Shown here one piece after another: positions 1 to 64,000 of a DNA stretch of 64,000 bases (position 1 is its first letter; each line of letters begins with the position of its first letter). Origin of the DNA: Promethearchaeota archaeon (lineage in GTDB: Archaea; Asgardarchaeota; Lokiarchaeia; Sigyniarchaeales; SOKP01). The stretch is taken from the NCBI GenBank assembly GCA_016840085.1, contig JAEOTA010000051.1, positions 1-64,000 on the forward strand, read 5' to 3'. The notes under the pieces were generated by a model. It was not told the DNA's origin, made no database searches, and was given only the letters and a program-made list of their open reading frames with translations. The position numbers and the translations under genes were made by a program.

Positions 1-401
1 CCAAACATTTCTCTGGTATCATAATACACAAATCTATTGGTCGGAAGAACACCACTAATAATTCGTTTTATTCCCTTTGAATCCCATTTCTTAAGTTCCT
101 CATCAATATTCTCCACCATAATTCCAACATGATGAATTCCTCCTTCAGGATTCGTCTCCAGAAACTCAGAATAAATTGATTTATCATCTAATGGTTCAAA
201 TAGTTCTATCATAGTGTTACCAAATCTAGCAAATCCTATTTTAACTTTCAAGGGTTCAGTAAGCTCTTTAATATAAGTGTTAACCTCAACAATCGCATCA
301 ACGATATTAATGTTTGGCATCCCATATAGCTCTTTAATTTTTTCTACTACTTTTGAAAAATCTTTATACACTACTCCTATATGATCTAATCCTTTAATCA
401 T
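1..401 (-). CDS. VOC/glyoxalase family protein (methylmalonyl-CoA epimerase-like), runs off the window edge
   Basis: Not in ORF track; manual translation MIKGLDHIGVVYKD...MIELFEP...EGGIHHVGIMVENID shows the VOC metal-ligand pattern; GAGGA SD upstream. Confidence 0.85.
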   Translation of the reverse strand, partial: MIKGLDHIGVVYKDFSKVVEKIKELYGMPNINIVDAIVEVNTYIKELTEPLKVKIGFARFGNTMIELFEPLDDKSIYSEFLETNPEGGIHHVGIMVENIDEELKKWDSKGIKRIISGVLPTNRFVYYDTREMF

Positions 402-516
402 AAGTAATCAATATCCTCAAATTTAAATATTTGTCAAATTATGTATCTCTGAAACTTTTTTGTCTGTATTAAAGATACTCATAGCTTAGTAGGAATAACT
501 TGGAAATATTATAAGG

Positions 517-595
517 TCAGCTCCCTGAAATATCCTTGAAAACTAGTAAACCAATGTGTGAGGTGAGTATTCAACGGAATCGATCAGGGAACTGA
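517..595 (-). other. Predicted RNA stem-loop (12-bp stem, about 55-nt loop)
   Basis: 517-528 tcagctccctga and 584-595 tcagggaactga; fully paired (one G-U) on the minus-strand RNA only. Confidence 0.55.
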
Positions 596-659
596 AAACT
601 AGTTTATTAGTCGGTATCTAGCATCATATATGAATGTTTATTTAGCCGAAATCTGGGTT

Positions 660-944
660 TTATACGTTCGCTAAATACTCGTTCAACACGATGTTTAAAT
701 CCACTTCTGAACTGTTAATCTTTTTGAGCAACTGCCTTAGCCCATATGCATTCAACAATAACTCGATGAGATTCTTATACAACGCCGTAATATTCTCCTT
801 ACCCGCCTCATAATACACCTCATCTTCGCTCACGCTCACGCATAAATCCATAATCTCATATAACCCCTTCAGGGCAGCCTTTATATTCTCAAAATTACTC
901 ACTGCCTTTTCAGTCGATTTTTTCACATAACTTGAGTTAGCCAT
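660..944 (-). CDS. Hypothetical helical protein, 94 aa
   Basis: ORF with strong GAGGTGA SD (954-960) and TATA-like TTTATATA near 983-990. Confidence 0.75.
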   Translation of the reverse strand: MANSSYVKKSTEKAVSNFENIKAALKGLYEIMDLCVSVSEDEVYYEAGKENITALYKNLIELLLNAYGLRQLLKKINSSEVDLNIVLNEYLANV

Positions 945-1505
945 TTTTCTTACTCACCTCAAGTACCATATATGATTTTTTATATATAAAGATGTCGCTT
1001 CTTGATAATCATTACGCAATAAAACATACATCGGCATAATGGGATCAGTCGCCAAATCGCGATTTTAATCATTTACTTTTTGCTGAAATAGTCACCAGAT
1101 GAAAAACTCCTAGGTGATATATTAAAATATAATAATCATGGTAACGGATTTCATGCATAATTCACGAAGATCGATCATTTATGTAGAGATTCGATCAGTA
1201 CTGATCTAAATTGTGGGGAAATTCTCAAAAGAAGGAAATGGCATGAAAGAGGAGTAGGGCGCTTTTCCTCATGGTTTGCGTGTCATAACCCAAAGAAAAA
1301 AATTTACATTAATTTCAATACTATTTTTGTGAGTATTTTCGCGCGGTTTTTTTGAGCTATATTTTATATCATCTGTTTGTTTTTCATTTCTGAAACGGCT
1401 TTTTTTTACCTTTTAGTTAAATTTAAATTTTGAAAAGTAATAATATCTTCAATCCAATTTTAATGAGAATTAATTAAATTTTAAAATATAACTGGAGGTA
1501 GTATT

Positions 1506-1811
1506 ATGCCTAAATTTTTAGTTATACACCCTATGCCAAAAAAGGTAATGGAAGCAAATTTAACAATGCCCCCTGAGGAAAATAAGCTAATTATTGAATT
1601 ACGTTCTCAGTGTTCATCCGATGCATATTGGATTAGATCTTGGAATGTACCAGAATTAGAAAAAGTATTCTGTGAATGGAATGCCAAAGATGCTGAATCC
1701 ATAAGAGATGTACTCGAGAACGCTGAATGGCTGGAGACGGAAGGAATTTATGAAATGACTATAGTAGAGGCGGAAAGTTTTAGGGAAAAAGTACAGGAAT
1801 TAATTGTGTGA
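1506..1811 (+). CDS. DUF4242/SCO4226-like small protein
   Basis: MPKFLVIH...WIRSW...KVFCEWNAKDAESI pattern; GGAGG SD. Confidence 0.65.
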   Translation: MPKFLVIHPMPKKVMEANLTMPPEENKLIIELRSQCSSDAYWIRSWNVPELEKVFCEWNAKDAESIRDVLENAEWLETEGIYEMTIVEAESFREKVQELIV

Positions 1812-1857
1812 TTTTGGTTTTTTAGTCGAAAATTATCACTTGGAAATCTCTTTTAGG

Positions 1858-1884
1858 AGTTTTCTTCATCTAAAAAAGAAAACT
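1858..1884. terminator. Possible hairpin between convergent genes
   Basis: agttttctt-N9-aagaaaact inverted repeat. Confidence 0.3.
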
Positions 1885-2031
1885 GAAGGAGAATATAATT
1901 TGTGTTTTAGCTCACTTTATGCTTAACAACCTCGATCAAAAAAAATATATCAAAGATATAAAAATTATTTTTATAAGTCTCAACAATGAAAAAAAGAGAT
2001 ATAAAAGAAAAAAAAATTTTAAATTTTATGA

Positions 2032-2337
2032 TTAAAGACTTTTCCCGATTACTTTTAGCGCGTCTTTCATAGCGAATACAGGTTCGATTTTCATCGAAAA
2101 TCCTTCGATTTTCCAAAATGGAGTGAATAATTTAGAAATTTCAATCAATGCTTCATCAGCGTTTCCTTTTTCGACCATAATGATGTTGTATCCTTTAACG
2201 CCCCGATCTTCGTCAGGAATCGCAAAAGTTTGCCATTTCTTTATGAAGGCTGGAAATTTGCCCTGAACTTCTTTGAATGCGTTAAACCATTCATTTGATT
2301 TGTGATATGGGATCCATTGGGTAGCCATAAAGATCAT
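2032..2337 (-). CDS. Hypothetical protein, 101 aa
   Basis: ORF with GAGGG SD-like site and globular composition. Confidence 0.7.
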   Translation of the reverse strand: MIFMATQWIPYHKSNEWFNAFKEVQGKFPAFIKKWQTFAIPDEDRGVKGYNIIMVEKGNADEALIEISKLFTPFWKIEGFSMKIEPVFAMKDALKVIGKSL

Positions 2338-2485
2338 TTTTTGTTTTACCCTCTATTATTTTTTAATGGAGATTTAATATTAAAATTTAGGTAATTGATA
2401 TAACCATATGGATATTATTTAAGTTTTTATGAAAAAGTAAAAAAAAAATACAATTGCTCTATTTAAAAAAAAAAAGAAAGTAGAA

Positions 2486-3967
2486 TTAATGATGAATTGG
2501 GCGTCCTTTCTTATGGATTGCTTTACCTACGACAGACTCAGAACCTTCCAACACCATTTCAGATATTGTAGGATGGCTATGGATTGTTTCTGCGACATCA
2601 TGGATGGTTAATCCATGTTGCATTGCTAGAGCAATTTCAGATATTAATTCGGGTGCTTCAGCACCAATACAAGATGCACCAATGATTTTATGTGTGTTTT
2701 TATCGGCAAGCACCATAATAAAACCTTCTTCTTCCCCCATACACTTAGCTTTACCGAGTGATTGATACGGAAATTGACCCATCAAGACATCCATTCCCAT
2801 ATCTTTAGCAACTTTCCTTCTATAGCCTACTGAACCTATATTGGGGGATGTGAAAATTGTTGCTGGAACTACAGTGTAATCAGGTTTCATATCATTAACA
2901 GGAAAGTCTCCAATATTGGCTAAAGCATTTGCAACTGCGATATCACCTTCATAACTGGCTACATGAGCAAGCATAAGTCCTCCTGTGACATCTCCGATTG
3001 CATAAATTCCTTTCACAGAAGTCTCTAATGTGTCTTTATTGACTTTTATAGCACCACGGTCAGTTTCTATGTTAAGATTTTCTAATCCAAGATCTTTTGA
3101 TATTTTTGCTCGTCCAATGGATACTAGACATAAATCAGCTTCATAGATAGATTTTTCAGCAGAATCTGTTTGATCTCGTGGAACGGATGCATCACACGTT
3201 GTAGCTTTTACTCCAGACCCCGTATTTTCTACAGATAACACATTTTGCGAAGTATGTAGTTCAATTCCTAATTCTTCAAACTTTTTCATTAAAACCTTTA
3301 CAATCATAGGTTCTTCTGTAGCAATTGCAGAGGGAAGGTATTCAAGTATCATTACGTTACTACCAAATCTTGTAAAAATATTCGCAAATTCACAGCCAAT
3401 AACACCAGCACCAATGATTAAAAGTCTCTTAGGCACAGTTTTAAAATCAGGATGTAAAATATCATCACTTGTTAAAATACGTTTATGATCAATATTAAAT
3501 GCGGGAATTAGAGCAGGTGAAGAACCTGTTGCGATAATTATCCGTTTTGCTTTAATCACTGCATTATCTTCGCCTTCAACTGAGATCTTAAATCCATTAT
3601 TAATATCTCCCCCAATTATTTTGCCATGACCTTTATACACATCATTTTTCCAAGCCTTCTCTAATTGTTCAATTCCACCAACCAGCTCTTCTACTATTTT
3701 ATTTTTTCTTTCAACAGCTTTCCCAAAATCTAAATTATAATTAGAGATTTCTATTCCAAAATTATTAGCTTCGTTAATTTTTTCAATCAAATGAGCTGAT
3801 GCATATAAAGCTTTTGTAGGGATACACCCCCAGTTAAGGCACGTCCCTCCTAATTTATGTTTTTCTATTAAAGCAACTTTTGCTCCATATTGTGCAGCTC
3901 TTATAGCTGCATGATATCCCCCTGGTCCTGCACCAATAATAGCTAAATCATATTGATTTTCGGTCAT
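2486..3967 (-). CDS. lpdA: Dihydrolipoamide dehydrogenase
   Basis: GAGPGGY FAD motif, GGTCLNWGCIP redox disulfide, GAGVIG NAD motif, HPTISE. Confidence 0.95.
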   Translation of the reverse strand: MTENQYDLAIIGAGPGGYHAAIRAAQYGAKVALIEKHKLGGTCLNWGCIPTKALYASAHLIEKINEANNFGIEISNYNLDFGKAVERKNKIVEELVGGIEQLEKAWKNDVYKGHGKIIGGDINNGFKISVEGEDNAVIKAKRIIIATGSSPALIPAFNIDHKRILTSDDILHPDFKTVPKRLLIIGAGVIGCEFANIFTRFGSNVMILEYLPSAIATEEPMIVKVLMKKFEELGIELHTSQNVLSVENTGSGVKATTCDASVPRDQTDSAEKSIYEADLCLVSIGRAKISKDLGLENLNIETDRGAIKVNKDTLETSVKGIYAIGDVTGGLMLAHVASYEGDIAVANALANIGDFPVNDMKPDYTVVPATIFTSPNIGSVGYRRKVAKDMGMDVLMGQFPYQSLGKAKCMGEEEGFIMVLADKNTHKIIGASCIGAEAPELISEIALAMQHGLTIHDVAETIHSHPTISEMVLEGSESVVGKAIHKKGRPIHH

Positions 3968-4367
3968 TTTATCATCAAAAATAATTAATTAATCTCTTTC
4001 CAATTAAGTCAAGAAATAAAACATTAAACAATAATTTTAGTTATAAATTATTCTATGATAGAAAAATTAATCAAAATATTAAATTGTTTTCAAAAATTAG
4101 TCATCTATATTTTTGAAATCTTACATCATATGATCAAATTATAATTATCTTGACTTAATAAGCCCTCCAGATTAATCAAATAAGGTCCTAGACCTAGAGT
4201 CTTTATAAATAATTTTAACTACTCATTATAAAAATTAAATTAAGGGAAAGTTTGATAGAATAGTCATATTTTTATGGAAAAAAATAATTTAATAAACAAT
4301 TTTTCACAATTTATACCTAGCCTAGTTTTAGATAAATTTACTTAAAATTTATAACAGTAGTTTAAAG

Positions 4368-4799
4368 TTGCCTAAAAAATTAGATGTAATTGACCTTAAG
4401 ATATTAGAGGAATTAAAGAATAATAGTCGAATCTCCTTTAATGAAATAAGCCAAAAAATCGATAAAACTGAAGCTACAGTAAGAAGGCGTGTCAAAAAAC
4501 TTGTTGAAGATGGTATTATCAAACATTTTACCATTGAATATGAGAATAATATACCGCCGCATATTAGTGCTACTATAAAAATCGAGCCTGATTTTAAAGA
4601 TATTAAGCGGATATTGAAAGAGTTAAAGGCAATTGACGAGATCTCAAATATTTGGCGTTTATCTGGAGATTGTGGATTAATTATGAAAGTTGATATTTCA
4701 TCGATTGAAAATTTTAACCCACTGATCGAAGAGAAAATTTCTCAAATCCAAGGAATAAAGATAATTGAAACGTGTTTTATAACTGATATAATCAAATAA
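4368..4799 (+). CDS. Lrp/AsnC family transcriptional regulator
   Basis: LDVIDLKIL...TVRRRVKKLVEDGII HTH plus RAM domain; TTG start. Confidence 0.9.
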   Translation: MPKKLDVIDLKILEELKNNSRISFNEISQKIDKTEATVRRRVKKLVEDGIIKHFTIEYENNIPPHISATIKIEPDFKDIKRILKELKAIDEISNIWRLSGDCGLIMKVDISSIENFNPLIEEKISQIQGIKIIETCFITDIIK

Positions 4800-4860
4800 A
4801 ATTGTTGAAGTTTTATCATAAAATAACTTTTTAACATAATTAGTAATTAGGAGTTCAAAT

Positions 4861-5394
4861 TTGACAGAACAAAAGCGAGCTTTTAAATTGTGCATTTTTG
4901 GTGATGGTGGAGTAGGGAAGACAACTCTAATTAGAAGATTTGTGACAAGAGTATTTGAAAAAGATATTAAAATGACAATTGGTGCCGATTTTAGTGTTAA
5001 GAATGTAGAAATAGACGGTGAAATTGTCACCCTTCGGATATGGGATTTTGCAGGAGAAGAACGCTTTAGAGTTCTCTTACCAAGCTTTGCAAAAGGAGCA
5101 GATGGCGGAATCTTTATGTATGATATAACGAGGTATTCTACTCTTAATAACATGAAAGACTGGCTCTCTATTTTTGAGTATTTCGTTTCAGACGACCAAA
5201 TGAAAATACCAATAATTATAATTGGAGGGAAAGCAGATTTACAGGATAAAAGATCTGTTGAACCTGAAAAAGCCCAAGAATTGTCAATAAATTATAATTT
5301 ACAAGGATTCTATGAATGTTCTTCTAAAACTGGTGATAATGTAGCAATACTTTTTGAATATATAGCGCGAAAAATGTTAGAAAATACAGGTTAA
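4861..5394 (+). CDS. Rab-like small GTPase (eukaryotic signature protein)
   Basis: G1 GDGGVGKT, G2 TIGADF, G3 WDFAGEE, G4 GKAD, G5 CSSK. Confidence 0.92.
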   Translation: MTEQKRAFKLCIFGDGGVGKTTLIRRFVTRVFEKDIKMTIGADFSVKNVEIDGEIVTLRIWDFAGEERFRVLLPSFAKGADGGIFMYDITRYSTLNNMKDWLSIFEYFVSDDQMKIPIIIIGGKADLQDKRSVEPEKAQELSINYNLQGFYECSSKTGDNVAILFEYIARKMLENTG

Positions 5395-5508
5395 TTTTAA
5401 ATTTTCTATTTGTTAGTTTTTAAATTATTTTTGATAATAGTAAATTATTTTTTTTATTTTGTTTAATAATAGATAAATTAATTTAAAACACTATAAGAGG
5501 GTATTTTC

Positions 5509-7452
5509 ATGGAACAAGATAATCGCTTTATTGATGACGAAGGAAAAGCTCTAATGCTTGGAAATGAGGCTATCGTGAGAGGATGTTTAGAAGCAGGCGT
5601 ATCTTATGTATCTCAGTATCCTGGTACACCTACTAGCGATATTGGAGAATATTTTCATCAAATATTAAGAAAAAATCCAGAAATGAAAGAATATTTAACT
5701 CATCAATGGGCTGTAAATGAAGCAGTCGCAACGTCATCCTGTGCTGGAGCCGCATGGACAGGATGTAGAAGTTTTAACCCTATGAAACACGTAGGATTAA
5801 ATGTAGCAAGTGATGCTTTGAGTGTAATTGCGTTAAACGGACCGAATCCAGGTGGAATGGTGGTATCTGTTGGTTCTGATCCTGGATCATTGGGATCTCA
5901 TCAAGAACAAAATGAGCGATTTTATGCATGGATGCTCCACCTTCCTACTATAGAGCCCCATACACCTCAAGAATGCAAAGATTGGATTAAATTAGCATTC
6001 GATCTTTCAGAAAAATATGATTTAGTTATAAATGTGCGAACTACGACTAGAAGTGCGCATTCTAGGGGATTTGTTGCATTAGATTCTTTAGTAAAAGGCA
6101 AAATCAAGGGGGAATTTATTAGAAATATTCCTAAATTTAATTCATTACCACCACATGCGATTAATAATCATATTAGATTATATGAACGTATTGAAAAATT
6201 ACGAGAGATAGCTCCAAACTTAGGATTAAACAAGATAATTCCTGGAGATAATAAAATAGGCATAATAACAAGTGGAATGCCTTTTGGATATACGATGGAA
6301 GCATTGAACCAATTAGAACTAAATAATATCTCAGTTTTAAAGCTTGGAATGGTATATCCATTAAATTATAAACAAATTATTGATTATATGCAAAATCTTG
6401 AAAAAGTAATTGTTATCGAAGAATTAGAACCATTTTTAGAAATGAAAATATCCGAAATTTCGCATAACTTCAAAATAAACGTTGAAATTGTTGGACAAAA
6501 ATACTTCCCCAAATATAACGAATATTCTACGGGATTAGTAGCGGATTGCTTAGCCAAGATATTCAATAAACAACCTAACGAGCAAATGATAAAAGCTATT
6601 GCTTATTTTAATTCATATAAAAACATTATCCCTAGTAGATTTCCAACATTCTGTGCAGGGTGCCCTGAACGAGCTACTCTTTATTCTATTTTAAAGGCAA
6701 CCAATCAATTAGAAAATACTATAATTTGTGGAGATATTGGATGTTATGTAATGTCCTTTTTTCCACCACAGCAATGTTCTGATCTAGTAATATGTATGTC
6801 AGGAGGATTAAGCGCAGCAATTGGTATGTCTACAAAAACAGATCAAAAAGTAGTTGCTATGATTGGTGATTCTACGTTCTTTCATACAGGCATGTCTCCA
6901 TTAACAGAAGCAGTAGGATATAACTCAAACATATTACTCATTATTTTTGAAAACTCTTGGACAGCAATGACAGGTCACCAAAATGATGTTCTTAGATACT
7001 TAATTAACCAAGGAATCTCAATTGAAAGATTGTGTAAAGCAATAGGCGTTTCGTGGATAAGAGTAGAAGATTCATATAAACCAAAAAGACTGATAAATAC
7101 TATTGAAGAAGCTTTAAACAGCAATGGTTTAAAAGTTATAATTATAAAACGAGAATGTGGGTTACAAGCACATAGATGGAGAATGGATCAAGTGCACAGA
7201 CTTAAGGAACAAGACGAAAAAGTGCAAGAAGTAGAATATTTTATTCATGGATGTCAGATGTGTTATGATTGTGCACGAATTTTAAGTTGCCCAGCAATAA
7301 GAAGAACTGAAGTTGATGGATTCGAGTCTATGCAAATTGATCAAGATCGTTGTATTAAATGTGGAGTATGTTATGAAATTTGCCCAAATGGAGCAGTTCA
7401 CAAAACTATTTATAACTCATTAGACACAGAGGTGCCTTTCCGTGAAATTTAA
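5509..7452 (+). CDS. iorA: Indolepyruvate:ferredoxin oxidoreductase alpha subunit
   Basis: LGNEAIVRG, YPGTPTS, MKHVGLNVASD, CAGCP, GDIGCY, GDSTFFH, C-terminal ferredoxin Cys motifs. Confidence 0.92.
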   Translation: MEQDNRFIDDEGKALMLGNEAIVRGCLEAGVSYVSQYPGTPTSDIGEYFHQILRKNPEMKEYLTHQWAVNEAVATSSCAGAAWTGCRSFNPMKHVGLNVASDALSVIALNGPNPGGMVVSVGSDPGSLGSHQEQNERFYAWMLHLPTIEPHTPQECKDWIKLAFDLSEKYDLVINVRTTTRSAHSRGFVALDSLVKGKIKGEFIRNIPKFNSLPPHAINNHIRLYERIEKLREIAPNLGLNKIIPGDNKIGIITSGMPFGYTMEALNQLELNNISVLKLGMVYPLNYKQIIDYMQNLEKVIVIEELEPFLEMKISEISHNFKINVEIVGQKYFPKYNEYSTGLVADCLAKIFNKQPNEQMIKAIAYFNSYKNIIPSRFPTFCAGCPERATLYSILKATNQLENTIICGDIGCYVMSFFPPQQCSDLVICMSGGLSAAIGMSTKTDQKVVAMIGDSTFFHTGMSPLTEAVGYNSNILLIIFENSWTAMTGHQNDVLRYLINQGISIERLCKAIGVSWIRVEDSYKPKRLINTIEEALNSNGLKVIIIKRECGLQAHRWRMDQVHRLKEQDEKVQEVEYFIHGCQMCYDCARILSCPAIRRTEVDGFESMQIDQDRCIKCGVCYEICPNGAVHKTIYNSLDTEVPFREI

Positions 7453-8101
7453 AGAAACTGATATAATAAATATCCTTATTGCCGGTACTGCAGGACAAGG
7501 AGTAATTACATTAAAAAGGTTAATTGAATTCGCTTCACAAAAGTCTAATGTAGAAAGGAACTTCGGTTCTGAAGATCATGGCCTCGCACAGCGAGAGGGA
7601 GCAATCATGAGCCATACACGCTATCAAAAGAAAACCTTTAAAGATGAAAGAAAGAATCTACAGAGTCCTCTTATATGTTATGGAGATGCAGATCTCTATA
7701 TTTGTTTTGAACCAGTAGAAGCGTTAAGACGAGGATTATTTGCCTCGGATAAGACCTCATTTGTTTTAAACTCAAGAACTATTCCAGGAATCATGATTAC
7801 TGCAAATTTAGAAGAATATCCCTCCTTAGATAAAATAAAAGAGATACTTATTGGTTATTCCAACGATGTGTACTTTATTAATGCAACAGAATTGTCTTTG
7901 AGAGCGTTTAACTCGAATTTATATCTTAATCTCATCATGCTTGGTTTTGCCATCCCGACTGGTAAAATACCTTTTATTGAAATTGAACATTACGAAGAAG
8001 TTATAAAAGAATGGCTTAGGGATCCTGATAGAAATATAAGAGCTCTTCACTTGGGGTTAAAAGAGGGTAAAAAAATAATAAATTCACGAAATCGTTCCTA
8101 A
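7442..8101 (+). CDS. iorB: Indolepyruvate:ferredoxin oxidoreductase beta subunit
   Basis: GTAGQG, HGLAQREG, EPVEALR; overlaps iorA end. Confidence 0.88.
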   Translation: MKFKETDIINILIAGTAGQGVITLKRLIEFASQKSNVERNFGSEDHGLAQREGAIMSHTRYQKKTFKDERKNLQSPLICYGDADLYICFEPVEALRRGLFASDKTSFVLNSRTIPGIMITANLEEYPSLDKIKEILIGYSNDVYFINATELSLRAFNSNLYLNLIMLGFAIPTGKIPFIEIEHYEEVIKEWLRDPDRNIRALHLGLKEGKKIINSRNRS

Positions 8102-8527
8102 TCATATACGGTTGTTACAATAACATTCTGTTGAGTCTAATATTTTTTCACCACAGGGGCAATATTTGGGATGCCCATATTTTTCACAGATTTTATTTAT
8201 TGTATTACAAGAAAAAAGTAGATGGAATTTTTCAGACTCATTATGAGCTTTTTCTTTATTTAAGTTTAATTCATTATAAAGTAATAATTCAAGAAGTCGA
8301 GCATGGCGAGTTAATTCAGCAGCAAGATCTTCCCCTTTTTTTGATAAACTAACAGGCTTATACCGTTCATAAATTACGTACTCAATTTCCTCTAATCTTT
8401 TAATACAACTGCCTATTGTAGAGTGAGGAACTCTAAGTAGTTTTGCAACTTCACCAACTTTCAATGGTTTTGAAGAACGATAAATTTCTTTCAAAACTCT
8501 ATAATCTAAATCTAACATTTTACTCAT
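8102..8527 (-). CDS. DtxR/MntR family metal-dependent regulator
   Basis: wHTH plus RHARLLE, ESEKFHL and GHPKYCPCG dimerisation-domain pattern. Confidence 0.85.
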   Translation of the reverse strand: MSKMLDLDYRVLKEIYRSSKPLKVGEVAKLLRVPHSTIGSCIKRLEEIEYVIYERYKPVSLSKKGEDLAAELTRHARLLELLLYNELNLNKEKAHNESEKFHLLFSCNTINKICEKYGHPKYCPCGEKILDSTECYCNNRI

Positions 8528-8548
8528 TTTAACTAATATTTATATTAT

Positions 8549-9313
8549 TCAGTGATTTTGCCCTCCTAATGTAAGAAGTGCAAACATAATTAGAATTCCA
8601 GCAGTCATAAGTAAAAATTGACGTATAGTATACTTTAAACCAAAATGTTGATGAAGATCAGGAGTCAAATCTGATAATGCGATATATATAAAACTTGCTG
8701 CGGAAATTGCTAATAAAAATGGAACTATAAATTGAAATGGTCCTAATAAAAAATAAGCGATTATAGCAGCTGGTATAGTTGTTGAACTTGATATTATGTT
8801 ATAAGTAAATGCCTTCTTTTTAGAATATCCTGAATGAAGTAGGACGCCAAAATCTCCGGTTTCATGCGCTAATTCGTGAACAATAATGGTTATTCCCGCT
8901 ACAATACCAAGATTATAACCCAAAAGGAATGCAGCAGCTATAACAACTCCGTCCGTAAGATTATGCAATGCGTCTCCAAGAAGAATAATAGGACCTGAGG
9001 CATGAGAATGAACTTCACAGGCTTGATCCCGACAATTTCTCCAGATTATTATCTTTTCCATTATAAAGAAAAACAAAATTCCTCCCAAAATATAGGGCAT
9101 TATTAAGTAAGGTTCTTCAACGGCCTCAATAGCTTCAGGAATTAAACCTAAGAAAGCAGCTGCAAGTAAAACTCCTGTTGCAAAGGCTATAAGCATAGGA
9201 ATAAGTGCATCTTGATGTTTTTCACCAAAAAAGACAAAAGCTCCCGCAGCTAATATTGCTCCAAAACTTCCTAAAACGCTAAATAATATAATCCAACCTA
9301 ACATTTTATCCAT
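8549..9313 (-). CDS. ZIP family metal transporter
   Basis: GDALHNLTDG, HELAHETGDF; multiple TM helices. Confidence 0.92.
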   Translation of the reverse strand: MDKMLGWIILFSVLGSFGAILAAGAFVFFGEKHQDALIPMLIAFATGVLLAAAFLGLIPEAIEAVEEPYLIMPYILGGILFFFIMEKIIIWRNCRDQACEVHSHASGPIILLGDALHNLTDGVVIAAAFLLGYNLGIVAGITIIVHELAHETGDFGVLLHSGYSKKKAFTYNIISSSTTIPAAIIAYFLLGPFQFIVPFLLAISAASFIYIALSDLTPDLHQHFGLKYTIRQFLLMTAGILIMFALLTLGGQNH

Positions 9314-9331
9314 TTAATATTTATTGTAAGG

Positions 9332-10102
9332 TTATTCCATTATTGATTTTAATAAAAAGATTAATATCATAGTCATAATTCCAGCAAAAATTAAAATTAA
9401 TTGTCTTATACTGTATTTAAACCCTATTTTTTGATGAAGTTCTGGGGTTAAATCTGATAACGCAATGTAAATAAAACTTGCTGCTGAGATTGCGAGAACA
9501 TAGGGAATTGCAATTAAAATCGTTTCCAAAATAAAATATCCTATTATAGCAGCGGGTATTGTAGTTGATCCTGAAAGAGTATTATACAAAAAAGCTTTCT
9601 TTTTTGAATAATCCTTATCGATAAGTATTGCAAAATCTCCTACTTCTTGAGGAACTTCATGAGCGATAACAGAGAGACTTACAGCTATTCCAATGGTAAA
9701 ATTTATTAAAAATGATGCAGCAATCACAATTCCATCTACAAGATTATGAAATGCATCTCCAATAAGAATAATAGGGGCTGCGGCCTCACCTGTGACGGCA
9801 CATTCAGCATCGTGACAATGACGCCAAATAATTAATTTTTCAAGAATAAAAAAAAACATAATTCCACCTAAAAAGAAAGCCATTACGCTTTGCGTTTTAC
9901 CTCCCGCTTTTGATATTGCTGTAGGGATCATTCCCAGTGCTGCGGCTGCGAGTAGAGTTCCTGTAGCATAAGCAACCAAGCATGAAACTAGTGATTTTTG
10001 CCTATCTTTCTTTAAATTAATAAAACCAATGGCTAAAATAATAGATCCAATACTCCCTAAAAACGCAAAAATAATAATCCAAATGAGAATTTTTTTTTCC
10101 AC
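9332..10102 (-). CDS. ZIP family metal transporter (tandem paralog)
   Basis: GDAFHNLVDG, HEVPQEVGDF; GTG start. Confidence 0.92.
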   Translation of the reverse strand: MEKKILIWIIIFAFLGSIGSIILAIGFINLKKDRQKSLVSCLVAYATGTLLAAAALGMIPTAISKAGGKTQSVMAFFLGGIMFFFILEKLIIWRHCHDAECAVTGEAAAPIILIGDAFHNLVDGIVIAASFLINFTIGIAVSLSVIAHEVPQEVGDFAILIDKDYSKKKAFLYNTLSGSTTIPAAIIGYFILETILIAIPYVLAISAASFIYIALSDLTPELHQKIGFKYSIRQLILIFAGIMTMILIFLLKSIME

Positions 10103-10168
10103 CTTTTTTCTTAATAATTATAAATTTACGATCTGAATTGTTTTTAGTAGGTTTGGATTATTTTTAAA

Positions 10169-10188
10169 ATTTACGATAGTTCGTAAAT
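10169..10188. promoter_or_regulatory. Palindromic operator upstream of the ZIP-ZIP-DtxR operon
   Basis: ATTTACGA-N4-TCGTAAAT, just downstream (minus strand) of TATATATA at 10205-10212. Confidence 0.7.
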
Positions 10189-10426
10189 CTCACGTGTTAC
10201 TCGATATATATAGTTTTCTTAAAAATTAATAAATATATATTAGTATTTAACAAATTCATTAAAAAGAAAAGAAGATTTTTAAAATTAATAACTATTTAAA
10301 AACCTAAAATTAATTTTTCTGTTTTCTTTTTAGATTTTTGCCATATTTCCTTAATAAAGCTTAAATGTAAGATTTAGAATTATTGCATAAAATCAAAAAT
10401 AGGACTTAAAAAAAGCCACTCGAAAA

Positions 10427-10957
10427 TTAAGTTCTTCTAATAACTTTAACTAAACCTTTCTTTCTTAACTTATCCATCATTTTTTCTATTTTTTCTATGT
10501 TCTTCTGAGCAATTTCGGCTACTTGTTCAAGGGAATTCATACCATCACAGATCTTTAAAACCATAAATTCCTCTTTTGTAAGCATTCCTAGTTGAACTGC
10601 CATTGGTGGAATCTCTTTTACAACTATGGGAATTCTTACTTCACCTCCAGCTTGAGTAGCTTCTGCAGCAATTTCTTCAGTGCTAAGAGATTCTCCAAAG
10701 AAGGTTTTTACGCCCGTGACGTCGAAACTATCATTTATATATACATAAACAGTATGCTCTTGTCCAGAAACATCATCAGGGTCATCAGGAATAGGATAAG
10801 GATTTGAATGTTTATATTCTTTGGTATATATGCCCATCTTCAATCCATTAATGATTTCTTTCTTGTCAATTCTCAAAGCCACCATATCTTCGCAGATATC
10901 GCACCAAGCCCATGCTTCAATCAAAGAAAAATATTTTTTTACTTTATTCTCTGGCAT
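10427..10957 (-). CDS. Hypothetical protein with N-terminal CxxC and C-terminal winged helix
   Basis: WCDIC; VLKICDGMNSLEQVA...KLRKKGLV. Confidence 0.75.
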   Translation of the reverse strand: MPENKVKKYFSLIEAWAWCDICEDMVALRIDKKEIINGLKMGIYTKEYKHSNPYPIPDDPDDVSGQEHTVYVYINDSFDVTGVKTFFGESLSTEEIAAEATQAGGEVRIPIVVKEIPPMAVQLGMLTKEEFMVLKICDGMNSLEQVAEIAQKNIEKIEKMMDKLRKKGLVKVIRRT

Positions 10958-11201
10958 TGAATTCTTACCTTCCTTATATTTGGAGTAGTTCTTTAAAAAT
11001 ATTCAAATGATATATATACTAATAATATTGTTAATTAATTTAAAATTTGATTTACTTTTTCTTCAATAATAATTAAATTAAATTTATACAGTTAATCATA
11101 TAAAAGTTTTTTAATCAGTTGTATTCTTAAAAACCAAAAATAATTAAAGTTATAATATATTTTAAAATCCAAGTCTTATTAAAGTAATTTCTAACTAATT
11201 C

Positions 11202-11378
11202 ATGAGCTCTTATAAGAAGAACCTTTGTTTTGGATGTGGACGACCTATCGCTCCTTATGAAGCAGCAGTTCATTTTCCTTGTCCTCAGTGCGGAGATGTA
11301 ACTATTTGGAGATGTGAACGTTGTAGACAATCTGGTAATGAATATAAATGTTTAAAATGCGAATTTAAAGGACCTTAG
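11202..11378 (+). CDS. Small double zinc-ribbon protein (DUF1610/HVO_2753-like), 58 aa
   Basis: Not in ORF track; MSSYKKNLCFGC...FPCPQCG...IWRCERCR...YKCLKCEFKGP, four CxxC; usual position upstream of aEF-1beta. Confidence 0.92.
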   Translation: MSSYKKNLCFGCGRPIAPYEAAVHFPCPQCGDVTIWRCERCRQSGNEYKCLKCEFKGP

Positions 11379-11494
11379 ATATAAGTAATTGATAAATTTA
11401 TTATAAATGAATTGGAGCTCATCTTATTGTCTTATTAAAAGATAAATTTTAATAAATACAAAAATTTTATAAAAAAATTAAGAAGGGAATAAAA

Positions 11495-11761
11495 ATGGGA
11501 GAATTCATTGCTTTAATTGATGTTATTCCAGAAGAAACTGATGTAGATTTTGAAGAACTAGTCGGAAAATTAAAAAAAGTGATACCCGATACCTCCACTA
11601 TTGAACGATATGATATATTGCCTGTTGCGTTTGGATTAAAAAAAGCACGAGTTAGAGTGAGATATCCTGAAGAATGGGGTGGTACTGATAAGCTTGAAGA
11701 ATTATTCGGACATGTTAGTGGGATTCAAGGTATTGAAGCTATCGCTTTTTCAAAAGCATAA
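11495..11761 (+). CDS. ef1b: Translation elongation factor aEF-1beta
   Basis: PVAFGLK and GGTDKLEE motifs; synteny with the zinc-ribbon gene. Confidence 0.92.
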   Translation: MGEFIALIDVIPEETDVDFEELVGKLKKVIPDTSTIERYDILPVAFGLKKARVRVRYPEEWGGTDKLEELFGHVSGIQGIEAIAFSKA

Positions 11762-11803
11762 AAATAAAAAATTAGTTCTTAATGTTACAATAATATTTTT
11801 TAT

Positions 11804-13675
11804 CTAACCTGTTCTTTTAAATAATTTATCTAATTCTTTAAAAGAAAAAAATCTTAACGTAGGTCTTCCATGAGCACAATGATAAGAATCTTTACAATTT
11901 GCTAAATCTTGTATTAAGTTTCTTATATCTTTTAAAGTTAGATCATCCCCACCTCTAATGCTTTTATGACAAGCTAAATAATTTATGATTTCCTCCTTTA
12001 CTTCTGAAAAACTTTTTTCTTTACCAATCTTAGTAATGTCGCTAATAATTTCTTTTATAATATTAATACTTGGCAATTTACCCATAATAACAGGAATTCC
12101 TCTTAAAATGAAAGTATTACCTCCGAAAGGTTCAAAATTAAAGCCCAACTTCTTTATTTCAAGTAAATTACTTATTAAAAAGATTTTTTCACTTGGAGAA
12201 ACATCGATTTTTAAAGGAGAAATTAGCTTTTGTATATTGGTTTTAGCACCCTCATAGGATTCTAGAAGTTGTTCTTTTTTAATTCTTTCTGCGGCAGCAT
12301 GCTGGTCTAATATGAATAAACCTTCTTCACTATTCTCATTAATACCCTCTAAAACAACGTAAATTTTATTTCTTAATTGGCCAGTATAAGAAATAAGACG
12401 AATTTTAGGAAAATTTTTTGAAATAATAAATTTTTCTCTTAAATAAGATTCTGTTAAAGCTTTATTTATTTTGTTTCCTTTAATAGCATGATCGAGTAAA
12501 CTTAGTTGGACACCCTCTTCTATTATTTCATTCTCTCTTTCTACATTTTTCTCTTCTATTACTTTGTTTTTGAGTTCTACAGTATTTTCGATAGATCCTT
12601 CCATTAAATCAATATCCTTATCTTTTTTAGGTAAAAATTCTTGTAATTCAGTAGATATATATTTAGCTTCTTTTGCAATAAATTTATCTTCAATAAAATC
12701 TCGAATTACGTTGTAAACCTTATTAAGCAATGCCTCCTCTTTTTCAAATCTGACATGAAGCTTTTTAGGATGAATATTAAAATCTACCATAGAAGGATCA
12801 AGTTCTAAGAAAATGATAAAAAATGGATATTTATTTATCATCAATGTTCCTTCATATGCTTCCTTTATTGTTCTAAACAATACATCACTTACAACATAAC
12901 GACGATTTAAAAATAAACTTGAATAGGTTCTATTTTTTTTTGCAATTTGAGGGTGTCCTAACAAACCATAAATCTTCAATGAAGATTCTTCGTTCGAGTA
13001 ATTAATCTGTTCCATTAACTTAGCAGCTTGCTTTCCATATATATGAAATACAGTTGTTCTTAGATCATTATTAGCTGGACAATTTAAGATATCTAATTCA
13101 TTATGACGATAAATGAAGTGAAGTTCTGGAAACGCTAAAGAATATCTTTGTACAATATCTGTAATATGACCTAATTCTGTCGAATCTTTCTTAAGAAATT
13201 TCTGTCTTGCAGGAATGTTATAAAATACATTTTTAACTTTAATATGTGTTCCAACAGGACAGGCTACTTCTTTTTTAGATATTATTCTGCTTCCTTCAAT
13301 GACTAAACGCATACCCCTTTCATTTTCAGCTATTCTTGAAGTTATCTCAACTTGACTTACCGCACAAATACTAGCAAGGGCTTCACCTCTAAATCCTAAA
13401 GTAGAAAGCTCATCTAAATCTTCAATACTCCTTATTTTACTGCTTGTATGTCTTTTAAAGGCAATCTCTATATCTTCAGAGGGGATACCAAATCCATTAT
13501 CAATAACTTGAACTAATGATTTTCCTGCTTTTTTAACAACAATTTTAATTTCTTTAGCTTCCGCATCAACACTATTTTCTATAAGTTCTTTTACGACATT
13601 AGAAGGTCGTTCGACTACTTCACCGGCAGCTATTTTTTCAGCTTCTAAGATTTTTTTAATTTTTCTAATTTTCAC
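11804..13675 (-). CDS. mutL: DNA mismatch repair endonuclease MutL
   Basis: IAAGEVVERP, GFRGEAL, DQHAAAERIKKE, ACHK, CAHGRP. Confidence 0.96.
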   Translation of the reverse strand: MKIRKIKKILEAEKIAAGEVVERPSNVVKELIENSVDAEAKEIKIVVKKAGKSLVQVIDNGFGIPSEDIEIAFKRHTSSKIRSIEDLDELSTLGFRGEALASICAVSQVEITSRIAENERGMRLVIEGSRIISKKEVACPVGTHIKVKNVFYNIPARQKFLKKDSTELGHITDIVQRYSLAFPELHFIYRHNELDILNCPANNDLRTTVFHIYGKQAAKLMEQINYSNEESSLKIYGLLGHPQIAKKNRTYSSLFLNRRYVVSDVLFRTIKEAYEGTLMINKYPFFIIFLELDPSMVDFNIHPKKLHVRFEKEEALLNKVYNVIRDFIEDKFIAKEAKYISTELQEFLPKKDKDIDLMEGSIENTVELKNKVIEEKNVERENEIIEEGVQLSLLDHAIKGNKINKALTESYLREKFIISKNFPKIRLISYTGQLRNKIYVVLEGINENSEEGLFILDQHAAAERIKKEQLLESYEGAKTNIQKLISPLKIDVSPSEKIFLISNLLEIKKLGFNFEPFGGNTFILRGIPVIMGKLPSINIIKEIISDITKIGKEKSFSEVKEEIINYLACHKSIRGGDDLTLKDIRNLIQDLANCKDSYHCAHGRPTLRFFSFKELDKLFKRTG

Positions 13676-13840
13676 ATCAGGATCAATTTTTTTTTAGTCT
13701 TTTACAATGAAATGATAATTCTATTTAGTTAATATATTTCACATTATTACCAAATTTAAAATAATACTCTATTAAGGTTTAAATAAACTAACAAATATAA
13801 GTAAGGCTTTTAAATCTCATTTAATATATAATAACTATTT

Positions 13841-14770
13841 ATGCTAGAACAAAAACAAGAGAATCAGAAAGAATATCCAATTCACAAATATTTCATCTAT
13901 ATATTCATAATAATTACTGTTTCCCTTATTATTTTGAGAATATTCTTATATTTTTTTGATATCTTACCTTGGATAAAAGCAACAAAAGATATTGATTTTA
14001 AAATCCTTTTAGAAGGCATGGAGAATGGCTTGATTAATTTTTATGATGATATTACAATTTCAGACTGGCCTCCTTATTATCTTTATTTCTGGTATTTTCT
14101 ATTTTTCCCTATATATATTCTCCCTTTTAATGTTTATATTGGTGTTTATGTTTGGGATGTCTTGCGATTGATATTAGCGATAATAGTAATTAAAGAATCA
14201 CCAAAAATGTTTAAAAACAAAAAAGATTTGCTTATTTTTTACATTTTTAGCACTGTAGGCTATAGTATTGATGCATATTATAATAATGTCAACTTCTTAA
14301 TCGTGTTTTTCTTATTTTATTCACTTGTTTTTTTGGAACAAGATAAAAAATGGATTTCAGGTATTCTCTTTACTCTTGCTACATTTAAAATTACAGCAAT
14401 AGTGTTCCTTCCCGTCTTATTAATTGCTAAAAAAATAAAATGGAAAGATCTCCTTTATTTTTTAATTCCCTTCATAATCATTTGCATTCCATATATGATC
14501 TTTCCTGATTATTTCTTTCAAATGGTGACAAATTGGGGTCATAGTGATGCTGAAATCAGAGGGATTCTATTCAATTTTGATTCAATTCTCTGGAAAGCTT
14601 TACAACCGTCTCATTTAATGTTTATTAGTTTATTATTGATAATATTTTTAGAAAATATAAAAGATGAGAAAAGAAAAAATGTTTACAGGATTATATTAGT
14701 GTCGATAATTACAATTTATTATATCTATTTAACAATAATAGTATTTATAATTCCTGTTATCTTTGGTTAG
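13841..14770 (+). CDS. Polytopic membrane protein, GT87/DUF2029-like glycosyltransferase
   Basis: Many TM helices; DFKI, YYLYFWYFLFFP, NNVN and FKI pattern of GT-C fold proteins. Confidence 0.6.
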   Translation: MLEQKQENQKEYPIHKYFIYIFIIITVSLIILRIFLYFFDILPWIKATKDIDFKILLEGMENGLINFYDDITISDWPPYYLYFWYFLFFPIYILPFNVYIGVYVWDVLRLILAIIVIKESPKMFKNKKDLLIFYIFSTVGYSIDAYYNNVNFLIVFFLFYSLVFLEQDKKWISGILFTLATFKITAIVFLPVLLIAKKIKWKDLLYFLIPFIIICIPYMIFPDYFFQMVTNWGHSDAEIRGILFNFDSILWKALQPSHLMFISLLLIIFLENIKDEKRKNVYRIILVSIITIYYIYLTIIVFIIPVIFG

Positions 14771-17625
14771 TCGAGTTTTTCTATTTTTTTTTTGAGTTCT
14801 GTTAATTGTCCTTTTAATTTATCCGGAATGTCTGATTCAATATCAATTTCTTTAATAGAATTAAGTAAATCCAATATTTCTTTTTTATTGCTTATTGGTT
14901 CAAATAAGCTTGTTTGTACATAACGTTTCTTTTTCTCAGTTTTTTTTTTGGAAAGTTTGGATCTATTAACTTCGAGCTCTTCAATTTCATTCTTTTTTCT
15001 CTCTAATTCTTTTTGATTTCTACTTAAATCTTCAATACATTCACTTAAGGAATCCTTTATATTGTTAATTTCCTCATTTAATTTATCAAGTTCAACTTTT
15101 TTTTCATTGATAATTTTATCATAATATTTACCTGATGAGGCTATTTCCCCATGTTCTTTAACCGCAGTTATAAAAGGATCTTTTTCTTCTCTTTGTTCGA
15201 GAATTTCAAAAGCTCTTATTATCACATCATCAGGGATCCCTGCTAATTTCGCAACATGGATTCCATAGGACTTATCTGTACTTCCCGGTTTCAATGTTCT
15301 AACAAAGTTTATACTCCCATCATTATTTTCAATAATATCTAAATGAAAATTTCTTACTCTTGGTAATGTAATTTCTGTTAATTGATGATAATGTGTACTA
15401 AATAAAGTCTTAATTTTTAACCCATGTAGCTTTTCAAGACTAGCCATTGCTATACTTTGACCATCACTCGTGCTTGTTCCTCTTCCTAATTCATCTATTA
15501 TAACAAGACTTTTTGGTGTGGCGTAGTTTAAAATTTTTGCTGTTTCTGTCATTTCAATCATGAAAGTGCTTAATTTTCTCGCAAGATCATCTGAGGCTCC
15601 AATTCGCGTAAAAATCTGATCAATCACACCTATTGTGGCAGATTTTGCGGGAACAAAACATCCCATTTGCGCAATAATACAAATTAAAGCAACCTGCCTT
15701 AAAAAAGTACTTTTCCCTGCCATGTTTGGGCCAGTAATTATTAATATCTGGTCAGTATCATTATCTAAATAACAGTCATTAGGAATGAATTGTTCATCCA
15801 AGTTTATTTGCTCAATTACGGGATGCCTTCCATCTTTAATTATGATTTTGTCTTTATTATTAATGAGAGGTCGACAATAGTTATATTTTTCAGCAATTTC
15901 AGCAAAACATGTGAGAACATCGATAATAGCAATATTTTTAGCAGTTTTAAGGATACTTTCAGTTTCTTTCTCAACTTTTTCACGAATAGTGTTGAAAATC
16001 TCATATTCTAGATCATTAATTTTTTCTTCTGCATTTACTATTTTCTCTTCAAGTTCTTTTAGTCGATTCGTAGTGTATCTTTTAGCATTTTTAAGAGTTG
16101 CTCTTTCAATATATTCTTCAGGAATAGTCTTTATGTTTTTAAGTGTTCTTAAAGTTATTTCAATATAATAACCAAGGATATTATTAAACCCAACTTTTAA
16201 TCCTGAAGTCAAATTCCACTTCTTCTTCTGTTCTTGTTCATATGCTAATACATATTTTTTCCCATTATGAATTATATCCCTAAGCTCATCTACTTGATTA
16301 TTAAAACCATCTTTAATAATATTTCCTTCCATAATAGTAATCGGGGGATTATCCTTTATTGAGATATTAATTAGATCCTTTATTTCATTGAAAGGTTTAA
16401 TTTTTTCAATGAATTGTGAAATTTCTGGAATATCTGCCTTTTCTAATAATTCCTTGATAATTGGAACTTTTTCTAAAGAGTTTTTGATGTTTATCAAATC
16501 TCTAGCATTCGTGCGACCTGCAAAATTAATCCTATTGATAAATCTTTCAAGATCGCCAATAACTCCTAACTCTTCCCTTAGATCAGATCTTAAAAAGATA
16601 TCATCCTTAAATTTTTGCACAATATTTAATCTTTGATTAATTTCCTCAATATCCGTTAGAGGTTGGAGAATAAACTTTTTCAATAAACGAGCTCCCATTG
16701 GGGTTCGTGTATGGTTAAAAATGGAATATAATGTAGCATCTTTTCCTCTATCCCATAAAGAATTAATTAGTTCTAAATTCCTTTGTGTGATATAATCCAA
16801 GTGTAGTATGTTTTTTTCTTGTATAAGATTAATTTTAAAAATGTTTGGCACTACATCTCTTTGTGTTTCTTTTAAAAATGCTAATAGCCCTCCAGCTGCT
16901 TGAACGGCCATTTCTTTATCTTCTAAACCAAAACTTTTTAAATTTGAAATTTTGAAATGACGAGAAATTAAGGCGTGAGCTTCCTCATATAAAAAGACAT
17001 GTTCTTCGTAGGATTTAATGATTGCTTTTGTTAAATCTGTTAATATTATAAAAAATCTCTCATCTTTTTTCAGTTCAGGAGGAATAATAAGTTCTACGGG
17101 ATCATATTGAGAAAATAGACTAAGTAATTTTTCTTGTGGATCTTGTTCTTTATAAGAAAATTCAGTTGCTACAAATTCTGCGGTTGATATATCTGCGAAA
17201 GCAACACCAAAACCGATTCTCTCTTTTACCATAGCAGCAATGTAATTATTCTTATTGGATTGTAATAAGTTTGGTTCTATAATTGTTCCTGGTGAAAGTA
17301 TTCGAGTGACTCCTCTTTTCACAATTCTTCCCTTTACTGTTGATGGATCTTCTAATTGATCTACTATAACTAAAGTCTCACCGAGGTTCATAAGATTGTT
17401 AAAATAATTATGACCACTATGGTGTGGAATCCCTGCTAAAGGAACATCTCCTCTTTTTGTTAGCGTTAATCCTAATAGTTTTGATATTCTTTCTGCATCA
17501 TCATAGAAAAATTCATAAAAATCTCCCATTCGGTAAGCAATGAGATTCTCTGGAGGAAATCCTTTACGAATAGAATACCAATGTCTCAACATAGGAGTCA
17601 GTTTCTTTGGGTCTATGTCCTCCAT
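14767..17625 (-). CDS. mutS: DNA mismatch repair protein MutS (MutS1) with C-terminal coiled coil
   Basis: TPM, RMGDFYEFF, TGPNMAGKST, DELGRGT, STHYH, SYGIHVA. Confidence 0.96.
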   Translation of the reverse strand: MEDIDPKKLTPMLRHWYSIRKGFPPENLIAYRMGDFYEFFYDDAERISKLLGLTLTKRGDVPLAGIPHHSGHNYFNNLMNLGETLVIVDQLEDPSTVKGRIVKRGVTRILSPGTIIEPNLLQSNKNNYIAAMVKERIGFGVAFADISTAEFVATEFSYKEQDPQEKLLSLFSQYDPVELIIPPELKKDERFFIILTDLTKAIIKSYEEHVFLYEEAHALISRHFKISNLKSFGLEDKEMAVQAAGGLLAFLKETQRDVVPNIFKINLIQEKNILHLDYITQRNLELINSLWDRGKDATLYSIFNHTRTPMGARLLKKFILQPLTDIEEINQRLNIVQKFKDDIFLRSDLREELGVIGDLERFINRINFAGRTNARDLINIKNSLEKVPIIKELLEKADIPEISQFIEKIKPFNEIKDLINISIKDNPPITIMEGNIIKDGFNNQVDELRDIIHNGKKYVLAYEQEQKKKWNLTSGLKVGFNNILGYYIEITLRTLKNIKTIPEEYIERATLKNAKRYTTNRLKELEEKIVNAEEKINDLEYEIFNTIREKVEKETESILKTAKNIAIIDVLTCFAEIAEKYNYCRPLINNKDKIIIKDGRHPVIEQINLDEQFIPNDCYLDNDTDQILIITGPNMAGKSTFLRQVALICIIAQMGCFVPAKSATIGVIDQIFTRIGASDDLARKLSTFMIEMTETAKILNYATPKSLVIIDELGRGTSTSDGQSIAMASLEKLHGLKIKTLFSTHYHQLTEITLPRVRNFHLDIIENNDGSINFVRTLKPGSTDKSYGIHVAKLAGIPDDVIIRAFEILEQREEKDPFITAVKEHGEIASSGKYYDKIINEKKVELDKLNEEINNIKDSLSECIEDLSRNQKELERKKNEIEELEVNRSKLSKKKTEKKKRYVQTSLFEPISNKKEILDLLNSIKEIDIESDIPDKLKGQLTELKKKIEKLD

Positions 17626-18003
17626 AATCTACTCATTTGAAAGTTAAGTAAAATTAATACTCAGTATAATCTATTATAGCAGTAATTTAATATTAATTAT
17701 ATTTGTTAATTTTTTAATAACAATTATATAGAAGACAGAAAGGTTTTTTATTATTTTTAAGAGCCTACTAAAATACTAAGAAATAAAAAAAATAAGGATT
17801 AATAAGAATAAAATTTCAAAACTTGTTTAATATCTCGCTTTATCATTTTTTTAAGTGATCTAAACTTTTTTATTAATTATTCACGAACATATCTCATCTT
17901 ATAAACTTCAAATAGTAATTCTAATTGTTCAAATCACTCCTCTCAAAAAGTAGGTTTATTTTTATTATTATTATTCTTAAAAATTTTTTTAAAATAAAAA
18001 ACA

Positions 18004-18010
18004 TATAAAT
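18004..18010 (+). promoter_or_regulatory. Candidate TATA box for the trp leader transcript
   Basis: TATAAAT preceded by an A-rich run, about 50 nt upstream of the leader ATG; weak evidence in AT-rich DNA. Confidence 0.35.
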
Positions 18011-18057
18011 AGTAGGAATCCTTATTTTCTCAATATATTTGAAATATGGTTTAAAAA

Positions 18058-18111
18058 ATGGCAACTGAAAAAATTATTCTCTTCCGTTGGCAGTGGCTTT
18101 GGCGCGCATAA
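18058..18111 (+). CDS. trpL: Putative trp operon leader peptide MATEKIILFRWQWLWRA (17 aa)
   Basis: Three TGG codons within five codons (18088, 18094, 18100); same strand as and upstream of trpD; overlapping hairpin. Confidence 0.8.
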   Translation: MATEKIILFRWQWLWRA

Positions 18112-18128
18112 GAACGCGCTTCACATTG
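18091..18128 (+). promoter_or_regulatory. Hairpin overlapping the leader Trp codons and stop
   Basis: GCGCG 18102-18106 pairs with CGCGC 18115-18119; CAGUG 18091-18095 pairs with CAUUG 18124-18128. Confidence 0.6.
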
Positions 18129-18544
18129 GTTAAATCATATTTTATTGCTTACATTCTTGAATACTTTTATTCTCCTTTCTGAAAGCATGAAATTTATTTT
18201 CTACATGTGCTTTATTATATTGAATTCGAATATAGTAAAGTTACACATCTATAATGTGTTAATAAAACTGAGTAAAATGGTAAAAGGAAGCAGAAAAATA
18301 TTGGAAGAAAAAAAGATTGATTAAAATTTGGATGAAATGAGTCATTATCATAAAAATATATTATACACTTTTAATAAAGAAACTATCTCCAATGAAGAGA
18401 TATTCAATAAAATTATTTGCTTAATCAATAAAAAAAACTTTTGCATGTTAGGACCCGAGAAAAATAAAACTGCTAGGTTTATTGTTTAAAATTATGTAGA
18501 AGTGTTTAAAATTATTAATAAAAATTTAAAGAGTTTGGATTAAA

Positions 18545-19600
18545 ATGTCAGAAGAAAACATAATTAAAGGATTAAAGAAAATTGTCGGAAAAGTTAATTT
18601 ATCAACAAATGAAGCAGAAAATATTATGAGAGAGATAATGAGCGGAAAAGTACATGATTCCCAATTAGGAGCATTTTTAACAGCCTTAAATATGAAAGGT
18701 GAATCTATAGAAGAGATCACGGGTTTTGCTCGAATCATGCGGGAATTCGCAAATCGAATTGAACCGCATTTAGAAGGAGAATTATTAGATACATGTGGTA
18801 CTGGAGGTGATAAAGTAAAAACTTTTAATATAAGTACGATCTCAGCTTTAGTTGTGGCAGGTGCAGGAGTTGCTGTGGCAAAACACGGAAATAGAGCAGT
18901 TACAAGTAAATGTGGTAGTGCAGATTTATTAGAAGGATTAGGTGTAAAAATTGACTTACCCCCTGAAGAAGTTAAGAAATGTATAGAACAAGTAGGTATT
19001 GGTTTCATGTTTGCGCCTTTATTTCACCCGGCGATGAAATATGCCATGCCAACAAGAAGAGCACTGAAATTTCGAACAGTATTTAATATTCTTGGACCAT
19101 TAACGAACCCCGCTAATGCAAAATGTCATGTCTTAGGTGTCTTTCAAAAAGATTTGGCTCCGGTTATGGCGAAAGTTCTAAATGGATTAGAAGCAAAACA
19201 TGTCTATACAGTATATAATTCATGCGGAATTGATGAGGTCGCACCAGTTGGAATAAATTACATTACAGAAGTTAATAATGGAAGTGTTGAATCCTATGCT
19301 CTAACTAATCAAGATTTTGGAATCCCTGAATGCTCCATTAATGATATACTTGCAGGAAATTTAGAAGAAAACCTGAAAATTGCTATAAGTATTCTAAAGG
19401 GTAATTTTAAAGATGCAAAATACCATACTGTCTTAATGAATGCGGCATTAGCTTTAAACAGCGTAAATAAAGCTAATAGCATTAAAGAGGGTATAGAAAT
19501 AGCAAAAAATTCAATAGAATCTGGGAATGCTTTTAAGAATCTTGAACAATTTATTGAAGTTTCTGGTGGAAATAACGAAAAATTGAATAGCTTATTATAA
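18545..19600 (+). CDS. trpD: Anthranilate phosphoribosyltransferase
   Basis: DTCGTGGD, FNIST, KHGNRAVTSKCGSAD, RTVFNILGPLTNP. Confidence 0.97.
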   Translation: MSEENIIKGLKKIVGKVNLSTNEAENIMREIMSGKVHDSQLGAFLTALNMKGESIEEITGFARIMREFANRIEPHLEGELLDTCGTGGDKVKTFNISTISALVVAGAGVAVAKHGNRAVTSKCGSADLLEGLGVKIDLPPEEVKKCIEQVGIGFMFAPLFHPAMKYAMPTRRALKFRTVFNILGPLTNPANAKCHVLGVFQKDLAPVMAKVLNGLEAKHVYTVYNSCGIDEVAPVGINYITEVNNGSVESYALTNQDFGIPECSINDILAGNLEENLKIAISILKGNFKDAKYHTVLMNAALALNSVNKANSIKEGIEIAKNSIESGNAFKNLEQFIEVSGGNNEKLNSLL

Positions 19601-19606
19601 ATCAAA

Positions 19607-20419
19607 ATGAGTTTTATGGCTTTAAATAAAATAAATGAAATTGTAGAGAAGCGGAAACACTCTCTCACAGAGGATATTAAGTATAAAATTTCATTAAATT
19701 CTCATGTGTTTAGGGATAATCGAAGCTACTTAAGTAAAGCCATAAAAGATAATTCAGGAATTTCTATTATTTCTGAGATAAAACCAGCTTCACCCACTTT
19801 GGGAGATATTCGAAAGAATATTGATATAAAGGAACTTGCAAAGGAGATGGAAAGAGCTGGGGCTGTTGGATTAAGTATTTTAACGGAACCAAATTATTTT
19901 AATGGTTCATATGAAAACTTAAAACTCGCAGTGGAAAGCACTAAAATACCATGCATAATGAAAGATTTTGTAGTTGATTCTGTTCAATGCTTTATTGCAT
20001 ATCAACTAGGAGCTACTAATATATTAATTATAAATTCCATAGTGGATCAAAGAGTAGAAGATATGGTATCTACAGCAATTGAATACCGACTTGAGCCACT
20101 AATTGAGATTCATGATGTAGAAGAGATAGAGGATATAAAGAATTTGGTTGATATCGGTTTAGTCCCTATGATAATTGGAGTTAATAATCGAAATCTTAAA
20201 ACATTAGAAATAGATTTAAACACTTCAAATGTAATAATCCCTAAATTGAAACAAGAATTTGGAGACGAAGTTGTGGTAATAAGTGAAAGTGGAATACAAA
20301 GTTATGAGGATATCCAATATTTACAACCAACCGGAGCAGATGGATACTTAATTGGCTCATCAATAATGAAATCTGATAGTATTTATGATAAAATCCTATC
20401 TTTACGGGGTGTTAAGTAA
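19607..20419 (+). CDS. trpC: Indole-3-glycerol phosphate synthase
   Basis: EIKPASPT, SILTEP, KDF, GVNNRNL, SESGI. Confidence 0.95.
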   Translation: MSFMALNKINEIVEKRKHSLTEDIKYKISLNSHVFRDNRSYLSKAIKDNSGISIISEIKPASPTLGDIRKNIDIKELAKEMERAGAVGLSILTEPNYFNGSYENLKLAVESTKIPCIMKDFVVDSVQCFIAYQLGATNILIINSIVDQRVEDMVSTAIEYRLEPLIEIHDVEEIEDIKNLVDIGLVPMIIGVNNRNLKTLEIDLNTSNVIIPKLKQEFGDEVVVISESGIQSYEDIQYLQPTGADGYLIGSSIMKSDSIYDKILSLRGVK

Positions 20420-21078
20420 TGGAGTATGTAAAGATTTGTGGTTTAAAAGATCCTCGACATATAAAACTATGTCTAGAATATGGTGCTAATGCCGTAGGAT
20501 TTATTTATAATGTTCCCAGTTCTCCAAGAAACCTAGAAAAAGATGAATTATTGACACTCTTGAGAAAATTCCCAAAAGGTATTTTAAGAGTTATTATTAA
20601 TAGATCGGATAGTTTATCTGATTGCGTAAATATTATGAATGAAATCAATGCAGACTATTATCAATTTCATTGTAATTTTAGTCTTCGAGAATTTGGCAAA
20701 CTTCCAATGAATATGAGAAAAAAAATTATTGTAGGAATGAAAATAAATCAAGCTAATAAAGACTCTGCCATAAATGAGATCATTTTTAGCTTTGACCAAT
20801 TCTTCGCATTTCTCCTTGATAACAGTGAAGGACAAGGTACAGACTTAGATTATGATCTTATATTGGAAGTATTAAGAAGGACTTATGGCTCTAAAATAAT
20901 AATCGCGGGGGGGATTAACATTGATAATGTTGAGTATTTGATAAAAAATCTTAGACCCTTCGGAATTGATGCAAGTAGTTCCTTAGAATCTAAAAGAGGT
21001 GTTAAAGACTCCATTAAAATTGTAAAATTCTTAAATAAAATTAAGGAAATTAAATGTTATATGCAAAGTGGAACATAA
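20419..21078 (+). CDS. trpF: Phosphoribosylanthranilate isomerase
   Basis: [26 protein letters not shown]. Confidence 0.9.
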
Positions 21079-21080
21079 TT

Positions 21081-22283
21081 ATGGATTATATAAACAAATA
21101 TCCCGATAATTTAGGCAAATTTGGAGAGTTTGGAGGCCTCTTTGCTCCTGAAATTCTTATGCCTGCTCTAAATGAACTGACTGAAGCGTATCATAAATAT
21201 ATGTCAGATGATGATTTTCTAGAAGAATTTTATCAGATACTTAAATATTATAGTGGAAGACCAACACCTCTCTATTATGCGGCTAGTTTAAGCGAAGATA
21301 TTGGCTGTAAAGTCTATTTAAAACGAGAAGATTTAAACCATGGAGGGGCACATAAGATAAATAATGTAATGGGACAAGCTCTTCTCGCAAAAAAAATGGG
21401 AAAAACAAAACTTGTAGCTGAAACGGGCGCCGGGCAGCATGGATTCGCGACTGCTATAGCTGGGGCTTATTTTAGAATGGAAACCAAGATCTTTATGGGT
21501 GAGATTGATATTGTCAGGCAAGCGTACAATGTATATAGAATGCAGCTCCTTGGTGCAGAAGTAATTCCCGTTAAATCCGGATCAAAAACATTAAAAGACG
21601 CCGTTAATGAAGGACTTCGATATTGGATTGCTAATGTTCATGACACTCATTATTTGATGGGAAGTGTGGTAGGACCACATCCGTATCCGCTGATTGTTAG
21701 AGAATTTCAGAGAGTTATAGGGAAAGAAGCTAAGAAACAAATATTAGAATTAGAGGAAAAGTTACCTAATTATATTATTGCGTGTATTGGTGGGGGAAGT
21801 AACGCAATTGGAATTATGTATGACTTCATAAATGATAAAGATGTACAATTAATTGGAGTGGAGGCCGCTGGGGAGGGAAAAGATACTGTAAAACATTCGA
21901 TTGCTCTCGGTTTGGGACGAAAGGGAGTGCTTCATGGGTCGTTGATGTACCTCTTGCAAAACGAATATGGCAATATATTGGAAACTCATTCAATTAGTGC
22001 TGGATTAGATTATCCCGGCGTTGGACCTGAGCATTGCTTTTTAAAAGAACTTGGCCGGCTTAGAGTGGGTGCAGCTACAGACGATGAAACGCTAGCAGCT
22101 TTCAAAAAATTAAGCCTTTTAGAAGGAATAATACCTGCTCTTGAAAGTTCTCATGCACTTGCATATTTGGAGAGAATTAAAGAAGAGTTTAAGAAGGATG
22201 ATGTTCTAATTGTAAATTTGTCCGGTAGCGGCTCGAAAGATTTAGATATTATCAAAAAACATGTGGATTTTAAGATTAAATGA
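21081..22283 (+). CDS. trpB: Tryptophan synthase beta chain (TrpB1); start placed at ATG 21081
   Basis: [44 protein letters not shown]. Confidence 0.96.
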
Positions 22284-22408
22284 AAATCGTAGTCTTAAAT
22301 GGAAGTCCGAAAAGAAATGAAATGAGAGTTATTATGCATTACATTTTCTATATTGAGAAATATTCTTTTAATGAGGAAAAAGAACAATTAGGGATGGTTT
22401 ATGCTTAA
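22280..22408 (+). pseudogene. 42-codon ORF whose N-terminus resembles a flavodoxin-like NAD(P)H-dependent FMN reductase
   Basis: [27 protein letters not shown]...; ATG overlaps the trpB TGA and the stop lies inside the trpA 5' end. Confidence 0.6.
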
Positions 22409-23240
22409 TTCAAACAGAATTATAGAACTGTTCACAGATGAAAGTCGAGAGGATGATAATTTTTTCATGCCCTTCTTAGTAGCGGGAGATCCAGATATTG
22501 AACAATTCAAAACTTTAGCTTTAGCTATTGAGCCATATTCTGACATTCTTGAAATTGGTATCCCCTTTTCAGATCCCATTGCAGATGGCCCAACTATTCA
22601 AGAAGCCAATGTAAGAGCTTTTAATGCGGGAATTACTACTAAATTAGCTTTAAACGCTATTAAGGATATAAGAAAGAAAACTGAAAAGCCATTAGTAGTT
22701 TTGACCTATTATAACATACTAATTCAAGGTGCTGATACCATAGAAGCATCTCTAGATAAAACATTTAAAAATCTTAAATATTGCGGTGTTGACGGAATTG
22801 TTATTGGAGATTTACCTATAGAAGAGGCTGGATTGGCTCTTAAAGCATGTAATAAATATAATATTTGTCTTATTTTTCTAATCGCTCCATCGACTACAGA
22901 GGACAGACTGGAAAAGATCTTGAAGGTAGCTAGGGGGTTTATATATTTGATTGCTGTTATGGGAGTCACGGGTGCGAGAGATATTGTTGCTCAAATAACT
23001 AAAGAAACTATTAAGCGAGTGAAGCAGAAAACTGAGCATGTGCTTCCTGTATTTGTAGGATTCGGTATCTCTAAACCCAAACATGCGAAATCAATTGTTG
23101 ATGCCGGAGCAGATGGCATCATCATAGGCTCTGCTATTGTTAATATAGTTAAAAAAAATCTTAATGATTATGAAAAAATGGAAACAGAAATGGTGGAATT
23201 TGTTTCCAATATAAAAAATGCCATAAAGGAGTCGAAATAA
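22401..23240 (+). CDS. trpA: Tryptophan synthase alpha chain
   Basis: AGDP, EIGIPFSDPIADGPTIQ, GVTGAR, VGFGIS, GSA. Confidence 0.96.
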   Translation: MLNSNRIIELFTDESREDDNFFMPFLVAGDPDIEQFKTLALAIEPYSDILEIGIPFSDPIADGPTIQEANVRAFNAGITTKLALNAIKDIRKKTEKPLVVLTYYNILIQGADTIEASLDKTFKNLKYCGVDGIVIGDLPIEEAGLALKACNKYNICLIFLIAPSTTEDRLEKILKVARGFIYLIAVMGVTGARDIVAQITKETIKRVKQKTEHVLPVFVGFGISKPKHAKSIVDAGADGIIIGSAIVNIVKKNLNDYEKMETEMVEFVSNIKNAIKESK

Positions 23241-23242
23241 AT

Positions 23243-24739
23243 ATGGAATTTGACATACACATTGAAAAAATTGGAGAGCTGGATGATATTTTTGGATTCT
23301 ATAAATATTTAGTAAAGAGATATGATTTAAAGAAGCATGCGCTCTTGGAATCTGCATCTGAAAATACTAAAGAAACGCTTTATAGTTTTCTTGCTCTTGA
23401 CCCGGACTTTATGTTAGAAATTAATGAAGATAAATTCAAAATTTACGATATCACCACCGCAAGAGGAGAAACTATTAAGGAATATGTGGAATCAAAAGAT
23501 CCTGCAGAGGAAAGACCACGTAATCCTCTTCCTTTTAAGGATAATGTGAATTATAATATGATCACTCTTGACACACTAAGCCATCTTACACCCTATTCTA
23601 ACCTTCCTTTTACAGAATTATTCCCAAGAAACATCTTTTACGGCGGGATGCTCGGGTATATCGGTTATGACGTGGTTGCGCCCTATGTAGTGTATAAATC
23701 AACTAGTGAGTTTCCCGACGTTCTTATGGCACTTTATACTAAGGTTTTGGTCTATTCCCACAGCTCAAACGTACTATTTATGATTGATAATAGCATCGAC
23801 GACTACTCAAAAGATAAGTATATTCGGTATCAACTAAGTCTGTTTAATAGAAATAATAAATCTGATGAAAAAAAAGAAATTAGTTTTGATATAGAAGAAG
23901 TGGATGAATCTAGTTTTCGATCTAATACATCAAAATCTGCTCATGAACGGATGGTGGAAAAAACAAAAGAATATATTTATGCGGGTGACATAATACAAGC
24001 CGTTATCTCACGAAGGTTATACACAGAGAGTCATATAGACCCAATGAAGATTTATGAGATTCTAAGGGTTCTAAATCCCTCCCAATATATGTATGACCTT
24101 AATTTTGATAAGATAAAAATCATAGGGAGTAGCCCTGAAGCACTAATTTCCAAGAATAAGGATGTTCTAAACACGGTCCCTATTGCGGGAACCATACGTC
24201 GAGGCAAGAGTTCAGAAGAAGATCTAAAATTAGAAAAAGAATTATTGAATGATCCTAAAGAGCAAAGTGAACACATCATGCTTGTAGATTTAGCGAGAAA
24301 TGACCTAGCAAAAGTCTCATATCCAGGCTCAGTTGATACCTATGAACTTATGACAGTTCAAAAATATCAAAAAGTCCAACATATTGTAAGTAAAATTAGA
24401 AGTAAGACGCCTCTTGACGGATATCAAGTATTAAAGAGTGTTTTCCCTGCGGGCACACTCTCAGGAGCACCTAAAAAACGTGCAATGGAAATAATTCAAG
24501 AATTAGAAACAGAGTCAAGAGGCCCCTATGGTGGGGGTGTCGGTTATTTCTCTTTCAATGGTGATATGGCATTTGCTATCGCAATTAGAACTCTATTTGG
24601 GAGGAATGAAACGTATTTTGCTCAAGCAGGAGGTGGCATTGTTGCGGATAGCCAACCTCACAAGGAATATATGGAAACTTATAACAAGTTATATAGCATA
24701 CTGAAATCTATTAAAATCGCGGAGGCGAAAGAAAATTGA
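23243..24739 (+). CDS. trpE: Anthranilate synthase component I
   Basis: LLES, GSSPE, PIAGT, EHIMLVDLARND, PAGTLSGAPK, QAGGGIVADS. Confidence 0.94.
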   Translation: MEFDIHIEKIGELDDIFGFYKYLVKRYDLKKHALLESASENTKETLYSFLALDPDFMLEINEDKFKIYDITTARGETIKEYVESKDPAEERPRNPLPFKDNVNYNMITLDTLSHLTPYSNLPFTELFPRNIFYGGMLGYIGYDVVAPYVVYKSTSEFPDVLMALYTKVLVYSHSSNVLFMIDNSIDDYSKDKYIRYQLSLFNRNNKSDEKKEISFDIEEVDESSFRSNTSKSAHERMVEKTKEYIYAGDIIQAVISRRLYTESHIDPMKIYEILRVLNPSQYMYDLNFDKIKIIGSSPEALISKNKDVLNTVPIAGTIRRGKSSEEDLKLEKELLNDPKEQSEHIMLVDLARNDLAKVSYPGSVDTYELMTVQKYQKVQHIVSKIRSKTPLDGYQVLKSVFPAGTLSGAPKKRAMEIIQELETESRGPYGGGVGYFSFNGDMAFAIAIRTLFGRNETYFAQAGGGIVADSQPHKEYMETYNKLYSILKSIKIAEAKEN

Positions 24740-24978
24740 AACTTAAGGGAATTAAATCGGGATGGTATGCCACCAAAATTAGATTTTATGAAGAAGAGAT
24801 TGATAAAAACGAATTATTAAAAGATACTTATTATTGTGTTACCTCTTTTGAAGAATTTATGTACCAGTTTCGGATAGAAAATACCTTGTGGTTTTGTTTT
24901 AACCTGAATTTTGCTCTAAATGAAATTGAACAAGAATACTTGGATAAAATAGAAAATCAACCAAAAGGAGAGAAATAA
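24736..24978 (+). CDS. Hypothetical 80-aa protein inside the trp operon
   Basis: TTG overlaps the trpE TGA; ends 3 nt before trpG. Confidence 0.6.
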   Translation: MKLKGIKSGWYATKIRFYEEEIDKNELLKDTYYCVTSFEEFMYQFRIENTLWFCFNLNFALNEIEQEYLDKIENQPKGEK

Positions 24979-24981
24979 AAA

Positions 24982-25575
24982 ATGAACATTCTACTCATCA
25001 ACAACTATGATAGCTTTGTGTATAATTTGGCCAATTACATTTGCCAGTTGGTGCCAGACTCAAATATCATCGTGGAAGATAATAAGATTCCTGTGAATAA
25101 AGTCAAGGAACTTGCTATTGATAGGATCATCATTTCACCCGGTCCCGGTCACCCGAAGTACGACACCGGGACAGTGATTCCAATCATAAATAATTTTTAT
25201 GATAAAATCCCTATATTAGGTATATGTTTAGGACATCAAGCCATAGTCGAGGCATTTGGAGAGGATCCAAGTAAAGAATATGTAGGAAGAGCTAAGGTTG
25301 GACCGATGCACGGAAAACTCTCAAAGGTATTCCATGACCAAGAAACAATACTAAAAGACATTCCAAACCCCCTAATGGTTATTCGATATCATTCACTCGC
25401 AGCAAAATCTGACATTTTACCTCAAGATCTAAAAATTAGCGCTACCGCAGATGATGGAACGATAATGGGTATTAGGCATAGAGAATTTCCTGTGGAGGGG
25501 CTTCAATTCCATCCCGAATCTATAAAAATGAAGCCGCATGGAATGAAAATCTTGAAGAATTTCTTAATATTATAA
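24982..25575 (+). CDS. trpG: Anthranilate synthase component II (glutamine amidotransferase)
   Basis: NNYDSFVYN, SPGPG, GICLGHQ, RYHSL, QFHPES. Confidence 0.95.
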   Translation: MNILLINNYDSFVYNLANYICQLVPDSNIIVEDNKIPVNKVKELAIDRIIISPGPGHPKYDTGTVIPIINNFYDKIPILGICLGHQAIVEAFGEDPSKEYVGRAKVGPMHGKLSKVFHDQETILKDIPNPLMVIRYHSLAAKSDILPQDLKISATADDGTIMGIRHREFPVEGLQFHPESIKMKPHGMKILKNFLIL

Positions 25576-25878
25576 GTAGAACATATATAAGAAATTATAA
25601 AAATTAGAATCATTACTAATTAAGGGATTAGATAGTAAAAATAGCTGAACCAATCTTCTTCATCGTATACATCCTAATGTTTATTATATTATTTGATTAT
25701 CCATAAGTAGGCTTAATTAAGAAAAATTCCAAAATATTACTTGTTAGTAGATCTAATAAATTAATTACCAAAACTTTTGAAATTGTTCGATTAGAGTTTA
25801 ACATAGTGTTCATTTAAAAATAGATAAATTTAGGATTCAAAAATGAATTTAAGTAATTTAATGTTTATTTTTATGCTT

Positions 25879-26736
25879 TTACAAATGTTTTTCGAGCCAT
25901 ACATACATGTCTTGATATACTTGAGCCCTACCTTTTTCATTCCATAATTCATGTAGGAAATCTGGATATTCTCGATAAGTTTTATCTTTACTCTCAACTT
26001 TATTGAAAAATTCTTTTGTTTTTTCTTTATCTACAATTTTATCTTTACCAGCTTGCATTATTAGCACAGGGCAAATCAATTGTGATGCATTTTCAACAGC
26101 CCATTTAGAATATGTATCAATCTCAGAAGCTGATTTAGCTGAAATTACTTCAATTCTGTGTTTATCTGCTATATGCTGTTTTAAAATCTTTAAATCACTT
26201 GTTAATTGATTTTGATCAATTATGTTATTTAAAACTTTGTTAGGTGCTAATTTTACAAGTGTTTTCGATATGGACTTTATTACTTTTTTACCCATTGATA
26301 ATTTCATAAACATTCCTAATAAAGGAGAAGAAACCAACACGCCATCTAAAGTGGGGTGATTAATAGCATAAATTAAACTTATCAACCCTCCAAAAGAATG
26401 GCCCATTAGAAATATTTTTTTGTCTTTTGCGATTTCCTTAATTACGTCCATAAAGAGGACTAAATCCTTTTGGATATGATCCATACTATCAATATGGCCC
26501 AGCATATCACTAGCATTTCTAAAATGTCCTCTTAAATCAAATGAATAAACAGCATACCCCTTTCCTGTGAAATATTCAGCAGGGATTTTCATTCTATCAG
26601 AATGAGAGCCCCATCCATGGATAGCTATGATATAAGCTCTTATTTCTCCAGATTCAGGTAACCACCATTGATAAAATAATTTTTTCAATTCTCTTCCTTC
26701 AAAATATCCTGTTTCATTTTTCATTTTTTGCATCAC
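25879..26736 (-). CDS. Lysophospholipase/monoacylglycerol lipase-like alpha/beta hydrolase
   Basis: HGWGSH, DLRGH, GHSFGG, D...HEL. Confidence 0.9.
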   Translation of the reverse strand: MMQKMKNETGYFEGRELKKLFYQWWLPESGEIRAYIIAIHGWGSHSDRMKIPAEYFTGKGYAVYSFDLRGHFRNASDMLGHIDSMDHIQKDLVLFMDVIKEIAKDKKIFLMGHSFGGLISLIYAINHPTLDGVLVSSPLLGMFMKLSMGKKVIKSISKTLVKLAPNKVLNNIIDQNQLTSDLKILKQHIADKHRIEVISAKSASEIDTYSKWAVENASQLICPVLIMQAGKDKIVDKEKTKEFFNKVESKDKTYREYPDFLHELWNEKGRAQVYQDMYVWLEKHL

Positions 26737-26910
26737 TCAAATTATAGAATCTAAAGTATACAGATTAATTATTATTAATAAAATCATTACATTTTTATTA
26801 TTATTGCTTTTAGAGATTTTGGGGTTTATAAAAGAAATTTAAAAAAATTTTATATTATTCGGGATACTTCATTATAAATAATATTTGCCCAATTTTCTTA
26901 GGTTTTTCAT

Positions 26911-27495
26911 ATGAGTGAAACAGAAAATATTGAAATCATTATTCATGGTCGAGGAGGTCAAGGCGCTGTAACTGCTTGTGAAATTATTGCAGAAGCTGCC
27001 TATTTAAGTGGGAATTTTACTGATGTTCATGCTTATCCTTCATTTGGAGCAGAAAGAAGAGGTGCTCCTGTTCAAGCATATGCTAAACTCTCTAGAACTG
27101 ATATTATATGGGATAGAGCTCAAATAGAACACCCGAATATATTAATCATATTTGATGAAACTGTTTTAAACCAAGAAATTGCTTCCTCCCTTAGAAAAGG
27201 TGGATTTTTTATTATTAATTCTGATAAAGAACCAGAATTCTTTGTTAAAGAGTATAATTTAAAAGATGTAAAAATATTGGTGGCCGACATTAGTAAATTA
27301 GCAATTGAGAAGAGTCTAACAATTGATGGAAATCCAGTAATCAACACACCTATCCTCGGTTTACTTTCAAAAGCATTACCAGAATTAAATTTAAAAAATT
27401 TGAAAGCTGTTTTATTAAAACGTATGGGTGAAAAAATAGGTAAACTCAATTATGAATTAATTGAACAAGGATATAGTTTAGCAAAAATTTTATGA
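26911..27495 (+). CDS. porC: 2-oxoacid:ferredoxin oxidoreductase gamma subunit
   Basis: HGRGGQGAVT, PSFGAERRGAPV, NTPILG. Confidence 0.9.
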   Translation: MSETENIEIIIHGRGGQGAVTACEIIAEAAYLSGNFTDVHAYPSFGAERRGAPVQAYAKLSRTDIIWDRAQIEHPNILIIFDETVLNQEIASSLRKGGFFIINSDKEPEFFVKEYNLKDVKILVADISKLAIEKSLTIDGNPVINTPILGLLSKALPELNLKNLKAVLLKRMGEKIGKLNYELIEQGYSLAKIL

Positions 27496-27515
27496 ATATT
27501 TTTTTTAAATACTAA

Positions 27516-30500
27516 CTAATAAATTGGTAATTTCACAAAAAAAGTACTTCCCTTATTTCTCCCTTGTGATTCAGCTCTAATATTACCATCGTGTAAATCA
27601 ACTATTTCTTTCGAAATGAATAATCCGAGTCCAGAACCTTGAATGTCTATATATTCCAATCCTTCTCCATATCGTTCTATTTTTCCAAATCTAGTAAAAA
27701 GTATTTCCATTTCTTCTCTGGTTAATCCTATCCCTGTATCACTCACAGAAATAACAGCCCAGTTATCTAATTTTTCCAGTTTTATATTAATTTTCCCCCT
27801 CGGACGAGTATTTTTGATTGCATTTGATACTAAATTCAAAATAACTTGCTCGATTCTAATTTTATCAATATCCAGAACTAATGTGTCTGGAAGCTTTAAA
27901 TTTAGATTAAGATTTCTTTCTTTTATGAAGTGGATCATTTCTTTAGTAGATTCTCCTATGAGCTTAGATAAATCAGATTTTTGTTTTTTTAATTTGAATT
28001 TATCATATTCTATCCTCGATATGTCAATTAAATTATCTACTAGATACTTCAATCTCATAGCTCCTCTTTCAATCAATTTGATTAATTCTAATTGTTCATA
28101 TCCCATTTGATTATAATAAAGGTTTGTAAAAAGTTCAGCGCCACCGTAAACAGTAGCAAGGGGAGTTTTTAATTCATGGGCAACTCTAGATATCAAATTT
28201 TTTCTAATTTGGTCAAGTTCCTTTAATTTTGTAATTTCTTCATTAATTAGGAATTCTGCTTGTTTACGTTTTATGATATCAGTGAATAAAGCTTGGACAA
28301 AGTATTCATTGTCTATTTGAATTAGAGATGCTTGCAAATTTACCCAGATTAAACTCCGATCTTTTCTATACATTTGTAGATCAATTCGATGAACTCTTTC
28401 TCCTTTTATGAATTTTGTAAAGAGTTTCATAATAGTTGGTAAATAATCCTGATGTATTACTGAGATTCTTTGAAATTTTTTACCTACCAAATCTTCTTTT
28501 GAATAGCCAAACATTAATTCTGTTGTTGGATTACACTCAATAATTCTTCCTTTGGAATTTATCACAACAATAGAGAATGGAGTATTCTCATAAAAAAATC
28601 GATATTTTTTTTCAGATTCTAAAAGTCTTCTCTCTGCTTCCACTTTATCAGTAACATCAATTATAGTAATAAAATCTGCAAGTCTTCCTTGATAATTTAT
28701 AGTTTTTGAAAAAAGTTCTCCATAAATTAATTCTCCTGTTTTTTTAAGACCTCTAAATTGATAATAGTTTATAACATCTTTCTCTCCTATCTGCTTTTTT
28801 CTTGCCTGTTCAGCAATCATTTGTCTATCTTCTGGATGAACCATATTAAGAAATTCTCCAGGACTCCAATCCTTCATTTCTTCTGGAGTTATTCCTCCAA
28901 TAAGAGCGAGTTTTTGATTAACATATTTAAACTTTCCATCTTGTAAAATAGCAATGCCGAATAATGATTGTTCGGCAATATTTCTGAATTTTTCCTCAGA
29001 TTCTTTTAATTCACGTTCTAAAGTGAATTTCTCAGTAATATCTATGAATGTTCCATCTATTCTAACTGGGTTGCTTTGCTTATCTCTAATTAAATGTGAA
29101 TTCAATTCTAATACAATTCTTTCACCATTTTTTTTTAACGCGTGACTTACATAACCTTTAACAATTTCATTTTTTAACATTTGTTCTAAATATTCTGCTC
29201 GAAGTTCTGGTTGTTGCCACAAGTCAGTAACTTTTGTTTCTCTTAAATCTTCTGATATATCAAACCCTAAAATTTTATTATAAGCAGGATTATGAGATAA
29301 TAAAACACCATCTAAGGTGACTTGATAAAATCCAACATCTAAATTATTTATCATATTCCTATACTTTAATTCGGAATTTCTTAATTTTTGCTCTGATTCT
29401 ACTTTTTCCGTTATGTCGCGAGTAAAACCATAAAAACCAACTTTTTTTCCCCTAGAATCAAATTTTAAATATGCCGTCCCATCTATGATTTGCATTGATC
29501 CATCATTTCTAAAGACTTTAGTTTCAAAAATTGCTCTTAGGATCTCGCCATTATAGAGTTGATTGAACTTTTTAATTACTTCATTTATTGTTTTCTTCTC
29601 TATAATATCACGATAATTCATTCCTATTAATTCATCTTTTGAATATCCTAAAAATTTACAGTGATAATCATTGACAAATGTATAATTTCCATTAAGATCT
29701 ACTTCAAAATACCCATCCTGCATATTCTCAAGGATACTTCTATATTTTTTTTCAGACTCTCTTAATTCTACTTCTGCTATTCTTTTTTCAGTTATATCTT
29801 CAGTTTGAACAATTGCCAAATCTGGCTTAACATAGCCATAGTTTACTAATAGATATTTTTTTTCTTCAGTAAATTGAAATTTATATTTCATCTCTCTTGT
29901 TATATGAGTTTTTTGGTTAAAACATTGATGTAAATCTTCTAAAATATCTGGTCTATCTTTATACATATCAGAAGCTCTATGGCCCAAGAAGCTGATAACA
30001 TTCCCGTTAGTTAATATTTCAGCACTATTATTATAATCGATAAGAACAAAATCATCATTATATTTTTTCCACGTATAGGCAGCAATTGGACCCTCTTTAT
30101 ACAATGCTCTAAACATTTCTCCAGAATCTAGCAATTTTTGTTCTGTTTTCTTACGATCAGTGATATTTCTACCTATTCCTAATACTGCATATATTTCCCC
30201 ATCTCTTTTTAATGGAATAGCGTAAGTGTCTATATATAAATAATTACCATTTTTCGCCTTAATTTTATATTCTCTACGTTTGGATTGTTTACCCCTCTTT
30301 AATATTTCTTTCAAAGCACCAAAAGCTTTATCTATCTCATCTTTTTCAACCATATCTACAAAACTAAGCCCCGATATTTCTTCCCTTTCATAACCAAGTG
30401 AAATTAATGCAATATCATTCGCATCCAGAAAGTTTCCCTTTAGATCACTAACATAAATTAAATCTAATGAATGCTCAAATAAATCGTTAAATCTTTCTCT

Positions 30501-30524
30501 AATCTCTTGCCTATCATATTCCAT
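27516..30524 (-). CDS. Soluble multi-PAS (about 6) sensor histidine kinase
   Basis: Repeated PAS/PAC units, AHELKTPL, NLVSNAIK, DTGIG, GSGLGL; no TM helix. Confidence 0.93.
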   Translation of the reverse strand: MEYDRQEIRERFNDLFEHSLDLIYVSDLKGNFLDANDIALISLGYEREEISGLSFVDMVEKDEIDKAFGALKEILKRGKQSKRREYKIKAKNGNYLYIDTYAIPLKRDGEIYAVLGIGRNITDRKKTEQKLLDSGEMFRALYKEGPIAAYTWKKYNDDFVLIDYNNSAEILTNGNVISFLGHRASDMYKDRPDILEDLHQCFNQKTHITREMKYKFQFTEEKKYLLVNYGYVKPDLAIVQTEDITEKRIAEVELRESEKKYRSILENMQDGYFEVDLNGNYTFVNDYHCKFLGYSKDELIGMNYRDIIEKKTINEVIKKFNQLYNGEILRAIFETKVFRNDGSMQIIDGTAYLKFDSRGKKVGFYGFTRDITEKVESEQKLRNSELKYRNMINNLDVGFYQVTLDGVLLSHNPAYNKILGFDISEDLRETKVTDLWQQPELRAEYLEQMLKNEIVKGYVSHALKKNGERIVLELNSHLIRDKQSNPVRIDGTFIDITEKFTLERELKESEEKFRNIAEQSLFGIAILQDGKFKYVNQKLALIGGITPEEMKDWSPGEFLNMVHPEDRQMIAEQARKKQIGEKDVINYYQFRGLKKTGELIYGELFSKTINYQGRLADFITIIDVTDKVEAERRLLESEKKYRFFYENTPFSIVVINSKGRIIECNPTTELMFGYSKEDLVGKKFQRISVIHQDYLPTIMKLFTKFIKGERVHRIDLQMYRKDRSLIWVNLQASLIQIDNEYFVQALFTDIIKRKQAEFLINEEITKLKELDQIRKNLISRVAHELKTPLATVYGGAELFTNLYYNQMGYEQLELIKLIERGAMRLKYLVDNLIDISRIEYDKFKLKKQKSDLSKLIGESTKEMIHFIKERNLNLNLKLPDTLVLDIDKIRIEQVILNLVSNAIKNTRPRGKINIKLEKLDNWAVISVSDTGIGLTREEMEILFTRFGKIERYGEGLEYIDIQGSGLGLFISKEIVDLHDGNIRAESQGRNKGSTFFVKLPIY

Positions 30525-30824
30525 TAAAATAACCTCAAAGCTTTATTTTTTTTAAATCTGTAATCTCTTCTAAAAAAATATTAAAATATTTACTATATAT
30601 TTGTTTCTTTTAATTTCAGATTTACACTCCTAACTAGTTTTTATTTACAAATTTAATTTAGAATTCTTTTTATTACATTATCAAAAAATGAGCAAACTAG
30701 CATAATTAACACTACTATTTTTTTAAATCGGAAAAACTATGCTTCAATTGTTATTTGATTTTATTTTTTATTATATTCAAAAATTGGTATAGTTTTTTAT
30801 GAAAACATATCAATTCTATGACTT

Positions 30825-33122
30825 CTATTGAATAGGTAATTTTAATATAAATGTGCTCCCTTTATCTCTTCCTTCAGATTCAGCCCATATTTTCCCCTCA
30901 TGTAAATCTATGATTTGCTTTGATATATATAACCCCAGACCGGAACCTTGGATATCTATATACTCTAATCCATCTCCATATCTTTCAATTTTTCCAAACC
31001 TTGTAAAAATTATCTCCATTTCTTCACTTGTAAGCCCTATTCCAGTATCAATGATATAAATTTCAGCCCAGTTATCTATTTTTTTTAAAATTATTTTTAT
31101 ACTTCCTTTTGGTGGAGTATTTTTTATTGCATTTGATAAGAGGTTTAGAAGTACATGTTCCATTCTTACTTTATCTACTTCAATATACATCTCATTAGGC
31201 AGATCAAGCTTTAGGATCAAATTTCGCTTTCGGATTAGGTACAGCAGCTCGTTCGTACAATTTTTAATAATATTGCTTAAATCATATAAATCTTTTTTTA
31301 ATTGGAACTTTTTATACTCTATTCGAGTTATGTCTAGTAGATTATCAACCAGATATTTTAGCCTTTTACCACCTTTTTCAATCATTTCAATAAGTTCTTT
31401 AGATTCCTTTTTAAATTGATCTTTAAACATATCTAAAAGGAGTTCAGATGCTCCACAAACAGATACAAGAGGCGTTTTCAACTCATGAGAAACTCTAGAA
31501 ATTAAATCTTTTCTAATTTGATCTAATTCTTTCAGTTTCTGAATTTCCTCTTTAATGAGAAGATCTGCCTTTTTTTGTTCTGAGATGTCATTTAAGATCG
31601 TTTGAATTAAGACTTCATCACCTAATTTCACTAAAGATGATTGGTACCTCATCCAAATCAAATTACCATCTTTTTTATATAATTCTATATCTAGTGGAGG
31701 TAAAATTTCACCTTTTAAAACCTTATAAAACCGTTCAAGCATTTTTGGTATATATTTTGGATGAAGAGCTGGAAGATTTTTAAATTCATTACCAATTAAT
31801 TCATCTTCACTATAACCAAGCATTTTTTCAATTGCAGGATTACAATAAATTAACTTACCCTGTTGGTCAATTAATACAATTGAAAATGGGACAGATTCAA
31901 TTAAATTCCGATATCGTGCCTCAGATTCCCTTAACTTTTGTTCTAATTCAAATTTTTCTGTAATATCTGAAATTAATCCCTGAATTACAACGGAATCTTC
32001 CTTATTTGTTTTTAATATGTGAGAATTTAATTGAAACACTAATTTTTTACTATTTCTATTTTTTGCATGAACTAGATAATTCTTTACAAAACTTTTTTGT
32101 TCTATTTCATTTAAATAAACTTTACGTTCTTCAGGATTCTGCCAAAAATCATGCACATCTCTGTTTGTTAAATTCTCAGAGCTGTCATAACCAAGTAATT
32201 CACAAAATGCTGGATTATGATTTAATAATACACCCTCCCAGTTTACTTGATAAAAACCCATATCTAAATTATTGATCATACTTCTGTACTTTTCTTCTGA
32301 TTTTCTTAACATTTTCTCTGCTAAAACACGTGTAGTAATATCACGAACTATCCCTTGAATAACCTTTTTCCCTCCAATTTCAAACAAACTGGAGGAAACC
32401 TCAGCTAGAAAAATTTTACCGTTTTTCTTTTTAAAACTAATTTCAAATCTTATTACTCCTGATTCAGAAATCTCTTTAAAAGCTTTTTTAGAGGTTTCAA
32501 GTTCTGATTCAGGATGAAGTTGAGATATATTCAACGATAGGATCTCCGATTCAGTATAACCGAATTGATCTAATACTTTTTGGTTTACATCTATGATATT
32601 TCCTTCAAGATCATGAAGAAAAATAGCATCATTTGAATGGTGAAATAGATTGCTATATTGTTCCTCGGATTCCCTTAACTCTTGAGTTCTTAAATTAACT
32701 ATTTGTTCTAATTCTTCTTTAAATTTTTTCTCTTCTTCCTTTCTTTTAGTAATATCACGAAATAACCCATAAAAACCAATTTTATTTCCCTTAGAATCAT
32801 ATTTTAAATATATAGAAGTTTCACCAATAATATTATCTCCTTTATTATTCATGAATTGGTATTGAAAATCTGTTAATGGTTTTTCAGTCCGAAAAACATA
32901 ATTAAATCCTTCAAAAACTTTTTTTCTATTTTTTTCATCAGTTATATATTCATAATTTAATCCTAATAACTCCTTTTTAGAATATCCAGTAAGCTTACGT
33001 AATGAATCGTTAAAGTAAGTAAAATTACCTTTTAAATCGACTTCGAAATAACATTCTTTTATTGTTTCTAATAATTGTAAAAATTTATTTTCAGAAAACT
33101 CCACTTTTTTTCCTTTAACCAA
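30825..33122 (-). CDS. Soluble multi-PAS (about 4) sensor histidine kinase, paralog
   Basis: SHELKTPL, NLLSNAIK, DTGIG, GSGLGL. Confidence 0.93.
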   Translation of the reverse strand: MVKGKKVEFSENKFLQLLETIKECYFEVDLKGNFTYFNDSLRKLTGYSKKELLGLNYEYITDEKNRKKVFEGFNYVFRTEKPLTDFQYQFMNNKGDNIIGETSIYLKYDSKGNKIGFYGLFRDITKRKEEEKKFKEELEQIVNLRTQELRESEEQYSNLFHHSNDAIFLHDLEGNIIDVNQKVLDQFGYTESEILSLNISQLHPESELETSKKAFKEISESGVIRFEISFKKKNGKIFLAEVSSSLFEIGGKKVIQGIVRDITTRVLAEKMLRKSEEKYRSMINNLDMGFYQVNWEGVLLNHNPAFCELLGYDSSENLTNRDVHDFWQNPEERKVYLNEIEQKSFVKNYLVHAKNRNSKKLVFQLNSHILKTNKEDSVVIQGLISDITEKFELEQKLRESEARYRNLIESVPFSIVLIDQQGKLIYCNPAIEKMLGYSEDELIGNEFKNLPALHPKYIPKMLERFYKVLKGEILPPLDIELYKKDGNLIWMRYQSSLVKLGDEVLIQTILNDISEQKKADLLIKEEIQKLKELDQIRKDLISRVSHELKTPLVSVCGASELLLDMFKDQFKKESKELIEMIEKGGKRLKYLVDNLLDITRIEYKKFQLKKDLYDLSNIIKNCTNELLYLIRKRNLILKLDLPNEMYIEVDKVRMEHVLLNLLSNAIKNTPPKGSIKIILKKIDNWAEIYIIDTGIGLTSEEMEIIFTRFGKIERYGDGLEYIDIQGSGLGLYISKQIIDLHEGKIWAESEGRDKGSTFILKLPIQ

Positions 33123-33418
33123 CTATTTTCTTTACTAATTTTTAAAAATCCCTTAATCTACATAAATACGTATCCTACAGAAGAAAAGAATTTTTTATTA
33201 TGACATTAATGAAATATAAAGTATTTAACTTTTATTTAAAAAGAGTTATGCTCTATTCCTTTGTAAATTATTAACAATTTTAAATTCTATATTCTTAAAA
33301 CTCATAACTTAATTAAAATCCCGCTAATATCTTTATTTTTATAAATGGTAAGAAATAAAAACTTATCTGCGTTTGATTTTATACAAGAATCTTATTTAAA
33401 TCTAATTTTGATATATTA

Positions 33419-33718
33419 ATGACAGACTCAAAAAAAGACTATCAAAAAATTCTAGGTTCAGTTCAAAAACCAGTTATCGGGGAAGCTGGAAAAACTGGAA
33501 CTTGGAGCTCCAAAAAACCAGTGATAGATTTAGATAAATGTATTCCTGCTAAGTCCGGAAAACTGAGCTGCTTTAATTGTTGGTTATATTGCCCTGAAGC
33601 GGTAATCACTAGGACTATTCCACCTAAAATAGATTATGAATATTGTAAAGGCTGTGGTATATGTATGGAAGAATGTCCTGTGAAAGCTATATCAATGGAG
33701 GAGGTGAAACTTGAATGA
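33419..33718 (+). CDS. porD: 2-oxoacid:ferredoxin oxidoreductase delta subunit
   Basis: KTGTW...KPVID, CFNCWLYCPE, DYEYCKGCGICMEECP. Confidence 0.92.
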   Translation: MTDSKKDYQKILGSVQKPVIGEAGKTGTWSSKKPVIDLDKCIPAKSGKLSCFNCWLYCPEAVITRTIPPKIDYEYCKGCGICMEECPVKAISMEEVKLE

Positions 33719-35007
33719 CTATTAGAGAAAAGAAAAAGATGTTGATTGATGAAAATGTTACAATTCTAACAGGAAATCATGCTGCAGCACATGCTTTTAG
33801 ACAATCAAAGGTTGGTGTTGTTTCTGCTTATCCGATAACTCCACAAAGTCCTGTTGTTGAAAAAATTGCTGAATTTATAGCAGAAGGAAAGTTAAATGCA
33901 AGATTTGTAATGGTCGAATCAGAACATTCTGCTCTTGCTGTATGCTGTGCTGCTTCTGCAACAGGTTCTAGAGTCGGCACAGCAACTTCAGCTCATGGAT
34001 TGGAATTTATGTATGAAATGTTACCATGGGCAGCGGGAAATAGACTACCATTAGTTATAAATCTAGCCACAAGGTCGCTTGGAGCACCTTGGTCTGTCTG
34101 GACAGATCACTCGGATTTTATTACGATTAGAGATGTAGGTTGGATGCAATTCATGTGCGAAAATAACCAAGAAATTTATGATACAAACATTCAAGCTTTT
34201 AGAATTGCTGAAGATAAGCGAGTTTTTTTACCAGCAATTGTAGCATATGATGGATATATATTATCACATACAGTTATGCCTGTAAAATTAGAAAATCAAA
34301 AAGACATAGATGAGTTTTTACCACCTCTTAAGCATCATATTAATTTATCAGATATTTCAACAATTAAAGGAATAGATCCTGTTACAACGCCTCATGTTGT
34401 TAAAAGAGAAGAAGGAACTGCACCAGGATATTATGAATATAGATATGCCTTGCAGAAAGCATTAGAAAATTCAATAAATATAATTAAAGAAGTTCATGAT
34501 GAATTTGCTGAAAAATTCGGTAGAACTTATGGAAATGGTGTATATAAGGCAATTAATACCGAGGATGCGGATATAATAATATTTGGAATGGGATCTGTGG
34601 CTTCTCAATCTAGAATTGCTGTTAAAAAACTCAGAGAACAAGGATTAAAGGTGGGATTGGTAAGTCTGAAACTTTTTAGACCCTATCCCTCAGAAGAATT
34701 AAGGGAATTTTTCAAGGATAAGGAAAATATAGTGGTCTTTGACAGAGAGATTGGATATGGCTATGAAGGTGTTCTATCTTATGAATTGAAAGCTGCCCTC
34801 TATGGATTAAAGACAAGACCAAATATTAAAGGATTTATTGTGGGATTAGGAGGAAGAGATGTAAAAACTGAACATATCATTACTGGTGTTCGTCGAGCTT
34901 TAGATGATTTTAAAAAAGGAATTTTCACCAATAAAACAGAATTTTTGGGATTACGATTAGAAGAATTAGAAGATTATGATGAAAAAACTTATTTTGCAGA
35001 GAGGTGA
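33715..35007 (+). CDS. porA: 2-oxoacid:ferredoxin oxidoreductase alpha subunit
   Basis: AYPITPQS, VESEHSA, DGYILSH, GLGGRD. Confidence 0.92.
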   Translation: MTIREKKKMLIDENVTILTGNHAAAHAFRQSKVGVVSAYPITPQSPVVEKIAEFIAEGKLNARFVMVESEHSALAVCCAASATGSRVGTATSAHGLEFMYEMLPWAAGNRLPLVINLATRSLGAPWSVWTDHSDFITIRDVGWMQFMCENNQEIYDTNIQAFRIAEDKRVFLPAIVAYDGYILSHTVMPVKLENQKDIDEFLPPLKHHINLSDISTIKGIDPVTTPHVVKREEGTAPGYYEYRYALQKALENSINIIKEVHDEFAEKFGRTYGNGVYKAINTEDADIIIFGMGSVASQSRIAVKKLREQGLKVGLVSLKLFRPYPSEELREFFKDKENIVVFDREIGYGYEGVLSYELKAALYGLKTRPNIKGFIVGLGGRDVKTEHIITGVRRALDDFKKGIFTNKTEFLGLRLEELEDYDEKTYFAER

Positions 35008-35013
35008 GAAGCG

Positions 35014-35913
35014 TTGGTAAATGTGATGGAACTTCCTGAAGAAGAATATATATATCCAGGCACACGTGCCTGTGCGGGTTGTGGAATGGCACTAATATAT
35101 AGAATTGCTCTCAAAGCTTTGGGTGCCAATACTATTATAACAGTCCCCGCATCTTGTTTAACAGTTCTACATGGCATGCAAGGTTTTTGTACTACCAAAG
35201 TTTCTGTTTATCACACACCATTTGCAACTACAGGCGCGGCAGCATCTGGAATCTTAGCCTCATTAGAGGATAAAAATTTAGCAGATAAAATAACTATTCT
35301 TGCTTTTGCGGGAGATGGTGGGACAACAGATATAGGTATTCAAGCTCTAAGTGGAGCTGCAGAAAGAGGAACAAATTTCATCTATGCTTGCTATGATAAT
35401 GAAGCATATATGAATACTGGTGTTCAAAGAAGCGGTTCAACACCATTGGGAGTCCAAACAACTACCACTCCTAGGGGAAAAGCGGTTCATAAGAAAAATA
35501 TGCCTAAAATTTTAGAAGCCCATGGAATTCCTTATGTTGCCACCGCAAATGCTGCTTACCCACTTGATTTATATGAAAAATTTAAAAGAGCAAAGACTAT
35601 TAAAGGCACTAAATATATTCACATAATTTCTCCTTGTCCACCTGGGTGGGGATATGATCCAAAAGATACAATCCTCATAGGTAGACTCGCAACTCAAACT
35701 GGATTTTGGCCCCTTTATGAGGTTATAAATGGAAAGTTTGAATTATCGAAACCAAGTAAAAAATATTTGGATCCATCAAAAATAACGCCGATTGCAGAGT
35801 ATTTAAATGTCCAAAAAAGATTTAGATCTATAGATGATAAAACAGTACTACTTTATGAAGAGTATATTAATAAATTATGGAAAGAAATAAAGCAAAGACT
35901 TGATAATAAATAA
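35014..35913 (+). CDS. porB: 2-oxoacid:ferredoxin oxidoreductase beta subunit
   Basis: ACAGCG, GDGGTTDIG, YDNEAYMNTGVQRS, PCPPGW. Confidence 0.92.
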   Translation: MVNVMELPEEEYIYPGTRACAGCGMALIYRIALKALGANTIITVPASCLTVLHGMQGFCTTKVSVYHTPFATTGAAASGILASLEDKNLADKITILAFAGDGGTTDIGIQALSGAAERGTNFIYACYDNEAYMNTGVQRSGSTPLGVQTTTTPRGKAVHKKNMPKILEAHGIPYVATANAAYPLDLYEKFKRAKTIKGTKYIHIISPCPPGWGYDPKDTILIGRLATQTGFWPLYEVINGKFELSKPSKKYLDPSKITPIAEYLNVQKRFRSIDDKTVLLYEEYINKLWKEIKQRLDNK

Positions 35914-36031
35914 TATTGAGAGTCTAATATTTTCACTATTAATTTAAAACTTTTTTATCTAATTTTTTTAATTACCAATATTGTATGGAAAAGAATAAAA
36001 AGTAATTTTAGTTAAGATAAATAGAGAATTC

Positions 36032-36814
36032 ATGCTTAGAACATATATTTTCAATGAATCTAAATCTAGTTGGACAGAAGAAGATCAACGTTTACTATTA
36101 CATGATGTTTGTGTATTTTTAGATGAAACAAATAAAAAAATCTATATATGGAATGGTCCAAAAAGTTCCAAAGAAAAATTCAAAAAAGGGTTTGAATTAG
36201 TTGGGGAGATTCTTTCTAATTATCCTGATTTGAAACTCCAACTAATAGTATTAAAGAAAGACATTCCAACTAATATTGAAAGTAAGCTTAATTCTATGTT
36301 GGAATCTGCAAAAAAAGAGGAAATCACAACACTTTTGTTTAGTAGATTATCAACGATACGTTTTTATTTTATTTTTTTATTAGGTGTAATAATATTACCA
36401 ATAATTGCATTAGCAAATTTGAGCTTATCTTTAATATGGCCAGTTTCTAATGGAAATTATGAAGTAAGTAGTGCATTATATGAAATGTGGATAAATATTT
36501 CTAAGATAATAATGATTATAACCCTAATTCTATTTATCTTAAATACAATAATAGGGATAATCGAAATAGAAAACCAGGTTATAATTTTTTCTACAGCTGG
36601 TTTAATTATATCTATTGGAATAGTGATTTATTTAAATTTTGGCATCTTTCTTTTCTTATTTCAAGAAGGATCAACATTAACCGATTACTTGATTTCACGA
36701 GAAGATCTATTTTTCTTTTTCTTTCTAAACTTGATTGCAATCCTAATTTTCGAAATTCCAAATATATATAAATTTGTATCTTTTTTGAAGACTTATCGAA
36801 AATTTATAATGTAA
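36032..36814 (+). CDS. N-terminal gelsolin-like domain fused to four TM helices
   Basis: DVCVFLDETNKKIYIWNGPKSS gelsolin-type core; four hydrophobic stretches after about residue 110. Confidence 0.65.
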   Translation: MLRTYIFNESKSSWTEEDQRLLLHDVCVFLDETNKKIYIWNGPKSSKEKFKKGFELVGEILSNYPDLKLQLIVLKKDIPTNIESKLNSMLESAKKEEITTLLFSRLSTIRFYFIFLLGVIILPIIALANLSLSLIWPVSNGNYEVSSALYEMWINISKIIMIITLILFILNTIIGIIEIENQVIIFSTAGLIISIGIVIYLNFGIFLFLFQEGSTLTDYLISREDLFFFFFLNLIAILIFEIPNIYKFVSFLKTYRKFIM

Positions 36815-36839
36815 AATTCATTTTTTAGCTGAATAGAGT

Positions 36840-37718
36840 GTGGAAGTAGCAAAACTACTTACGAGCTTGGAAAAGGAAGACTTTAGGATATTAATGGCAA
36901 TTGAAATAGGTATGCGGAGATCTGAATATGTGACAGTAAGTAATATCAAATTTTACTCAAGATATAAGATGGAAGAAACTTTATTTCGCTTAAATAGAGT
37001 TCATAAACTGGATTTGATAATTAGAGATGCTTCAAAGTATGAAATCGGATATACTCTTAACTCAAAAGCGTATGACTTGCTTGCATTACATACATTAGTA
37101 GAGAAAAACATTATTAGTCAACTTGGACCTCTAATAGGAAAAGGAAAAGAATCGGATGTATACAGTTGTATGGATGATCATGAAAACATCTTTGCATTAA
37201 AAATTTATCGCATGGGGCGAACTAGTTTCAAAAGCATTAAGAATTTAAGAGATCTCATAGGTGAAAGAGGACATTTTTCTTGGTTGTATATAAATAGACT
37301 AGCTGCTAAAAAAGAATTTGAAGTCTTAGAAAAGATTTATAAACTTAGTTTAAATACTCCAAAGCCTATAGCGTATAATAGACATATTGTTGTTATGTCT
37401 TATTTGAGAGGAAAAGAATTAGTTTATTATAAAAATATTGATAATCCCGTGAAAATTTTTAATAAAATAATAAAACAAATGAAAGAAATTTATCAAAAAG
37501 GACGTATGATTCATGGGGATTTGGGTGAATTCAATATCGTATTAGACGAGAAAGGGAATATATTAATCATTGATTGGTTGCAATGGGTACCACGTGATCA
37601 CCCTAATGCGAAATCTCTTCTTAAAAGAGATATAAAAAATGTTTGTAATTATTTTCAAAGAAAATTCAATGTTGAAAGCAATGTAAACGGGATCATAAGA
37701 GACTTTTATAAGAAGTAA
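36840..37718 (+). CDS. rio2: RIO2-type atypical Ser/Thr kinase
   Basis: N-terminal wHTH, GKGKESDVY, RMGRTSF, HGDLGEFN, IDW. Confidence 0.92.
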   Translation: MEVAKLLTSLEKEDFRILMAIEIGMRRSEYVTVSNIKFYSRYKMEETLFRLNRVHKLDLIIRDASKYEIGYTLNSKAYDLLALHTLVEKNIISQLGPLIGKGKESDVYSCMDDHENIFALKIYRMGRTSFKSIKNLRDLIGERGHFSWLYINRLAAKKEFEVLEKIYKLSLNTPKPIAYNRHIVVMSYLRGKELVYYKNIDNPVKIFNKIIKQMKEIYQKGRMIHGDLGEFNIVLDEKGNILIIDWLQWVPRDHPNAKSLLKRDIKNVCNYFQRKFNVESNVNGIIRDFYKK

Positions 37719-37730
37719 ATAAAAAATAAG

Positions 37731-38327
37731 TTAGTCCTTTAATTTCTTTCCAATAATTATATAATCTTCTAAATTTTCCATATTTATAATTTCAGAGTTC
37801 TTTATTTTAGATTTCACAAGACTTATTAATGTTGTCAAATCAAATTTTTTCTTTAAAAATGATAATTTAATCTCTGCATTTTTTTTACATACTCGCAACG
37901 ATTCTCTAATTCCTTCCTTGATGTAAGGTAAGTTTTGAAAAGATGTAAGTGAAAAAACTGAATTAATGGTTTTGTCTCTAATTGGCAAATTTTCTATATC
38001 AGACAGTATCAATATTGGGTTTGAAAATCCAATCTGAGAGATTTTAGCTTTAAATTCTAATAACATGCTCCAAGAAATATCAATACCTATATAGATATAC
38101 CTTATTATCCCGTGATAATTTATTGAATTTATTAGATATTCAAATAATAATCCAGTACCACAACCCATATCTAAAATGATTTTTTTATTGAGATTATAAT
38201 CTTTTATAACTATTTCATATTTCATTTCTTGGATTGTTGCATATCTTTTATCATAGAAATAAGCTGTAGAATTATATTTCTCAATAATTTTCTTCTTTTT
38301 ATTATTATCTTTAAAAAACTCTTCCAA
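37731..38327 (-). CDS. Class I SAM-dependent methyltransferase
   Basis: ILDMGCGTG, GIDISWSML, DIENLP. Confidence 0.85.
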   Translation of the reverse strand: MEEFFKDNNKKKKIIEKYNSTAYFYDKRYATIQEMKYEIVIKDYNLNKKIILDMGCGTGLLFEYLINSINYHGIIRYIYIGIDISWSMLLEFKAKISQIGFSNPILILSDIENLPIRDKTINSVFSLTSFQNLPYIKEGIRESLRVCKKNAEIKLSFLKKKFDLTTLISLVKSKIKNSEIINMENLEDYIIIGKKLKD

Positions 38328-38457
38328 GAAGATTACCAGATAAATTTATTCTTCAAATTTTAATGTGTAATAAAGAAAGGTTTTAATTCAAAAAAATCTA
38401 TCTTTAAATAATCTTTTTAATAGATATATTTAAGATTTTTTTGATGAAGGTATAAAA

Positions 38458-38721
38458 ATGTCAACAAGAAATAGCACTCAGCAGAGGTCAAAAAACCCTC
38501 TCATGATACTCCAGAATGCGCAGAATTCCATTATTTTACTCAGATTAAAAGATGGAACAGAATATAGAGGTTTATTGAAAGAAATTGATGCATATATGAA
38601 CATGATATTAGAAGACGCGACAGAGCTCTTAGAGGGCACGCCTGTTGCGAAGTATAACGAAATTTTCATTCGTGGTAATAATCTTTTGTTTATTAAACCC
38701 GATGCTTCTCAAATCACATAA
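38458..38721 (+). CDS. Sm/LSm protein
   Basis: LKDG...GLL...DAYMNMIL (Sm1), IFIRGNN (Sm2). Confidence 0.93.
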   Translation: MSTRNSTQQRSKNPLMILQNAQNSIILLRLKDGTEYRGLLKEIDAYMNMILEDATELLEGTPVAKYNEIFIRGNNLLFIKPDASQIT

Positions 38722-38775
38722 ATAGAGAAGCTCTAATTAGATTATAGGATATTAAAACAGATCTAGTTGATTTTC

Positions 38776-39684
38776 TTATAATTCTATTATTTTCGGAATT
38801 ATTTTATTGTTTCTAATAAGTGCAAATGATGCGGGATTTGGTGAATAAGATCCTCTATAATTTGCTGAAGAAAATATAGATAATAATTTTTTTTTGAAAA
38901 ACCAACGATATCCCTCTGGAAAACATTCATGTGCTCTAATAAGATATTCAAGATTATTATTCCTCATGAAGTTATTAAAAGCGTCTTCTCCAAAAAAATA
39001 AATCCCAGAACCTCGAAAACTATTAGCAAAACCTTGTAGTTCTGATTTAGGATCATTCCACATAATTTGAAATATACCCTTTGAGATTGATTTGAATATT
39101 TTAATCATATCTTTCGTTTTATAACCTTTTAATTTTTTAAGAATTTCAGTGTCTTGAGAGATTCCTCCATGCAGACATAAAATAGTGCTATTGATTAACG
39201 CACATATAGGGAGGACATCATAAACCGTTAAAATTTCATTGAACTTCTTAGAATCTTTGAACTTATGCATAAAATCCTGAAAAAAACCATAATATTGATT
39301 CATTTCAAGAGTCTCATGATTTCCTCTAAGTAGATAATATCTTTGAGGATTAAGAATTTTTAAAGTTAATACAATCAATAAACATTCTAGCTGTTTAGGC
39401 CCTCGATCAACGATATCTCCCAGAAATATAACCATGTTTGGATTTTTTTCCTCTATAATTTCAATTAATTTCACTAATGTCTCGAAATTCCCATGAATAT
39501 CTCCAATTACATAAATCATCTCATCTTTATTTTTCAAATTAAATTCTAACAGTATATTTTCATTTTCGAAAATTTTTTTAGCATTTTGTAGAATTTTAAT
39601 AATGTCATCAAATTTTAAATTAGAAAACAAGTGTGGATTTTTTATCATATCCTTTAAAAAGGCATAGTTAATCAAAATTCCCAA
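38776..39684 (-). CDS. PPP family Ser/Thr protein phosphatase
   Basis: GDIHG, GDIVDRG, RGNHE, HGG, WNDP, IRAHE, FSSANY. Confidence 0.92.
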   Translation of the reverse strand: MGILINYAFLKDMIKNPHLFSNLKFDDIIKILQNAKKIFENENILLEFNLKNKDEMIYVIGDIHGNFETLVKLIEIIEEKNPNMVIFLGDIVDRGPKQLECLLIVLTLKILNPQRYYLLRGNHETLEMNQYYGFFQDFMHKFKDSKKFNEILTVYDVLPICALINSTILCLHGGISQDTEILKKLKGYKTKDMIKIFKSISKGIFQIMWNDPKSELQGFANSFRGSGIYFFGEDAFNNFMRNNNLEYLIRAHECFPEGYRWFFKKKLLSIFSSANYRGSYSPNPASFALIRNNKIIPKIIEL

Positions 39685-39832
39685 CGCTCAAAAATAAGAT
39701 ATTTCATTTTTTTTCTTATTTTTAATATTATTTCTATAATTTTTATTAGTAAGGAAATTTAAATTAAAAACAGAATTAGTAGAAAATTCTAGAATTTTAA
39801 TAAAATAAAATAATTAATTTTCAATAGAAAAT

Positions 39833-41905
39833 TTGTCAATTCAAGATTTTATTGCTCATTTAGATAAAGTTATTATAGATTTTGAAACTGGAAAACCGGA
39901 TAATAAGAGTATAGGAATAATTTATACTCCGCAACCTATTGTAGATTACATTGTTTCAAATATTTTTAAATTATATTTTGAAGAATTTTTTAATTTGCAA
40001 AACTCATCTAAATCAAACTCATTTATGAGTATATTAAAACATAATTTGTGTAAAAATGCTAATTTAAAAACAAAATTTGTTAAAAAACTAAAAACTATTA
40101 AAGTTTTGGATCCTGCTTGTGGATCTGGAAGATTTATGATTTCTGTAGCTGACAAACTGTTTTATTTTTATAAAACGCTAAACACGGGGTTAGATGATTA
40201 TGAGATAAAACAATCTATAATAAAAGATAATTTATATGGTATTGAGATTGAAGAAACTGCTTTTTTTATCACAAAATTACGATTATTATCTTGGCTTTTT
40301 TCTGGTTGTAAAAAACGGATTAATCTTCCTTCTTTTAATACAAAGGATTTAAATCTCGAAGAAATTAGCCAAATTGTTAATAGCCTTGACATAAAATTTA
40401 ATGTATTTAATTTAGATTTTCTTTTGGCGTTTGATTCTGATAAATACGATATAATCATAGGAAATCCACCTTATGTAGAAAATAAGAAAATAAAAAATAC
40501 AGAATTTAAAAAAAAATTAACTAAAAGATTCAAATCAGCTTATAGGTTATTTGACCTCTCAGTTGTCTTTATCGAGAAATCATTAGAGCTATTGAAAGAA
40601 AGAGAAGGTTTTTTATCTATGATAACAACAAATAAATTCTTATCAGCAGATTACGGTATCCACATAAGAAAGATGCTTATATTTGATACTGAGATTAAAG
40701 AAATTATTAATATATCCTCTCTTCCTATCTTTGGAAAAACTGCTGCATATCCAATTATTTTTTCCCTTAAAAAATCAATACCTAAAGTAAATAATACAAT
40801 TAAAATTAAACGGTATGAGGAATTCAATGAAATATTCGAAAATAGCAATATAAAATCACAATTTCTGCCTCAAAAATTAATAAAAAAAATTCCTGCTTTT
40901 GTCTTTCCCATCTTTGGTCAAATTAATTTAATAAATTATTTATACACTAATTTTAAACCTTTAACGGAGGTAATTAGTGATTTGAAAATTCTTTATAGAC
41001 CTTATGGATTTATAAACTGGTCCAAACACCTCAATAACGTTAAAGATAATGTAAATTTTAATAGTGGTCTATTGTTATGTGGAACAGGAAATATTGCAAA
41101 ATATCATATAAAATTTGATAAACTAATTAAAATCGCAAAAAAAATTCTTCCAATTTCTTACTTCAAATATCAAAACGAATTTAAAGATATTTGGAAGGAA
41201 TTAATGGGTGAAAAACTAATTTTCAGAGAAATAGCTAAAGAATTAACATGGATGTATGATCCAGGAATTTACACAAACGTAACTGGATTATATTTTGTAA
41301 GAATTCCCTCATTTAATCAGAATAAATTATTTTGTCTTTTAGCTATAATGAATTCAAGATTAATGGATATCATATTTAAAACCCTATTTAGTTCTCTTCA
41401 TATGGCAGGGGGATATATGAGATTTAATGGAAGTTTTATAAAAAGATTACCTATGCCTCATAAATTTCCTTTAACATTATCACATTGCGGAAAAATTTTA
41501 CAAATACTTTCCCAATTGGATTATGATTTAAATTCTGATTATAACTTTAAAAATCATGAGTTAAAATTAGCAAAAGATAAGTTTCAAATAGAAATAGTGA
41601 ATTTATTAAAGATTTTTAATAATTTAAGTAATTCTTTGGTGAATTTACTATATCTAGATGAGTTATATCTTGATTCTAACAAAGATTTCAATTACTTGAG
41701 AGAATTATTATATTCAAATATTCAGTTAAATAAGATTCAATTTAAATATTTACTACCTCGATATCAAATAAAAAATTATCACACTTTTACGATAGAAGAG
41801 TTAGAGCTTACTCTAGATGAGATTAAGAATTCATTAAATAAGATCTTAGAAAATGAGATTCTATTAAATCAAATTCAAGAAACCCAATATATAGAGTTAA
41901 TATAA
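39833..41905 (+). CDS. N6-adenine DNA methyltransferase (Eco57I/TaqI-like, gamma class)
   Basis: YTP, LDPACGSG, IGNPPY, C-terminal target-recognition region. Confidence 0.88.
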   Translation: MSIQDFIAHLDKVIIDFETGKPDNKSIGIIYTPQPIVDYIVSNIFKLYFEEFFNLQNSSKSNSFMSILKHNLCKNANLKTKFVKKLKTIKVLDPACGSGRFMISVADKLFYFYKTLNTGLDDYEIKQSIIKDNLYGIEIEETAFFITKLRLLSWLFSGCKKRINLPSFNTKDLNLEEISQIVNSLDIKFNVFNLDFLLAFDSDKYDIIIGNPPYVENKKIKNTEFKKKLTKRFKSAYRLFDLSVVFIEKSLELLKEREGFLSMITTNKFLSADYGIHIRKMLIFDTEIKEIINISSLPIFGKTAAYPIIFSLKKSIPKVNNTIKIKRYEEFNEIFENSNIKSQFLPQKLIKKIPAFVFPIFGQINLINYLYTNFKPLTEVISDLKILYRPYGFINWSKHLNNVKDNVNFNSGLLLCGTGNIAKYHIKFDKLIKIAKKILPISYFKYQNEFKDIWKELMGEKLIFREIAKELTWMYDPGIYTNVTGLYFVRIPSFNQNKLFCLLAIMNSRLMDIIFKTLFSSLHMAGGYMRFNGSFIKRLPMPHKFPLTLSHCGKILQILSQLDYDLNSDYNFKNHELKLAKDKFQIEIVNLLKIFNNLSNSLVNLLYLDELYLDSNKDFNYLRELLYSNIQLNKIQFKYLLPRYQIKNYHTFTIEELELTLDEIKNSLNKILENEILLNQIQETQYIELI

Positions 41906-42060
41906 GAGATTATTACAATGGATCTCTTCATATTTAAAAAAATCAATTTAAATGATTTTTAGATTTGTGTTTTTAAAAAATATTAAAATTAAATTTTAGC
42001 AAAGATTATATACTTAAAAAATTCAAATATTAAAAAGAATGAGTAATATAGGTGAAAAAC

Positions 42061-42384
42061 ATGGCAAAAAAAAAAAATAGTACTCCTGCTGAAGAGGAAG
42101 ATTATGAAATTCCAATAGGAAAAGTAGATGAGGATGGAGATGAAATTTTAGATTTAGAAGATTGGAAAGATAACCTAGAAGAAGATATTGATTATGATCT
42201 TAGTAAAGTTAAAGACGATATGCTAGTTGATGAAACTGAGGATGAATCGTTTGGTTATGAAATCGATGAAGCAGAAGCGCTTTTGAGAAAAGTTAAATGT
42301 GCTCCATGTCCTGGCAGCTCAAGTAAGCGAAACTGTAAAGTTAGAGATGATTTTGGGTGTCCTCCCGATAAAGCTAAGAAATAA
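42061..42384 (+). CDS. Highly acidic small protein with C-terminal four-Cys cluster; start placed at ATG 42061
   Basis: GGTGA SD 5 nt upstream; D/E-rich body; CAPC...C...C. Confidence 0.75.
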   Translation: MAKKKNSTPAEEEDYEIPIGKVDEDGDEILDLEDWKDNLEEDIDYDLSKVKDDMLVDETEDESFGYEIDEAEALLRKVKCAPCPGSSSKRNCKVRDDFGCPPDKAKK

Positions 42385-42534
42385 GACTCAACCAGACAAA
42401 TTATCTTAAAAGATAATCAAGATCTAAGAAGAAATTTTATAAATTTTTTACTATTTCATTAATATAAAAATTTTTATTTCTGTCCCAATTCTATCTTTTG
42501 GTAATTAAATGCATAGATTTCTTAAGATTATTTA

Positions 42535-43548
42535 TTGTTGTGGAAACTTTTGCTATCAAATACTCAAAAACGCATAATATTAGTATTTATTGACATTTTG
42601 TTTAGTTGGTTTATTTGGCAAGTAAATATTTCTTTAGGAAATCCATGCTATTCTACAGCTTTTTTTAGATGTTTTATTTTATCAACAACAACGTTTTTAA
42701 TAGTTTATACACCATTTGAAATTTATTGGTCTTTTCGAGACCTTTGGTTTGATCGTTGGATTAATCTCAGCTCTAAGGAAATTGAAGTTTCTGAAATTAA
42801 AATTGATTTAAAAGATGGATTTTTGGCAGCGAATATTATAAAAAATCGAAATTCAGCAAAAGTTAAATTAAAAAGCTCAATAATAGTAATTTGTCATGGT
42901 TTCTCTGATACAAAAGAAACCCTTCAGTATTATTACTTTCCATTAGTTTACCAAGGATATATTGTGTTAGCCTATGACGCCAGAGGGACAGGAAAGTCTA
43001 AAAAATTAGGGAAAAGAAGTGATTTTTTAAAAAGAATCGAGGATTTCAAGAAAGTTATTGAGTGGATAAATTTAGAAAAAGAACTCTCTGAGTTGAAAAT
43101 TTACAGTATTGGTTTTAGTATTGGAGCAATAAGCGTATTATGCGGAGGTTTTTTAAACAATAGAATTAAGAAAATAATTGCTATCTCATCAATGTCTTAT
43201 TATAAACAAAACATTCCAAAACATAATCCCGTAGTTATGTTAAGCTATTTACTTAAAAGTGTGAAACTATTCCCAAATAAGGAAGAGAACGAGAAATTAT
43301 CACCATATTTAGTAATCAATAGTGCTAAAAAAGATCTTAGTAAAGAAGAATGGAAAAAATTATCAAGAAGAGTTATGTTGGTTCACTGTAAAAATGATAA
43401 AGTTATAAAGTTCAAAAATTTTGAAGAAAATAGAATACTTCTAGAAACACCTGAAAGAAATCTAATTATCTTGAAAAAAGGGGGCCATTCTCAAAAGAAA
43501 AACGAATCTTCATTAGTAGGGGCTACACTTAGCTTCTTGTATTCATAA
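42535..43548 (+). CDS. Membrane-anchored alpha/beta hydrolase
   Basis: Two N-terminal hydrophobic segments, CHGF, DARGTG, GFSIG, D...GGH. Confidence 0.8.
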   Translation: MLWKLLLSNTQKRIILVFIDILFSWFIWQVNISLGNPCYSTAFFRCFILSTTTFLIVYTPFEIYWSFRDLWFDRWINLSSKEIEVSEIKIDLKDGFLAANIIKNRNSAKVKLKSSIIVICHGFSDTKETLQYYYFPLVYQGYIVLAYDARGTGKSKKLGKRSDFLKRIEDFKKVIEWINLEKELSELKIYSIGFSIGAISVLCGGFLNNRIKKIIAISSMSYYKQNIPKHNPVVMLSYLLKSVKLFPNKEENEKLSPYLVINSAKKDLSKEEWKKLSRRVMLVHCKNDKVIKFKNFEENRILLETPERNLIILKKGGHSQKKNESSLVGATLSFLYS

Positions 43549-43650
43549 TTGATAAAGCAAAGAATGCTCCTCCTTAATTGTGGGGGTTAAATAGTACTCT
43601 TTTAAATTAGATTAAAAAAATCTAAATTAAAAGAAGTTTCTTAAAATTAA

Positions 43651-43833
43651 ATGTTTAATTGTAAAATATGTGGAAAAGAAATTGAAAGAGTAAACTTAAA
43701 ATATGTTTTTCAGTTCACATTAGGAGATAATAAATTTGGAAAATTTATTGGTAAAGAGACTTTTTATTGCCATGTTAATTGTTTAAATGAATACACTTCT
43801 ATTAAACTAAAATTAGAACTACCTATTACTTAA
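43651..43833 (+). CDS. Small putative zinc-finger protein
   Basis: CKICG...CHVNC. Confidence 0.6.
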   Translation: MFNCKICGKEIERVNLKYVFQFTLGDNKFGKFIGKETFYCHVNCLNEYTSIKLKLELPIT

Positions 43834-43863
43834 AGAATTAAATTTTCTTATTTACCATCAGAA

Positions 43864-45030
43864 TTAATAAAGTTTGATCATTTCTTTTATCGATTCAATA
43901 ACTAATATAATACTTGCATTAACTTTTTTAAGTTTCTCCTTAAAATAATTTGTTTCTTTTTTAGATTTCTCAATTTCTTCGAAAATGTTAAAAAAGTGTT
44001 TTTCAGACTCTAATTCCATTGCATATACATTTTTTCGTTTTGTAGCATCATTCATATTTACTAAACATCCATGGTCATGAAAGTGATGATTAAATGCTGG
44101 AAAATAGGTTTCCCATAATAATTCTTTTAACTTTTCATAAACGTTTTGAGCAAGCTCCTTACAGTATTTCTTACTCCTATTGCTATAACAAAAATAGAAT
44201 GATAATTTTTTATAATTACTAGCTATATACTCTTTCAATCTTTCATATACTATATCTAATTGTTTAGTTGTTAAATTTATATGAGTGTGATTAGTATTAG
44301 GTGTACATTTATAAAATAAAGGTTTCCTAAAATGGGGTATATTATAGAGTTTGATAATATTATATACTATTGCCTCCTTAAGCCAGTGTGAAAATTTGTA
44401 AGTAATTGAATCTTTATTTAAATTTTCAATTAATTCTGTTGAAAATCTTTTAAGAAGAGAAGTTTCATGAAAATCAAGTATATATATCGATATATCCTCA
44501 TTTTCCCAGAATTTTTCCAATAAATTCTTCATAATTCTCGCATGTTCTGGAATGTTAAATTGATTTAAATCATTTTCTCCTTTATTATATTCCGGGATAA
44601 AAGTTCTCCTCCAATATCGATTTAGATTTGTACCATTTTCTAAAAAATATCCTGATTTATTTTCTTTTTTAGGATATAAAAATCCATAGGGATTCATTAA
44701 TGGAGCAAAAATTAGAATCTGAAAATTTAATAAAATTTCATTTATGGAAATCTTCGATGTTTTAATCATATTAAGAAATTCTAAAAACCCAAATAATCCA
44801 TTATATTCATTATGCTGTGCACCCACAAAAACCTTTACAAATTTAACTTTATTTGGATCCAATTCTTTTGAGATAATAATAATTGGAACTTTTCCTTCAG
44901 AGGTTTCAAATTCTAAATAATTTAAATCATCTAATTTACTAAATTCCTTAAATTTAGTTAAAATTTTTTCATATAATTTGTTTCTATTCGGCAAATCTAA
45001 TAATTCTTTTAAAGTCTCTAAGCTCACCAA
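43864..45030 (-). CDS. M14-like zinc carboxypeptidase/deacylase
   Basis: GAQHNE, PLMNPYG, NLNRYW, LDFHET, distal MELE. Confidence 0.75.
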   Translation of the reverse strand: MVSLETLKELLDLPNRNKLYEKILTKFKEFSKLDDLNYLEFETSEGKVPIIIISKELDPNKVKFVKVFVGAQHNEYNGLFGFLEFLNMIKTSKISINEILLNFQILIFAPLMNPYGFLYPKKENKSGYFLENGTNLNRYWRRTFIPEYNKGENDLNQFNIPEHARIMKNLLEKFWENEDISIYILDFHETSLLKRFSTELIENLNKDSITYKFSHWLKEAIVYNIIKLYNIPHFRKPLFYKCTPNTNHTHINLTTKQLDIVYERLKEYIASNYKKLSFYFCYSNRSKKYCKELAQNVYEKLKELLWETYFPAFNHHFHDHGCLVNMNDATKRKNVYAMELESEKHFFNIFEEIEKSKKETNYFKEKLKKVNASIILVIESIKEMIKLY

Positions 45031-45033
45031 GGT

Positions 45034-46473
45034 TTAATCAACAACTGTATCCCAATCAGAGAAATTTATAATTATTTCATAGTTTCTTACCATACTCGCA
45101 AATAATACACAGCCAATACAAAACAAATTTACAAAATCATCTTTAGTCAAATTTAATAATTTACAATTTTTTTCTGAGAATCCAATTCCTCTCTCGACTT
45201 CGATTTGCCCATTGTAACCAGATAAATTTACTACAAATTCCTGTTTATCTAAACCGGTACTAAAGCTTCCACGTGCAATTCTTGCTAATCCCCCTATTGG
45301 GATTATCATATTATTCCGTTGAGCTAAATATATCCTTAAATCGAATGTATGTTTTTTTTCCCGCCAATCAATCAAAGAAAAATTTGCCTTTTCTTGAATA
45401 GTATAGGGAAAAGGATTACGATTTTTCATAAACTTTGCAAAAAATTCCCTTTTGCTTTCTTCAATAATGCGTTTAATGTTTGCGGAATCTTCGTCTATAG
45501 ATACTGGAAATATTCCTGCTCCCCCTGAACCCCCACTTGGTTTAATAACAAAAGGTTTTTTATACTTTTTTAATAAATATTGTAGTTTATTAATTAAATC
45601 TACTTCACTAAATGCTTTAGTAAATAGAAGGTATCTAAGATTGTATTTTTCTAAAATATCTTTACTGAAATAACTAGCTAAATATGTTAGAGATTTATCA
45701 TCAGTGATTCTAAATATAGGATTAATAATAATAGTGTTAATTTGATGGTAATTTTCTTTGATTTGCATTATAAATTTCTCATCATTTAAACGTCTTGTAA
45801 TTCCATCACCTATTAAAACACTAACTTCCTCACTCTTATATTTAACCCAATTATTTGAAAATGAGAGTGTATAAGAAAGCTGTTTATAATCTGCAATTAA
45901 AAAGACAATATCCGCTTTAAAATCTTTATCAAAGTTTTCTGTATTAAAAATTTTAACAGAATAAAATTTCGATTTTAAAGCTTTTCTAAAATATTCAATC
46001 ATAATAACTTTTTCGTGAATTAACGCATCATTAACAGGCACCCCAACTAATACAAAAACCTTATTATCGTCATGTTTATTTAATTTTATTGCTTGATTAA
46101 TGGCTTCAAGATATCCATTAAATAATAATTCTTGCTGTTTTTTTGAGATTATTGAAAGTCCCCTATGCGATCCTCCATTTGTTTCTAAGAGAAAAAACCT
46201 TTTACCCTCTGGTTCATCAGACACCATAAAATCGATACTACCGGCATAGAAAGAGTTAATATTGATAAGAAAATTATCATTATCTTTTTCCATTTTCTCT
46301 AACGCTCTCGTTCTAATTAAATCAATAAAAAGGTTTTCTTGTGAAGCTCTTAATTCAGCAAATGATACTAAATTAAGTCCTAATGAGTGGCCTAATTGTA
46401 TTAATTCTAGATCTGAATCTGATATACTAGTAGACATTAGCTTAAGAAATTTATTTAGCAAACTTTCTTCCAT
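45034..46473 (-). CDS. Circularly permuted ATP-grasp ligase
   Basis: N-terminal IDF...LLETNGG; C-terminal IKPSGGSGGAGI, IQE, FDLRIY, GGLARIA, VVNLS. Confidence 0.8.
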   Translation of the reverse strand: MEESLLNKFLKLMSTSISDSDLELIQLGHSLGLNLVSFAELRASQENLFIDLIRTRALEKMEKDNDNFLININSFYAGSIDFMVSDEPEGKRFFLLETNGGSHRGLSIISKKQQELLFNGYLEAINQAIKLNKHDDNKVFVLVGVPVNDALIHEKVIMIEYFRKALKSKFYSVKIFNTENFDKDFKADIVFLIADYKQLSYTLSFSNNWVKYKSEEVSVLIGDGITRRLNDEKFIMQIKENYHQINTIIINPIFRITDDKSLTYLASYFSKDILEKYNLRYLLFTKAFSEVDLINKLQYLLKKYKKPFVIKPSGGSGGAGIFPVSIDEDSANIKRIIEESKREFFAKFMKNRNPFPYTIQEKANFSLIDWREKKHTFDLRIYLAQRNNMIIPIGGLARIARGSFSTGLDKQEFVVNLSGYNGQIEVERGIGFSEKNCKLLNLTKDDFVNLFCIGCVLFASMVRNYEIIINFSDWDTVVD

Positions 46474-46632
46474 TAAAAATCAATTAAAGACAATACAGTT
46501 ATCTTATATTAATTTTAATACAATCTTTTTTTATATTTTTTTACTCATTATTAAAAAAAGTCTCGTTCTTTATGCATTAAAAAAATAGAGAAGAATCAAT
46601 AATCTAATCTTTTCTAGTCTTTAAAGATTTAA

Positions 46633-47865
46633 TCATAAATATAAATATCCTTGATGATTCCCTTTTATAGATAATCTCAGGCTCCCAAGTAAAATTTTTT
46701 TTACTTGAAGTTGTTGTTTATAAGTTAAGTTTGAGTAAAGTAATATATAGTTCTTCTCAACATTTATTGTAAATAGGAGCCCTATTTCTGTCAATTCAGA
46801 ATTCTCTGTGAGTAAGCCTATTATAACATAGTGATAAGGAAGATTAATGAGATCATTAATGTCAATTTTCTTTTCAATAATAGTATCATTATCTTTATCG
46901 TAATCCATTTTTATAAATTCGATATCATCTAATGGAATTGAAATTTTTCTAAACTCTTCAAATTTTTTGGAAAATTGACTTTGTCTCAAAAATCTTCTCT
47001 CTTCTTTATTTTTATCATAAAAATATTTGTTTATTTCCTTTATTAAATAGATTTTTCTATCTTTTCTTAAGGTTGATGCTGTTTTTTGTATATCTTTTAG
47101 TTCTTCAATTGTATCATCATGAAATATGATTATGATATCTGGATCTACTGTTTTTATGAAAAAGTTTTTGTAGAGTATACCTGCTTCAGTTTTGATCCAA
47201 CCATCTGTATCGATTAAGATAAAATCAGTATTTTTATTATTTTCAATATATCTGTCAATTAATCTCTTACAAGAAAGAGAAACAATAAATTTATAATTTC
47301 CCTTTGGAAATGTGTTTCCTATAAAAACTGTTTCCTCAGAACTGACATTTTCACTTGATATAATATAATCCTTAATTGTACCAATGTTTAAAGTCGTAGG
47401 AAGATATATTATTTGCTGTCCAAGATCAGAATCGAGATAACCCCCTTTTAATCCCTCTTTAATAAAACTATTAGCTAAATACTTAATAAGAGTTGTTTTT
47501 CCACTACTAATTCCTAATACCATTATTTTTAATGGTGAACCAGTTTTCTGTTTTAATTTTTTTATAATTTCGTCTTTAATTTCAACCCATTGAGGAAAAA
47601 TAGAATTTTCTTCGATTAAATTAAGATTTTCTTCAAGGTTAGTGTAAATTTCTAATTTTGAATTCTGTTGCGCATATAAAGGAAAGATTTGGGCACTTTG
47701 TATTATTAAAACATTTTTTTCTTCAATACCAAGTTCTCCTTGACTACCGGTTCCTTTGATAGGAAGAAAAATCTTATTAAATACATCTATTTTTCCTTCT
47801 AATACTGTTATTCTTGCAGGGCCTTTTACCAATAAAGTATTTCCTTTATCAATATTTTTAATCAT
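46633..47865 (-). CDS. Clp1/Grc3-like polynucleotide 5'-kinase
   Basis: GISSGKTT, DSDLGQ, IDTDGW, ERRFLRQ lid motif. Confidence 0.85.
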   Translation of the reverse strand: MIKNIDKGNTLLVKGPARITVLEGKIDVFNKIFLPIKGTGSQGELGIEEKNVLIIQSAQIFPLYAQQNSKLEIYTNLEENLNLIEENSIFPQWVEIKDEIIKKLKQKTGSPLKIMVLGISSGKTTLIKYLANSFIKEGLKGGYLDSDLGQQIIYLPTTLNIGTIKDYIISSENVSSEETVFIGNTFPKGNYKFIVSLSCKRLIDRYIENNKNTDFILIDTDGWIKTEAGILYKNFFIKTVDPDIIIIFHDDTIEELKDIQKTASTLRKDRKIYLIKEINKYFYDKNKEERRFLRQSQFSKKFEEFRKISIPLDDIEFIKMDYDKDNDTIIEKKIDINDLINLPYHYVIIGLLTENSELTEIGLLFTINVEKNYILLYSNLTYKQQLQVKKILLGSLRLSIKGNHQGYLYL

Positions 47866-48080
47866 AGGTTATTCATCTTAGATCGACAATAATTTAAAAG
47901 TATTATTCAATTATGATTTTTTTTAATATCTCTAATTTACCCTTTTTTTTTACGATAAAAATTAAGTATGGATATTCAAATATTCTTCTTATAAAATGTA
48001 TATTAATCATAATTTAGGTTTTTAAAAATTGCAAAAGTCTAATCTTGATATTTTAAGTAATTTATTTAATAATAAATAAT

Positions 48081-48845
48081 TTAAGGACAAATTTTTTTTA
48101 TAAATTTTATAAGTTCTAAAACAATTTGATTATGATCTGGGCTATTTAATATTGGATGATCATTATGTTCTAACCAAATTTTCCACTTTTTTTTAGAATT
48201 AATGTTATTGTAAATATAATTCATGCTATCTTTTTTAATTACAGAATCAAATCGCCCTTGAAATAATAATGTTGGACAATTCACTTCAGTTAATGATTTT
48301 TTTATTATTTTCATCAATTTTTTTATTTTTGGCACGATATTTAAGGGTATCTTATCATAACCAACCCATTTTTGATTTGTATCTTTTCTAAATTGTTCTG
48401 AATCAACAGCGTGATATTTCATAAAAATTTTAAAGAATGGTACCAAATAAATTAAAAATGAACGAATACCTATTGGTGTGCTTATAGTAAAAATTCCATC
48501 TAAGTTATAATTTGTAGCTAATAGTAAAGTTAAAACACCACCCATAGAATGACCTCCTACAACAATCATATCACATTTATTCATCAACTTGCCCAAATCC
48601 TTATCTAAAGCAGATTTCCAATCATCAATATGAACATTCTTTAAATCTTCAGGTGTAGTCCCAAATCCCGGGAGTAAAGGAACATAAATAGTATAATCTC
48701 CTCTTGCGTGCAAATCTTCCGCTAAAGGTTTCAGATCAGCACAAGTTCCTCCTCCTCCTCCATGAATGATTAAGAGTCCAATTTCATTTCCTTCAAAATA
48801 AAACGGACCCGCACCAGGCATTATTTTTAATTTATTGCCTTTCAT
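48081..48845 (-). CDS. Carboxylesterase (alpha/beta hydrolase)
   Basis: HGGGGG, LPGFGT, GHSMGG, D...H. Confidence 0.88.
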   Translation of the reverse strand: MKGNKLKIMPGAGPFYFEGNEIGLLIIHGGGGGTCADLKPLAEDLHARGDYTIYVPLLPGFGTTPEDLKNVHIDDWKSALDKDLGKLMNKCDMIVVGGHSMGGVLTLLLATNYNLDGIFTISTPIGIRSFLIYLVPFFKIFMKYHAVDSEQFRKDTNQKWVGYDKIPLNIVPKIKKLMKIIKKSLTEVNCPTLLFQGRFDSVIKKDSMNYIYNNINSKKKWKIWLEHNDHPILNSPDHNQIVLELIKFIKKICP

Positions 48846-48955
48846 TAAAACTCAAATTTAAATTATAATTTCATGATTATTACCATTTATTATCGAAAAA
48901 GGAAATATTTTTAAAAACAAATTACCCTTAAATAAATTTTAATTCTTATAAATAA

Positions 48956-49483
48956 TTACTTTCTATGGGCCCTATAGCAAGGAATGCACATTGTGCTATT
49001 TTCATAAAACATAAGTCGATTATTCATAGTAAGTTCACCACAAATATCACACGGAATTGATTCCTCTATTTCTGCCAATCCAGGGGGATTGAAATCTAGT
49101 TCGTATATATTAAAAATATCCTTAGGTTTTGACTTTAATATTTTTTGAACCCTCTCCATTTTTGATAACTTTTTATCTCCAAAATCCTTATTCTTAATGG
49201 CTAATTTCACCGCTTTTTCAGTTTCTCTATTATAGAAATAATAATTAAGTTTTCCATAATCTTGGTGAATTAAATTACCTTTACCGTATGTAGTTCCTAA
49301 TAAAACTTGGAGTGCATCAACACTACAATTATCATTCTCAATAACAGCCACCACCTCTTCGTTAGGAGAATATTTAAATCCATTCTCTAACATGTATTTT
49401 GCAGCTAGGACACCTATTGCTAAGCCTGGACATATATGCCCATGAAATTTAACTGCTTTTTCCATTAAATCTTTAGCTTCCAT
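48956..49483 (-). CDS. FmdE family protein with C-terminal zinc finger
   Basis: FHGHICPGLAIG, CSVDALQ, TYGKGN, CDICGE...CIPC. Confidence 0.9.
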   Translation of the reverse strand: MEAKDLMEKAVKFHGHICPGLAIGVLAAKYMLENGFKYSPNEEVVAVIENDNCSVDALQVLLGTTYGKGNLIHQDYGKLNYYFYNRETEKAVKLAIKNKDFGDKKLSKMERVQKILKSKPKDIFNIYELDFNPPGLAEIEESIPCDICGELTMNNRLMFYENSTMCIPCYRAHRK

Positions 49484-49591
49484 AGATAATTTAAGAATTT
49501 TTTTTTTGATTAAATTTCAATTATATAATTTATTACATGTTTTAAATATATTTAATATAGAATGTATTAATAAGAGCATCAATCTATAAAG

Positions 49592-50083
49592 ATGAAATTA
49601 TTAGTAGATGCAATGTTAGGAAGATTAGCGCGTTTCCTTAGAATTTTTGGATATGATACTATATATGCAAACGATTTGATTGACTACTTTAAAATTAATC
49701 CTGTTCCAGATGAAAAATTAATTGAATATGCTCAAAAAAATAATCGGATTATTATAACTAAGGATTACCCTCTCTCTAAGGGTCTTAGAAACAAAAGTCT
49801 ATATCTGAAAGGAGAGGGAGTATATAATTACTTATACCAACTTAAAAGAAGGTTAGGATTAAGTTTTGATTTTAAAATTGAACGAGCAAGATGTTCGAAC
49901 TGCAATTCACCTTTAAAAAAAATTAAAGATAAAAGTTTGATAAAAAATATTGTTTTAAAAGACACATTTAACCATTATAATGAATTCTTTCAATGTTCTA
50001 ATCTAGATTGCAAAAAAATCTATTGGAAAGGGACTCATATTGAAGATATTGAAAACAAGTTAGAAAAAAAGTTCAATATATAA
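49592..50083 (+). CDS. Mut7-C RNase (PIN) domain protein
   Basis: DAMLGRLARFLRIFGYDT, RCSNCN, KIYWKGTH. Confidence 0.9.
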   Translation: MKLLVDAMLGRLARFLRIFGYDTIYANDLIDYFKINPVPDEKLIEYAQKNNRIIITKDYPLSKGLRNKSLYLKGEGVYNYLYQLKRRLGLSFDFKIERARCSNCNSPLKKIKDKSLIKNIVLKDTFNHYNEFFQCSNLDCKKIYWKGTHIEDIENKLEKKFNI

Positions 50084-50091
50084 ACTTATTT

Positions 50092-50322
50092 CTATTTTTT
50101 CTTAAAATATTTATCTTTTATTTCCATGAATCTTTGTTTTGTTTTTTCTGCAAGTTCAGTATAATTACCTTTCATATACATACTGTAGGCTTGATTTAAT
50201 AATTCAAGACACTTTCGATATTCTATATTCTTAAAATGATTTTCAGAAAGAGATACCAAATAGTCTCCCTTTTTTTTATAAAATTCTATAAATTGCTCTG
50301 ATGTATCAATTTTCTTATCCAT
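50092..50322 (-). CDS. Hypothetical helical protein, 76 aa
   Basis: ORF filling the gap; TPR-like helical pattern. Confidence 0.65.
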   Translation of the reverse strand: MDKKIDTSEQFIEFYKKKGDYLVSLSENHFKNIEYRKCLELLNQAYSMYMKGNYTELAEKTKQRFMEIKDKYFKKK

Positions 50323-50435
50323 TCTGTTTTGAAAATCCGAAATTTGAATTTAAATATATGATATCTTATATTGTTAATTATAATAAATTAACTATAATTA
50401 TTACATTCTTATATAAGTAGTTTTTGATGAATCAT

Positions 50436-51869
50436 TCAGATTTGTTCAGCTCTTTCACGAAATTTTTCCATATCAACCACGATTCCTTTTAAACGCGATT
50501 CATCGGCAGCAAAAGCCATTAAGTGACTCTCAACTGTCTCCCGTGCATTTGTTAAAGGTTGAGTTTTTTCTTTATTAATGAGCGATTCAATGTAGGCATC
50601 TACTAGTTCAAAATTTCCTACACCATGCTCACCGGATTCACGTGTCAATTTTTTTCTATGTACAAGTTTTTCTGAGCCTGTAAAATGATCATAGAGAATA
50701 ATTTTCTCACCACTTATATGAAATTCACCTATTAATGTTGCTTTTGTTCCATCAATTCTTAAAGTACGACCTTCTTGTTCGCTGAAACCATGCATCGTTA
50801 AATTAGCTGTAACTCCGTTTTCAAATTCAATATTAACGACTTGATGATCTACTACATCATTATTGCAACGATATACACATTTTCCATATTGACTATTTTT
50901 AAGAATCTTAAGCTTAGCTTCATCAGTATAATCTTCTTTCTGGCCGGTATATAAATAATAAATTGGAAAGTCTCGATAATACCGTAATTCCTTAAGCGGT
51001 GTTACAAATTTTGAAATATATTTTAAAAATTTCACATAGTTCTTTCTTAACTTACCTAATATCTTTAAAAACCTGTTATCGCTTTTCTCCATCAATTGAA
51101 TTTGTGGGATAATATCAATATATATTCTTGGAGCGTAATAAAGGCATTTATCTTTAGCAGGGCATCCCTCTAAACAATATTCTGGAGCTCCTTTTGGAGC
51201 ATTCTCAGGTTTAAAATGCATTAAACTTCCAAAAGAACTAACTTTCTTTGGAAGTGAACCAACTAAATGAAAAAGTAAATCAAAATCATGACAACATTTT
51301 GCTAATATCATTGGAGATGATTTTTCTACATTTGACCATGGGCCTCTGATAAAACTATGGGCGTAATGATACCACATTACATTTTCTCTATGAGAAATAT
51401 TAACAATATCTCCTAATAATCCTTTTCTTGCTATTTCATATACAGTTGAAAAAAAATCAGTGTATCTTAGAACATGGCTCACCCCTAATACTCTTCCTGT
51501 CTCTTCTACTTTTTTAACTATTTTTATACAATCTTCTAGTCTATGAGCCATAGGTTTTTCTAAAAGCACGTGATACCCTTTTTCTAAGGCTAGTAATGTA
51601 GGTTTTGTATGCATTTGATCTTGCGTGCAAACAAATGCTACATCTGCTAATTTTTCTTCTAAAAGTAAATCTTCCCAACTTTTATAGCATCTATTTGAAG
51701 GAATCTTATGGAGTTTAGCAAATTTTTCACATCTAGTTTTAATAGGTTCAGCTACAGCAATAAATTTTAATTTTTTTTTATTTTTCAGAGCATATTCACC
51801 ATATGCCTGAAGCCCCCTTCTCCCAGCTCCAAGCATTACCGCAGTAATTGGTAATTTAATCTTAAACAC
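50436..51869 (-). CDS. Gfo/Idh/MocA family oxidoreductase
   Basis: GAGRRG, LLEKPMA, LAKCCHDFD. Confidence 0.9.
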   Translation of the reverse strand: MFKIKLPITAVMLGAGRRGLQAYGEYALKNKKKLKFIAVAEPIKTRCEKFAKLHKIPSNRCYKSWEDLLLEEKLADVAFVCTQDQMHTKPTLLALEKGYHVLLEKPMAHRLEDCIKIVKKVEETGRVLGVSHVLRYTDFFSTVYEIARKGLLGDIVNISHRENVMWYHYAHSFIRGPWSNVEKSSPMILAKCCHDFDLLFHLVGSLPKKVSSFGSLMHFKPENAPKGAPEYCLEGCPAKDKCLYYAPRIYIDIIPQIQLMEKSDNRFLKILGKLRKNYVKFLKYISKFVTPLKELRYYRDFPIYYLYTGQKEDYTDEAKLKILKNSQYGKCVYRCNNDVVDHQVVNIEFENGVTANLTMHGFSEQEGRTLRIDGTKATLIGEFHISGEKIILYDHFTGSEKLVHRKKLTRESGEHGVGNFELVDAYIESLINKEKTQPLTNARETVESHLMAFAADESRLKGIVVDMEKFRERAEQI

Positions 51870-51967
51870 CTATAATGATGATATTCTATAGAAGAAGAAT
51901 TCATAAAAATCTAAAGTTTTCAATAGATTACCATAATTAGTGATTTTTAAAATAGATAATCATTATT

Positions 51968-52201
51968 TTACTCCTTGTTAGAATTTTCAAGTTGATCTCT
52001 ATAATTGAAAACCGCTTTAGCTATTTCCCCCAAATATGCAACTGGAGTCATTGATTTTCCACACTTGTTACATTTAAAATCAACCATGCCTTCTATCGAA
52101 ATCATTGCCCCATCATCACAAAAAGCACACATTTCGAAAGACCATTTGTCTATTACTTTCATTATTTTTTCTATAAATTCTTCTTGAATTGATGCTGTCA
52201 T
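51968..52201 (-). CDS. Small zinc-ribbon protein
   Basis: CAFC...CNKCG. Confidence 0.7.
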   Translation of the reverse strand: MTASIQEEFIEKIMKVIDKWSFEMCAFCDDGAMISIEGMVDFKCNKCGKSMTPVAYLGEIAKAVFNYRDQLENSNKE

Positions 52202-52307
52202 GATAAATCACATTACATTATTTTACTATTATAGTTAATTATTTTTATTTTTTTTTTTGAAAACAAAATAGTAATTAATCATCTATTTAAGAAGCTTATG
52301 TTGAAAT

Positions 52308-53420
52308 TTAAGATTTAAAGACTTTTGGAATAAAACCTTCGATTAATAAACAATCAAGTAATACAACTGCTGTCATAGCTTCAACTACTGGAATGACCCG
52401 TGGTGCAATGCATGGGTCATGTCTTCCAGAAAATTCAATTTCTACATTTTTATTCGTTTCAATATTTACTGTTTTTTGAGAGATGCCTATAGAAGAAGGT
52501 GGTTTTACAACAACTGTAAATTCAATAGGCATTCCTGTAGAAATTCCGCCAATTATGCCACCCGCATCATTTTTCATAGTTTGTACTTTTCCATCTTTAA
52601 TAACCCATGGATCATTATGTTCAGATCCTTTCATTTGTGCTGATTTAAATCCTGCTCCAAACTCTATACCTTTTATGGCAGGGATGGAAAAAATAGCCTT
52701 ACTTATGATAGATTCAAGGCCATTGAAAACTGGACCTCCCTTCCCCTCTGGAAAATTTTTTACTATGCATTTTATGGACCCTCCAATTGAATCTTTTTGA
52801 TTTTTGACTTTAATAATTAATTGTTCCATTAACTTGGATTTTTCGCTGTCTAATGCTCTAATTAGAGATTTTTCTCTTAAATCGATCAATTCTTTGTAAT
52901 CGTATAACGTATAATCTTTTTCATCAAGTATATCTCCAATACTTTTTGTATATGCTAATATAGTTATATTGCATTTTTGTAATATTTGTTTAGCTACAGC
53001 TCCCGCGATCACAAACCCCGCTGTAACTCTGCCAGAAAATCGTCCTGAACCCCGATAATCAGAATTTCCCCCAAATTTTATTAATGCTGTATAGTCTGCG
53101 TGAGAGGGTCGTAGAAATTTTTTAAATTTTTCATATGGTAAGGAATTAATATCTTTATTTTCTATAGTTAAACAAATTGGAGCTCCAGTTGTTTTTTTAT
53201 TGAAAATCCCTGATAATACTTTTACTTTATCTTCTTCATTACGTGAAGTTGTGAGGTTAGATTGACCAGGTCTTCTCATATTTAATTCTTTCTGAATTAG
53301 TTCTAAATTAAAATCGAGTCCTGCTGGAACCCCATCTATAATTATTCCAATTAATTTGCCATGACTCTCTCCAAAAGAAGTTATTTTAAAAATTGTACCA
53401 AAAGAGTTGTCCACACACAA
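52308..53420 (-). CDS. aroC: Chorismate synthase
   Basis: GESHG, RRPGQS, RPSHAD, GGISTG, GRHDPC. Confidence 0.95.
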   Translation of the reverse strand: MCVDNSFGTIFKITSFGESHGKLIGIIIDGVPAGLDFNLELIQKELNMRRPGQSNLTTSRNEEDKVKVLSGIFNKKTTGAPICLTIENKDINSLPYEKFKKFLRPSHADYTALIKFGGNSDYRGSGRFSGRVTAGFVIAGAVAKQILQKCNITILAYTKSIGDILDEKDYTLYDYKELIDLREKSLIRALDSEKSKLMEQLIIKVKNQKDSIGGSIKCIVKNFPEGKGGPVFNGLESIISKAIFSIPAIKGIEFGAGFKSAQMKGSEHNDPWVIKDGKVQTMKNDAGGIIGGISTGMPIEFTVVVKPPSSIGISQKTVNIETNKNVEIEFSGRHDPCIAPRVIPVVEAMTAVVLLDCLLIEGFIPKVFKS

Positions 53421-53505
53421 TCACTTCTATTTAAACTTCATAAGATCATAATTTTTCTTCAATATTTAATTAATATTATATCTTTTACTTTCTATTTATT
53501 ATTTA

Positions 53506-54822
53506 ATGGATCTCAAAATTAATCCATTAGCAAACAATTTAAGCGGTGAAATCATAGCACCAGGATCTAAAAGTTACTCACATAGAGCTTTTATAGCTGC
53601 TAGCCTTGCAGATGGGATTTCTATAATTAAAAATCCTTTAGTTTCTGGAGATGCTGGAGTTACTATAGATATTTTAAGGTTATTAGGAATAAAAATCTTA
53701 AAAATAGATGGTAACTCTTATATTATAGAACGTTCAAGAGGCTCATTTAAGCCCTATAGAAGAGCTCTTGATTGCAAAAATTCTGGAACTTCCATAAGAA
53801 TTTTTAGTGTTTTAAGTTTATTAATTAAAGGAGGACTTACGTTAACAGGCGAATTTATAAGACGGAAGCGACCTCTTCTTCCTCTCCTCAACGCAATAGA
53901 ATCATTAGGAGCAAAATTTAAACTATCTGATGAAAAACTTCAAATTAAACGTAAAAAAGTCCTCTGTAATAAAGTAAAGATTCCTGGAAATATAAGCTCG
54001 CAGTTCATAACAGCTTTATTAATGGTATGTCCATTATTAAAGTGTGATAATAAAGATTATATTGAAATTGAACTAACAACCTCATTAGTTTCATCACCAT
54101 ATATAAAAATTACTTTAGATGTATTAAACTCATTTGGTATACATATTCAAGAAAATTTCGAAGATGGAAAATTTTATATAACAACCGAACAAACTTATAG
54201 AGCCCAATCCTATGAAATTCCAGGAGATTTTTCTTCTGCATCATTTCTTATCGCTGCTACAGTATTGTCCTATAAAAAATCAAAATTAATTATTAACAAT
54301 TTAAGTACAAACGATTTTCAAGGAGATAAAAAAATAATTGAAATCCTAAATAGAATGGGAGCTAATATTAAAGTTGATGAAAATCAGAAGCAAGTAATTG
54401 TTAAGGGAAATCTAAATAAATACCCTTTAAAAGGCTTGGAGATCGATTGTCATGATATACCAGATCTATTTCCTATTTTGGCAGTTATAGGTGCTTTAGC
54501 GGAAGGCAAGACTATATTATATAATGCTTTACATCTTAGAAGTAAAGAAAGTGATAGAATTTCTGTTATGGCTCGCGAATTAGAAAAAATGGGAGTTGAG
54601 GTAATAGAAGAAAATGATAAGCTAACAATACTTCACTGTAGTAACTTAAAGGGCACTATTATAGATCACGATAACGATCATAGAATTGCAATGGCTTGCA
54701 GTATTGCTGCCTTGTATGCTAATCCCAATTCTCAAATAAAAAACATAGATATTGTAAATGATTCTTATCCTACATTTCTAAATGATTTAAAGAAATTAGG
54801 AGCTCAAATAGAATTAGTTTGA
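53506..54822 (+). CDS. aroA: EPSP synthase
   Basis: SKSYSHR, NSGTSIR, SSQF, KESDRI, DHRIAM. Confidence 0.95.
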   Translation: MDLKINPLANNLSGEIIAPGSKSYSHRAFIAASLADGISIIKNPLVSGDAGVTIDILRLLGIKILKIDGNSYIIERSRGSFKPYRRALDCKNSGTSIRIFSVLSLLIKGGLTLTGEFIRRKRPLLPLLNAIESLGAKFKLSDEKLQIKRKKVLCNKVKIPGNISSQFITALLMVCPLLKCDNKDYIEIELTTSLVSSPYIKITLDVLNSFGIHIQENFEDGKFYITTEQTYRAQSYEIPGDFSSASFLIAATVLSYKKSKLIINNLSTNDFQGDKKIIEILNRMGANIKVDENQKQVIVKGNLNKYPLKGLEIDCHDIPDLFPILAVIGALAEGKTILYNALHLRSKESDRISVMARELEKMGVEVIEENDKLTILHCSNLKGTIIDHDNDHRIAMACSIAALYANPNSQIKNIDIVNDSYPTFLNDLKKLGAQIELV

Positions 54823-54836
54823 ATTATTTAAAGATA

Positions 54837-55247
54837 TTATCTAAAACTTTTCTGTCTTCGGGCACGAGCTTTTTTCCCGCCGAATTTCTTTGGTTCTGTT
54901 CTCCGTGAATCACCACTTAACAAAGAATCATCATATTCTCTGAAAGCTCGTTCTATTGTTTTTGTGCCTATAAATTTATAAATTGATTTTGCAATAGCCA
55001 TGCGTACAGCATCAGTTTGACCCATTTTTCCCCCACCCTTAACTCGAACATTGATATCACATTTCTCAAGCTTAGGATGATTTATTATTTCAATAGCTTC
55101 TTGTATTCTCATCCGAGCGATTTCAGGTTCATATAGATCTAACGGGACGTTATTAATTTTTATTTGTCCTTTTCCTGGATGTATTAACACTGCTTTTGCT
55201 ATTGCACTTTTCCTTTTACCTGATGCTTGAATTACTTTCAATGACAT
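54837..55247 (-). CDS. rps9: Ribosomal protein uS9
   Basis: GKRKSAIA, GGGKMGQ, EPKKFGG...RQKSFR. Confidence 0.96.
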   Translation of the reverse strand: MSLKVIQASGKRKSAIAKAVLIHPGKGQIKINNVPLDLYEPEIARMRIQEAIEIINHPKLEKCDINVRVKGGGKMGQTDAVRMAIAKSIYKFIGTKTIERAFREYDDSLLSGDSRRTEPKKFGGKKARARRQKSFR

Positions 55248-55251
55248 TTTT

Positions 55252-55725
55252 TTAAACCTCAGCTTCTTTTTTATTCCATCCTATGCGTAAACAAAGATTT
55301 TCCAAGGTAATGTACTTATTATAAAATGAAAGGCGCTTCCTGTCTACATTGTTGATTTCAATGGGTTTCAATTCTTGGTATCTATTTTTGAAGCGTTCTG
55401 GGATGTCTGTAATATATACATGAATTCTTTTTAAAGCTTCTTTTCCCCGGAGTTTTTTTCTTGGAAGCATTTGTTTTATGACTCTTCTCATAAAAGTGTC
55501 TGGTCTTCTTTCATGAAACGGGCCTCTACGAGGATTTGTCGCGGTTGTAATATTTAATTTAGCTAAGTATTTTTCGTGAATATCTCTCTTAGTTCCGCTT
55601 ATAATTGCATCTTTAGCATTAATAATTACTATATTCTCTCCCAATAGTGCTTTTTTTGCAATTTGACTACAAAACCGACCTAATATCTTATTGGTAGCAT
55701 CTATTAATTGATATGTTATTACCAT
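55252..55725 (-). CDS. rpl13: Ribosomal protein uL13
   Basis: IDA...LGR, GPFHERRP, MLP. Confidence 0.95.
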   Translation of the reverse strand: MVITYQLIDATNKILGRFCSQIAKKALLGENIVIINAKDAIISGTKRDIHEKYLAKLNITTATNPRRGPFHERRPDTFMRRVIKQMLPRKKLRGKEALKRIHVYITDIPERFKNRYQELKPIEINNVDRKRLSFYNKYITLENLCLRIGWNKKEAEV

Positions 55726-55748
55726 TGTTTCAAACTCTCACATTATTA

Positions 55749-56105
55749 TTAATAAAAAATCTTTACTCCATTACCTTTAGGATTTTGTTCCAATAATTCT
55801 TCTATTGAAATTAATTTGCTTCCTGAAGATTCCATTTTTTTCTTAGCAGATTTTGAATATTCTAAACATGCTATTGTTAGAGTATGGTTTAAATCACCTA
55901 CTCCTAATACTTTACCTGGAACAACTATAACATCATTTTTTTTTGTTTTCTTATCAATACGATATAGATTCACTTTAACTTTATTCCTTCTTGGACCACT
56001 TAATTTTTTTGAGATTGTTCTCCATATTTTTATTTTTGTTTTCCATAAATCTCTTATTAATACTCTAATGTAATAATTTGACGGTCCGGTTATTTTATGA
56101 GACAT
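55749..56105 (-). CDS. rpl18e: Ribosomal protein eL18
   Basis: VNL, VVPGKVLGVG, NPKG. Confidence 0.95.
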   Translation of the reverse strand: MSHKITGPSNYYIRVLIRDLWKTKIKIWRTISKKLSGPRRNKVKVNLYRIDKKTKKNDVIVVPGKVLGVGDLNHTLTIACLEYSKSAKKKMESSGSKLISIEELLEQNPKGNGVKIFY

Positions 56106-56182
56106 TAAAGGCTCCTATTCATGTTTTAATTCATTAAAATTGATATTTAAAATTCTTGATATTTTAATAAATTTTGGATAGA

Positions 56183-57016
56183 TTATGTTTTTATTTCAAT
56201 TGCCGCAAGTTTTTCAATAAACTCATCAACCTTTTCCAAAAAGATCTCGAAAGTCTTTTTAATTATCATCGCAAAAGGTAAAACACCATCACTTTCAATA
56301 AAAAAAATATAAGTATTTACCTTTTCACCTACTTTTATTGCTTTTTCTGGACAATCTCTTACGCAAGATTCACATAATGTACATTTTTTCCAATAATCCT
56401 CTAATAATTTCGGAGTTTTTTGGTTTGAAAAATCATACAATTTTTCTGGACACATTCTAGATACGATACATCTATCTGGACATTTAGCACATTTATTGTC
56501 ATCAAATTCTATTTCTGGATAAAATCTATAGAAAACATTAGATACAGCTTGCCATTTTACATGATCCTTTGTGATACCTAAGATTGCATACGCTTCTAAA
56601 ATTAGTTTATCATTTTTATCAATTTTAACTATTGGAATAGTAGGATCTACAGGAATTATCTTTGGATCATTTGATTTAAGATCACCAGAATATATTTCTA
56701 AGGGTGTATTCGTTGTGTTTGTTACTTCACATGTTAAAGAGACTTGGCACAAAGGACACCCATATCCCCCGCAGGTACAATCACGAGGTAATTTATAAGT
56801 ATCTAAGTCAGTAGTGAGGGGTATTAAACCTAAACGGTGTGAAATTATCTCATCATAGAGAGGGCTATCATTTTTTAAAATGATTACCTCATCAATAGCC
56901 ATAACAGGTATTTCAGATTGAATGATTCTTCTAATTGCATTTGCCATTTCGATGGAAATTCCCTCAACAACAAAAGACAATTTATGTTCACTTTTTTCGA
57001 GAACTTCAAGATTCAT
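56183..57016 (-). CDS. rpo3: RNA polymerase subunit Rpo3 (RpoD)
   Basis: ANAIRR, DEIISHRLGLIPL, HVKWQ, ESDG; Cys loop and ferredoxin-like domain. Confidence 0.95.
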   Translation of the reverse strand: MNLEVLEKSEHKLSFVVEGISIEMANAIRRIIQSEIPVMAIDEVIILKNDSPLYDEIISHRLGLIPLTTDLDTYKLPRDCTCGGYGCPLCQVSLTCEVTNTTNTPLEIYSGDLKSNDPKIIPVDPTIPIVKIDKNDKLILEAYAILGITKDHVKWQAVSNVFYRFYPEIEFDDNKCAKCPDRCIVSRMCPEKLYDFSNQKTPKLLEDYWKKCTLCESCVRDCPEKAIKVGEKVNTYIFFIESDGVLPFAMIIKKTFEIFLEKVDEFIEKLAAIEIKT

Positions 57017-57113
57017 AATGCATTAAAAAATTAAAATTTAAGATTAGAATAACAAGGATAATCTGCCATTTTAGATAAGTTTTATTATTCTAGAAAAAAA
57101 AGAGTAAAATTAA

Positions 57114-58442
57114 TTAATAAAACTTTATATATTCATAGGCTTTATTTTGAGATTGGAAGCAATACTTTATTTCTTGAAAATTTTTTCTAAATTCGGTAAC
57201 TTCATCTCTTACCTTTTTAGGGTCCTTCTTATCAATTAACAATTTTTTAAAAAATTCAGCAATATCCACCATTTCGCTTTTACCCATACCTAACCTAGTG
57301 ACTTCAGATGTCCCAATTCTCAAACCACCTGGGTTTTGATAGTGTCTACCTGCTGCGATATCATACGGTAAAAGATTGCGATTAAGAATTATATTTGCTT
57401 CTTCTAATCGTTTTTCGATATCTCCGCCCAATCCAATACTTTTTTCAAAATCTGTAATATCAACAACAATTTGATGGGATTCAGTAAAACCTTTATGTTC
57501 CATCAACACTTTCAATCCCCTTTCATATAAAGCTTGTCCAAGAGTTTTTGCATTTTCGATAACATTTTTATGATATTCTTTCCCAAATTCTAGCATTTCA
57601 GCTAATGCGATAGCTAACCCTGCAACATTATGTAGATGATGATTGGATAGCAAAGCTGGAAAGGCACATGATTTTAGTGTTTCAATCAAGTCTTCCCTAT
57701 TTGATACAAGAGTTCCATGTTGAGGCCCTGGGAGTGTTTTATGAGTACTTAAAGACATCGCATCCGCCCCTTCTCTTAAAGGATCTTGGAAATATCCTGA
57801 ACCGATTAATCCAGCTACATGTGCTGCATCATAACCCACATAAGCTCCAACTTCTTTTGCAACATCACCTAATTCTTTAATTGGATGCGGGAATAAAAAT
57901 ACTGAACCTCCAAATAAAACTAATTCAGGTTCAAATTCTCTAATGATTTTTGCTGAACCATCAATATCAAGATTCATTTCATCATTATCAAATGCTAAAT
58001 ATTCAACATTTATTCCTCTTGTCGTTCCTGCGGTACCAAAAATTTCTCTCCCACTTTTTGCAAATCGAGGACCATGTGAAATATGACCCCCCCGAACAAT
58101 TGACATGCAACACATTTTTCCATTATTATCTGATGTGAATGCATTATACATAACTAAGTTAGCAACAACTCCAGATACTGGGCGAACATCAGCATGTATA
58201 CATTTGAAATATTCATTAGCAAGATCCATGCAGATATCTTCAATTTGGTCTATATATGTACACCCTGCATAAACACGTTGTCCACTCCAACCTTCTGCAT
58301 AACGATGTGAAAAATCTGTTGCACAGGCTTCATCTACTGCAGGGCTGGTAATATTTTCAGAAGCTATTAAAGGAATCGATCTTTGAAACCAATCATGGTG
58401 TTCAAGTAAGAGATTTCGGATTTCAGCTATTTTTTTCTTCAA
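57114..58442 (-). CDS. glyA: Serine hydroxymethyltransferase (archaeal type)
   Basis: LIASEN, YAEG, GGHISH, DAAHVAG, STHKTLPGPQ. Confidence 0.95.
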   Translation of the reverse strand: MKKKIAEIRNLLLEHHDWFQRSIPLIASENITSPAVDEACATDFSHRYAEGWSGQRVYAGCTYIDQIEDICMDLANEYFKCIHADVRPVSGVVANLVMYNAFTSDNNGKMCCMSIVRGGHISHGPRFAKSGREIFGTAGTTRGINVEYLAFDNDEMNLDIDGSAKIIREFEPELVLFGGSVFLFPHPIKELGDVAKEVGAYVGYDAAHVAGLIGSGYFQDPLREGADAMSLSTHKTLPGPQHGTLVSNREDLIETLKSCAFPALLSNHHLHNVAGLAIALAEMLEFGKEYHKNVIENAKTLGQALYERGLKVLMEHKGFTESHQIVVDITDFEKSIGLGGDIEKRLEEANIILNRNLLPYDIAAGRHYQNPGGLRIGTSEVTRLGMGKSEMVDIAEFFKKLLIDKKDPKKVRDEVTEFRKNFQEIKYCFQSQNKAYEYIKFY

Positions 58443-58715
58443 TTTAAATCATTCTCTAATTTTTAGTTTAAACGTTAATAAAATAATAACTCTTCAATTT
58501 TTTTAAATCTTTGTCAGAACTCTAAATTTATTTAATAATAAGTAATAAAACAGGTTTAAACTCTTATTAGATTCACCCAATTTAGACTTTTAGGGAAAAT
58601 GTGAAAAAACAAACAAAATAAGAGTTAAGGTTCATTACATAGTAAATTTAAAAGTTATCAGATAAATTGATTAGCATTAAATTTGAAGATTAATAAGAAC
58701 ACATTTGCTAATGAG

Positions 58716-59615
58716 TTATTCTTTAGACTGTTCTAAAATTAATCGAGCTTCAAATAAATTTAATTTTTTACCAGCTTTTTGTTTTTCCAAAGCCGTTGCT
58801 AATTTATCTTGTTTAATTTTTTTTAATATTTCACTTCTCTTACTAATTTGACGCGGTCTCGTAGAAGGTTTTCTGCTAGGTGTGTATGGTCTTTTTCCCC
58901 TAGAAATTTTCTTCCTTTGATTCATTAAATTCAAATATTGTTCATGGTATCGGTCTGCAGATTTCTTATTTTCGATCAATTCTTCTTCTATAATTCTTTT
59001 ATTTTCTTTAAGTTGATCTACTTTTTGAAAGGTCTCTAACATTTTAGCATGATATTCTTGAGATTTATTTGACCATTTATTTAATTGTTCATAGATTTTA
59101 TTAAGATTAATCTTAACTATCTCACTTTTTCTTTCAATCCTAAAAAGATCGCTATTCTGTTGCACTGCAAAATAATTTTGTTTCATTTCTGCTAATTCTT
59201 TTATTTTATCTATAAGAGCGTTTTCTTCTGAGATATCTAGATTTTCAATCTCAATTCTTCTTTCTAAATTATCTATTTTCCGTTCAATTTGTTTAATCGA
59301 AACAATTGTATTTGGCTTTTTATTATTTTTTCGAATTGCCTTTTTTTCTTCTGTTAATTTCTCTAATAAGGTTTTATATTCAATTTTTTTGTCTTTTAAC
59401 TGTTTTACTTTATCATTCCAATAATCTCTTCTCTTTTTATATTTTTCTTTCGCAAATTTTAATAAATTATTAATTTCAGTTTCGTTTTCTTGTAAGTTAT
59501 TGATATATTCCTTCGTTTTTGCATTCAAATCATCTCTTTTCTTACGAATATCATCGATTATGAGTTGAAGGTCTCTAAGAGATTTTTGAGAGCTATTAGG
59601 TTTATTTCTACTCAT
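58716..59615 (-). CDS. Archaeal long coiled-coil protein (COG1340-like)
   Basis: Heptad-rich; LDISEENALIDKI and GKKLNLFE motifs. Confidence 0.75.
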   Translation of the reverse strand: MSRNKPNSSQKSLRDLQLIIDDIRKKRDDLNAKTKEYINNLQENETEINNLLKFAKEKYKKRRDYWNDKVKQLKDKKIEYKTLLEKLTEEKKAIRKNNKKPNTIVSIKQIERKIDNLERRIEIENLDISEENALIDKIKELAEMKQNYFAVQQNSDLFRIERKSEIVKINLNKIYEQLNKWSNKSQEYHAKMLETFQKVDQLKENKRIIEEELIENKKSADRYHEQYLNLMNQRKKISRGKRPYTPSRKPSTRPRQISKRSEILKKIKQDKLATALEKQKAGKKLNLFEARLILEQSKE

Positions 59616-59775
59616 AAATTAATTCATTAAAGAGTATTTAATAAAAAGATTTTTTAAAAAGTGTTTAAGTAAATACATTGAATATTTTTTATATATTTTA
59701 TGTAAATAAATCAGAAATAAAAGTTAGGCTACTGATAAAAAATTAAAGATTTATTAATTTTAGAAATAATAAAGA

Positions 59776-60654
59776 ATGAAATTAAATATGACTCCTAAAA
59801 TAGTAAAGGAAAATGATTTAATTTTCTTGGTACTTGATGATAGAAGGAGATGGCTAGTGCAGTGTCAATCTGGAGCCACTTTCCATACACATAAAGGAAT
59901 AATTGAATTTGATGATATAATAGGGAAAGAATTTGGGACTGTGATTTTTTCAAAACCATTTGAAAAACAAGGTTATAAGTTTTACGTGTTAAAACCTTTA
60001 CCTTCTGATTATATAATCCATATGACTCGTAAGACTCAAATAATTTATCCTGAAGATGCTGGAATGATTCTACTCTACTCAGGTATTGGACCTGGAAGTA
60101 TAGTCATTGAAGCTGGTTGTGGTTCTGGAGCTCTGACATGTATCTTAGGGAATTATGTTCGTCCAAATGGGCATGTATATTCTTATGATAATCGCGAAAA
60201 ATCGATAAAAAGAGCGAATAAAAATGTAGAAAAAGCAAAATTAGACGAATTTGTTACTATAAAATCAGCAGATATTATAACTGATAATTTAAATCAAACT
60301 GGTGTAGATTCTGTAGTTTTAGATATTGCTGAACCATGGAATTCCATTGTAAAAGTTAAAAATTATTTAAAGTTAAGTGGAACGCTTTTTTCATTTTCCC
60401 CAACCATTGAACAAGTGAAGAAAACTACGTTTGAGATGAGAGAAAATGATTTTATTGAAATAAAAACATTTGAATTAATAAAAAGAAAAATTCAAGTTAG
60501 AAAGAATGCTACTCGACCTGAAGTGAGAATGATTGGTCATACGGGCTATTTAACATTTGGAAGGAAAGTTAAAGATATGAAAAATCCTTATAGAGAAAAA
60601 AAACCAAAAGTAAAAGAAAAGATAAATATGAATGGAATGCCTTTAAGAAGGTGA
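59776..60654 (+). CDS. trmI: tRNA (adenine-N1) methyltransferase
   Basis: TQIIYPED, EAGCGSGAL, LDIAEPW, FSPTIEQV, HTGYL. Confidence 0.94.
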   Translation: MKLNMTPKIVKENDLIFLVLDDRRRWLVQCQSGATFHTHKGIIEFDDIIGKEFGTVIFSKPFEKQGYKFYVLKPLPSDYIIHMTRKTQIIYPEDAGMILLYSGIGPGSIVIEAGCGSGALTCILGNYVRPNGHVYSYDNREKSIKRANKNVEKAKLDEFVTIKSADIITDNLNQTGVDSVVLDIAEPWNSIVKVKNYLKLSGTLFSFSPTIEQVKKTTFEMRENDFIEIKTFELIKRKIQVRKNATRPEVRMIGHTGYLTFGRKVKDMKNPYREKKPKVKEKINMNGMPLRR

Positions 60655-60657
60655 GAT

Positions 60658-60993
60658 ATCACGGATATTGACTATAAAGATTTTTTAAAATTAGATATAA
60701 GAGTTGGTTTTGTAAAGAAATGTGATAAAATTCCTGACTCAAATAATTTATATAAAATGATGGTAGATTGCGGAGAAAATAATCTAAGACAAATTGTATC
60801 AGGTATTTCTCAATATTATACCTCGGAAGATTTGATTGGTAAGAAAATTATCGTATTAACTAATTTAAAACCTCGAAAATTCATGGGAATTGAAAGTCAG
60901 GGAATGTTATTAGCTGCTGATCATAATAATGAGCCATTTTTATTAAAAATTGATGAAAGAAAACCAATACCCCCCGGATGTAGAATAAAATAA
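60658..60993 (+). CDS. Stand-alone tRNA-binding OB-fold protein (Trbp111/MetRS C-terminal-like); start uncertain and non-canonical
   Basis: Conserved DFLKLDIRVG lies upstream of the first ATG (60757); QIVSGI, NLKPRK, ESQGMLLA. Confidence 0.85.
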   Translation: MTDIDYKDFLKLDIRVGFVKKCDKIPDSNNLYKMMVDCGENNLRQIVSGISQYYTSEDLIGKKIIVLTNLKPRKFMGIESQGMLLAADHNNEPFLLKIDERKPIPPGCRIK

Positions 60994-61416
60994 TTAAAAA
61001 CCTTTATATTGTGCCCCTACTTTAAATTCTTTCTTTTTCTTGAATCGTTCGGTCTTAAAAAAATGTTTCTTCTTTTCTGGTAAAATTTCCACGTACTTTC
61101 TTAATATGTCTTCTAAATATTCCTTCGTTTCTTTACTACTAGTGATTTTATTTGGACCAGATAAATATTCTAATATTTCTTTATCTTTAGATTCTGGAGA
61201 TAAACCTAAATTTTTAATTGGTATATGAACAGAATGTAAGAACCAACCAACAGACTTATCATCGTGAGCAATTATTTTTAAAATATTAGCTTCCTCTTTC
61301 TTGATTTTAAAATCAAGTAACTTTTTTCCTGGTTTTATTATTATACTAGCATATAAAGGAATTTTATTCTTTGTATCATGTATTTTTTTATAAAACGATT
61401 TTAATTTTTCACTCAT
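60994..61416 (-). CDS. Hypothetical basic protein
   Basis: 140-aa ORF abutting the convergent neighbour. Confidence 0.65.
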   Translation of the reverse strand: MSEKLKSFYKKIHDTKNKIPLYASIIIKPGKKLLDFKIKKEEANILKIIAHDDKSVGWFLHSVHIPIKNLGLSPESKDKEILEYLSGPNKITSSKETKEYLEDILRKYVEILPEKKKHFFKTERFKKKKEFKVGAQYKGF

Positions 61417-61531
61417 AACAATTCAAAAAGTTAAAAACAAATATGTATTAAAAAGAATAAATTAAAATTCATAAATAAATTTATTATTTAATAGTTAAGC
61501 TTAAATTCTATTCTCCCCTGAGGACATTAAA

Positions 61532-62572
61532 TTGAACTCTTTAGAAACTCTAGAATATTATTTCAAAAAGAAAATCGCTATCCTAGGAGGGATGGAAACT
61601 TATAAAGATGAGCTTCAGAAAAGACTAAGCTCAAATTGTTTGCCATTAGAAAATAAGCAAAATATTGGTGTGAATATAAGTAAAATCGATTTTATATTTA
61701 AATTAAATAATAAATTTGAATTTCTTTTATGGAATATTGATTGTAGACAACAAAGAGCTTTTTTGCGAACAGTTTTCTACAATGGTGCTGATGCAATAAT
61801 TATTTTGATATCAGAAACGAAAACTATTCAAATTATACAATATTTGAATGAAATACAATCAAGATTACCTGAAGTAACTCTAATTTTCTGTGTGATTCTT
61901 GAAAAAATTTCAAAAGATGAAATTATTGAGCTTTATTTTAAGAATGAAGAGTTTAGAGATCTGCTTGAGATGTATAGTATTGAAATTAATGAAATTACTG
62001 ATCCAGCAGAAATTTTAAACCAAATATCACAAATTTGTATGACAAAAGTATATGAAAAAGAATCAGAAAATAATTATATTATTGATTTTATCTCTCATAA
62101 TCTGTTATTTCGTAATTCTATGATACATGATCATTGTAACGATTATTATGAACCAGATTCTACTAGATTAAAAATCCCTAAAAAAATCGATACTGAATTA
62201 TTAATTAAATATATCCAAAAATCTAATTTAGGGGTTCATTATGAGCCTATTAATTGGATCAAAATAAAAAATGAAACATTTGGTACTTTTTCATTATATC
62301 TTAAAAATGGCAATGTATATTATTTTCCTAAGCTATGTGAGACTTGTAATGATAAAAAATGCATGAAATTTAGAAAAGCCCCTTATTTCATTTGTATTGA
62401 GGCAAGAGAATCATTTGGTTGGACTAATGTCAATGGATTCAGCCAAAACGAACTTCTGGTTTTAGCTAAAATCTTTGCTTTAAAGGAGGGAAATGAAACT
62501 ATTTTACCTAAATCAATTCTAAAGCAAATTAAAAAACTTAATAAATGTGAAAAAAATAAAAAATTCAAATGA
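61532..62572 (+). CDS. Degenerate small-GTPase-like domain plus Cys-containing C-terminal domain
   Basis: KIAILGG, NIGVN, LLWNID, FYNGADAIII; lacks GKT, DxxG and NKxD. Confidence 0.65.
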   Translation: MNSLETLEYYFKKKIAILGGMETYKDELQKRLSSNCLPLENKQNIGVNISKIDFIFKLNNKFEFLLWNIDCRQQRAFLRTVFYNGADAIIILISETKTIQIIQYLNEIQSRLPEVTLIFCVILEKISKDEIIELYFKNEEFRDLLEMYSIEINEITDPAEILNQISQICMTKVYEKESENNYIIDFISHNLLFRNSMIHDHCNDYYEPDSTRLKIPKKIDTELLIKYIQKSNLGVHYEPINWIKIKNETFGTFSLYLKNGNVYYFPKLCETCNDKKCMKFRKAPYFICIEARESFGWTNVNGFSQNELLVLAKIFALKEGNETILPKSILKQIKKLNKCEKNKKFK

Positions 62573-62991
62573 CAGTAGTTTTTAAAACATTTGAATTAAG
62601 ATCTAAAGCTTATTGTGATTTAATTAATATAACTGATCACGTTCAAAACTCTCTATATGATAGTGGTCTTAATAATGGAATTGTAAATGTTCATGTTGCA
62701 GGGTCAACAGGAGCAATATCCACTATAGAGTATGAACCTGGATTAGTTCAGCATGATATCAAAGAACTTTTAGAAAAATTAATTCCTTATGATAAGAATT
62801 ATGCGCACCATAAGACTTGGCATGATTACAATGGAGCTGGTCATTTGAGAAGTTTTCTTATTAAGACTTCACAGACATTTCCATTTAAAGATCAGAAATT
62901 AATACATGGAACCTGGCAGCAGATAGTTTTCATCGAATGTGACGAGAAAGGGAGACATAGGACCATTTATTGTACTATTATCGGAGACTAG
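62569..62991 (+). CDS. yjbQ: YjbQ/UPF0047 family protein
   Basis: GSTGA, EYEPGL, NGAGHL, GTWQQIVFIECD. Confidence 0.9.
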   Translation: MTVVFKTFELRSKAYCDLINITDHVQNSLYDSGLNNGIVNVHVAGSTGAISTIEYEPGLVQHDIKELLEKLIPYDKNYAHHKTWHDYNGAGHLRSFLIKTSQTFPFKDQKLIHGTWQQIVFIECDEKGRHRTIYCTIIGD

Positions 62992-63006
62992 GAATCGGAG
63001 ATTAGG
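62980..63006 (+). repeat. Tandem duplication of the yjbQ 3' end
   Basis: atcggagactagg-a-atcggagattagg. Confidence 0.6.
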
Positions 63007-63043
63007 TAAATAATAAATAAATTAAAAAAAATACAATTAATTA

Positions 63044-63349
63044 TTATTTTTTCTTAGATTCTTTAATTAGATCTTCCAATTCTGTAATTATAACGTGATA
63101 TTTATCTCGAAGCCGAATTTTATCAAACTTTTCTTTAAGATTTATAACTGATTCATCAAGATGTTTCAACTGTTCAGCGAACACAGGAATTCTCTTAAAG
63201 TTCTTATAAGATCTTTCTTTTAACCCAATCTGATACTCTAAATTTTCTAAAAACTTATTCTTAATTTCAATCAATAACATCAACCTTTTTTTAAAAATTA
63301 TATCATTGAGTAAAATCACAGTAATCGCTTTAAAAAATATAAATGTCAT
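63044..63349 (-). CDS. Hypothetical protein, start uncertain
   Basis: ORF only; helical charged C-terminal part. Confidence 0.4.
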   Translation of the reverse strand: MTFIFFKAITVILLNDIIFKKRLMLLIEIKNKFLENLEYQIGLKERSYKNFKRIPVFAEQLKHLDESVINLKEKFDKIRLRDKYHVIITELEDLIKESKKK

Positions 63350-63360
63350 ATAAATGTCAT
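63337..63360. repeat. 11-bp tandem repeat (2.2 copies)
   Basis: atataaatgtc atataaatgtc at. Confidence 0.65.
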
Positions 63361-63592
63361 TAAAATAGCTTCAAAATTAGCGTTTTTAAAGTAGATTCTT
63401 GTAAAAATACGAAATTAAAGATATACGAATAATATTAAGAAAATATCTCAATATTATAACACACAATATATCAAATTACAATATTGTCCTTTCGAAACAA
63501 TCAAATAATGGATTCAAAGGGATTTAAAAGTATTTGAATCTATTATTTTATTAAATTGAAAAATTAGCTCTTAAGAATATGAGTTGATATTA

Positions 63593-64000
63593 ATGGAAAG
63601 TTTCTTAAAAGTAATCATTAGTGGCCTTGATAACGCTGGTAAAACTTCAATTTTAACTGCTTTAGATAAAAAATATGATTTTGAAAAAGATATTGTAAAA
63701 TTAAAGCCTACTATTAGAGTGGAGTATCATAAGATGAATTTCCTTACTTCATTTGTCAATTTCTGGGATATGGGTGGACAAGATCAATATCGAGAGATCT
63801 ATATGAAGTATCAAGATGTTTATTTCGACGCAACTGATTTGCTTATTTATGTTATTGATATTCAAGACCCAGACAGGTTTGAGAATTCTCTTGAGTATTT
63901 AGACGCGATTTTAACTTTCTTTTCAGATAGCAATATGGATGTTCCGATAATCGTGACCTTGCATAAATATGACCCCAATTTAAAGGGAAATGAAGAGATC
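63593..64000 (+). CDS. Arf-related small GTPase, runs off the window edge
   Basis: Not in ORF track; MESFLKVIISGLDNAGKTS, PTI, WDMGGQ, YVID, HKYD. Confidence 0.9.
   Translation, partial: MESFLKVIISGLDNAGKTSILTALDKKYDFEKDIVKLKPTIRVEYHKMNFLTSFVNFWDMGGQDQYREIYMKYQDVYFDATDLLIYVIDIQDPDRFENSLEYLDAILTFFSDSNMDVPIIVTLHKYDPNLKGNEEI

Follow-up and report, generated by a model that had tools for sequence, protein, structure and literature searches.

A tryptophan-codon leader within a three-way RNA junction upstream of an Asgard archaeal trp operon: a candidate ribosome-read attenuator

A leader ORF upstream of the trp operon, its paralogue and its relatives

The window analysed here is a stretch of 64,000 nucleotides from a Promethearchaeota archaeon. 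Its forward strand carries a trpD-trpC-trpF-trpB-trpA-trpE-trpG operon (positions 18545–25575, identified by Pfam), which we propose as the set of regulated genes, and a divergent mutS gene, also assigned by Pfam, lies upstream of the leader described here. Between the two is a short ORF on the same strand as the operon (MATEKIILFRWQWLWRA followed by a stop; 18058–18111, + strand), consisting of 17 codons and a stop codon (ATG GCA ACT GAA AAA ATT ATT CTC TTC CGT TGG CAG TGG CTT TGG CGC GCA TAA) and containing three Trp codons, at 18088–90, 18094–96 and 18100–02. An earlier note had singled out this ORF for its three TGG codons within five codons, its location on the trp strand with its stop 433 nt before the trpD ATG, and its position in a GC-rich island within AT-rich intergenic DNA; the sequence agrees on each count, with a GC content of 48% at 18080–18139 as compared with ∼20% in the surrounding intergenic DNA.

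A putative archaeal TATA box (ATATAAATA, 18003–18011, + strand) was read from the sequence further upstream, and the same block followed by a G (ATATAAATA-G) recurs at an equal distance in a relative, G023. Transcription directed by this element would probably begin at about 18035, immediately upstream of the RNA fold described below and ∼20 nt before the leader ATG. Matches returned by a scan for bacterial promoters were at chance level.

We then counted comparable ORFs in the whole genome (a draft of 4.68 Mb in 89 contigs, with 29.5% GC and an estimated contamination of 7.6%). Among 50,707 ATG-initiated mini-ORFs of 8–40 codons, 11 contain at least three TGG codons within five codons. Nine of these are located inside long ORFs; the remaining two are intergenic, one preceding the trp operon and the other preceding a trpB2 gene. 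The second of these (MIMATVIYFTWQWPWWRQ followed by a stop, on contig C81) ends 128 nt before a gene encoding a 471-residue PALP-family protein, which is 75–98% identical to the gene found behind the matching leader in relatives and which we read as trpB2. The MATEKIILFRWQWLWRA and MIMATVIYFTWQWPWWRQ leaders are visibly paralogous at the level of both peptide and DNA (ATGGCAACTG ... TGGCAGTGGC). Within the genus, trpB2 was found in 43 of 54 genomes, and all 30 of the trpB2 loci examined have a leader of the form M-A-T-V-x4-W-Q-W-P-W-x-W-Q/R-stop located ∼150 nt upstream, in which the WQWPW segment is nearly invariant in both peptide and nucleotide sequence. Most of the genus retains trpB2 alone among the Trp genes, with the leader still ahead of it.

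Upstream Trp-rich ORFs are also found before orthologous trp operons, a comparison proposed when the leader was first described. All seven relatives in the order that possess trpD together with its upstream DNA (representing four families) contain a Trp-rich mini-ORF 160–280 nt before trpD, with leader peptides that include MANEKIIPFRWHWFWRA, ...GHFWFWWAWRL, ...FFCTWWPWQ, ...PRTIAWSWRG and ...NNSWTIWAWRL. Between distant families the peptides have just their Trp residues in common (AWSWRG, WTIWAWRL, FWFWWAWRL, TWWPWQ), so that a codon-biased ORF has been kept before orthologous operons while the remainder of the peptide has drifted. In a second, named collection of trpD loci, three Trp codons within five were present at ∼15 of 18 loci of the Promethearchaeota type, as compared with 3 of ∼55 from other archaea and bacteria. 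Close homologues of trpD, at up to 85% identity, are from Promethearchaeota, which bears out the Asgard assignment. True trpD is patchily distributed within the genus (2 of 25 sampled genomes), and the trp leader and trpD DNA of the window have no match in the closest relative, G067.

The possibility that the ORF arose by chance, or is a remnant without meaning, draws on nothing beyond its small size. Its rarity in the genome and the covariation and family-wide linkage of the surrounding fold (see below) all argue against this idea, to which we assign a negligible probability; the conservation described above already refutes it. The leader ORF is real, far beyond what chance would produce.

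The three-way junction enclosing the ORF

The mini-ORF is enclosed by a three-way RNA junction formed by helices that we designate P1, H0 and H1. The closing helix, P1, pairs a 5′ strand (UGAAAUAUGGUUUAA, 18040–18054, + strand) with a 3′ strand (UUAAAUCAUAUUUUA, 18130–18144, + strand, including a T4 run at 18140–43), both strands being defined by the minimum-energy fold, duplex z-scores and covariation. Compared with shuffled sequence, the P1 duplex gave z-scores of approximately −3 to −6.7 in 11 of 12 trpD leaders; it also outperformed shuffles in two trpB2 subgroups and was no better than shuffles in the main trpB2 subgroup. Two of its base pairs covary (GC in 11 sequences, AU in 6 and GU in 5 for one; AU in 12, GC in 5 and GU in 4 for the other).

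The assignment of P1 revises two features listed by the earlier note. The Met-Val-stop micro-ORF that it described at 18046–54 is present (ATG-GTT-TAA), and is located within the 5′ strand of this conserved long-range helix. Similarly, the beginning of the U-rich tracts that it placed behind the leader (18130–44) is the 3′ strand of P1, and a genuine U-rich spacer comes after it.

Within the junction, H0 (18059–18098, + strand; defined by folds and pair counts) pairs the start of the ORF (GGCAACUG, 18060–67), corresponding to codons 2–4, with the stretch containing the first Trp codon. Its 3′ partner can adopt two possible registers, CAGUGGCU at 18091–98 or GUUGGC at 18086–92. Across the alignments 77–87% of cells in H0 are paired, and one of its pairs varies between CG, UG and AU. 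The conservation of ATGGCAACTG and the presence of an unusual CAG codon are both explained by this helix.

The other helix, H1 (18093–18124, + strand; from the minimum-energy fold), comprises an inner stem between GGCGCG at 18101–06 and CGCGCU at 18115–20, a loop (18107–14) that contains the stop codon, and an outer stem between 18093–96 and 18121–24. Trp codons 2 and 3 fall in its 5′ arm, and in relatives the hairpin at the same site is built from at least five different sequences. A hairpin spanning the stop and two Trp codons had been noticed previously and is real; its outer stem is formed by GUGG (18093–96) and UCAC (18121–24), and not by the CAGUG and CAUUG segments initially proposed. 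Overlapping the end of H1 is an invariant CAU (18124–18126, + strand; from pair counts) that can pair with the leader start codon (18058–60). The corresponding A-U and U-A pairs are possible in all 23 sequences and the third pair is G-C or G-U in 22 of the 23; the same interaction appears in folds constrained by a ribosome footprint.

The note had called for hairpin covariation to be examined; the junction as a whole is supported by covariation in the trpD and trpB2 alignments. Pairing reaches 75.6% of cells in the combined trpD and trpB2 alignment, as compared with 38–46% when the partners are slid relative to one another, and the covariation score was unmatched in 500 shuffles; in the trpB2 alignment the corresponding values are 87% and 29–50%. 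For the segment 18036–18290 of the window, the folding energy is −54.4 kcal/mol (z = −2.7). Two other approaches, RNAalifold on the whole alignment and a naive scan of column pairs, proved excessively noisy for an RNA this rich in AU and were dropped.

A covariance model built on the junction matched exactly two places in this genome; in the family, it matched 95 of 131 genomes, spread over 13 genera. It gave no matches in three other families, where the leader sequences are too different to be recognized. Among the best 29 loci found by the model, all 28 with downstream DNA have either trpB2 (20 loci) or trpD (8 loci) as the next gene, within ∼100–430 nt; at two of the eight trpD loci a small gene, orfX (described below), is found in between. 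A scan of 17000–19000 against all Rfam families (E up to 10) produced four matches at chance level, none of them to Trp_leader or T-box.

The proposed reading of the leader and the elements downstream

Targeted inspection of the same genome revealed comparable leaders for other amino acids: ...MVHHWLHH-stop located 87 nt before hisIE; ...FLFKFFILPRE-stop, 204 nt upstream of pheS and with its stop spanned by a GC hairpin of 10 bp; and a candidate leader, ...LSLHLLLL-stop, just before leuA. Generic genome scans for mini-ORFs rich in a particular amino acid were swamped by AT-rich codons, and targeted checks alone were informative. Nothing speaks more strongly for the ribosome, as opposed to an RNA-binding factor, as the reader of these leaders than the agreement of codon identity with pathway.

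An alternative in which the UGG triplets serve as binding sites for a protein or tRNA, in the manner of TRAP or T-box elements, with the ORF being incidental, might find encouragement in the resemblance of UGG repeats at 3-nt spacing to TRAP-bound triplet repeats, and in the linkage of orfX to many of these operons. Even where the DNA is AT-rich, however, the triplets are without exception in the frame of an ATG and have a stop close by; their spacing is a multiple of three throughout (including an adjacent UGGUGG); and indels within the leader ORF are of 6, 3 and 3 nt, with the sole 1-nt indel falling after the Trp codons. The leader is also kept at G023-type and trpB2 loci that have no orfX, the region has no Rfam match, and corresponding mini-ORFs exist for His, Phe and Leu. 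We consider such a binding RNA very improbable.

The same His, Phe and Leu leaders, which obey equivalent codon logic, argue against the possibility that the product is a TnaC-like arrest peptide, in which a W-x-W-x-W-R segment within the ribosomal tunnel senses free tryptophan and stalls release at the stop codon. The near invariance of WQWPW within the genus and the placement of the stop codon in the loop of H1 are what such a peptide would have to recommend it. Across distant families, however, it is the Trp residues and nothing else that persist, and the nucleotide conservation is accounted for by H0 and H1; furthermore, the logic of TnaC is induction by Trp, which has the wrong sign for biosynthetic genes. 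This explanation appears improbable, if less so than a binding RNA. The earlier suggestion that a leader of Trp codons senses tryptophan for an Asgard trp operon is instead supported by conservation, the existence of a paralogue, covariation of the fold and its exclusive linkage to Trp genes, and we conclude that a ribosome-read Trp sensor very probably controls the downstream genes in cis.

Behind the junction lies a weakly conserved, U-rich spacer (18145–18208, + strand; recognized by base composition) that represents a candidate termination zone. On the sense strand of trpD leaders, positions +21 to +90 after the stop contain T at 0.48–0.49 and A at 0.29–0.31, against a genome background upstream of genes of 0.38 and 0.41, respectively; in trpB2 leaders, positions +21 to +50 contain T at 0.56 versus A at 0.27. 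A run of T5 or longer begins 26–56 nt after the stop in 27 of 30 trpB2 leaders, most commonly at +32. After the fold in the window, the T runs are no longer than T4.

The spacer is followed by two hairpins that are common to trpD and trpB2 leaders: H3 (18209–18241, + strand; from folds and alignments), a 13-bp hairpin, and H4 (18243–18259, + strand; from the fold and pair counts), which reads ACACAU-CUAUA-AUGUGU, with 73% of cells paired and changes on both sides at two pairs. In trpD leaders, H4 and the first gene are 17 to ∼130 nt apart.

The remaining DNA before trpD in the window contains a decayed small gene, orfX (18277–18543, + strand), recognized by its homology to intact genes in relatives. 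It consists of a single frame interrupted by in-frame TAA codons at 18322–24 and 18487–89, and a single base separates its end from the trpD ATG. Intact homologues of 75–99 residues, sharing the motif LINxxxxxMLGPEKxxTARFIAxNYxDVY, are found between the leader and trpD in six relatives; orfX is missing from G023-type loci and from leader-bearing trpB2 loci. The predicted structure of the orfX protein is helical, and searches returned no Pfam family, atlas neighbour or PDB fold match. The long 433-nt gap to trpD is explained by the presence of this decayed gene, and the leader therefore lies ∼165 nt before what was originally the first gene, as it does at all other loci. We had also considered a mobile-element insertion for the 250 nt before trpD; the stretch is unrepeated elsewhere in the genome and corresponds to decayed orfX. 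The copy in the window shows wear, both in the two stop codons of orfX and in the loop of H3, which reads CGAAU in the window and CCAAU in the other leaders that were inspected.

From these features we infer the following sequence of events. Translation of the 17 leader codons by the ribosome would take place with RNA polymerase still close by. If charged tRNA-Trp is scarce, the ribosome would stall at the three UGG codons (18088–18102) and cover the 5′ arm of H1 together with the 3′ arm of H0, leaving the P1/H0/H1 junction unable to close; polymerase would then continue into orfX and trpDCFBAEG. If Trp is plentiful, the ribosome would reach the stop codon and depart, the junction would fold and bury the leader start codon, and the folded junction, together with the U-rich tract that follows, could cause the archaeal polymerase to halt before the first gene, either by intrinsic termination at oligo-U or with assistance from FttA/aCPSF1, both of which are known mechanisms in archaea. 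The sensing step is well supported by the sequence comparisons: as in attenuators, the regulatory codons are found in helices (H0 and H1) that a stalled ribosome could melt. As an overall explanation, a cis-acting, ribosome-read tryptophan sensor operating through these events is probably the best available.

The effect of a translating ribosome on the fold was modeled with footprint-constrained folding, as had been proposed at the outset. A footprint at Trp codon 2, at Trp codon 3 or at the stop reduced the pair probability of H1 from 0.94 in the free RNA to 0.00. P1, H3 and H4 were unchanged in these equilibrium folds, which displayed no antiterminator/terminator switch, and candidate alternative pairings did not covary. 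Since H1 is likewise blocked when a ribosome occupies the stop codon, the model requires fast release of the ribosome and pausing by the polymerase. Two specific interactions were examined and rejected. A four-segment switch built from CACAU/AUGUG boxes (18122–26, 18205–09, 18244–48 and 18254–58) and a kissing interaction of CAUUGG with the H3 loop CCAAU both involve segments that vary without compensating changes.

The nature of the output is less clear-cut than the sensing step. A bacterial-type terminator (a GC-rich stem followed by a U-run) was found at no site within 17630–18560, in agreement with the initial impression that no classical GC hairpin directly followed by a U-run is evident. 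Archaeal termination needs no hairpin, and the intrinsic-terminator definition used in that scan may therefore not apply. Three observations point to a decision made during transcription: the finished fold hides the leader start codon, T5 or longer runs and a T-rich sense strand follow the stops of trpB2 leaders, and the distance between H4 and the first gene is variable. Given the Trp sensor, we regard co-transcriptional termination as having about an even chance of being its output.

The same sensor might instead act after transcription, by changing access to the start of the first gene or by shielding the 5′ end of the mRNA from 5′-to-3′ exonucleases, an alternative that we consider possible and distinctly less probable. 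The lack of a canonical terminator in the region scanned is compatible with such an output, as are the conservation of H3 and H4 near the trpB2 start and a Shine-Dalgarno-like GGUAA box that is conserved, at a constant spacing, within the genus. Archaea possess exonucleases of the RNase J/aCPSF2 type, and in Bacillus erythromycin-stalled ribosomes are known to stabilize ermC mRNA. Pairing between the U-rich spacer and the start region, by which the start site could be sequestered, proved no better than that of shuffled sequence (median z = +0.6), and we rejected it; moreover, the 17 to ∼130 nt that separate H4 from the start in trpD leaders, and the occlusion of the leader start codon by the fold, which would shut off steady-state sensing, both weigh against an output of this kind.

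Relationship to known leader systems

The sensor that we favor shares with trpL (RF00513, Trp_leader) and with the his, leu, thr, phe and ilv attenuators a short ORF upstream in which codons for the amino acid of the pathway are clustered. As in bacterial attenuators, those codons are in a helix that a stalled ribosome would open, and a single genome contains the design for several different amino acids. In the E. coli trp leader the ribosome-binding region ends up paired in the finished leader, and the Asgard leader resembles trpL in this respect as well. The two differ in that the Asgard leader has an archaeal host, has no match to RF00513, lacks a GC hairpin with a U-run and displays no detectable antiterminator/terminator alternative. 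In addition, the whole Asgard ORF is inside a three-way junction closed by a helix from the 5′UTR, and H3 and H4 have no counterpart in trpL.

Translational attenuation of the ermC and cat type is similar in that stalling on a short ORF alters downstream genes in cis, with no terminator required; in the Asgard leader the stall would be caused by a shortage of tRNA-Trp rather than by a drug, and sequestration of the start site is unsupported. The mycobacterial polycysteine leaderless short ORFs (bioRxiv 10.1101/834739) are likewise reported to affect downstream genes in cis through upstream stalling.

The TnaC leader peptide of the tryptophanase operon in E. coli (bioRxiv 10.1101/2021.03.31.437805) is also linked to Trp, and a regulatory event takes place at its stop codon or close to it. 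Its output is a factor-dependent terminator and not an intrinsic one, which we count as a likeness to the output proposed for the Asgard leader. With a single Trp residue, TnaC responds to free Trp by inducing a catabolic operon, whereas the Asgard leader contains at least three Trp codons and precedes biosynthetic genes.

Trp-responsive control of trp genes is shared with TrpY (in Methanothermobacter), TRAP and the T-box (in Firmicutes). Those controls are protein- or tRNA-based, and nothing in the Asgard leader requires control of either type. The repeats recognized by TRAP are (G/U)AG separated by spacers of 2–3 nt, whereas those of the Asgard leader are UGG, at codon spacing and inside an ORF. 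Among eukaryotic systems, the uORFs of GCN4 and of the arginine attenuator peptide likewise employ an upstream ORF and a eukaryote-like ribosome to tune an amino-acid pathway; those uORFs act on scanning and reinitiation on capped mRNAs, whereas the Asgard leader is part of a prokaryotic operon in which coupling is possible.

A full-text search of the literature found leader-peptide attenuation in bacteria alone, with no archaeal precedent. There is a slightly better than even prospect that Asgard archaea of the Promethearchaeota employ ribosome-read attenuation as a general mode of control (for Trp, His, Phe and probably Leu), with an architecture unlike the bacterial one, in which a self-closing three-way junction conceals the start codon of the mini-ORF and the output is exerted by the archaeal, eukaryote-like transcription machinery at U-tracts or through FttA and not at a hairpin terminator, and that this would be the first such system known outside Bacteria.

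Leader-peptide attenuation is the textbook case of control through coupled transcription and translation. If the proposal is true, ribosome–polymerase coupling would regulate genes in the closest prokaryotic relatives of eukaryotes, and the leader would provide a natural, compact test system for termination by archaeal RNA polymerase and FttA and for the effect of a trailing ribosome upon it. Codon-biased upstream ORFs would then predict amino-acid-responsive genes in uncultured archaea. The genomes of the genus that possess a leader and trpB2 alone bear on the dependence of these organisms on partners for tryptophan or indole.

Leader hairpin and small gene ahead of trpD

In the 13-bp hairpin H3 (18209-18241, downstream of the Trp-rich leader mini-ORF at 18058-18111), the window's loop at 18223-18229 is AAUUCGA and yields CGAAU, in contrast to the CCAAU of the other inspected leaders of trpD and trpB2. 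The difference disrupts a G-C pair that is invariant across 30 trpB2 leaders. Between the leader and trpD lies orfX (18277-18543), a decayed small gene interrupted by two in-frame TAA stops without a frameshift; in six relatives, the trp operon begins with this gene. Its product is predicted by modeling to be helical, and searches of the Pfam and PDB collections with the protein returned no match.

Candidate leaders for other amino acids

Mini-ORFs rich in other amino acids are found elsewhere in the same genome. A His-rich example (...MVHHWLHH-stop; contig C50:92111-92272) is followed by a 13-bp hairpin and lies 87 nt upstream of hisIE, and a Phe-rich example (...FLFKFFILPRE-stop; C78:222496-222585, minus strand), its stop codon spanned by a 10-bp GC hairpin, is found 204 nt upstream of pheS. 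The candidate Leu leader (ending ...LSLHLLLL-stop; C69, about 34687-34796) is immediately upstream of leuA, although Leu is frequent in this AT-rich genome. Close to the start of the window's own contig is an Arg-rich mini-ORF, MRCIMRRVRRILRRCIRISSSYC (752-823, minus strand), whose downstream gene falls outside the contig.

Further Trp leaders and leader candidates, and tryptophan supply

A GTG-started mini-ORF with four Trp codons, ending ...GLRWWLWLLWEQ (C69:108857-108949, minus strand), precedes a gene for a 221-residue membrane protein by 144 nt; it may represent another Trp-linked leader, the third in this genome, or may have arisen by chance. Contig JBHLQA010000433.1, labeled Candidatus Odinarchaeota, carries a leader, MANEKIIPFRWHWSWRA, and a trpD gene that are near-identical to the Promethearchaeota versions (81% identity for trpD), which likely reflects mis-binning or recent transfer.

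The paralogous Trp leader MIMATVIYFTWQWPWWRQ (C81:42463-42519) is positioned 128 nt upstream of trpB2, a PALP-family gene. Relative to the 98%-identical locus of the closest relative, this leader is missing 24 nt, corresponding to half of the AT-rich hairpin H2. A genus-level survey indicated that most genomes lack trpD and retain trpB2 behind a Trp leader. This combination suggests that genomes of the genus without trpD rely on indole salvage instead of de novo tryptophan synthesis.
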